Below are positions 1-32,000 of a stretch of DNA of 32,000 bases, one piece after another; position 1 is the first letter of the stretch; each line of letters opens with the position of its first letter. The notes beneath the pieces were generated by a model. It did no database searches, had not been told where the DNA came from, and saw only the letters and a list, made by a program, of their open reading frames with translations. The position numbers were made by a program, and so were the translations under genes. Origin of the DNA: Opitutus sp. GAS368. Lineage in GTDB: Bacteria; Verrucomicrobiota; Verrucomicrobiia; Opitutales; Opitutaceae. Location: the NCBI RefSeq assembly GCF_900104925.1, contig NZ_LT629735.1:372291-404290 (forward strand), in the 5' to 3' direction.

Positions 1-275
1 ATCAGTCCACCCACCGCCGGGATCGCCAGCCGCTGCCACCAGACCAGGTCGCGGAACGAATCCACGATGCCCTCCGCCGTGCCGGTGAGCATGTAGTGGA
101 TGAGCTCGATGCCCCCGCGGAAGGTCAGGGCCGCCAGCGCCCCGAGCACGCCCGCCCCGGCCGCCCAGAAAAGCGTCTCCTGCCACGGCGAAGGCCGCAG
201 CTTCTCGATGATCCACAGCCGCCAACGCAGCAGGCGCAGCAAGCGCTCGTAGATTTGCGGCACCACTTCCTTCAC
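1..275 (-). CDS. ClC family chloride channel protein, N-terminal part, truncated by window edge
   Basis: Manual reverse-strand translation gives VKEVVPQIYERLLRLLRWRLWIIEKLRPSPWQETLFWAAGAGVLGALAALTFRGGIELIHYMLTGTAEGIVDSFRDLVWWQRLAIPAVGGL, like the N-terminus of ClC channels. GTG start near 275. Confidence 0.6.
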   Translation of the reverse strand, partial: MKEVVPQIYERLLRLLRWRLWIIEKLRPSPWQETLFWAAGAGVLGALAALTFRGGIELIHYMLTGTAEGIVDSFRDLVWWQRLAIPAVGGL

Positions 276-288
276 GGCGAAATATCCC

Positions 289-400
289 CGACACACCCCG
301 CCCTGCGGGCACCCCTCTCCAGAGGGGATTCAAGGCATTGCTGGCGAAAGTCTGGATCCCCTCTGGAGAGGGGTGGCGCGACCGCGCCGGGGTGTGTCGG
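289..400. repeat. Family D repeat, two copies in head-to-head orientation (289-330 minus, 354-400 plus)
   Basis: Minus copy reads AATCCCCTCTGGAGAGGGGTGCCCGCAGGGCGGGGTGTGTCG. Plus copy reads GATCCCCTCTGGAGAGGGGTGGCGCGACCGCGCCGGGGTGTGTCGG. Each carries the stem CCCCTCT-GG-AGAGGGG. Confidence 0.85.
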
Positions 401-505
401 AGAGCAGCCGGCAACCGATCTCGCCTCCGCCCGGGTTGCTGTGTGTTGCGGCACTTCCACGAAATAACCATGGCCGACTCGGCCCGCCTGACAAGGCTTG
501 TTCCG

Positions 506-3112
506 TCAGGAAGCGACGGGCGGCGTGATCACCGGGACCGGCTCGGCCGGCAGCGCGGGCCCCAGCGGCCCGGTCGCCACCGCGGCGTTGAGCAGCTCGG
601 TCTCGCCGGCCTCCACCGCGCTGAGCTGGATGAGGCTGTTCAACGAGCTGAAATGCTTGGTCCACTCGAAGTCGCCGCTGTGGTGGCCGACCACCTGGTT
701 GAACAGCTGCTTCTTCTCCCCCTTCAACGACTGGATGCGCTCCTCGATCGTGCCGGCCGTCACCATGCGGTAGACGAACACCGTGTTCGTCTGGCCGATG
801 CGGTGCACGCGGTCGATGGCCTGGTCCTCGACCGCGGGGTTCCACCACGGGTCGAGCAGGAAGACGTAGTCCGCCGCGTGCAGCGTGATGCCCGTGCCGG
901 CGGCCTTGAGGCTGACCAGCATCGCCGCCGCGCCCGCCGCCGACTGGAAATCCTTCACCGGCTTCTGCCGGTCCACCGTCATGCCGGTGATCTCGTAGCG
1001 CGGCAGGTCCGGGTAATGCTGGTCGAGCGCCGTGCGCACGCGGTCGAGCAGGGTGACGAACTGCGAGAAAATGACGACCTTGTGGCCGCTGGCCACGACC
1101 TCGCTGAGCTTTTCCACGAGGAGCTGCAGCTTGCCGCTGTCGGTCAGCGGCGAATTCATCCACGGGAGCAGGTCCGGGTCGCAGCACACCTGCCGCAGGC
1201 GGGTGAGCAGGGCGAGGAAGCCGAAGGATTTTTCGCGCAGCGCCAGGCTGATGTCCTCGCCGAGGCGCGCCAGGCCCTCGGTGCAGATGCGGGCATACTC
1301 GGCGCGCTGCACCTCGGTGAGCGGGCAGAGCAGGTCCATCTCGACCTTGGGCGGGAGTTCCGTCGCCACCTCGTTCTTGGTGCGGCGCAGGATGAACGGC
1401 GCCACCTGCTGGCGCAGGCGGTTCATCGTCCGCTCGCGGTCCAGCACCAGCGCCGACTCGAACCCGGCCCGCGAGCCGAGCAGGCCGGGCAGCAGGTAGC
1501 GGAAGATGGACCAGAGATCGAGCTGGCGATTCTCCAGCGGCGTGCCGGTCATCACCAGCCGGTGCCGCGTCTTGATGGCGAAGCAGGCCTGCGTGACCTT
1601 GGCGTCGGGGTTCTTGATGAACTGGCCCTCGTCGAGGATGGCGTAGCCGAACTCCGTCGTGTCGAGCAGCGCGCGGTGCTTGCGCAGCTGCGTGTAGCTC
1701 GCGAGCCAGATGCACGGCGCCTTGTTGGTCTTGAAATCATTGCCCGATTTCAGGATGTCGACCTTCGCCTCGGGGTAGAAGCGGGCGATCTCCTCGCGCC
1801 AGACCGGCACGACGCTGGCGGGACAGACCACAACGTGACGGAACTTGGCCATGGGCCGGGTGCGCAGCAGGGCGATGACCTGCGCGGTCTTGCCGAGGCC
1901 CATCTCGTCGGCCAGCAGGCCGTGGCACTCGGTCTCGCACAGGTGGTGCATCCACTCGACGCCGCGGCGCTGGTAGTTGCGCAGATACTCGGGCAGCTCC
2001 GGCGGCGTGGCGGGCGGCGTCAGCACCTTCTGGCGCCAGGCTTCGATCTCGGGGCCGAGCGTGACCTTGAGGCGGTGGTCGTTGAAGAGGGAGAAGATCA
2101 GGTAGGGAGGGATCTCGCCGGCGGCGGCGGTGTCCTCGAGGTTGCGGCGCCACTGGTTGTAGCCCTCGAGCTTCTCGGGCGTGAGGGTGACGATGCCGAG
2201 GTCGGGCAGCAGCATCGGCGTGCGGCCGTGCTTGAGCAACGCGGCGGCCTGCTCGTCGGTCAGCAGCTTCTCGCCGGCGCGGAAAATCCAGCGCAGGTTC
2301 AGCCCGCCGTCGCCGCGCCGGTCGGCCACGGCCTCGATCTCGATGGCGCGCGCGCCCTGCTTGATGTTGTCCACCTTGACGTCGAGCTCGATGGCGAACT
2401 GCTTTTTCCAGTGCGGCAGCAGGTCGCGCAGGAAGCCCGGGATGTCGGCCAGCGCGTCGAGCGCGTAGGCGTGGGTGGACTGGTTGTAGCGGAAGTGGGC
2501 CTTGCGGGCGTAGGTGGCCAGCGCGATGAGCTTGGCGCGCTCGGCGGCGGTCGGCGGGTTGGCGGTGTTGCCGAGCGCGGGGATGCGGCTGCGGCCGCTC
2601 TTCCAGTAGGCGAGGAAGACCAGGCCGTCGGCGTTCGTGGTGAAGCTCAGCAGGAGGTCGCGCGCGGGGGCGTCGGGCTTGGGCGCGTCGTTGGCGCCGT
2701 TCCCATTGCCGTTGGCGCTGGCGTGATGGCCGTGGGCGGCGGGGCTGGCCTTGGGCAAGGCGCCGGGCAGCAGCGCGGCCATCTCGTCGACCAGCAGTTC
2801 CTCGATCTCATGCAAACCGGCGACGGCGATGGCGTTGGCCAGCAGGACGTCGGTCGAGGAGGAGCGGACCTTGATCCGGTCGTTGTCCCACTCGATCACC
2901 GCATATTCCTCCTTCTTCTCGACCTTGCGGTGGATGATGGCGTCCTTGGCGCCCAGCTCGACCTCGCGGATCTCGCCGTCGCGATACATGTCATGGCCCC
3001 GGTCCACATGGGTCGCGTCAAACTGCCCCTCCCAGTCGACCTCCATGCGGCCGAACCAGAATTCCAAGGATTGCGGAGTATAGATGCGCTTGGGCCCGTG
3101 GGTTTGCATCAA
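506..3112 (-). CDS. SNF2-family DEAD/DEAH-box helicase
   Basis: 868 aa ORF with LADEMGLGKTAQVIALL (Walker A), VILDEGQFIKN (motif II position), VMTGTPLENRQLDLWSIF, VFLLDPWWNPAVEDQAIDRVHRIGQT (motif VI). Confidence 0.93.
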   Translation of the reverse strand: MMQTHGPKRIYTPQSLEFWFGRMEVDWEGQFDATHVDRGHDMYRDGEIREVELGAKDAIIHRKVEKKEEYAVIEWDNDRIKVRSSSTDVLLANAIAVAGLHEIEELLVDEMAALLPGALPKASPAAHGHHASANGNGNGANDAPKPDAPARDLLLSFTTNADGLVFLAYWKSGRSRIPALGNTANPPTAAERAKLIALATYARKAHFRYNQSTHAYALDALADIPGFLRDLLPHWKKQFAIELDVKVDNIKQGARAIEIEAVADRRGDGGLNLRWIFRAGEKLLTDEQAAALLKHGRTPMLLPDLGIVTLTPEKLEGYNQWRRNLEDTAAAGEIPPYLIFSLFNDHRLKVTLGPEIEAWRQKVLTPPATPPELPEYLRNYQRRGVEWMHHLCETECHGLLADEMGLGKTAQVIALLRTRPMAKFRHVVVCPASVVPVWREEIARFYPEAKVDILKSGNDFKTNKAPCIWLASYTQLRKHRALLDTTEFGYAILDEGQFIKNPDAKVTQACFAIKTRHRLVMTGTPLENRQLDLWSIFRYLLPGLLGSRAGFESALVLDRERTMNRLRQQVAPFILRRTKNEVATELPPKVEMDLLCPLTEVQRAEYARICTEGLARLGEDISLALREKSFGFLALLTRLRQVCCDPDLLPWMNSPLTDSGKLQLLVEKLSEVVASGHKVVIFSQFVTLLDRVRTALDQHYPDLPRYEITGMTVDRQKPVKDFQSAAGAAAMLVSLKAAGTGITLHAADYVFLLDPWWNPAVEDQAIDRVHRIGQTNTVFVYRMVTAGTIEERIQSLKGEKKQLFNQVVGHHSGDFEWTKHFSSLNSLIQLSAVEAGETELLNAAVATGPLGPALPAEPVPVITPPVAS

Positions 3113-3213
3113 GCTAAAAGCCAGACGTTAAAAAGTTCCGCGCCCCCCGCGCAATCCCTATTTCGCTTATTTACCAGCGCCCCTGCGGTGGAGCGTTTTA
3201 CGCAATCGTCACC

Positions 3214-3229
3214 GGACCGGCACCGGTCC
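3214..3229. promoter_or_regulatory. Palindrome GGACCGG-CA-CCGGTCC directly followed by TTGACA; possible operator/promoter
   Basis: Perfect 7-bp arms upstream of the glycosyltransferase ORF. TTGACA begins at 3230. No confident -10 box was assigned. Confidence 0.3.
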
Positions 3230-3245
3230 TTGACACATTGCGGCC

Positions 3246-4532
3246 ATGCTCCGGGTGCGCTCGACGGCTGGCCGGTGGCCGCCGTCCGGGCCACCCACAT
3301 TGCAACTTGTCCTCGTAACCGAAACCTTCTCTCCCGAAATCAACGGCGTCGCCATGACGCTGGGGCACCTCGTGCACGGCCTCACGCAACGCGGCCACCA
3401 AGTCACGATCATCCGCCCGCGCCAGCGTGCCGAAAAGGGCGCTCCCGCCCTGCAGGTCAACGGCGCCGTCACGCAACACCTGCTGCCCGGCCTGCCCATC
3501 CCGGGCTATCCCCTGCTCCGCTTCGGCCTGCCCGCCGGCCGCTGCCTCCGTCGGCTCTGGTGCACCAACCGCCCCGATCTCGTGCACATCGCCACCGAGG
3601 GCCCGCTCGGCTGGTCGGCCCTCAACACCGCGCATGTCCTCGGCCTGCCGGTCACGTCGAGCTTTCACACCAACTTCCATCACTACACGCACGATTACCG
3701 CTTCAGCTGGCTGTTCACGCTCACGGCGAAGTGGCTGCGTCATTTCCACAACCGCACGCTCCGCACCTTCGCGCCGACCCGCGAGCTGTGCGCCGAGCTC
3801 GCGGCCGACGGCTACCACAACCTTCGCGTGCTTTCCCGCGGCGTGGACACCGGCCACTTCACTCCCGCCCGGCGCGACGCGGCCCAACGCGCGGCTTGGG
3901 GCGCCCCCGGCGACGACCCGGTCGTCATCCACACCGGCCGGCTCGCCCGCGAGAAAAATTACGGGCTGATCATCCGCGCCTTCGACGCCATGCGCACCGC
4001 CAACCCGCGCTGCCGCTTCGTGGTCGTCGGCGACGGCCCGTTGCGCGCCGGGCTGGCGGCCAAGCTGCCTTACGTCCGCTTCACCGGCTTCGTCGACCGC
4101 ACCACCCTCGCCGCCCACTACGCCACGGGTGACATCTACCTGCACGCCAGCGTGACCGAGACCTACGGCAATGTCGCCGCCGAGGCGCTGGCCAGCGGCC
4201 TCGCCTTCGCCGGTTACGACTACGCCGCCGCCCACGAGCTCGTGCGCCCGGAAGAAAACGGACTGCTGGTGCCGCTCGACGACGAGGCGGCGTTCATCGC
4301 CGCCGCCGTCCGCCTCGCCACCGACCCGGTGCTCGTCGCGCGCCTGCGCACCCGGGCCCCCGCCGCCGTGGCGGCCCGCTCCTGGGACAACGTCGTCACC
4401 CAGTTTGCCGCCGACCTCGCCGAGGCGGCCGACAAATCCCTTCCCCGTGCCTGTCATCCTGGACGAAGTGAAGGATCCAGCAGCATGACCGCCCCGGCTG
4501 TCATCCTGGATTCTTCGCTGCGCTCAGAATGA
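3246..4532 (+). CDS. Glycosyltransferase family 4 (GT4-like), possibly glycolipid synthesis
   Basis: LVLVTETFSPEINGVAMTLGHLVHGLTQRGHQVTII..., VIHTGRLAREKNYGLIIRAFD, FTGFVDRTTLAAHYATGDIYLHASVTETYGNVAAEALASGL. The start may be TTG at 3300. The C-terminal tail lies in a repeat (4453-4533). Confidence 0.88.
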   Translation: MLRVRSTAGRWPPSGPPTLQLVLVTETFSPEINGVAMTLGHLVHGLTQRGHQVTIIRPRQRAEKGAPALQVNGAVTQHLLPGLPIPGYPLLRFGLPAGRCLRRLWCTNRPDLVHIATEGPLGWSALNTAHVLGLPVTSSFHTNFHHYTHDYRFSWLFTLTAKWLRHFHNRTLRTFAPTRELCAELAADGYHNLRVLSRGVDTGHFTPARRDAAQRAAWGAPGDDPVVIHTGRLAREKNYGLIIRAFDAMRTANPRCRFVVVGDGPLRAGLAAKLPYVRFTGFVDRTTLAAHYATGDIYLHASVTETYGNVAAEALASGLAFAGYDYAAAHELVRPEENGLLVPLDDEAAFIAAAVRLATDPVLVARLRTRAPAAVAARSWDNVVTQFAADLAEAADKSLPRACHPGRSEGSSSMTAPAVILDSSLRSE

Positions 4533-4533
4533 C
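4453..4533. repeat. Inverted repeat element (GTCATCCTGRRCGAAGYGAAGGATCCAG type), two 28-nt imperfect arms
   Basis: Arm 1 gtcatcctggacgaagtgaaggatccag (4453-4480). Arm 2 ctggattcttcgctgcgctcagaatgac (4506-4533), the near-complement of arm 1. Confidence 0.85.
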
Positions 4534-4548
4534 AAACCCGCTTCCACC

Positions 4549-5361
4549 ATGAGCAAACTCCACGTCCGCACCGTCATCCTGTCCGACATCCACCTCGGCA
4601 CGCCGCACAGCAAGGCCGAGGAAGTCACGCACTTCCTCAAGCACGTCCGCTGCGACCGGCTCATCCTCAACGGCGACATCATCGATGGCTGGCGCCTGCG
4701 CCGCGGCGACCCGTGGACCAAGGCCCACACCAGGTTCGTCCGCCGCGTGCTGACCATGATCCAGAAGCGCGACACCGAGGTCGTCTACCTCCGCGGCAAC
4801 CACGACGACTTCATCGGCCGCCTCCTCCCGATGCAGTTCGAGCACCTCAGCCTGGTCGAAGACCACATCCTCGAGACCTCCCGCGGCCGCTATTTGGTGC
4901 TGCACGGCGACGTGTTCGACGGCGTCGTGAAGAACATGGTGGTCCTCGCCCACCTCGGCGACCTCGGCTACAATCTGCTGCTCCGCCTCAATCGCGCCTA
5001 CAACTGGTTCCGCCGCCTCCGGGGCAAGGAATATTTCTCGCTCAGCCAGGCCATCAAGGCCCGCGTCAAGCAGGCCGTCAGCTTCATCGGCAAGTTCGAG
5101 GACCAGGTCGCCGCCCTCGCCCGCGAGCGCGGCTGCATCGGCGTCATCTGCGGCCACATCCACACGCCGGCCGACAAGATGATCGGCGACATCCACTACC
5201 TCAACTCCGGCGACTGGGTCGAATCGCTCACCGCCATCGTGGAGCACCACGACGGCCGCTTCGAGCTCGCGACCTACCGGGAGTTCGCCGCCCGTTTCGG
5301 CCCCGAGCCGGCCGCGGCCGACGAGGTGGACGAGCCGATGCAAATGCCCGTCCTCGCGTGA
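4549..5361 (+). CDS. LpxH-like metallophosphoesterase (UDP-2,3-diacylglucosamine diphosphatase family)
   Basis: Motifs LSDIHLGTP, LNGDIIDGW, YLRGNHDD, LHGDVFDG, VICGHIHTP. Confidence 0.85.
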   Translation: MSKLHVRTVILSDIHLGTPHSKAEEVTHFLKHVRCDRLILNGDIIDGWRLRRGDPWTKAHTRFVRRVLTMIQKRDTEVVYLRGNHDDFIGRLLPMQFEHLSLVEDHILETSRGRYLVLHGDVFDGVVKNMVVLAHLGDLGYNLLLRLNRAYNWFRRLRGKEYFSLSQAIKARVKQAVSFIGKFEDQVAALARERGCIGVICGHIHTPADKMIGDIHYLNSGDWVESLTAIVEHHDGRFELATYREFAARFGPEPAAADEVDEPMQMPVLA

Positions 5362-5371
5362 GTGCATTTTT

Positions 5372-5445
5372 GGAGGCGGGGCCATCAGCCCCGCGAGGCA
5401 TGGGCCACGTTGCCTACAACCCGCCGGGCTGATGGCCCCGCCTCC
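5372..5445. repeat. Palindromic intergenic element with perfect 20-bp arms
   Basis: GGAGGCGGGGCCATCAGCCC (5372-5391) ... GGGCTGATGGCCCCGCCTCC (5426-5445). A nested AGGCA/TGCCT stem lies in the loop. Confidence 0.9.
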
Positions 5446-5459
5446 CCTGCCTTATCCGC

Positions 5460-6605
5460 ATGAATAAAGTCCTGATTCTCACCGCCGGCTACGGCGAGGG
5501 CCACAACAGCGCGGCGCGCGCCCTGCAGGCCGCGTTCAATGAGCGGCCGGGCCTCGACGCCGAGCTGGTCGACCTGTTCGCCCTGCGCGCCCCCCGGCTC
5601 AACCACGTCTCCCGCCGCGGCTATCTCCGGCTGATCAACACCGCCCCGAAGCTCTGGAGCCGGCTCTATCGCTGGCTCGACGAGTCGCCGCGCGCGCCGT
5701 GGATGTTCCGCACACTCGCCAGCCACCGCCGTCTGCTCGGCCGGATCATCGCCGAGAAGGAACCCGTCGCGCTCGTCTCCACCTACCCGGTCTACGCGTG
5801 GCTGCTTAACCAGCTGCGCCGCGAGGGGCACATGTTCTGCCCGCACTACACGGTCGTCACCGACGCGCTGACCATCAATTCCCTCTGGTATCGGTCCGGC
5901 TCGGCCGGGTGGTTTGTGACCGACCCGGATTCCGCCGCCTTCCTGACCGCCCGCGGCGTGCCGTCGGCCCGGGTCCACGTCAGCGGCTTTCCCGTCGCGC
6001 TCGCCTTTGCCGACCGGCCGGCGCATCTCGCGCCGCCCGAACCGACCAACCCCGCCCATCCCCGCCGCGTCCTGTTCATGATCAACACCGGCCGCACCCG
6101 CGCTCTGGCCGTCGCCCGGGCCCTTCTGCAGAATCCGTCCTGGCAGCTGACCATCACGGCCGGACGCGATGAAGGTCTGCGCCGTGAACTGATTGCCCTG
6201 GCCGCCGGCGCACCGGCCAAGGCCGACATCCTCGGCTGGACCGACCGCATCCCGGAGCTGCTGATGACGCACCACGTCGCCATCAGCAAGGCCGGCGGCG
6301 CCACCACGCAGGAATCCATCAACGCGCTCTGCCCGCTGATCGTGAGCCAGATCGTGCCCGGGCAGGAGGAGGGCAACTATGAGCTCATCCGCCGGAATGA
6401 CGCCGGGGCGCTCGCCGAGACGCCGGAGGCGATTGTCGCCACGCTTGAGCGCCTCTTCGCCGACGACGCGAGACTCTGGCGCCACTGGCGCACCAACCTG
6501 CGCCGCCTGGCCCAGCCCGCCGCCGCCCGCACCGTTGCCGACATCGTGCTGGCCGGGCCCGCGGTCGCGAACACGGAGCCTCATACCGTCAGTCTGGCCG
6601 GCTGA
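5460..6605 (+). CDS. MGDG synthase / processive diacylglycerol glycosyltransferase family (GT28-like)
   Basis: N-terminal VLILTAGYGEGHNSAARALQAAF, C-terminal VAISKAGGATTQESINALCPLIVSQIVPGQEEGNYELI. Confidence 0.88.
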   Translation: MNKVLILTAGYGEGHNSAARALQAAFNERPGLDAELVDLFALRAPRLNHVSRRGYLRLINTAPKLWSRLYRWLDESPRAPWMFRTLASHRRLLGRIIAEKEPVALVSTYPVYAWLLNQLRREGHMFCPHYTVVTDALTINSLWYRSGSAGWFVTDPDSAAFLTARGVPSARVHVSGFPVALAFADRPAHLAPPEPTNPAHPRRVLFMINTGRTRALAVARALLQNPSWQLTITAGRDEGLRRELIALAAGAPAKADILGWTDRIPELLMTHHVAISKAGGATTQESINALCPLIVSQIVPGQEEGNYELIRRNDAGALAETPEAIVATLERLFADDARLWRHWRTNLRRLAQPAAARTVADIVLAGPAVANTEPHTVSLAG

Positions 6606-6692
6606 GGGCGGGGAGTCCGGCGGCGCGAACCGGCTCCGGCGCAGGCCGATTTGCCGGGGCTCGGCGGCACATGAAATTCGCCGCAATTCGCC

Positions 6693-9311
6693 TTGCCCCA
6701 CCGATTGAAACATCGTCCATTGCAGGCCAGCGTGAATCTTCCTCCCGGCCAATACACCCTGCCCGAATCAGAGCTGTTCGCCCAGCTCGGCAGCTCCGCC
6801 AACGGACTCACTTCCGAGCAGGCCGCGGCCGTTTTAAGCAAGGTCGGCCCCAATGCCGTCGCCGCCGGCGGGCGCCATTCCATGCTGCGCGATCTCTTGG
6901 ATCGGTGCCGTAACCCGCTCGTCATCCAACTCCTGGTCATCGCGATCGTCTCCTATTTCATGGACGACATCAGTTCGACGGTCGTCGTCGGCGCGATGGT
7001 GTTCCTGAGCGTATTCCTCTCCTACGTTCAGGAGGCGCGTTCGTCGCGCGCGGTGGAAAAACTCCAAAAACTCGTCACCACCAACGTGCACGCGTTGCGC
7101 GACGGCAAGGAGACGGCCGTGCCGCTGGAGCAGATCGTGCCGGGCGATGTCGTGATCCTCGCCGCGGGCAGCCTGATCCCCGCCGATCTGCGTGTGCTCT
7201 CGGCCAAGGACTTCTTCCTTACCCAATCGGCCCTCACCGGCGAGTCGATGCCGGTGGAGAAGACGGCCGACACCAATCAGACCGCCGGCAAGGCGGCGTT
7301 TGAATTCACCAACGCCTGCCTGATGGGCAGCAACGTCCTGAGCGGATCGGCGCGCGCCATCGTGCTCGCCACCGGTCCGAAGACCTATTTCGGCTCCCTG
7401 GCGGAAAAGCTCCTGGGGAAGCGCGAACCCACGAGCTTCGACAAAGGCGTGAAGGACTTCACGTGGCTGATGATCCGCTTCATGATCGTGATGGTCTCCG
7501 TCACGTTTGTCATCGTCGGGCTGACCAAGGGCAACTGGTCGGAAGCGCTGCTGTTCGCGCTGTCCGTCGCGGTCGGCCTGACCCCGGAGATGCTGCCCAT
7601 GATCATCACGGTCTGCCTTTCCAAGGGCGCCCTGCGCATGGCCCGCAAGAAGGTCATCGTGAAGCATCTTCACGCGATCCAGAATTTCGGCGCGATGGAC
7701 GTGCTGTGCACGGACAAGACCGGCACCCTTACGCAGGACCACGTCGTCCTGGAGCGCTATGTGGATGTGACGAACCGGTCCAGCGAGGACGTGTTGCGTT
7801 ACGCCTACATGAACAGTTTCTACCAGACGGGCCTGCGCAACCTCCTCGACCGCGCCATCCTCGCCCATTCCGACCTCGACGTGGAACGCGACTGCCGGAA
7901 GGTCGATGAGATACCCTTCGACTTCAAGCGGCGGCGCATGTCGGTCGTCATCGATCACGAGGACCGCCACGTGCTGATCTGCAAGGGTGCCGTCGAGGAG
8001 ATCGCCGCCGCCTGCGAGCACTACCAGGTCGACGAGGACATCAATCCCCTCGTGCGGCTCATCCGCGACGATCTGCTGGACGAATACCGTCACCTCAGCG
8101 CCGACGGTTATCGCGTCCTCGCCATCGCCTACCGGGAGTTTGACCGCACGAAGCAGACCTTCACCGTCGCCGACGAATCCGAGCTGATCCTGCTCGGTTA
8201 CGTCGCGTTTTTCGACCCGGCCAAGGACACCTCCGCTCGCGCCATCGAGGCGCTCACCCGCTCCGGCGTCACCGTGAAGATCCTCACCGGCGACAACGAA
8301 CTGGTCACGAAAAAGGTCTGTCACGACGTCGCCATGCCGATCACCCGGGTGGTCACCGGCCCGCAGCTCGCCGCGCTCGACGAGGAAGCCTTCGGCCGCG
8401 AAGTGGACGAGGCCAACGTCCTCGCGCGCCTGACCCCCGACCAGAAGGAAAAGGTCATCAAGACGCTCCGCGCGCGGGGCCACGTCGTCGGCTTCATGGG
8501 GGACGGCATCAACGACGTGCTCGCCATGAAGGCAGCCGATGTCGGCATCTCCGTCGATACCGCGGTGGACGTGGCGAAGGAATCCGCCGACATCATCCTG
8601 CTGGAAAAGAGCCTGCTCGTCCTCGAGGACGGCATTCTTGAAGGCCGGCAGGTCTTCGGCAACATCATCAAATACATCAAGATGGGGGCGAGTTCCAACT
8701 TCGGCAATATGTTCAGCGTGGTCGGCGGCGCCTACTTCCTGCCCTTCCTTCCGATGGCGCCGATCCAGGTGCTCGTGAACAACCTGCTCTACGATTTCTC
8801 CCAGGTTGGCATCCCCCTCGACCATGTGGACCCCGAATACCTGAACAAGCCGCGCCGCTGGAACATCAAAAGCATCCAGAACTTCATGGTCTTCATCGGC
8901 CCGATCAGCTCCATCTTCGATTACGCAACGTTCTTCCTGATGCTGTATTTCTTCGGCTGCGCGGCGTTCAGCACGGCCGGCGCAACGGAAGCCGACAAGG
9001 CGCATTGGGAAGCCCTGTTCCACACGGGCTGGTTCGTCGAGTCGCTGCTGACCCAGACGCTCATCGTCCACATCATCCGCACGCAGCGCATCCCCTTCAT
9101 CCAGAGCCGGGCGAGCCGGCCGATGATGTTCACGACTTTCCTCATCATGGGCATCGGCCTCTGGCTGCCGTTCTCCCCCTTCGCGCACTTCCTCGGCTTC
9201 ACCCCGCTGCCGGGCGTGTTTTTCCTCTGGCTCGCGGCGTTTCTTGTCGCCTACAGCGTGCTCACGCACATCGTCAAAATGTGGTTCGTGCGTCGATTTG
9301 GCATGGATTAA
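6693..9311 (+). CDS. mgtA: Magnesium-translocating P-type ATPase
   Basis: 872 aa with DVLCTDKTGTLTQD phosphorylation motif, GFMGDGINDVLAMKAADVGISVD hinge motif, and SVAVGLTPEMLPMI typical of the MgtA/MgtB class. Confidence 0.95.
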   Translation: MPHRLKHRPLQASVNLPPGQYTLPESELFAQLGSSANGLTSEQAAAVLSKVGPNAVAAGGRHSMLRDLLDRCRNPLVIQLLVIAIVSYFMDDISSTVVVGAMVFLSVFLSYVQEARSSRAVEKLQKLVTTNVHALRDGKETAVPLEQIVPGDVVILAAGSLIPADLRVLSAKDFFLTQSALTGESMPVEKTADTNQTAGKAAFEFTNACLMGSNVLSGSARAIVLATGPKTYFGSLAEKLLGKREPTSFDKGVKDFTWLMIRFMIVMVSVTFVIVGLTKGNWSEALLFALSVAVGLTPEMLPMIITVCLSKGALRMARKKVIVKHLHAIQNFGAMDVLCTDKTGTLTQDHVVLERYVDVTNRSSEDVLRYAYMNSFYQTGLRNLLDRAILAHSDLDVERDCRKVDEIPFDFKRRRMSVVIDHEDRHVLICKGAVEEIAAACEHYQVDEDINPLVRLIRDDLLDEYRHLSADGYRVLAIAYREFDRTKQTFTVADESELILLGYVAFFDPAKDTSARAIEALTRSGVTVKILTGDNELVTKKVCHDVAMPITRVVTGPQLAALDEEAFGREVDEANVLARLTPDQKEKVIKTLRARGHVVGFMGDGINDVLAMKAADVGISVDTAVDVAKESADIILLEKSLLVLEDGILEGRQVFGNIIKYIKMGASSNFGNMFSVVGGAYFLPFLPMAPIQVLVNNLLYDFSQVGIPLDHVDPEYLNKPRRWNIKSIQNFMVFIGPISSIFDYATFFLMLYFFGCAAFSTAGATEADKAHWEALFHTGWFVESLLTQTLIVHIIRTQRIPFIQSRASRPMMFTTFLIMGIGLWLPFSPFAHFLGFTPLPGVFFLWLAAFLVAYSVLTHIVKMWFVRRFGMD

Positions 9312-9314
9312 TTT

Positions 9315-10157
9315 ATGCGTAGTGTCCTCACCGCCCTGCAGGAAGGCCGGCTCTTCGAGCTGCCCGATACCGGAAAACCGCGCTCGCTGACGTTTCTCGC
9401 GCGCATTCTCGATGCCAACCCCAACATCGAGGTCGGCACCGATGCCATCGAGGAGATCCAGGTCCGGGAACAGGAATGCAACACCGGCATCGGCCTGGGC
9501 GTCGCCGTGCCCCACGTGCGCGCACGGCGCGACGAGGGCGAGCTCTTCTGCGCCATCGGCTGGTCGGCCCAGGGCATCGATTACGGCGCCCAGGACGGCG
9601 CGCTCGTCCACCTCGTGTTCATGTATTACATTCCGGGCGCGCAGAAGAATGTCTATCTGAAGGAAATCTCGACCCTGATCAAGGCCGTCCGCAAGAGCGG
9701 CGGCATGGAGCCCATCGCGCACGCGCCCGATCTTAACGCGGTGCGCAACCTGCTCCTCGACTGGGTCAGCATGGTCGCCGGCGAGGCCGGCCCCGAGGCG
9801 GTGGCCCGTATGATCAAGCTGGACCTGAAGCAGGCGCAGGCGCCTTCCGGTCAGCCCGTATCACCCCCGGCGGTCGCGACGCCCGCACCGGCGGCTCCGG
9901 CACCGGTCGTTCCGCTGCCGCCCGCGGCGCAGGTCGCCACTTTCAGCGTGCTGATCGCTCCGCCGGCCACGGCCTTCGTGCTGGCGCACGACGCGGCCTG
10001 GAGTACCGCGATGGAAAAAGAGGGCAATCTCGGTCCGCGCCTCGCGGCGGGCACGCCGTTTACCGTCGCCGGGCGCCAGATTTTCGTCACCGGCGCGTCC
10101 CGCTATGAGGGCGACCGGACCCTCTACTACTGCGTGGCCGTGGTGACCGCCGTGTAA
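9315..10157 (+). CDS. PTS EIIA (Fru/Ntr-type) domain protein with a linker and a C-terminal extension
   Basis: GIGLGVAVPHVRA contains the EIIA active-site histidine context, followed by VHLVFMYYIPGAQKNVYLKEISTLIKAVR. The linker QAPSGQPVSPPAVATPAPAAPAPVV is Ala/Pro rich. Only 3 nt separate it from the mgtA stop. Confidence 0.8.
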   Translation: MRSVLTALQEGRLFELPDTGKPRSLTFLARILDANPNIEVGTDAIEEIQVREQECNTGIGLGVAVPHVRARRDEGELFCAIGWSAQGIDYGAQDGALVHLVFMYYIPGAQKNVYLKEISTLIKAVRKSGGMEPIAHAPDLNAVRNLLLDWVSMVAGEAGPEAVARMIKLDLKQAQAPSGQPVSPPAVATPAPAAPAPVVPLPPAAQVATFSVLIAPPATAFVLAHDAAWSTAMEKEGNLGPRLAAGTPFTVAGRQIFVTGASRYEGDRTLYYCVAVVTAV

Positions 10158-10234
10158 CGGGCGGCCTCGCCCGCGCACCCGGCGGAATCCGCCCCGCCCG
10201 CTCCTCCCCCGACCAGACCGCCTCCGGAGGCCTG

Positions 10235-10359
10235 ATACCAATCGCCTCAAGCTACTACACTCTACACCAAGGTCGCCAAGACCGCGAAGCAGATCCTGCG
10301 AGGGGAAATATCTCTGCGTTCTTTGCGGCCTTCGTGTAAAAGCTTTGGGTGTTTGGTAT
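10235..10359. repeat. MITE-like intergenic element with ATACCAA/TTGGTAT termini
   Basis: 7-bp terminal inverted repeats (10235-10241, 10353-10359). Internal imperfect 20-bp inverted repeat TACACCAAGGTCGCCAAGAC (10263-10282) and TTCTTTGCGGCCTTCGTGTA (10319-10338). Confidence 0.65.
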
Positions 10360-10370
10360 AACGTAATACG

Positions 10371-11684
10371 TTACAAATTATCGGTGCCGAGCTGCGCGCG
10401 GATGACGGCCAGTGTGCGCTCCGTCGCGCCGCGGTTGGCTTCGCTCCATTCGCGCGCCGCGGCCGCCAGTTTTTCCCGTTGGGCGGAGTCCTGCAGCAAT
10501 TCCACCGCCACGCTGATCAGCTCGCTGTGCGTCTCCACCTTGCGCACCGCGCCGGCCTCGGTGAGCGAGCGGATGATGTCGCGGAAATTCGTCATGCGCG
10601 GCCCGTGCAGCACCGGCTGGCCGAGGATCGCCGCCTCGACCGGCGTCTGGCCGCCCTCGTGCGGCGCCAGGCTCTTGCCCGTGAACACCAGGTCGGCCAG
10701 CTGCGTGAATTTCCGCAGCTCGCCCGTCGTGTCGCCGACGGCGACATCAACCGTCCCCAAGGCCGCGCCCTCGGAGCGGAAATGAAACTTCAACCCGCTC
10801 TTCTCCAGCAGGCCGCGCAGCTCCTCGCGTCGCTCGGCATGTCGCGGCACCAGCAGGAGTGACACCTTGAGCCCCTTCTCCCGCGCGGACTTGAGCGCCG
10901 TGACCAGCGCCACTTCTTCGCCGGCCCAGGTTGAGGAACCAAGCAGCACGAGCCCGGCGCCGAGACCGAGTTCACGCCTCAGCGCCGCCTTGTCCGCCTC
11001 GGCCAGCAGCGGAATGCTGACATCGAGCTTGAGATTGCCGGTGGTCTGCAACCGCTCCGGCGGAAACCCGAGCGCTTTGAACCGCTGCTCGTCGCGCTTC
11101 GCGGCGCACAGCACCCGGGTGATGCCGACAGCCAGCGGCCGCATGAGCGCGCGGAAGCGCAGCGAGCGCTTGAAGCTGCGGTCCGACATGCGGGCGTTGA
11201 TGCTGATGACCGGCACGCGATGCGCCTGCGCCTGCGCCACATGCTCCGGCCAGCGCTCGCCCTCCATCAGGATGGCCAGGTCGGGCGCGACCTTCCGCCA
11301 CGCCGCCGCGCTGAAGGCCCACCAATCGAGCGGGAAGTAGCCGATGCCCGCCGTCAGCGCGCCGTATTTCTCCTTCGCCAGCCGGTAACCGGTGCTGGTC
11401 GTGGTGGTCAGGTAAACCTCGACGCCGGCCTCGCGTTTGAACGACTCCAGCAACGGGGAAACAGCGAGCACCTCGCCCACGCTGACGGCCTGCAGCCAGA
11501 TGCGTTTCACCCCGGCCGCCTTGGCCGGCAGCGGCGGCACATCACCGAAGCGGTGCCAGAAACCCTCGGCATAGCCGCCCCGCCGCCGCATCCGCCACAG
11601 GTAATAGGGCGACGCCAGCAGCAGCAGCGGGAGAAACAGAATTCTATAGATCCAGATCAAGGCGGGGTAACCACTAATGGACAC
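10371..11684 (-). CDS. waaA: 3-deoxy-D-manno-octulosonic acid (Kdo) transferase
   Basis: IWLQAVSVGEVLAVSPLLESF, LLVPRHAERREELRGLLEKSG, LADLVFTGKSLAPHEGGQTPVEAAILGQPVLHGPRMTNF. The upstream start lies in a repeat, so the true start is probably near 11660. Confidence 0.9.
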   Translation of the reverse strand: MSISGYPALIWIYRILFLPLLLLASPYYLWRMRRRGGYAEGFWHRFGDVPPLPAKAAGVKRIWLQAVSVGEVLAVSPLLESFKREAGVEVYLTTTTSTGYRLAKEKYGALTAGIGYFPLDWWAFSAAAWRKVAPDLAILMEGERWPEHVAQAQAHRVPVISINARMSDRSFKRSLRFRALMRPLAVGITRVLCAAKRDEQRFKALGFPPERLQTTGNLKLDVSIPLLAEADKAALRRELGLGAGLVLLGSSTWAGEEVALVTALKSAREKGLKVSLLLVPRHAERREELRGLLEKSGLKFHFRSEGAALGTVDVAVGDTTGELRKFTQLADLVFTGKSLAPHEGGQTPVEAAILGQPVLHGPRMTNFRDIIRSLTEAGAVRKVETHSELISVAVELLQDSAQREKLAAAAREWSEANRGATERTLAVIRAQLGTDNL

Positions 11685-11732
11685 TAAGAGACACTAATGA
11701 TTAGTGAGGAATTAGTGTAGATTAGTGGTTAA
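11667..11732. repeat. AT-rich palindromic element built from CACTAAT/ATTAGTG units
   Basis: gtaaccactaatggacactaagagacactaatgattagtgaggaattagtgtagattagtggttaa. The two halves are near-complementary around CACTAATGATTAGTG. Confidence 0.85.
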
Positions 11733-11748
11733 CTCCGGCTGCTTGGCT

Positions 11749-12798
11749 TTACTGGCCGAGGACCCACGCAAAGATCAGCGGCGCCACGATGGTCGCGTCG
11801 CTCTCGACGATGAACTTCGGCGTCTTGGCGCCGAGCTTGCCCCAGGTGATCTTCTCGTTCGGCACGGCGCCGGAATAGCTGCCGTAGCTGGTGGTCGAGT
11901 CGCTGATCTGGGCGAAGTAGCCCCAGAGCGGCACGCCGGTGCGGCCGAGGTCCTGATGCAGCATGGGCACGACGCAGATCGGGAAATCGCCCGCGATGCC
12001 GCCGCCGATCTGGAAGAACCCGATCGAGCCCTCGCCGTTGCGAAGCCGTTTCGCCGTCTTGGTATACCAGGCGGCCAGCCAGGTCATGTATTCGATGCCG
12101 GTGCGGACCGTGTGGACGTTCTTGATCTCACCGGTCACGACGCGACCGGCATACATGTTGCCGAGCGTGGCGTCCTCCCAGCCGGGGACGATGATGGGGA
12201 GGTTCTTTTCGCAGGCGGCGAGCATCCACGAGTTCTTCGGGTCGATCTGGTAATATTTCTTCAGTTTCCCGCCGCGCAGGATCTTATACATGAACTCGTG
12301 CGGGAAGAAGCGCTGGCCCGACTGGTCGGCGGCGAGCCACTCCTCGGCCACGGCGGCCTCGATGCGGCGCATGGCCTCGCCCTCGGGGATGCAGGTATCG
12401 GTCACGCGGTTCATGTGGCGGTCGACGAGATCCTGCTCGTCGTCGGCGGTGAGGTGGCGGTAGTGCGGCACGCGCTCGTAGTAGTCGTGGGCGACGAGGT
12501 TGAAGATGTCCTCCTCGAGGTTGGCGCCGGTGCAGACGATGGCGTGAACCTTGTCCTGCCGGATCATCTCGGCGAGGGTGATGCCGAGCTCGGCGGTGGA
12601 CATCGCGCCGGCGAGGGTCACGAGCATCTTGCCGCCGGCCTGCAGGTGGGTCTCGTAGCCCTTGGCCGTGTCGAGCAGCGCCGCGGCGTTGAAATGGCGG
12701 TAATTCAGCGCGATGAACTTGGAAACCGGCCCCTTCTTTTTCGCCAGGGCGGCATTGACGTGTTCGGGCAGTTTCTTGAGGCGTTTGGCTTTGATCAT
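11749..12798 (-). CDS. Deoxyhypusine-synthase-family protein (bacterial DHS-like)
   Basis: LAGAMSTAELGITLAEMIRQDKVHAIVCTGANLEEDIFNL, GGGIAGDFPICVVPML, YSGAVPNEKITWGKL. ORF open to 12837, but the ATG at 12798 (MIKAKRLKKLPEHV) looks more natural. Confidence 0.88.
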   Translation of the reverse strand: MIKAKRLKKLPEHVNAALAKKKGPVSKFIALNYRHFNAAALLDTAKGYETHLQAGGKMLVTLAGAMSTAELGITLAEMIRQDKVHAIVCTGANLEEDIFNLVAHDYYERVPHYRHLTADDEQDLVDRHMNRVTDTCIPEGEAMRRIEAAVAEEWLAADQSGQRFFPHEFMYKILRGGKLKKYYQIDPKNSWMLAACEKNLPIIVPGWEDATLGNMYAGRVVTGEIKNVHTVRTGIEYMTWLAAWYTKTAKRLRNGEGSIGFFQIGGGIAGDFPICVVPMLHQDLGRTGVPLWGYFAQISDSTTSYGSYSGAVPNEKITWGKLGAKTPKFIVESDATIVAPLIFAWVLGQ

Positions 12799-12864
12799 TT
12801 CCCACCCAGCTAGAAACCGGCGCCGGCTTTTGGCCACACTAAATTCGGCGGCCTCGCCGTTCAG

Positions 12865-12916
12865 TGGAGGGCTCAGCTCCAGCTGAGCCGCGGCCCAGCT
12901 GGAGCTGGGTCCTCCA
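12865..12916. repeat. 52-bp near-perfect palindrome with TGGAGG...CCTCCA ends
   Basis: TGGAGGGCTCAGCTCCAGCTGAGCCG|CGGCCCAGCTGGAGCTGGGTCCTCCA; 23 of 26 arm positions pair. Lies between divergent genes. Confidence 0.9.
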
Positions 12917-12977
12917 ATATTCAGCCCTACCTCGAAACTTGCAGTCGGCCCGCGGGTCCGAAGACTCCTCCTCCGTC

Positions 12978-15818
12978 ATGCTCCTCTCCCGCCCCGCCCG
13001 CTTCCGCCTCGCCTTCACCGCCCTGCTGCTCGCGCCCCTGCTGGCCTTGGCCGCCGACTTCCCGCACGAGACCAGTGACCTGCCCGCCGATCCGGGCGTC
13101 ATCTGGGGCAAGCTCGACAACGGCCTGCGCTACGCCCTCCAGCACAACCCCGAGCCCCGCGGCCGGGTCAGCGTCCGCCTCGCCGTGCGGGTCGGCTCGA
13201 TCTACGAGAACGACAACCAGCGCGGCCTCGCCCATTTCCTCGAGCACATGGCCTTCAACGGCAGCCGGCACTTCCCGTCGGCCAACGTCGTCGAGTTCTT
13301 CCAGCAGCTGGGCATGGAGTTCGGCGGCGACACCAACGCCTCCACCGGCTTCGACCGCACTGTCTACCAGCTGGAGCTGCCCGACACCAAGCCGGAAACC
13401 CTGCGCCAGTCGCTCACCTTCTTCGCCGACGTCGCCGGGGGCCTGCTGCTGGAGACGAAGGAAATCGAGAAGGAACGCGGCATCATCCTGAGCGAAAAGC
13501 GCGCCCGCGACTCCGTCGGCCTCCGCACCTTCCAGGCCGAGCTGGAGTTTCTCGTCCCCGAGACCCGGTTCCCGCAGCGCCTGCCCATCGGTATCGACAA
13601 GGTCATCCAATCCGCCGACCACAACCGGTTCGTCGAGTTCTACAACGCCTGGTATCGCCCCGAGCGGATGGTGCTGATTCTCGCCGGCGACTTCGACCCC
13701 GCGGCCGTCGAGCCGTTGATCAGGGAACTCTTTGCCCCGCTCGCCGCCCGCGCCCCCGCGCTGCCGGAGCCACGCCTCGGCTCGGTCGCGCCGTCCGACG
13801 ATGTCGTCGCCCTGCTGCACACCGAGAATGAGGCCGGCAGCACCAATGTCGCCCTCGAGACGGTCGTGCCCTACGCCTTCGAGCCCGACACCGCCGCCAA
13901 CCGCCTCAAGGACCTGCCGCGCACGCTCGCGCTCAGCATGCTCAACCGCCGGCTCTCCATCCTCTCCAAGAAGGAAGGGGCGCCCTTCCTCAGCGGACTG
14001 GTCGGCGTGACCGAGCAGTTCGACTTCTTCCGCAACGCCTCCATCGAGCTCAACTGCCGCCCCGACCAGTGGTCGGCTACGCTCGCCGTCGCCGAGCAGG
14101 AGCTGCGCCGCGCCCTCGACCACGGCTTCCAGCCGGAGGAGCTCGCCGAGGCGGTCGCCGAGATGCAGAACAACCTGGAGCAGGCCGTCCAGACCGCGCC
14201 GACCCGTCGCTCCCCCGGCCTTGCCGACAAGCTGGCCGACGACCTGATCGACCGCAACGTCACCACGCACCCCAAGGCCGACCTCGCGCTCTACGCTCCC
14301 GCGCTGGCGGCCATGACGCCCGAGGCGTGCGCCGCCGCCCTCAAGGCCACCTGGAACGAGGCCGCAGGGCGCCGGATTTTCGTCAGCGGCAACCTCGAGC
14401 TGGCCAAGGCGCCGCAGAACATTTCCGCCGCCTACGCCGCCAGCCGGCGCACCATTGTCACGCCGCCGGCCCGCACCGCGTCGGCCGCGTTCGCCTACAC
14501 GGATTTCGGCAAGCCCGGCAAGGTGGGCGACACCAAGGCCGTGGACGACCTCGGTGCCACGCTCGTCGAGTTCAAGAACGGCGTGCGTCTCAACCTCAAG
14601 CCCACCGACTTCGAGGCCGGCCGCATCCGGGTCTCCGTCCGCATCGGCGGCGGCATGCTCACGCTGCCACCCGGCCAGCGCGGCCTCGCCCTTCTCGCCA
14701 ATGTCGCCTTCACCACCGGCGGCCTCGGCAAGCACAGCGTCGACGACTTGCAGCGCCTCCTCGCCGGCAAGACCGTCGGGCTCGGCTTCGGCGCCCAGAC
14801 CGACGCCTTCACCTTCACCGGCACCACCAACCGCGACGACCTCCTGCTGCAACTCCAGCTCTTCTGCGCCTACCTCACCGACCCGGGCTACCGGCCCGAG
14901 TCCCTGCGTCAGGTGCACAAGGCCGCCGACCAGATTTACACCCGGCTCGCCCACACGCCCGACGGCCCGCTGGAGCTCGAGGTCGCCAACCTCCTCGCCG
15001 GCGGCGACCCCCGCTTCGGCCTGCCCCCGAAGGAAGTTCTCCTGGCCCGCACGCTCGACGAGCTGAAAGCCTGGCTCACGCCGCAGTTCGCCAAGGGCCC
15101 CATCGAGATCGCCATCGTCGGCGACTTCGATCCCGCCGCCACCCTCACCGCCGTGGCGCAGACCTTCGGCGCGCTGGCCAAACGCCAGAAAAAGCCCGGC
15201 TACGACGACGCCCGCCAGGTCGCCAAGCTCGCCGCGCCCGTCGCCAAGGCCTACACCGTCGAGTCCGAGATTCCCAAGGCCCTCGTCCGCCTCTACTGGC
15301 CCGCCACCGACAACCGCGACGTCAAGCTCGCCCGCCGCCTGCGGCTGCTGGCCGACGTGTTCGCCGACCGCCTTCGGGTGAAGATCCGCGAGGAGATGGG
15401 CAGCACCTACAGCCCCGGCACCGCCACCGACCTCAGCGAGACCTACCCCGGCTACGGCTACCTCATCGCCGAGGCCACCGTGGCTCCCGACGACACCCGC
15501 CGCATCGCCGACGCCATCAAGGCCGTGGCTGCCGCCCTGCACGACGGCGGCGTCACCAATGAGGAACTCGTCCGCGCCAAGCAGCCGGTGCTCACCGCCC
15601 TGCGCGAGAGCGCCCGCACCAACGGCTACTGGCTGGGCACCGTCCTCGCCGCCGCGCAGGAATTTCCCGAACACCTCGAGTGGAGCCGCAGCCGTTACAG
15701 TGACAATGAGAGCGTGACCGTGGAGGAACTGAGCGCCCTGGCGAAAGAGTATCTCGATCCGGCCCGCGCCTCCGAGTTCATCGTCACGCCCGTCCCGCCG
15801 AAACCAGTCGGGCCGTGA
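12978..15818 (+). CDS. Secreted M16 (insulinase/pitrilysin) family zinc peptidase
   Basis: Signal peptide MLLSRPARFRLAFTALLLAPLLALAA, HFLEHMAFNGS (HxxEH), duplicated M16 domains. The longer ORF from 12864 reads through the palindrome and is unlikely to be the real N-terminus. Confidence 0.93.
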   Translation: MLLSRPARFRLAFTALLLAPLLALAADFPHETSDLPADPGVIWGKLDNGLRYALQHNPEPRGRVSVRLAVRVGSIYENDNQRGLAHFLEHMAFNGSRHFPSANVVEFFQQLGMEFGGDTNASTGFDRTVYQLELPDTKPETLRQSLTFFADVAGGLLLETKEIEKERGIILSEKRARDSVGLRTFQAELEFLVPETRFPQRLPIGIDKVIQSADHNRFVEFYNAWYRPERMVLILAGDFDPAAVEPLIRELFAPLAARAPALPEPRLGSVAPSDDVVALLHTENEAGSTNVALETVVPYAFEPDTAANRLKDLPRTLALSMLNRRLSILSKKEGAPFLSGLVGVTEQFDFFRNASIELNCRPDQWSATLAVAEQELRRALDHGFQPEELAEAVAEMQNNLEQAVQTAPTRRSPGLADKLADDLIDRNVTTHPKADLALYAPALAAMTPEACAAALKATWNEAAGRRIFVSGNLELAKAPQNISAAYAASRRTIVTPPARTASAAFAYTDFGKPGKVGDTKAVDDLGATLVEFKNGVRLNLKPTDFEAGRIRVSVRIGGGMLTLPPGQRGLALLANVAFTTGGLGKHSVDDLQRLLAGKTVGLGFGAQTDAFTFTGTTNRDDLLLQLQLFCAYLTDPGYRPESLRQVHKAADQIYTRLAHTPDGPLELEVANLLAGGDPRFGLPPKEVLLARTLDELKAWLTPQFAKGPIEIAIVGDFDPAATLTAVAQTFGALAKRQKKPGYDDARQVAKLAAPVAKAYTVESEIPKALVRLYWPATDNRDVKLARRLRLLADVFADRLRVKIREEMGSTYSPGTATDLSETYPGYGYLIAEATVAPDDTRRIADAIKAVAAALHDGGVTNEELVRAKQPVLTALRESARTNGYWLGTVLAAAQEFPEHLEWSRSRYSDNESVTVEELSALAKEYLDPARASEFIVTPVPPKPVGP

Positions 15819-15982
15819 TGGGCCCTAGCTTACGCTTTTGCCGGAAATCGTGGCACCCGGGAAAAGCGTCCGTTCAAAAAGCGGTTCTTGAGCATGAAAC
15901 ACTTAACCTGCATTTAGGTGCTTATGCCGCTCCCAGAACTCACGCTTTTCGCTGAAGCTGAATAACACTGTTGGGCAAAACC

Positions 15983-16627
15983 ATGCGCATTGTATTCTTA
16001 CTCGCCCTGGTCAGTTCCGCTGTCGCCGCCGATCCGGTGGTGATTCGCGAAGTGACCAAGAAGACCTATCAAGCGGGCATCGCGGCCAATGCTGTCGTGG
16101 TGTTCGACGTAAATTGGGGCCGCCACTGGAATTGTGGCGGCTACGAGAATGCCGAGCTCATGAAGCTGGAGTTCGACCGCGTAACGGGTGAGCCAAAGAC
16201 CCCCGACGCGAAAGCCGACTTCATCGTAGACGGACCGTCACGGCTAACTCGCACGCTGCGATTCCTCAATTACGCATTCATTCTTCCTCCGGGCGAGTAT
16301 GCTCTGAGTGGTGTCAGCATTAAGGTCGCTCGGTCTGTCTCCGACGTTGGCTACTTGAATGCGAAGCGGTCGGATTTGATTAAGGATGGTAGGCCGGAGG
16401 GAGGGACTTTTACGGCCTCGGCCGGCGAGATCGTCTTCATCGGGAATTTTTTCCTCGATTGCCAGACGGGGCCAATGCTTTGGCGCTATTATCCCGAAAC
16501 GAAAGAGGCATTTCAAAAGCAAGTGGTCGAGTATCGAACCAAGTATCCGTTTCTGGAGCAGGACAGGTTTCGCTATCGCCTGCTCAAATCGAAGTTTTTC
16601 GGAAGCGATTATGAATTGCCCAAGTAA
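15983..16627 (+). CDS. Secreted hypothetical protein in a lower-GC segment
   Basis: MRIVFLLALVSSAVAADPVVIREV signal peptide. No family recognised. Codon usage is visibly less GC-biased than in its neighbours. Confidence 0.7.
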   Translation: MRIVFLLALVSSAVAADPVVIREVTKKTYQAGIAANAVVVFDVNWGRHWNCGGYENAELMKLEFDRVTGEPKTPDAKADFIVDGPSRLTRTLRFLNYAFILPPGEYALSGVSIKVARSVSDVGYLNAKRSDLIKDGRPEGGTFTASAGEIVFIGNFFLDCQTGPMLWRYYPETKEAFQKQVVEYRTKYPFLEQDRFRYRLLKSKFFGSDYELPK

Positions 16628-16731
16628 GAAGGCTAACCGGACGCCAGAGCCAACGGACCCGAACGGCCGTGGCTCAGCTGGAACGCCAGGCAAAGAACAG
16701 ATTCTTGCCGCGGGCTTCGGCGGGCGGGAAC

Positions 16732-17826
16732 TCAGGGTGTCGCGCGCTCCAACTTCAGGTTCAGCAGCGGCACAAGCAGCAGCAGCCCGACACACGTGAG
16801 CCCCAGCACGGCGTAGCCCGCGGCATCGTGCACCGTGCCGTTGATGGCCCCGGGGCCGTAGGCGTAGGCCCAGCCGGTGAGGAACAGGCTGCGCGCCAGG
16901 TTCATCAGGAAGGCGAAGATCATCGACGCCACCACCAGCGTGACCTTCTTCCACGGCTGCTCGAAAAACGTCGCGCCGAGGAACGACCCGGCGAAGAGGC
17001 ACGCCGTCAGCGACCGGATGCCCGAGCAGGCGTCGGCCACGCCGACCGGCCCCTTCGGCAGCATCAGCACGTTGCCCTGCTGCTCGAGCGGGAAGCCGAG
17101 CATGTCGAACACGAAGGCCACCACCGTCACCACCTTCCGCAACAGGAAGAGGCTGACCTGCGACTCGACGGCCGAGACCAGCGGCGCTGAGACCAGCCAG
17201 ACCAGCACGGGAAAGATGAACAGCGCCGCCACGCGGTAGCGGCCGTCGGCGAAGAGGGCCATGAAACCATTGCCATTGGAGGGCTCGCGTCCCTGCGAGC
17301 CGGCCCGCAGAGACGCGGGCCCTCCATTCGGCGCATTGAAATAAATCAGCGGCAGCACGATCGCCACCATGCCGAGCGTCAGCGCAAAGGTGCCGGGCTG
17401 CGACGTGCCCGCGCCGGCGCGGTAAAAGGCCCCGAGCAGGAAAAACAACGCCCCCCCGAGCAGCCCGAGGCCCGCCGCCGCGTTGAGCGCCCATTGCACC
17501 CAGCGCGCACTGGCCGGCCCGGACTCCGCCGCGCGCAGGCGCCCGAGCAGCTGCGGCCAGCGGTCATAGACGACATAGGCGGTGAACAGCGGCACGAGCC
17601 AGCCGAACGAATAGTCCTCCTTCCGGCTCCACCAGTGCGACTGGTCCCACGCGACGAAGGCCATGAAGCCCGTCGACAGTCCGAGCGCAGCGAGGAACGG
17701 TGCGGGTGGTTTCGAGAGGGCTTGGGGCTGGTCGGTCACGCTGGGCCGAGCAAAGGCAAACCCGGTGACGCTGCAAGCCCGGTGGAGCGGCTTGCCCTCA
17801 AGACGCTTTCTGTAGGGCGGGATCAC
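16732..17826 (-). CDS. Exosortase/archaeosortase family protein
   Basis: Multi-pass protein with GVADACSGIRSLTACL (Cys motif), FAFLMNLARSLFLT (Arg motif), NGTVHDAAGYAVLG (His motif). The predicted start lies in a repeat, so the true start is probably downstream in the gene. Confidence 0.85.
   Translation of the reverse strand: MIPPYRKRLEGKPLHRACSVTGFAFARPSVTDQPQALSKPPAPFLAALGLSTGFMAFVAWDQSHWWSRKEDYSFGWLVPLFTAYVVYDRWPQLLGRLRAAESGPASARWVQWALNAAAGLGLLGGALFFLLGAFYRAGAGTSQPGTFALTLGMVAIVLPLIYFNAPNGGPASLRAGSQGREPSNGNGFMALFADGRYRVAALFIFPVLVWLVSAPLVSAVESQVSLFLLRKVVTVVAFVFDMLGFPLEQQGNVLMLPKGPVGVADACSGIRSLTACLFAGSFLGATFFEQPWKKVTLVVASMIFAFLMNLARSLFLTGWAYAYGPGAINGTVHDAAGYAVLGLTCVGLLLLVPLLNLKLERATP
17277..17326. 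repeat. Family A palindrome, in frame inside the exosortase CDS
   Basis: TGGAGGGCTCGCGTCCCTGCGAGCC|GGCCCGCAGAGACGCGGGCCCTCCA; 22 of 25 arm positions pair. Encodes GGPASLRAGSQGREPS. Confidence 0.9.
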
Positions 17827-17890
17827 CGTATCCCGCCACGAACGTGATATACCTTTCGAACGGAGGCGGGATACGGTGATCCCGCCCTAC
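17812..17890. repeat. Family B element, copy 1 (79 bp, perfect 26-bp arms)
   Basis: GTAGGGCGGGATCACCGTATCCCGCC (17812-17837) and GGCGGGATACGGTGATCCCGCCCTAC (17865-17890). Confidence 0.95.
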
Positions 17891-17968
17891 AATTTCAAAT
17901 CTGCGCTCCACCTTCCGCCAATCCCTGTTTTGACATCCCCGCCCCGCCGGCCAAGCCTGCCCCGGAAC

Positions 17969-18460
17969 ATGGACCACCTGCACGCCTACTGGCGGATGGA
18001 ATACATCGAGGCGCCCCGCCTCCCCGAGGGCGCGAACGTCTTCGCGGAGCTGCCCAAGCTGGGGGACGACGCCACGGCGTTCATCATCCACCGCAGCCCG
18101 CTGTCCTACCTCATCCTCAACCGCTATCCCTACAACCCGGGCCACCTGCTCGCCGTGCCCTTCCGCGCCGCTTCGGACATCGCCGAACTCACCGCGGCCG
18201 AACGCGCCGACCTGATGGACGAGATAATCCTCGGCAAGGAGATCCTCCGCGCCGCCATCAATCCCAACGGCTTCAACGTCGGTTTCAACCTCGGCGCCGC
18301 CGCCGGCGGCAGCATCCCGCACCTCCACGCCCACATTGTGCCGCGCTGGAACGGCGACACGAACTTCATGCCCGTCATCGGCCAGACCCGTGTGCTCCCG
18401 CAGTCCCTCGCCGCGATGTATGCCCGGCTCAAGGAAGTGGCTGAAAGCCTTAAGCTCTAA
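17969..18460 (+). CDS. HIT family protein (histidine triad)
   Basis: MDHLHAYWRMEYI..., NPGHLLAVPFR, NLGAAAGGSIPHLHAHIVPRW (HxHxH). Confidence 0.9.
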   Translation: MDHLHAYWRMEYIEAPRLPEGANVFAELPKLGDDATAFIIHRSPLSYLILNRYPYNPGHLLAVPFRAASDIAELTAAERADLMDEIILGKEILRAAINPNGFNVGFNLGAAAGGSIPHLHAHIVPRWNGDTNFMPVIGQTRVLPQSLAAMYARLKEVAESLKL

Positions 18461-18465
18461 GCCGA

Positions 18466-18519
18466 AAGCTTTAAGCAGAACCGGTCCGAACACCCTGTTG
18501 CCAAACCAGCTTAAAGCTT
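18466..18519. repeat. Inverted repeat AAGCTTTAAGC / GCTTAAAGCTT between HIT and phoH-like genes
   Basis: Perfect 11-bp arms at 18466-18476 and 18509-18519. Confidence 0.7.
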
Positions 18520-18548
18520 ATCGCTTACTGCCTACCGCTCCTCAACCC

Positions 18549-19523
18549 GTGCCCGACTCCAAGACGCTCCAATACCCGAACGCCCGCCACCTCAACCAAC
18601 TCTATGGCGGCAACGAGGACAATCTCACCCGCGTGGAAAAGGCGCTCGGCTGCCGGCTTACCACCCGTGACGACTGGCTGAAGGTCGAGGGCCCCGCCGA
18701 GGCCGTCACGCGCACCGCGGAATTCTTCGCCCTGCTGAACTCCGGCAAGACCCAGGGCCTGGCCGTGCGCACGCCCGACTTCGTCCGGCTGCTCGACCTC
18801 TACGCCAAGGACGGCGGCGCCAGCCTGCGCGCGCTGGTCAACGAGCCGCTCGTCATCGCCACCCAGCGCAAGAGCGTCGTCCCGAAAACCCTCGGCCAGA
18901 AACTCTACCTGCAGGCTATCCAGAAGAACCCGATCGTCTTCGGCATCGGCCCCGCCGGCACGGGCAAGACCTACCTCGCCATGGCCGCGGCCATCTCCGC
19001 CCTCCTGAAGAACCAGGTGCAGCGCATCGTGCTCACCCGCCCGGCCGTCGAGGCCGGCGAGGCGCTCGGCTTCCTGCCGGGCGACCTGCGCGAGAAGATC
19101 CTTCCCTACCTCCGCCCGCTCTACGACGCGCTCCACGACATGCTCGACCCCGAGGACGTCGCGACGCTGTCGGAAAAGGGCGTCATCGAGATCGCCCCGC
19201 TCGCCTACATGCGCGGCCGCACCCTGGCCAACGCCTACATCATTCTCGACGAGGCGCAGAACACCTCGCACGAGCAGATGATGATGTTTCTCACCCGTCT
19301 GGGCGACGACTCGCGCATGATCATCACCGGCGACATCACGCAGATCGACCTGCCGCGTAACAAGACCTCCGGCCTCGTCCAGGCCCCGCGCGTGCTGCGC
19401 AACATCCCGGGCATCGAGTTCCACCACTTCACCGCCAGCGACGTCGTGCGCCACCCGCTCGTGCAGAAGATCATCGACGCCTACGAGCAGGCCCGGTCGG
19501 CCGAGCCCATCGGGCCGGGTTGA
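18549..19523 (+). CDS. PhoH-like ATPase
   Basis: VFGIGPAGTGKTYLAMAAAIS, RIVLTRPAVEAGEALGFLPGD, YIILDEAQNTSHEQMMMFLTRLG, DITQIDLP. GTG start at 18549; the longer ORF from 18336 overlaps the HIT gene. Confidence 0.92.
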   Translation: MPDSKTLQYPNARHLNQLYGGNEDNLTRVEKALGCRLTTRDDWLKVEGPAEAVTRTAEFFALLNSGKTQGLAVRTPDFVRLLDLYAKDGGASLRALVNEPLVIATQRKSVVPKTLGQKLYLQAIQKNPIVFGIGPAGTGKTYLAMAAAISALLKNQVQRIVLTRPAVEAGEALGFLPGDLREKILPYLRPLYDALHDMLDPEDVATLSEKGVIEIAPLAYMRGRTLANAYIILDEAQNTSHEQMMMFLTRLGDDSRMIITGDITQIDLPRNKTSGLVQAPRVLRNIPGIEFHHFTASDVVRHPLVQKIIDAYEQARSAEPIGPG

Positions 19524-19526
19524 TTT

Positions 19527-19576
19527 TGGAGGGCCCGCGTCTCTGCGGGCCGGCTCGCAGGGACGCGAGCCCTCCA
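19527..19576. repeat. Family A palindrome, intergenic copy
   Basis: TGGAGGGCCCGCGTCTCTGCGGGCCGGCTCGCAGGGACGCGAGCCCTCCA; nearly the reverse complement of the copy at 17277-17326. Confidence 0.92.
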
Positions 19577-19584
19577 CCAAGCCA

Positions 19585-20184
19585 ATGAACCGCGAAGTCG
19601 CCATCACCAACCGCCACCCACGCCTGCGCTTCCGCCGGGCGGAGGTGGCGCGTGTCATTCACGTTCTCGATACCGGTTTCGTGAAATCCCCTCTGGAGAG
19701 GGGCCTGTCGGCCATAGGCTCGGCGACGGCTGATGCCGCAAAGCGCCGGGGGGTGTCGGCGGTCCCGGCCGGCGAACTCTCCCTCGTCTTCCTCACCGAC
19801 CCGGCGCTGGCGAAGATCCACGGCGATTTCATGGCCGACCCGACGGCGACCGACGTCATCACCTTCGCGGGCGAGCCGACGGCCCTGGGCTCCGAAGCCT
19901 TGGCGAAGGAGGCCGGCCTCGCCGGCGAGATCTGCGTCTCGGCCGACACGGCCGCTCGGTATGTAGGGGCGTCCCTTGTGGACGCCCGCGGGCGTCCACA
20001 AGGGACGCCCCTACAGGAAAAATTCTCCGCCGAACTGACCCTCTACGTCGTGCATGGCTGGCTCCACCTGGCCGGCTACGACGACCTGCAGCCCGCCAAG
20101 AAGCGCCGCATGCGCGCGGCCGAGGCCCGGGCGATGAAGCTGTTGCGGGCGGCGAAAGCCGTGCCGGAATTTCGCCTGGCCTAA
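19585..20184 (+). CDS. ybeY: Endoribonuclease YbeY (rRNA maturation factor), carrying two repeat-derived inserts
   Basis: ELSLVFLTDPALAKIHGDFMADPTATDVITF, GEICVSADTAARY, ELTLYVVHGWLHLAGYDD. Confidence 0.9.
   Translation: MNREVAITNRHPRLRFRRAEVARVIHVLDTGFVKSPLERGLSAIGSATADAAKRRGVSAVPAGELSLVFLTDPALAKIHGDFMADPTATDVITFAGEPTALGSEALAKEAGLAGEICVSADTAARYVGASLVDARGRPQGTPLQEKFSAELTLYVVHGWLHLAGYDDLQPAKKRRMRAAEARAMKLLRAAKAVPEFRLA
19685..19759 (+). repeat. Family D element variant, in frame in ybeY
   Basis: aatcccctctggagaggggcctgtcggccataggctcggcgacggctgatgccgcaaagcgccggggggtgtcgg; ends match the copies at 289-400. Encodes KSPLERG...KRRGVSA. Confidence 0.8.
19962..20015. repeat. Perfect 54-bp palindrome (family E), in frame in ybeY
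   Basis: TGTAGGGGCGTCCCTTGTGGACGCCCG|CGGGCGTCCACAAGGGACGCCCCTACA; all 27 arm positions pair. 54 nt is 18 codons. Confidence 0.97.
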
Positions 20185-20200
20185 GAACACAAACAATTCT

Positions 20201-20289
20201 CCGCGGATTGCGCGGATACTCGCAGATGCAATCCATCGGACCCGCAATTGTTTTTTGCAGTAATCCGCGCCCATCCGCGTCATCCGCGG
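20201..20289. repeat. Intergenic inverted repeat CCGCGGATTGCGCGGAT / ATCCGCGTCATCCGCGG
   Basis: Arms 20201-20217 and 20273-20289; 15 of 17 positions pair. Confidence 0.75.
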
Positions 20290-20371
20290 AAAATGCATGA
20301 GGGTATGGGCTATTGGCACGTCCAAAAAAATCAGTGGCGTCCCGGTTCATCTGTGATTCACTGCGCCGTTC

Positions 20372-21034
20372 ATGCCCTCCTCCCGTTTCACTTCCCTTCG
20401 CAACGCCTTCCTCACGGGCTTGGTGCTGGTCGCGCCACTGGTCGCCACCGTTTGGGTGCTGCGCCTGATCATCAGCTTTGTCGGCGGCTCGATCACGCCG
20501 TTGTTCCTGCCTTATCTGCCCGAGATGCTGAGCCACCTGCCGTCCCTCGTCTGGGACGTGCTGGCCACCCTCATCGCGCTCGGGTTCGTCACCCTGCTTG
20601 GTTATGTCTCGCATCTTTTCCTCGGGCAGTTCGTGGGCGCGCTCGGCGAGCGTTTGATCCAGGGCATCCCGGGCATCGGCGGCTTCTACAACAGCGTGAA
20701 GCAGTTCATCGAGACCTTCGGGGCGAAAGACCGCACGCAGTTCAGCAAAGTCGTGCTCGTGCAGTTCCCGCGGCCCGGTGCCTACACCATCGGCTTTGTC
20801 ACCAACACCGGCCAGGGCGAACTGCACACGCACTTCAAAAACGACCACTGGGCCGTGTTCGTCCCCACCTGCCCCAGCCCGGTCAACGGCTTCTTCATGT
20901 ATCTGCCCGCGATGGAACTCATCGAACTCGATATGTCGGTCGGCGATGGCATGAAGACCGTCATCTCCTGCGGCGCCGTCCTGCCGACCTGGAATGACCC
21001 GGCCGCGGCGAAGGCCGCGCTGAAAAAAAACTGA
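20372..21034 (+). CDS. DUF502 family membrane protein
   Basis: FLTGLVLVAPLVATVWVLRLIISFVGG, IPGIGGFYNSVKQFIETFG, YTIGFVTNTGQGEL, VFVPTCPSPVNGFFMYLP. Confidence 0.88.
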   Translation: MPSSRFTSLRNAFLTGLVLVAPLVATVWVLRLIISFVGGSITPLFLPYLPEMLSHLPSLVWDVLATLIALGFVTLLGYVSHLFLGQFVGALGERLIQGIPGIGGFYNSVKQFIETFGAKDRTQFSKVVLVQFPRPGAYTIGFVTNTGQGELHTHFKNDHWAVFVPTCPSPVNGFFMYLPAMELIELDMSVGDGMKTVISCGAVLPTWNDPAAAKAALKKN

Positions 21035-21035
21035 C

Positions 21036-21101
21036 GGGAGGGCCGCGTCCCTGCGGGCCGTTCTTCTTGCTCGAAACGGCTCGCAGGGACGCGAGCCCTC
21101 C
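21036..21101. repeat. Family A element with an extended loop
   Basis: GGGAGGGCCGCGTCCCTGCGGGCCG - ttcttcttgctcgaaa - CGGCTCGCAGGGACGCGAGCCCTCC. Confidence 0.88.
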
Positions 21102-21164
21102 AAGGCAAGCCCCCCACCTTCATTCTCCAGTCTGTCCTCCGTCCTCTGATATCTGTCCTCTGCA

Positions 21165-21806
21165 ATGCCCGGCCAGCAGCTCCAAACCACGGCGTTCATC
21201 CTCGCCAAGCAGCCGTCGGGCTCCGACACCTTCGAGCAGCTGACGGCGTTCTCGGCCGGGGACGGCGTGCTGCACTGCCTGCGCCGCGTCGCAACCGGTA
21301 GGGTGCGGACTCCGCTCCGCGCCTCCCCCGAGGTCCCCACCAACCTCGACCTGTTCGACGAAACCGAACTGTGGCTCGAGTCCTCCAACCAGGGCCGCAC
21401 GTGGTTCATCAAGGAGCACCGCCTCATCCAGCGCCACGACGGCATCGGCCGCTCCTACGACACGCTCCGCGCCGCCGCCGCCCTCGGCGCGTTGCTCAGC
21501 CGCAATCCCGTGCCCGACGAGTCCCGCGAGGCCGTCGCCGGCCTGCTGCGCTCATCCTTCACCGCCCTCGCCGCCGGCGGCCGGCCTGACATCGTCTGGC
21601 TCAAGACCCTCTACTGCCTGCTGCGCGACGAGGGCTACCCCGTGAAGCAACAGTGGTGGCCGCAGCTCAACGCCGCCGACCGCGACCACGCCGCGCACCT
21701 GCTCAACCAGCCGCTCGCCGCCCAGATGGCCGACGCGCCCACCGTGGCCCGCATCACCCACCGGCTCGAGGACTGGGTGCGGGCGGAGACCGAGATCAGA
21801 CTGTAG
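21165..21806 (+). CDS. recO: RecO-like DNA repair protein
   Basis: Short OB-fold-like start, GVLHCLRRVATG...NLDLFDETELWLE, then a helical C-terminus. The family is diverged and the assignment rests on layout and the LDLFDE region. Confidence 0.6.
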   Translation: MPGQQLQTTAFILAKQPSGSDTFEQLTAFSAGDGVLHCLRRVATGRVRTPLRASPEVPTNLDLFDETELWLESSNQGRTWFIKEHRLIQRHDGIGRSYDTLRAAAALGALLSRNPVPDESREAVAGLLRSSFTALAAGGRPDIVWLKTLYCLLRDEGYPVKQQWWPQLNAADRDHAAHLLNQPLAAQMADAPTVARITHRLEDWVRAETEIRL

Positions 21807-21881
21807 GGCGGGATCACCGCATCCCGCCTCGAGGGTCTTATTATTTTCGCGGGAAGGCGGGATGCGGTGATCCCGCCCTAC
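21803..21881. repeat. Family B element, copy 2 (79 bp, perfect 26-bp arms)
   Basis: GTAGGGCGGGATCACCGCATCCCGCC (21803-21828) and GGCGGGATGCGGTGATCCCGCCCTAC (21856-21881). Same total length as copy 1, different loop. Confidence 0.95.
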
Positions 21882-21977
21882 ACTTGCCGGTTCCCTCTTT
21901 CCTTCCGTGTATTCCGTGCCTGCCGCGCCGTAGCTCTTGTCAGAGAGTGAAGGAGGGTGTTCCGTGGTGCCGTCTTC

Positions 21978-24554
21978 ATGAATTTCTCCCTCGAAAACCG
22001 CACGGTCAGCCTGAGCGTCGGCGAATTCGCCGGCTTCACCCTCGGCCCGTCGGACTCCGGCGGCGGCTCGCAGGGCATCTGGCGGGCCCAGCTCGGCCAG
22101 CACTGGCACAACGATCTGCAGAAGCGCACGCTCGCCGAGTCGCCCGCCGCCCAGTTCGAAGTCGTCATCGACGGCCGCATCACGCACCGCGGCTGGACCT
22201 TCGCCCTCAGCGGCCGCATCGACCAGCTTCTGCCTGAATCCCCTCTAGAGGAGGGTGGCCCACCGGGCCGGGGTGTGTTGCTGCGCGAGATCAAAAGCGT
22301 CATGCGCCCGCTGCCGGCAGAAGAGACCGACCTGCGCACGGACTACCCGGCCTACTTCCTCCAACTCGCCGCCTACACGGTGCTGGTCCGGGCCTCGGCT
22401 TCTGGCTCTGCGCTCCCTGCTCCCCGCTCCAAGCTGGTTCGCGCCGAGCTCGTCTTCGTCGAGGCCGGCTCGGGGCTCGCGCAGACCATCGCGCTCACGC
22501 CATTCGACGAGGCGTTGGTCCACCACCAACTCGACGCCCTCGTCGAGTTTCTCAACCTGCGGCTCCGCGCCACCGAGCGCCGCCGGGCGCTGACATTCCA
22601 TCCGGCCTTCCCTTCGTTGCGCGCCGGGCAGGAAACCATCCAGCAGAATCTGTCCTCTGCCCTCCGTCCTCCGCTGGCCGCGCCGAAGCTTTCGTCCGGC
22701 GAAAGCGAAGGCGGGGCCTCTGTCGTCTTGTTCGAGGCCCCGACCGGCTACGGCAAGACCGGCTGCGTGCTTGAGTTCGCGCTCGGGCAGATGAAGGCCG
22801 GCCGCTTCGCCCGGCTCATCTGGCTGACCGGCAAGTCCACCGGCCAGCTGCAGGTTGTCCACACCCTCCAGCAGATGACCGGTGGAACCGGGCCTCTGGA
22901 CCGGTTTTCTGCGACCCCCGCCGAACCAACCCGTCCGGAGGCCGGGTTTCACCCTCTCGCCTTCTGGCAGGTGCGCAACAAGTCCGAGCACTGCATCAAC
23001 CACACCTTCCACTGCGTGCGCGACGGCTGCGATTTCCTGAAAGACTGCGCCGAGCGCTGGCCCGACAGCGGGCTGGCCAAGTTCTACCTCGACGACCGCC
23101 AGCCGCGCGACCTCGCCACCCTGCGCGCCGCCGGCCGCGAGGCCCGCATCTGCCCCTACGAGATCACGCGCGCCTCGCTCGCCTTCAACGACGTGTGGAT
23201 CGGCGACTTCAACTACGTCTTTGCTCCCGACAACCGCGGGCTTTTCTTCGACCAGCCTGGTTTCGACCCGGCGGAGACGCTGCTGGTCATCGACGAGGCG
23301 CACAACCTCCCCTCGCGCGTCGCCGGCGCCCACTCCCACCGCGCCACCGACACCGACGCCCGCTTGCTGCTGGCCGAGCTCGACCACTTGCAGGCTCCGG
23401 CCACCCTCGTGCTGGCGCTGGAGGAATGGACGCGCCTGCTCGCCTCGCTCCGGCCCGCCGACTCGCTCGATCCCGCCATCGAGGCCGAGGTGCACGACCA
23501 TGTGGCGAAACTGGCCAATCTCGTCAGCACGCAGCCACTGGACTACGCCGCGCTCGGCCCGAAGCACGCGGAAACGCTCTGGTCGTTCGGACAGCTCGCT
23601 GAATTTCTCGATGACGCCAAACTCACCAAACTCCTGTGGGTGGCCCGCGAGGGCGAACTGGAGTTCACCTGTGTGGACGCGGCGCCGGCCATCGGTGAAA
23701 TCCTGAAAACCTTTGGCGGTGCGATCCTGATGTCCGCCACGCTGCAGCCTTACCCCGAGTTCGCCGCTTCGTGCGGGCTGGTAGGGCGAGTCGTCCCCGA
23801 CGAGCCGCGGCTCACCGAGACGGTTCGCCCTACCTATGCCACCCTCCACGCGCCCACGCCCTGGCGGGCCGGGGCCTACGATGTCGCCGTGGACCTGCGC
23901 GTCAGCACCACGTTTCGCGAGCGCAGCACCTACTACGGCACGACTGCCGCGACGGTGGAAGAACTGCATCGAGCTTCCTCCCTTCAGGTTTCAGGTCTCA
24001 GGTCTCAGGTCTCCACAGCGACAGCCGCCGTCGCCGTCTTCTTCCCCTCTTACGCCTACGCCGAGGCGGTGCTCCGCGCGTTGGAACAGAACGGCTCGGT
24101 GCTCCGCGTCGCCCTGCAGCCGAAGCTCCCCGATCTCACGGCGCAGACGGCGTGGATCGAGGAGAACGTCGCCCTGAGCGACGCGCTCTTCCTCGTGCTC
24201 GGCAGCAGCTTTGCCGAAGGCATCGATCTGCTCGGCGGCCGCGTGAGCCACGCCATGGTCGTCGGCCCCGCCCTGCCCGAGGTCAATGCGGTGCAGAAGG
24301 CGCGCATGGACGCGCTGGCCGGGCTTGGCCGCGAAGCGTCGTTCCGCCGCGTCTACCAGATCCCCGGGCTGCAGAAGGTGAACCAGGCCGTCGGTCGCCT
24401 CGTGCGCGCGCCCGGCCAGCACGCCAAGATGCTGCTGCACTGCCGGCGCTTCGCCGAGCCGTCCTACGCCGCGCTGCTCGCGGCGGACTACCAGATGTTC
24501 AAGGAGATCGCCTCCGAGTCCGACCTCCGCGAGTGGTTGGACGGGACGGGCTAG
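21978..24554 (+). CDS. DinG/Rad3-like ATP-dependent DNA helicase with N-terminal PD-(D/E)XK (Cas4/RecB-like) nuclease domain
   Basis: GRIDQL...LREIKS nuclease motif, FEAPTGYGKTG Walker A, CINHTFHCVRDGCDFLKDC FeS-type cysteines, LLVIDEAHNLPSR DEAH box, QAVGRLVRAPGQ motif VI. Confidence 0.9.
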   Translation: MNFSLENRTVSLSVGEFAGFTLGPSDSGGGSQGIWRAQLGQHWHNDLQKRTLAESPAAQFEVVIDGRITHRGWTFALSGRIDQLLPESPLEEGGPPGRGVLLREIKSVMRPLPAEETDLRTDYPAYFLQLAAYTVLVRASASGSALPAPRSKLVRAELVFVEAGSGLAQTIALTPFDEALVHHQLDALVEFLNLRLRATERRRALTFHPAFPSLRAGQETIQQNLSSALRPPLAAPKLSSGESEGGASVVLFEAPTGYGKTGCVLEFALGQMKAGRFARLIWLTGKSTGQLQVVHTLQQMTGGTGPLDRFSATPAEPTRPEAGFHPLAFWQVRNKSEHCINHTFHCVRDGCDFLKDCAERWPDSGLAKFYLDDRQPRDLATLRAAGREARICPYEITRASLAFNDVWIGDFNYVFAPDNRGLFFDQPGFDPAETLLVIDEAHNLPSRVAGAHSHRATDTDARLLLAELDHLQAPATLVLALEEWTRLLASLRPADSLDPAIEAEVHDHVAKLANLVSTQPLDYAALGPKHAETLWSFGQLAEFLDDAKLTKLLWVAREGELEFTCVDAAPAIGEILKTFGGAILMSATLQPYPEFAASCGLVGRVVPDEPRLTETVRPTYATLHAPTPWRAGAYDVAVDLRVSTTFRERSTYYGTTAATVEELHRASSLQVSGLRSQVSTATAAVAVFFPSYAYAEAVLRALEQNGSVLRVALQPKLPDLTAQTAWIEENVALSDALFLVLGSSFAEGIDLLGGRVSHAMVVGPALPEVNAVQKARMDALAGLGREASFRRVYQIPGLQKVNQAVGRLVRAPGQHAKMLLHCRRFAEPSYAALLAADYQMFKEIASESDLREWLDGTG
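22237..22278 (+). repeat. Family D element, in frame in the helicase nuclease domain
   Basis: aatcccctctagaggagggtggcccaccgggccggggtgtgt; matches the 354-400 copy. Encodes ESPLEEGGPPGRGV between GRIDQLL and LREIKS. Confidence 0.85.
22688..22706. repeat. Hairpin GCTTTCG-TCCGG-CGAAAGC in the helicase CDS
   Basis: Perfect 7-bp arms in a non-conserved stretch (APKLSSGESEGG) before Walker A. Confidence 0.5.
23780..23834. repeat. 55-bp element with perfect 10-bp ends GGTAGGGCGA / TCGCCCTACC in the helicase CDS
   Basis: ggtagggcgagtcgtccccgacgagccgcggctcaccgagacggttcgccctacc, with nested stem TCGTC-CCC-GACGA. Confidence 0.75.
23984..24011 (+). repeat. Heptamer tandem repeat TCAGGT[T/C] x4 in the helicase CDS
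   Basis: tcaggtt tcaggtc tcaggtc tcaggtc. Encodes LQVSGLRSQVS. Confidence 0.85.
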
Positions 24555-24790
24555 AACGACTTGTCCGGCTTGGTTTTGATTGGCGCACTCGGTTCCAATT
24601 CGAACTTCTCCGTCTTCACCTCGCGGGTGAAGCGGGCCAGTGGTTTGGCGGCCAGCAGCACCAAATCGGCGTGCTCAAGCCAATCCGGATACCGCGCCAC
24701 CCACTTGCCATTGCGAATGACCCGGGCGGATGAAACCCCGCATATCGTCCAGCGGTGAGGGGTGCCCGCAGGGCGGGGGGTGTCGAACAC
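24551..24790 (-). CDS. Small hypothetical protein, convergent with the helicase; N-terminus uncertain
   Basis: 79 codons. The first residues (MFDTPRPAGTP) derive from a truncated family D repeat. Downstream is ARVIRNGKWVARYPDWLEHADLVLL. Confidence 0.35.
   Translation of the reverse strand: MFDTPRPAGTPHRWTICGVSSARVIRNGKWVARYPDWLEHADLVLLAAKPLARFTREVKTEKFELEPSAPIKTKPDKSF
24757..24785 (+). repeat. Truncated family D element
   Basis: gaggggtgcccgcagggcggggggtgtcg; matches the 3' half of the 289-330 copy. Confidence 0.75.
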
Positions 24791-24801
24791 CGCGCGCCGG
24801 C

Positions 24802-25830
24802 TCAGACCGCGTCGACCTCGCCGAGCAGGTTGGCGAAGATCATCTTGCCACTTCCGCTGGGCAGCACGCCGATGATCTCGGCCGTCACGCGCTTGCCGAC
24901 GAAGGCCCGGCCGTTGTTCACGACGACCATGGAGCCGTCGGGGAGATAGCCGAGCGCCTGGCCGTCCTCCTTGCCGGGCTTGAGCAGCTCGACGCCGATG
25001 CTCTCGCCGATGACAAGCTCCGGGCGGAGCGCGGTTTCCAGCGCGTGCAGGTTGAGCCAGGACACGCCCTGGAACTTCGCCATCGTGGCGAGGTTGGTGT
25101 CGGTCGTGAGCAGCTTGGCGCGCATGGACTGGGCCAGGAAGACCAGCTTGGCCTCGATGTCCTGGCGGCGGGCGACCTCGCTCTGGTGGATGCGGATGTC
25201 GAGGTGCTTGATGGCGCGCAGCTCGTTCAGCACCTGCAGCCCGCGGCGACCGCGGGCCTGCTTGACCGGGTCGGGCGAGTCGGCGATGGCCTGGAGCTCG
25301 GAGAGCACGAAGCTGGGGATGACCAGCCCCGCTCCGAGGAACTGCGTCTGGCAGATCCGGGCGATGCGGCCGTCGATCAGCGCGGTGGCGTCGACCACCA
25401 CCAGCGGCACGTCCACCTCGTGGGGCACGAACCGCACGTAGGGGATGACGAGGTTGAAGTCGTCCTTGCCGCGCAGAGCGATCACGGTGCCGAGGTAGGT
25501 GCAGACGACGAACAGCACCATCTGGACGAGGTAGGTCGTCTGCTGGTTGAATTCACGTCCCTGGGGTGGGTTGAGCAGCGGCGAAATCCCGATCAACCAG
25601 GCAATGGCCGCACCGATGGCGAGGCCGAAAGTCAGGGCCGTCAGGCCGCGCAGGGAAAAGCCCTTGAGCATCAGGTCGACCAGCACCACGAGGGAGCCGA
25701 TCATCAGACCGATGGACACGGCGAGCCCGCGGTGGCTGTCCCATTCCTGCACGGTGTAGCAGATCAGCCAGCTGCCGATGGCGCAGAGGGCGATGAAGAC
25801 TATCCGGATGACGATCAGCGTTTTATTCAT
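24802..25830 (-). CDS. PIN/TRAM domain membrane protein (YacL-like)
   Basis: Four N-terminal hydrophobic segments, PIN-domain core VVVDATALIDGRI...LLTTDTNLATMAKFQGV, and TRAM-like GQALGYLPDGSMVVVNNGRAFVGKRVTAEIIGVLPSGSGKMIFA. Confidence 0.88.
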   Translation of the reverse strand: MNKTLIVIRIVFIALCAIGSWLICYTVQEWDSHRGLAVSIGLMIGSLVVLVDLMLKGFSLRGLTALTFGLAIGAAIAWLIGISPLLNPPQGREFNQQTTYLVQMVLFVVCTYLGTVIALRGKDDFNLVIPYVRFVPHEVDVPLVVVDATALIDGRIARICQTQFLGAGLVIPSFVLSELQAIADSPDPVKQARGRRGLQVLNELRAIKHLDIRIHQSEVARRQDIEAKLVFLAQSMRAKLLTTDTNLATMAKFQGVSWLNLHALETALRPELVIGESIGVELLKPGKEDGQALGYLPDGSMVVVNNGRAFVGKRVTAEIIGVLPSGSGKMIFANLLGEVDAV

Positions 25831-25846
25831 ACCACGGGGCGGCGAA

Positions 25847-25978
25847 TCAATTGAATACTCCCTTGTTTTTCAGCCACAGCAAGACAAAGGGCAGGACGCC
25901 GAGGAAAATCATGACCCCGTAGAGAATCAGCTGGGCCCGGTGGGCCTTCTTCTGCAGTTCGGGATCCAACTCTTCCAT
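25847..25978 (-). CDS. Small single-span membrane protein
   Basis: MEELDPELQKKAHRAQLILYGVMIFLGVLPFVLLWLKNKGVFN, ending 16 nt upstream of the PIN/TRAM start. An ATG at 25987 adds MPR. Confidence 0.6.
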   Translation of the reverse strand: MEELDPELQKKAHRAQLILYGVMIFLGVLPFVLLWLKNKGVFN

Positions 25979-26141
25979 GCGCGGCATCCGACCAAGCGGG
26001 TGCGCGGTTGACAACGTTATACTGGCGGGGCCGGTGCATCCCTCTTTCGAGGGGGCCAAACGGTTCTTGGAATCGACCGCCGCCGCCGTAATTTTTCCGT
26101 CTACGCTTACCCCCTCTCCCAGCCCCTCTCCGGTCCGGTCC

Positions 26142-28340
26142 GTGATAGCCGCGGCGCTCGGCCTGTTGGTGTCCCTGCTCCCCGCCGCGGAGCCGGCGCC
26201 CGCCACCCTGCGCACGGCCGCGGAGGCGCTGGCGCTGCCCCCGGAGGTGGCGATGACGCACCTGCCGGTGGCCATCCGCGGGATCGTCACGGCCGCGGAG
26301 CCCGATTGGGCCGGCAAGTTCTTCGTGCAGGACGAGAGCGGCGGCATCTTCGTCAGCAACGCCGGCCGGCAACCCGCGGTGGGCGACGTGGTGGAGGTGA
26401 CCGGCGTCACCGGCCCCGGGGCGTTCGCGCCGGTGATCAGCAACGCCCGCTGCACCAAGGTGGGCCGGGCGCCGCTGCCGCCGGCCCGGCACGCCACCAT
26501 CGAGCGGCTGATGGCGGGCGCGGAGGACAGCCAGCGGGTGGAGATCACCGGCCTGGTGCGCGCCGCCTATTTCGCGCCAACCCGCAAGCTGCTGGTCGAG
26601 GTGTCCCTCGGCGCCTACCGCATCCGCGTCTTTCCCAAGCTGCCGCCGCAGATCAACCCGGAGTCGCTCATCGCCGCCAAGGTCACCGTGCGCGGCACGG
26701 CCGCGACCTCTTTCAATGCCGCCCTGCGCCAGCTGACAGCCGTGAACCTTTACGTGCCCACCGCCGAGGACTTCGTGGTGGAGCAGCGCGAGCCGCATCC
26801 GCCGTTCGAGCAGCCCGTCGTCAAGCTCGGCGACATCGCCCGTTACCGGCCGAATGTCAGCCTGGGCGAACGGTTGCATGTCAGCGGGACGGTGACCCTG
26901 CAGCGGGTCGGCCAGGATTTTTATATCCAGGATGACACGGGCGGCCTGCACCTGGAGAGCCAGCAGAACACGCCGCTCCTCGCCCCCGGGGACGTGGTCG
27001 AGGCCGTGGGCTTCCTGGAACTCATCAACTTCCAGCCGGTGCTGAAGGACGCCGTCTTCCGCCGGGGGCAGGAAACCGCGCTGCCCCTCCGCGGCCGCGC
27101 CGTGCCCTACGAGGAACTGCGCAACGGCCAGCACCCGGCCGAACTCATCGTGCTGCGCGGCAAACTGCTCGACCGCAGCCTCCGGCCGGTGCGCCGCGAC
27201 GGCGCTTCCTTCGCCGGCCAGCGCGTCACCTGCACGATCCAGACGCCCGACCTGACCTTCACCGCCGAGTGCGAGGAAGCCACGGACAACCTCCGCCTTG
27301 CTGCCGTGCCGCTCGGCAGCCTCGTCGAGCTGCACGGTATCGCCACCTTCGAGACGGGCGATGACGGCAAGCTGAAGGCCCTGAACCTGCTGCTGCCCGA
27401 GGCCAGCAGTCTCGTGGTGCTGGAGACGCCGAGCTGGTTCACCGCCGAGCGGCTGCTCGTCGGCCTGGCGATCGTCTGCGTGCTGCTGGCGGGCCTCGCC
27501 GCGTGGTCGCTGTCCATCGCGAAGAAGAATGCCATGCTGGGCATCCTGATCGCGGAACGGCAGAGGGCCGAGCGGGAGCTCCAGCAGGCGCACGACCACC
27601 TGGAGGAGCGCGTGCGGGAGCGCACCGAGCAGCTCAAGGTCGAGATGACCGCGCGCAAGACCGCGGAGCTCGAGTTCCGCGCCGTGCTGTCCGAGCGCAC
27701 CCGGCTGGCCCGCGAGCTGCACGACACGCTCGAGCAGGCCCTGACCGGCATCGCGCTCCAGCTCGACACCGCCGCCAAGCTTTTCTCGCGCAACCCGGAG
27801 GACGCCAGCCAGCGGCTCGAGCTGGCCCGGGGCTTCCTGCGGCAAAGCCAGCTGGAATTGCGCCGCTCGATCTGGGACCTGCGCTCGCGGGAGCTGGAAC
27901 AGTTCGACCTCGCCGAGGCGCTGACCATGGCGAGCCGGCAGATCGCGACCGGCACGCCGCTGCACGTGGACGTGGCGATCACCGGCAAGCGGCGGCGGCT
28001 GCCCGAGATCGTCGAGGAAAACCTGCTGCGCATCGGCCAGGAAGCCATGACCAACGTCGTAAAGCATTCCCACGCCACCCGCGTCGTGCTGCGCCTGGAA
28101 TTCCTACCGAACTCGGTCGCTCTCGAGATCCGGGACAACGGCCGTGGCCTGAGCGCCGAACGCGTCGGGGCTTATGAAGCGCGCCAATTCGGCCTGCTGG
28201 GCATGAGCGAGCGCGCCAAGCGTCTCGGCGGCCGTCTCGACCTCTCGGGCACCCCCGGCGAGGGCACCACCGTGCGCGCGGTCATTCCGCTGGAAACCGC
28301 CGCCGAATCCCCGGTCCCGCCCGTCCCCGCCATCATATGA
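26142..28340 (+). CDS. NarL-type sensor histidine kinase with an extracytoplasmic N-terminal domain
   Basis: Secretion-like start VIAAALGLLVSLLPAAEPAP, transmembrane LLVGLAIVCVLLAGLAAWSL, HisKA_3 box RTRLARELHDTLEQALTGIALQL, HATPase LEIRDNGRGLSAERV. The ORF is open from 25977; GTG at 26142 is the more likely start. Confidence 0.9.
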   Translation: MIAAALGLLVSLLPAAEPAPATLRTAAEALALPPEVAMTHLPVAIRGIVTAAEPDWAGKFFVQDESGGIFVSNAGRQPAVGDVVEVTGVTGPGAFAPVISNARCTKVGRAPLPPARHATIERLMAGAEDSQRVEITGLVRAAYFAPTRKLLVEVSLGAYRIRVFPKLPPQINPESLIAAKVTVRGTAATSFNAALRQLTAVNLYVPTAEDFVVEQREPHPPFEQPVVKLGDIARYRPNVSLGERLHVSGTVTLQRVGQDFYIQDDTGGLHLESQQNTPLLAPGDVVEAVGFLELINFQPVLKDAVFRRGQETALPLRGRAVPYEELRNGQHPAELIVLRGKLLDRSLRPVRRDGASFAGQRVTCTIQTPDLTFTAECEEATDNLRLAAVPLGSLVELHGIATFETGDDGKLKALNLLLPEASSLVVLETPSWFTAERLLVGLAIVCVLLAGLAAWSLSIAKKNAMLGILIAERQRAERELQQAHDHLEERVRERTEQLKVEMTARKTAELEFRAVLSERTRLARELHDTLEQALTGIALQLDTAAKLFSRNPEDASQRLELARGFLRQSQLELRRSIWDLRSRELEQFDLAEALTMASRQIATGTPLHVDVAITGKRRRLPEIVEENLLRIGQEAMTNVVKHSHATRVVLRLEFLPNSVALEIRDNGRGLSAERVGAYEARQFGLLGMSERAKRLGGRLDLSGTPGEGTTVRAVIPLETAAESPVPPVPAII

Positions 28341-28966
28341 CCAAGGAACCCGCCGTCCGCATCCTCGTCGTCGACGATCATTTCATCGTCCGGATGGGCC
28401 TCATTGCCCTGATCAACACCGAGCCCGACCTGGCGGTCATCGGCGAGACCGACGACGGCGACCAGGCCATCGCGCTGTTCGAGAAACTGAAGCCCGACCT
28501 CGTGCTGATGGACTTGCGGATGCCGCGCCGCTCGGGCACCGAGGCCACGCGGCACATCCGCCAGATGGCCCCGGCCGCGCGCGTGCTGATGCTGTCCGCC
28601 TTCGACGGCGACGCGGACATCCACGCCGCCCTCGAGGCCGGCGCGCACGGCTACGTGCTGAAGAGCGCCACCGGCGAGGATCTGATCCCGGCCATCCGCG
28701 CCGTCGCCGCGGGCAAGCGCTGGATCCCGCGCGAGGTCGCCACGCGCCTCAAGTCACGGAACGCCTACGAGGAGCTCACCGCGCGCGAGATCGACGTGCT
28801 GAACCAGCTGGCCCGCGGCCTCGCCAACAAGGAGATCGCCGACGAACTGAAGATCAGCGAATACACGACGAAGGACCACCTGAAGAGCATCCTCGCCAAA
28901 CTGCGGGTCGCGGACCGCACGCAGGCCGTCACGGCCGCGCTGTCGCGCGGCATCATCCGGCTGTGA
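28337..28966 (+). CDS. LuxR/NarL-family response regulator
   Basis: Receiver ILVVDDHFIVRMGL...PDLVLMDLRMP and HTH LTAREIDVLNQLARGLANKEIADELKISEYTTKDHLKSILAKL. Confidence 0.94.
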   Translation: MTKEPAVRILVVDDHFIVRMGLIALINTEPDLAVIGETDDGDQAIALFEKLKPDLVLMDLRMPRRSGTEATRHIRQMAPAARVLMLSAFDGDADIHAALEAGAHGYVLKSATGEDLIPAIRAVAAGKRWIPREVATRLKSRNAYEELTAREIDVLNQLARGLANKEIADELKISEYTTKDHLKSILAKLRVADRTQAVTAALSRGIIRL

Positions 28967-30861
28967 GGTTTCCGTCCCGCCGCCTTGCTGGCCTCGGCAC
29001 CGCGGCCGCCCTGCTGGCCTTGCTGCCGGCCGCGGCGGCGGCGCGCGCCATCGAGGCGCAATACGACCGCCTGCTCCTCACGCTCTGCGACGCGCTGGTC
29101 GCGACCCAGATCACCGACCCGGCTTCGGCCGATTGCGGCGCCCTGGTCTGCCCGAGCACGAACCCGCAGGTCCATCCGCTCCATTCGCGCGCGGCCGAGG
29201 CGGTCTATCCTTTCGCCATCGCCTGGCGGCGCACCCACGACCCGCGCTACCGTGATGCCGCCGTCAAGCTGGCGCGCTGGCTGATCGGCAAGCAGCAGCC
29301 GCGCGGGGCGTGGGGCGAGGCGTGGCCCAACTTCGACGGCTGGGCCGGGACCACCGCCGACCAGCTCATTTCCCTCGCCGGAGCCTATCCGTTCTTGCGG
29401 AACGAACTCACGCCCGCGGACCAGACGGCCTGGGAGGGTGCGATCCGCCGGGCCGCGGCGTATATCGTGCAGGCCTTTCCCGTCGGCAACATCAACTATC
29501 ATCCCACCGGCGCCGTCGCGCTGTTGCTCGCGGCCGAGGCGGTGCGCGACCCGGTGCCCGCGTGGCTCGCCAAGGCGGACGCCCTGGTCGCACTGACCTT
29601 CCGGGCCGTGAATGCCGACGGATTGCTGACTGGCGAAGGCCAGGGCGTCGACCTCGGCTACAACCTGGCCCAGTCGATCGGCTTTCTCGCCCTGTATGGC
29701 ATCCTGAAATCCGATGAATCGATCCAGGAGCGCGCCGCCGCACTGCTGCGCACGCATGCCTCCTTTGTCTACCCGAACGGGGCCGTCGACAATTCCTGGG
29801 GCACACGCTCCTACAAATGGACCTATGAAAGCGGCACCAAGACGGCTCCCGGAGTCTATTTCACCTTTGCGCTCCTGGCGGACCGGGATCCGGACTTCGG
29901 CGCGGCCGAACAAAGCTGCCTCGACTACCTGACCACCCACGCCCTGCACGACGGCCTGGTCACCACCGGGCCGCATGCGGACCAACATGCTTCGCTCACT
30001 CCGCCCTGCCTCTACTCCACGTTTGCCCGCGCGCAAAGCATCGCGATGGCGCTCACCTATGCCCCTGGCCGGGCCGCCCGCGGCCCGGCGGTCCGGCAAA
30101 AAAACTGGCACCGTTTCTTTCCGAGCGTCGGCGTCACGGTGCTGCGCACCGATCACCTCATGGCCACTGTTTCGGCTTATGGCGCGATTGACCGCTACGG
30201 ACGCGGCCAGGTCAGCCGCGGTGGCAGCATCACCAATTTGTGGCTCGAGGGCTTCGGTGCCACCGGATTCGCGCAGTCGTCCTCCGTCAGTGTTTACCGT
30301 CGCGAGGAGGACATCCACATGCCCGACGAGTCCGCCCTGCAGCCGCTGACGCCCCGCGCCGAGTGCACGATCGATGGCGTTTACTACACCACGCTCTTCG
30401 AGGCGGAGGGCAGGATGAGTGTCACCGAGGAACCCGGAGCCGTCGTGGTCACCACCGAGGGCCGGCTGCGCAGCAGTACGGGGGCAGCCGCCGGGGTGAC
30501 GTATCGGCTGACGCACCGCTTTTTCGGCGACCACGTGACGAAGGAGTGGACGTTCGTGTCGCCGCACCCGCAGGTCATCCGGCTCGTCGAACCCTTCGTC
30601 CGGGACCCCGACCTCGTGGTGGCGCAAACGGCGCCCCAACGAGTGCGCCTTGGTTTCGGGGGCGACAAGGCCTGGGCGTTCGCGGTGGAGCGCGCCCCCA
30701 CCGGCAACACCCTCACTTGCAATGAAGATGCCACGCCGTATTGGAGCCCCTTTCCCGGGGTGAACGGCCGGCCCGTCATCGTCACCTTGACCACGACACC
30801 CGGCCAGCCGACGACCGTCGAAACCTCCTTCGGGCCCGACCCAGTCTCCCGGAAGCCGTAG
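28963..30861 (+). CDS. Secreted protein with an alpha/alpha-toroid-like domain; possible polysaccharide-active enzyme
   Basis: Signal peptide (GLGTAAALLALLPAAAAARA), repetitive helical first part with many aromatics (AWPNFDGWAGTTADQLISLAG, NINYHPTGAVALLLAAEAV), beta-rich C-terminal part. GTG start overlaps the regulator stop. Confidence 0.6.
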   Translation: MRFPSRRLAGLGTAAALLALLPAAAAARAIEAQYDRLLLTLCDALVATQITDPASADCGALVCPSTNPQVHPLHSRAAEAVYPFAIAWRRTHDPRYRDAAVKLARWLIGKQQPRGAWGEAWPNFDGWAGTTADQLISLAGAYPFLRNELTPADQTAWEGAIRRAAAYIVQAFPVGNINYHPTGAVALLLAAEAVRDPVPAWLAKADALVALTFRAVNADGLLTGEGQGVDLGYNLAQSIGFLALYGILKSDESIQERAAALLRTHASFVYPNGAVDNSWGTRSYKWTYESGTKTAPGVYFTFALLADRDPDFGAAEQSCLDYLTTHALHDGLVTTGPHADQHASLTPPCLYSTFARAQSIAMALTYAPGRAARGPAVRQKNWHRFFPSVGVTVLRTDHLMATVSAYGAIDRYGRGQVSRGGSITNLWLEGFGATGFAQSSSVSVYRREEDIHMPDESALQPLTPRAECTIDGVYYTTLFEAEGRMSVTEEPGAVVVTTEGRLRSSTGAAAGVTYRLTHRFFGDHVTKEWTFVSPHPQVIRLVEPFVRDPDLVVAQTAPQRVRLGFGGDKAWAFAVERAPTGNTLTCNEDATPYWSPFPGVNGRPVIVTLTTTPGQPTTVETSFGPDPVSRKP

Positions 30862-30883
30862 GGCGGCATCGACGGACGCTGAG

Positions 30884-30948
30884 TGGAGGGCGCGCGTCCC
30901 TGCGCGCCGGTTCGATCGCCAACGGCCCGCCGGGATGCGGGCCCTCCA
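30884..30948. repeat. Family A element with an extended loop, between convergent genes
   Basis: TGGAGGGCGCGCGTCCCTGCGCGCCGG - loop - CCCGCCGGGATGCGGGCCCTCCA. Confidence 0.85.
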
Positions 30949-30949
30949 G

Positions 30950-32000
30950 TTACTTCTTCTCCGGCACCTTGAGACCGAGCGCCTCGATGTAGCCGCGGTT
31001 CGGCTCGCAGCGGGCGAGTTCGATCTGCTTGAGCAGGTCGGCGAAGGCCTCCTCGATTTCGGTCTGCGGCGGGCGCAGCGGCAGGTTCTTCTTCACCTGG
31101 TCGGAACCGGTGCGATCGGGCAGCGCGGCGAAGGCGACGATCCGGTCCCAATGTACCGGCGGATTGAAATGAACGAAGCCGGCCGGGCTCGACATCTTCT
31201 TGTAGGGCCAGAAGGTCCAGCCGATGTCGTGCGCCTCGAGCAGCTGCCGGAAGGCCGCCACCCACTCGTCCTTGTTCTCACCGGTCTCGCCGATCCAGAC
31301 GGGGACGTTGTGCTTCGCGCGGAAATCGAGGTAGGGGCGGATCGAGTCCTCGGTCGGCGGCATCCAGTATTTGTGGAAAGTGTAGGAGAGGTTGGCGGCG
31401 GGCGGCGCGCCGAGCAGCGAGAAATCCGAATCCCAATTCACGCCGGTCAGGCAGACCATGTGGTTCGGGTCAATGGCCCGCACGGCTTCCAACACGCGGT
31501 GCAGGAGCGGCTCGACCAGGACCCTTTGTTTTTCCCAGCCGGGGAAGGCCGGCATCGGTTCGTTCAACAGGTCGTAGCCGAGGATCACCGGCTCGTCGCG
31601 GTAGTGTCGCGCGAGATTGCGCCAGACGGTGAGCAGCTGTCCCTGCGCCATCGCGCTCTCGAACAGCCACGGGTAGCCGCGGCTGTCGTCGATGTTCGTG
31701 CCGTTCTGGCCGCCGGGAGCGCAGTGCAGGTCGAGGACGAGCAGCAGGCCGGCGGCGCGGCTCCATTCGACCAGCCGGTCGAGCCGGCGGAAGCCCTCGC
31801 CGTCCGCCGCGAGGAAGAATTTGTAGTGCAACGGCACGCGCAGCGTGTTGCACCCGGCCCGGGACAGAAAATTGATGTCCGCCGCAGTCACGTAGCGATC
31901 GCGATAGGTTTGCCAGAACGCCACGGCCTGGTCGGGTCCAAGCAGCACCTCGACCATCGCCTCGATCTCCCGCGGCGACTGCGGGCCGTCCTTGAGCCGC
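30950..32000 (-). CDS. Glycoside hydrolase family 5-like protein, N-terminus outside the window
   Basis: NTLRVPLHYKFF, LLLVLDLHCAPGGQNG, LGYDLLNEPMPAF (acid/base Glu), NVPVWIGETGENK (nucleophile Glu). The ORF stays open to the window end. Confidence 0.88.
   Translation of the reverse strand, partial: RLKDGPQSPREIEAMVEVLLGPDQAVAFWQTYRDRYVTAADINFLSRAGCNTLRVPLHYKFFLAADGEGFRRLDRLVEWSRAAGLLLVLDLHCAPGGQNGTNIDDSRGYPWLFESAMAQGQLLTVWRNLARHYRDEPVILGYDLLNEPMPAFPGWEKQRVLVEPLLHRVLEAVRAIDPNHMVCLTGVNWDSDFSLLGAPPAANLSYTFHKYWMPPTEDSIRPYLDFRAKHNVPVWIGETGENKDEWVAAFRQLLEAHDIGWTFWPYKKMSSPAGFVHFNPPVHWDRIVAFAALPDRTGSDQVKKNLPLRPPQTEIEEAFADLLKQIELARCEPNRGYIEALGLKVPEKK

Follow-up and report, generated by a model that had tools for sequence, protein, structure and literature searches.

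In-frame REP elements and 7-base tandem arrays inside three intact conserved genes of Opitutus sp. GAS368

Introduction

REP elements lying in frame inside genes were already reported in 2013 for Opitutus terrae, a relative of the organism considered here. Di Nocera, De Gregorio and Rocco described intragenic REPs carrying a GTAG tag, which are most numerous in O. terrae and whose hosts there include uvrA and helicase genes (PMC3733652). The REP families of O. terrae PB90-1 are GTAG-17 to -20, with about 70 Oter_ entries listed, and the same study classes RPE-4 and RPE-6, two of the Rickettsia palindromic elements, as CGTC-tagged and not GTAG-tagged (PMC3733652).

We analyzed a 32,000-nucleotide stretch of DNA from Opitutus sp. 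GAS368 (the window). Eight ortholog-bearing loci of relatives (L001–L008) were compared with it at the DNA level, and for YbeY the polymorphism at three sites was followed in 26 and then 120 protein orthologs in addition to the 8 DNA loci.

Results

Three conserved genes in the window host repeats. For the exosortase gene (16732–17739, minus strand; PF09721, E 2.3e-46), the orthologs place the start at the GTG of 'VTDQPQ'; its catalytic block ADACSGIRS is conserved in the ortholog alignment. The second host, ybeY (19585–20184, plus strand), matches TIGR00043, and its product has 100% identity with YbeY from Opitutus sp. GAS368. The third (21978–24554, plus strand) encodes a DinG/Rad3-like Fe-S helicase with DEAD_2 (PF06733) and Helicase_C_2 (PF13307) domains and was examined in a nine-way alignment. 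A preliminary description had placed six in-frame repeats in these genes; all six are present where it put them, all read through, and each corresponds to an insertion or replacement relative to orthologs. The alignment it had proposed as a check bears this out, with segments of 10–25 aa missing or different in orthologs exactly at the repeat boundaries.

The repeats could in principle mark the disruption of decaying pseudogenes, and the high insert load of YbeY (three inserts in 199 aa) is the one feature that would fit. Against this, all three ORFs are uninterrupted, their catalytic motifs are invariant in orthologs, and synteny and frame are kept in 8 relatives, which contradicts a pseudogene reading. 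The exosortase and helicase ORFs have a GC3 of 0.87–0.88, typical of coding sequence here; that of ybeY falls slightly below the 0.8 filter, in keeping with its inserts. We regard decay of the host genes as next to negligible.

The exosortase loop carries a 50-nt inverted dimer of REP family A in frame (17277–17326; coordinates of inverted dimers and pairs in intergenic DNA, and of this one, are unstranded), which encodes NGGPASLRAGSQGREPSN. It is 100% reverse-complementary to an intergenic twin in the gap between the PhoH gene and ybeY (19527–19576). Two more family A dimers are intergenic, one with a 17-nt spacer downstream of a DUF502 gene (21036–21102) and one at 30884–30948, and the half-site pattern occurs 8 times in the window versus 0.04 expected. 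The exosortase copy is predicted to fold as a hairpin (z = -5.2, DNA folding), and the tag of the family is GGAG, not GTAG. At least 120 family A stretches occur in Opitutaceae genomes, and 20 of 143 elements lie within coding-like ORFs. Among orthologs the exosortase loop shows four different insert sequences and one short form, at least three of them from dispersed families: other families fill it in L001, L004 and L006, and L007 has a short non-repeat segment only. Stop-free read-through is unremarkable by itself: read directly, the family A dimer has no stop in any of the three forward frames. The G+C content is 62–71% over most of the window (1-kb windows).

YbeY contains three insert sites, all on the plus strand. 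At the first (19686–19757; previously 19685–19759), a segment of about 39 nt is nested within a family B unit (CCCCTCTGGAGAGGGG...GGGGGGTGTCGG) that is in frame and encodes KSPLERGLSAIGSATADAAKRRGVS. This unit is absent from L001 and L002 and has a short form in L003; L004, L006 and L007 have heptamer arrays instead. The second, a 30-nt insert at 19885–19914 encoding LGSEALAKEA, was missed by the preliminary description. It is a clean 30-nt presence/absence polymorphism, found only in the window and L002 when 8 DNA loci are compared, and its core GAAGCCTTGGCGAAGG has 32 matches across 31 loci. The third (19962–20015) is an inverted dimer of family C within a GTAGGG...CCCTAC bracket, in frame and encoding VGASLVDARGRPQGTPLQ. 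It is a perfect 54-nt palindrome (27+27; z = -11.4, DNA folding). Family C is represented by 119 stretches in metagenome contigs, and 15 of 135 elements are within coding-like ORFs.

In orthologs the third YbeY site holds at least five families other than family C. Across about 100 orthologs the interiors belong to at least five families between identical junctions (TAT/GTAGGG...CCCTAC/AG, slashes marking the borders). The stems vary by compensatory pairs, with GCGTCC/GGACGC replaced by GCGTCG/CGACGC, GCGGAC/GTCCGC or GCGGCG/CGCCGC, and the peptide changes too. Within a clade of L002 and L004, family C has given way to family G at the same nucleotides, some deletion remnants keep the termini alone (e.g. 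P0011, 'YVGAPLQ'), and tandem or nested combinations occupy the same place in P0002, P0072, P0073 and P0112. These observations are what would be expected if such sites were fixed docking points at which a REP-associated tyrosine transposase (RAYT) cuts the common ends and swaps the resident hairpin cassette for one of another family. Turnover would then proceed by replacement in place, as opposed to random insertions that recur and are sifted by selection. Helicase site 5 and the exosortase loop behave likewise. However, a few permissive loops under selection and heavy insertion pressure could look alike, the junctions deviate in some orthologs (YVE..., YVGLVE...), and the families have only about 6 nt in common at their ends. 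We consider cassette exchange possible but doubtful.

The helicase has six ortholog-variable sites at repeat boundaries, all those described here on the plus strand. Site 1 (22237–22281; the preliminary description ended it at 22278) is a family B unit in frame that encodes PESPLEEGGPPGRGVL. It occurs only in the window and L003, the other 7 orthologs having GGCGACACC (G-D-T), and it substitutes for 12 nt instead of simply adding sequence, which counts against a plain insertion model since that model does not predict replacement. The distribution raises the possibility that homologous recombination between Opitutaceae lineages has shuffled a few ancient insertions, without repeated transposition. 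The window and L003 alleles agree in the 12-nt replacement and in residues close to it (LSGRIDQLL versus LNGRIDQLV), the second YbeY insert is likewise confined to the window and L002, and insert states conflict with a tree built from 1673 gap-free residues. Recombination cannot, however, create many different families at one site, nor can it explain the 100% identity of intragenic and intergenic family A copies in one genome, and as a general account we find it unlikely.

Helicase sites 2 and 3 were not included in the preliminary description. Site 2 (22395–22432) is a heptamer-like segment encoding ASASGSALPAPRS, with 2.9 copies of CGCTCCC at 22411–22430 (TRF); the extra 9 codons are found in the window, L004 and L005 only, the latter two using CTCTCAA/GCTCTCA heptamers. 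Site 3 (22652–22673) is an array of 3.1 GTCCTCC units in a hypervariable linker. Site 5 (23781–23833; previously 23780–23834) is a family D palindrome in a GTAGGG...CCCTAC bracket, in frame and encoding VGRVVPDEPRLTETVRPT. The palindrome is imperfect (z = -3.7, DNA folding). The site is empty in L001 and L002, holds the same family in L004 and other palindromes in L003 and L005–L008. Apart from orthologous copies, 1.85 Mb of sequence contains family D just once, and for this reason it may be an old, decayed element. Site 6 (23984–24013; previously ending at 24011) is a tandem array of 4.3 TCAGGTC units (95% match), in frame and encoding QVSGLRSQVS. It forms no hairpin (DNA folding) and represents one arm of a class of 7-base tandem arrays that are dispersed; its unit family has 23 matches in 11 loci.

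Ordinary low-complexity linkers, varying by slippage and point mutation and resembling repeats through G+C-rich composition, might account for some of this variation: the exosortase loop and helicase linkers vary in every ortholog, heptamer arrays could grow by slippage, and helicase segments 22684–22715 and 22890–22920 have no second copy in 1.85 Mb. Such an origin is very unlikely as a whole given the 50-nt stretch with an intergenic copy of 100% identity, chance expectations of only 0–0.04, hundreds of dispersed copies in other genomes and the perfect 54-nt palindrome within ybeY. Dispersed identical copies refute it at 17277, 19685, 19962, 22237 and 23984; it may apply to the unique linker segments alone.

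A gene for a 213-aa protein of unknown function carries a further unit overlooked earlier, a GTAGGG-tagged single unit (GTAGGGTGCGGACTCCGCTCCGCGCC) in frame at 21298–21323 (plus strand). The 9-aa extra segment is in none of 8 orthologs, although in L006 another insert occupies this position, and 6 loci together contain 7 copies of the unit.

In the palindromes at 17277, 19962 and 23780 two REP units face each other as an inverted dimer, the REPIN form. The window contains four GTAGGG...CCCTAC brackets versus 0 expected, and two intergenic dimers (17811–17891 and 21802–21882) define a family E (GTAGGGCGGGATCACCG...). At 19685 and 22237 the repeat is a single unit of the dispersed family B (CCCCTCTGGAGAGGGG...GGGGTGTGT), whose reference form is an intergenic inverted pair at 283–402; the two single units fold weakly (z = -1.95 and -0.6, respectively) and are not GTAG hairpins. 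The earlier word 'palindromic' thus overstates 19685 and 22237. Several families are indeed present, although not all are unrelated as had been proposed, since A, C, D, E and others have the same REP architecture, G(T/G)AGGG...CCCT(A/C)C. Among the heptamer arrays, which have no hairpin, nearly half are in frame within coding-like ORFs and some are paired in inverted orientation. To our knowledge neither the heptamer arrays nor family B have an associated enzyme.

RAYT genes adjoin two of the families in relatives. Those in L026 (145–624) and L086, of 159 aa each, are both bracketed by inverted family A half-sites that directly adjoin the start and stop codons. The L026 protein scores 80.6 bits against NCBIfam NF047646 (cutoff 80) and matches E. 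coli TnpArep (PDB 4ER8, E 3.6e-9). A second RAYT, in L059 (Y1_Tnp 38.5 bits, below Pfam's cutoff), is bracketed by inverted copies of GTAGGGTCGGCGCTTGCGCCGACC, a GTAGGG family that encodes a 'VGSALAPTS' segment in many YbeY orthologs. The 32,000-nt window contains no RAYT gene, GAS368 is not represented among the best 120 RAYT homologs listed, and the relatives' loci searched yielded no RAYT flanked by families B, C, D or E. The idea of gene-tolerated elements mobilized from elsewhere is supported for the palindromes by RAYT adjacency in relatives, but family B and the heptamers have no demonstrated mobilizing enzyme.

A census of the families in relatives' contigs, also proposed earlier, finds most copies extragenic and a minority intragenic. 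Approximately 11–14% of copies are in coding-like ORFs, as called by an ORF and GC3 heuristic and not by gene prediction, though about 73% of bases are coding-like; the intragenic set includes at least one false positive in a 5' leader (window position 19528). Intragenic hosts include MetH (3 genomes), UvrA, a DEAD helicase, a P450 and SCO1.

Discussion

Three conserved genes, all intact, thus contain putatively mobile REPs and 7-base arrays that keep the reading frame. We propose, with a probability of roughly 0.8 for the explanation as a whole, that the palindromic sites are REP elements of several co-resident families, copied by RAYTs and tolerated in permissive loops. The 25-nt hairpin units tagged G(T/G)AGGG, here mostly inverted dimers, would be copied in trans as single-stranded DNA by RAYTs (HUH/Y1 enzymes of the IS200/IS605 type), in GAS368 as in its relatives, and most copies would land in intergenic DNA. 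Because the units are G+C-rich and contain no stop codon in any frame, a copy whose net length is divisible by three would, on landing in an inter-domain linker or a surface loop, merely add 8–25 mostly small or flexible residues, presumably translated with the host protein, and would escape purifying selection. A loop once occupied would stay permissive and, since its G(T/G)AGGG and CCCT(A/C)C termini would be retained, may remain a target, so that lineages would come to differ at the same codon by different families, nested copies or deletion remnants. The 7-base arrays would be a separate dispersed class, which these loops also accommodate as long as the array length preserves the frame. 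The occupation of one codon-level site by at least five families in about 100 YbeY orthologs, with compensatory stem changes, may be new, as may the dominance of heptamer arrays among the tandem repeats of these genomes.

The 7-base arrays recall the STRR heptanucleotide repeats of cyanobacteria, a target for fingerprinting and reportedly described by Mazel et al. in 1990 as dispersed short arrays of a 7-bp unit with several unit families per genome. Dispersal, unit length and multiplicity of unit families are alike, but the phylum and unit sequences differ, and here nearly half of the arrays are in coding-like ORFs and some are inverted pairs. We know of no homology or common mechanism.

The REPIN-RAYT systems (Nunvar 2010; Bertels & Rainey 2011, PMC3116915; E. 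coli TnpArep, PDB 4ER8) likewise have inverted REP dimers as the repeated unit, a RAYT gene bracketed by its own REPs, several family and enzyme pairs per genome, and mostly extragenic copies. However, classical REPINs are extragenic, compared with some 11–14% of copies in coding-like ORFs here, and the RAYT clade is verrucomicrobial, barely at the NCBIfam cutoff and under Pfam's.

The likeness to Rickettsia palindromic elements (Ogata et al. 2000) noted in the preliminary description is sound in that several palindrome families have entered many unrelated conserved genes without loss of frame and away from the catalytic cores. Those elements differ in host, an obligate intracellular alphaproteobacterium, and RPE-1 is about 100–150 bp long without an associated RAYT; no sequence relation is expected. 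The closest precedent is instead the intragenic GTAG REPs of O. terrae PB90-1 (PMC3733652), from the same bacterial family. Both have hairpin units with a GTAG(GG) tag, dimers whose partners are 1–2 nt apart, coexisting families with family-specific RAYT loci, and in-frame dimers that add 20–30 aa to conserved proteins, among them helicases and UvrA. The species and sequence families differ (e.g. VGASLVDA here, VGPALAAG in O. terrae), family A has a GGAG and not a GTAG tag, and ybeY and exosortase are not in the O. terrae list of host genes. Apart from one remark on Xanthomonas recB, the earlier study contains no ortholog-wide analysis of site re-use or compensatory stem changes (PMC3733652), the aspect in which the YbeY sites may extend it.

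Repeats within conserved genes

The region from 16.7 to 24.6 kb encodes an exosortase (16732-17739, minus strand), a HIT protein, PhoH, YbeY (19585-20184, plus strand), a DUF502 protein, a 213-aa protein without a family match, and a DinG/Rad3-like Fe-S helicase (21978-24554, plus strand). This gene order is conserved in all eight of the related Opitutaceae loci (L001-L008) that were located through YbeY orthologs. The preliminary description of this DNA placed repeats at six sites within the exosortase, ybeY and helicase genes, all of them in frame. Repeat searches, folding, and pattern counts recovered all six, and each of them does read through in frame. However, the in-frame state means little by itself, because the family A dimer is open in any forward frame.

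The exosortase gene contains a 50-nt inverted dimer of family A (17277-17326) whose reverse complement is 100% identical to the intergenic copy at 19527-19576, and the window contains 8 examples of the family A half-site pattern compared with 0.04 expected. The family C element in ybeY (19962-20015) is a perfect palindrome of 27+27 nucleotides with a folding z-score of -11.4. An imperfect palindrome in the helicase gene, assigned to family D (23781-23833), is bracketed by GTAGGG...CCCTAC; four such brackets are present in the window, two intergenic and two intragenic, where none are expected. The single units of family B (19685-19759 and 22237-22278) fold weakly, and the tandem array of 4.3 copies of TCAGGTC (23984-24013) forms no hairpin on folding. 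We identified additional in-frame repeat segments that the preliminary description did not list, at 19885-19914, 21298-21323, 22395-22432, and 22652-22673. A scan of the window for short-loop hairpins returned 13 matches compared with 1-9 in shuffled sequence and is too insensitive to serve as a census. An Rfam search of the whole window at gathering thresholds returned no matches.

REP families and associated transposases

Repetitive extragenic palindromes (REPs) are imperfect palindromes of 20-40 nt with a conserved terminal tetranucleotide, which is GTAG itself or a degenerate version of it. Families C, D, and E open with GTAGGG and close with CCCTAC, and family A begins with the G-for-T variant GGAGGG and has a stem of 8-9 bp. 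On folding, neither family B nor the heptamer arrays show such a tagged palindrome. Like other REPs, the elements are dispersed, numerous, and mainly extragenic. A half-site scan of species-representative genomes found at least 120 stretches containing family A, and among the matches listed nearly all are in Opitutaceae assemblies (Lacunisphaera, Oleiharenicola, and Opitutus). Family C is represented by 119 stretches in metagenome contigs, and family D is weakly dispersed. Within the 32-kb window, to which our count for GAS368 is confined, there are four family A, two family E, and one family C dimers. Inverted pairs (REPINs) are frequent: '+-' dimers account for 68 of the 143 family A elements, and the window copies of families A, C, D, and E are all dimers. 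Single units predominate among the metagenomic representatives of family C (122/135).

Small ORFs with HUH and Y..NPV motifs adjoin family A units at loci recovered by the family A scan. At two of these loci (L026 and L086) inverted family A half-sites enclose a gene of 159 aa; the first is a few bases upstream of the start codon and the second directly follows the stop codon. The L026 protein scores 80.6 bits against the NCBIfam model for the REP-associated tyrosine transposase (RAYT; cutoff 80), among solved structures its best relative is TnpArep of E. coli (4ER8, E-value 3.6e-9), and many of its homologs are annotated RayT. A second RAYT, at locus L059 (Pfam Y1_Tnp, 38.5 bits), is bracketed by units of the GTAGGGTCGGCG family / GTAGGGTCGGCGCTTGCGCCGACC, and the GTAGGGTCGGCGCTTGCGCCGACC family also encodes the segment 'VGSALAPTS...' at the third repeat site of many YbeY orthologs. 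A third RAYT-like ORF (L096) is preceded by a GGAGGCGGGG-type unit similar to that at window positions 5372-5445. No GAS368 protein was present among the best 120 of 4030 homologs in a search seeded with the L026 RAYT, and no RAYT flanked by family B, C, D, or E was found, including for family C in 815 kb of metagenome loci. The only related match in the search for a family C RAYT was an IS200-like Y1 ORF on a metagenome contig (L200, 541-834), which carries its own in-frame family C unit (...HVHGIVRIVGASLVDAHDG...).

Based on the dispersed copies and the RAYT genes bracketed by their own units, the palindromes are REP/REPIN families with cognate RAYTs, an assignment observed directly in the relatives and extended from them to GAS368. 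The preliminary description's interpretation of these sequences as gene-tolerated repeat elements was essentially right. RAYT-dependent mobility is putative, as copies that are 100% identical within one genome and presence/absence differences among orthologs point to it only indirectly.

Evidence for insertion into proteins

The extra segments anticipated at repeat boundaries were found in alignments of YbeY orthologs (26, then 120 sequences) and in the DNA of the eight relatives. In YbeY three indel hotspots coincide exactly with repeats in both alignments. The second site, present only in the window and L002, is a clean 30-nt presence/absence difference. In the helicase, the family B unit occurs only in the window and L003, and seven orthologs have GGCGACACC instead. 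The fifth helicase site is empty in L001 and L002 and is occupied by other palindromes in L003 and L005-L008. The helicase heptamer array is missing from L003, L006, and L007, and its units differ in L002, L004, and L008. The exosortase loop is filled by family A in both the window and L002. Three further insert sequences are found there, one each in L001, L004, and L006, and the loop of L007 has nothing but a short segment that is not a repeat. The loop sequences of L004 and L006 are themselves members of dispersed families.

As the preliminary description had noted, the exosortase and YbeY inserts fall outside the catalytic motifs, with ADACSGIRS (exosortase) and HGWLHLAGYDD (YbeY) untouched. 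The Walker A, DEAH, and Fe-S cysteine blocks of the helicase are also free of inserts. An AlphaFold2 model of YbeY based on the 26-sequence alignment had a mean pLDDT of 58, low in the conserved core as well, making it impossible to place the inserts on the structure. We therefore used a sequence alignment to PDB 7Y7O, in which the solved chain has a 13-residue gap at the third YbeY site.

The YbeY metal-binding motif (window 20053-20085, residues 157-167) reads HGWLHLAGYDD throughout the clade, with the usual final histidine of 'GYDH' replaced by aspartate in 26/26 aligned orthologs. In the 213-aa protein, a 9-aa segment encoded at 21298-21323 corresponds to a single GTAGGGTGCGGACTCCGCTCCGCGCC unit, and none of the eight orthologs shares the segment; in L006 another insert occupies this position, and the GTAGGGTGCGGACTCCGCTCCGCGCC family also occurs at the fifth helicase site of L003. 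Only in L004, among the relatives, does a gene (1265-1717) for a member of the 23S rRNA intervening-sequence proteins (PF05635) lie between syntenic genes.

We considered whether the palindromes could be IS-derived MITEs. However, filled and empty sites show no target-site duplication, each element is a hairpin over its whole length and has no core between flanking inverted repeats, and the associated enzyme is a Y1/HUH RAYT.

Units or dimers lying wholly and in frame within an ORF of more than 120 aa that has shorter homologs without them were found in the window in the exosortase, YbeY, the helicase, and the 213-aa protein, and in relatives in MetH, UvrA, P450, SCO1, and a DEAD helicase. Pfam confirmed the host genes in relatives as MetH, UvrA, a DEAD/DUF3516 helicase, P450, SCO1, a GSDH/cytochrome c protein, and an FAD oxidase. 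Three genomes have the MetH insert, which separates the pterin-binding domain from the B12-binding domain. By an approximate heuristic for coding-like sequence, 20 of 143 family A elements (1.04 Mb) and 15 of 135 family C elements (815 kb of metagenome loci) lie in long coding-like ORFs, leaving 86-89% of copies outside. Coding-like sequence, judged in the same way, makes up approximately 73% of bases, so the elements are strongly under-represented in genes, and yet roughly one in eight to ten lies within a gene. An apparent frame bias of the intragenic family A copies (~12:6:1) vanished once orthologous copies were collapsed.

Heptamer arrays and family B

The heptamer arrays are a distinct repeat class. 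Among tandem arrays of at least three copies in 1.04 Mb of Opitutaceae DNA, a period of seven is the most common (89 arrays, compared with 43 of period six, 21 of period nine, and 12 of period eight). Coding-like ORFs contain 42 of the 89, and 12 are close to a partner array in inverted orientation. Units that recur include TTCAGGT, TCAGGTC, CAGCTTT, and CTCTCAA, and arrays of the TCAGGTC/TTCAGGT type occur in 11 loci. In addition to the helicase array at 23984-24013, examples are found at window positions 22652-22673 and 21131-21162, and at L020 7643-7748, L051 231-343, and L037 5342-5403. The arrays recall the cyanobacterial STRR heptamers, on which a literature search returned nothing further of use.

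Between genes, family B forms an inverted pair, at window positions 283-402 and in at least eight other loci. Examples are located at approximately 4301 in L008, 810 in L022, 6292 in L058, 485 and 3538 in L078, and 3279 in L116. In every intergenic pair the two units are of distinct types and point away from one another, with a spacer of ~20-35 nt between them (...GCCCTGCGGGCACCCCTCTCCAGAGGGGATT / GGATCCCCTCTGGAGAGGGGTGGCGCGNAGCGNCGGGGTGTGT). The pair matched no Rfam family, with only sub-threshold matches to generic miRNA hairpins, and no associated gene was identified at the loci listed.

Several other repeats are present. The element at 19885-19914 (core GAAGCCTTGGCGAAGG, encoding '...SEALAKE...') has 32 matches in 31 loci, and related 'ALAK[END]' segments are nested in other REPs of four YbeY orthologs (P0072, P0039, P0021, and P0015). 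Several hairpin families have a CTTG loop in common. Intergenic hairpins at 18452-18535, 20195-20290, and 11672-11727 have arms that are short inverted tandem arrays, with units of 7 (AAGCTYT/RAGCTT), ~9 (GCGGAT/ATCCGC), or 10 nt (CACTAATGGA/GATTAGTGAA). A 34-nt near-perfect palindrome, CAGCTCCAGCTGAGCCGCGGCCCAGCTGGAGCTG, lies at 12874-12907 between divergent deoxyhypusine-synthase-like and peptidase M16 genes and resembles the exosortase-loop insert of L001.

Turnover at fixed positions

At the third YbeY site the junctions TAT|GTAGGG...CCCTAC|AG are constant, and the interior is drawn from at least five families across ~100 orthologs, including tandem and nested combinations and remnants that consist of the termini only. 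Orthologous family C copies show compensatory changes of paired positions in the stem, and the encoded peptide differs as well. What persists is therefore either the hairpin at the nucleic-acid level or a process in which current family variants keep replacing the copy in place. The insert states disagree with a tree built from 1673 gap-free residues, a conflict that could stem from elements being gained and lost repeatedly, from replacement in place, or from recombination among lineages.

Tentatively, with a probability of roughly 0.3, we propose that certain codon-level positions in essential genes are permanent 'landing pads' for REPs, and that the heptamer tandem arrays are a second, undescribed class of Opitutaceae element colonising the same loops in frame. 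The clearest such position would be that in YbeY between ...ARY and LQxxF, the others being one exosortase loop and the fifth helicase site. RAYTs of different families would serially swap the resident hairpin cassette by cleavage at the G(T/G)AGGG and CCCT(A/C)C ends that the families have in common, and the hairpin rather than the peptide would be what is maintained.

Relationship to known systems

The REP/RAYT system is usually treated as strictly extragenic. Here, throughout a verrucomicrobial family, it routinely contributes predicted peptide segments to housekeeping proteins that are otherwise intact, including the RNase YbeY, the exosortase, an Fe-S helicase, MetH, and UvrA. Translation and retention of the inserts would yield peptides such as GGPASLRAGSQGR and VGASLVDAR. 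The inserts inflate apparent protein divergence, with YbeY orthologs falling to about 75% identity mainly through indels, and depress profile scores (YbeY Pfam E-value only 6e-17, PDB E-value 7e-4). The ortholog series is a natural experiment on how well proteins tolerate hairpin-encoding DNA and on whether REP turnover is site-directed. The points of most interest are the possible landing-pad behaviour and the heptamer class.

The preliminary description likened these inserts to Rickettsia palindromic elements. The analogy is fair, but intragenic REPs in Opitutus terrae are the closer precedent (PMC3733652). The likeness to the Rickettsia elements is functional only; the host phylum, unit length, and tag differ. 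A search for literature on REPs in Opitutus beyond that article returned nothing further of use. That article catalogues GTAG- and CGTC-tagged REPs and describes REPs wholly within ORFs (Di Nocera et al. 2013, PMC3733652), and its supplement contains about 70 Oter_ entries. It also records a single site, in Xanthomonas recB, at which different REPs occur. This kind of phenomenon is thus already published for the sister species O. terrae. Relative to the available portion of that article, what is added here is the GGAG-tagged family A and its RAYT, the re-use of a single codon-level site across orthologs, and the compensatory evolution of the stem.
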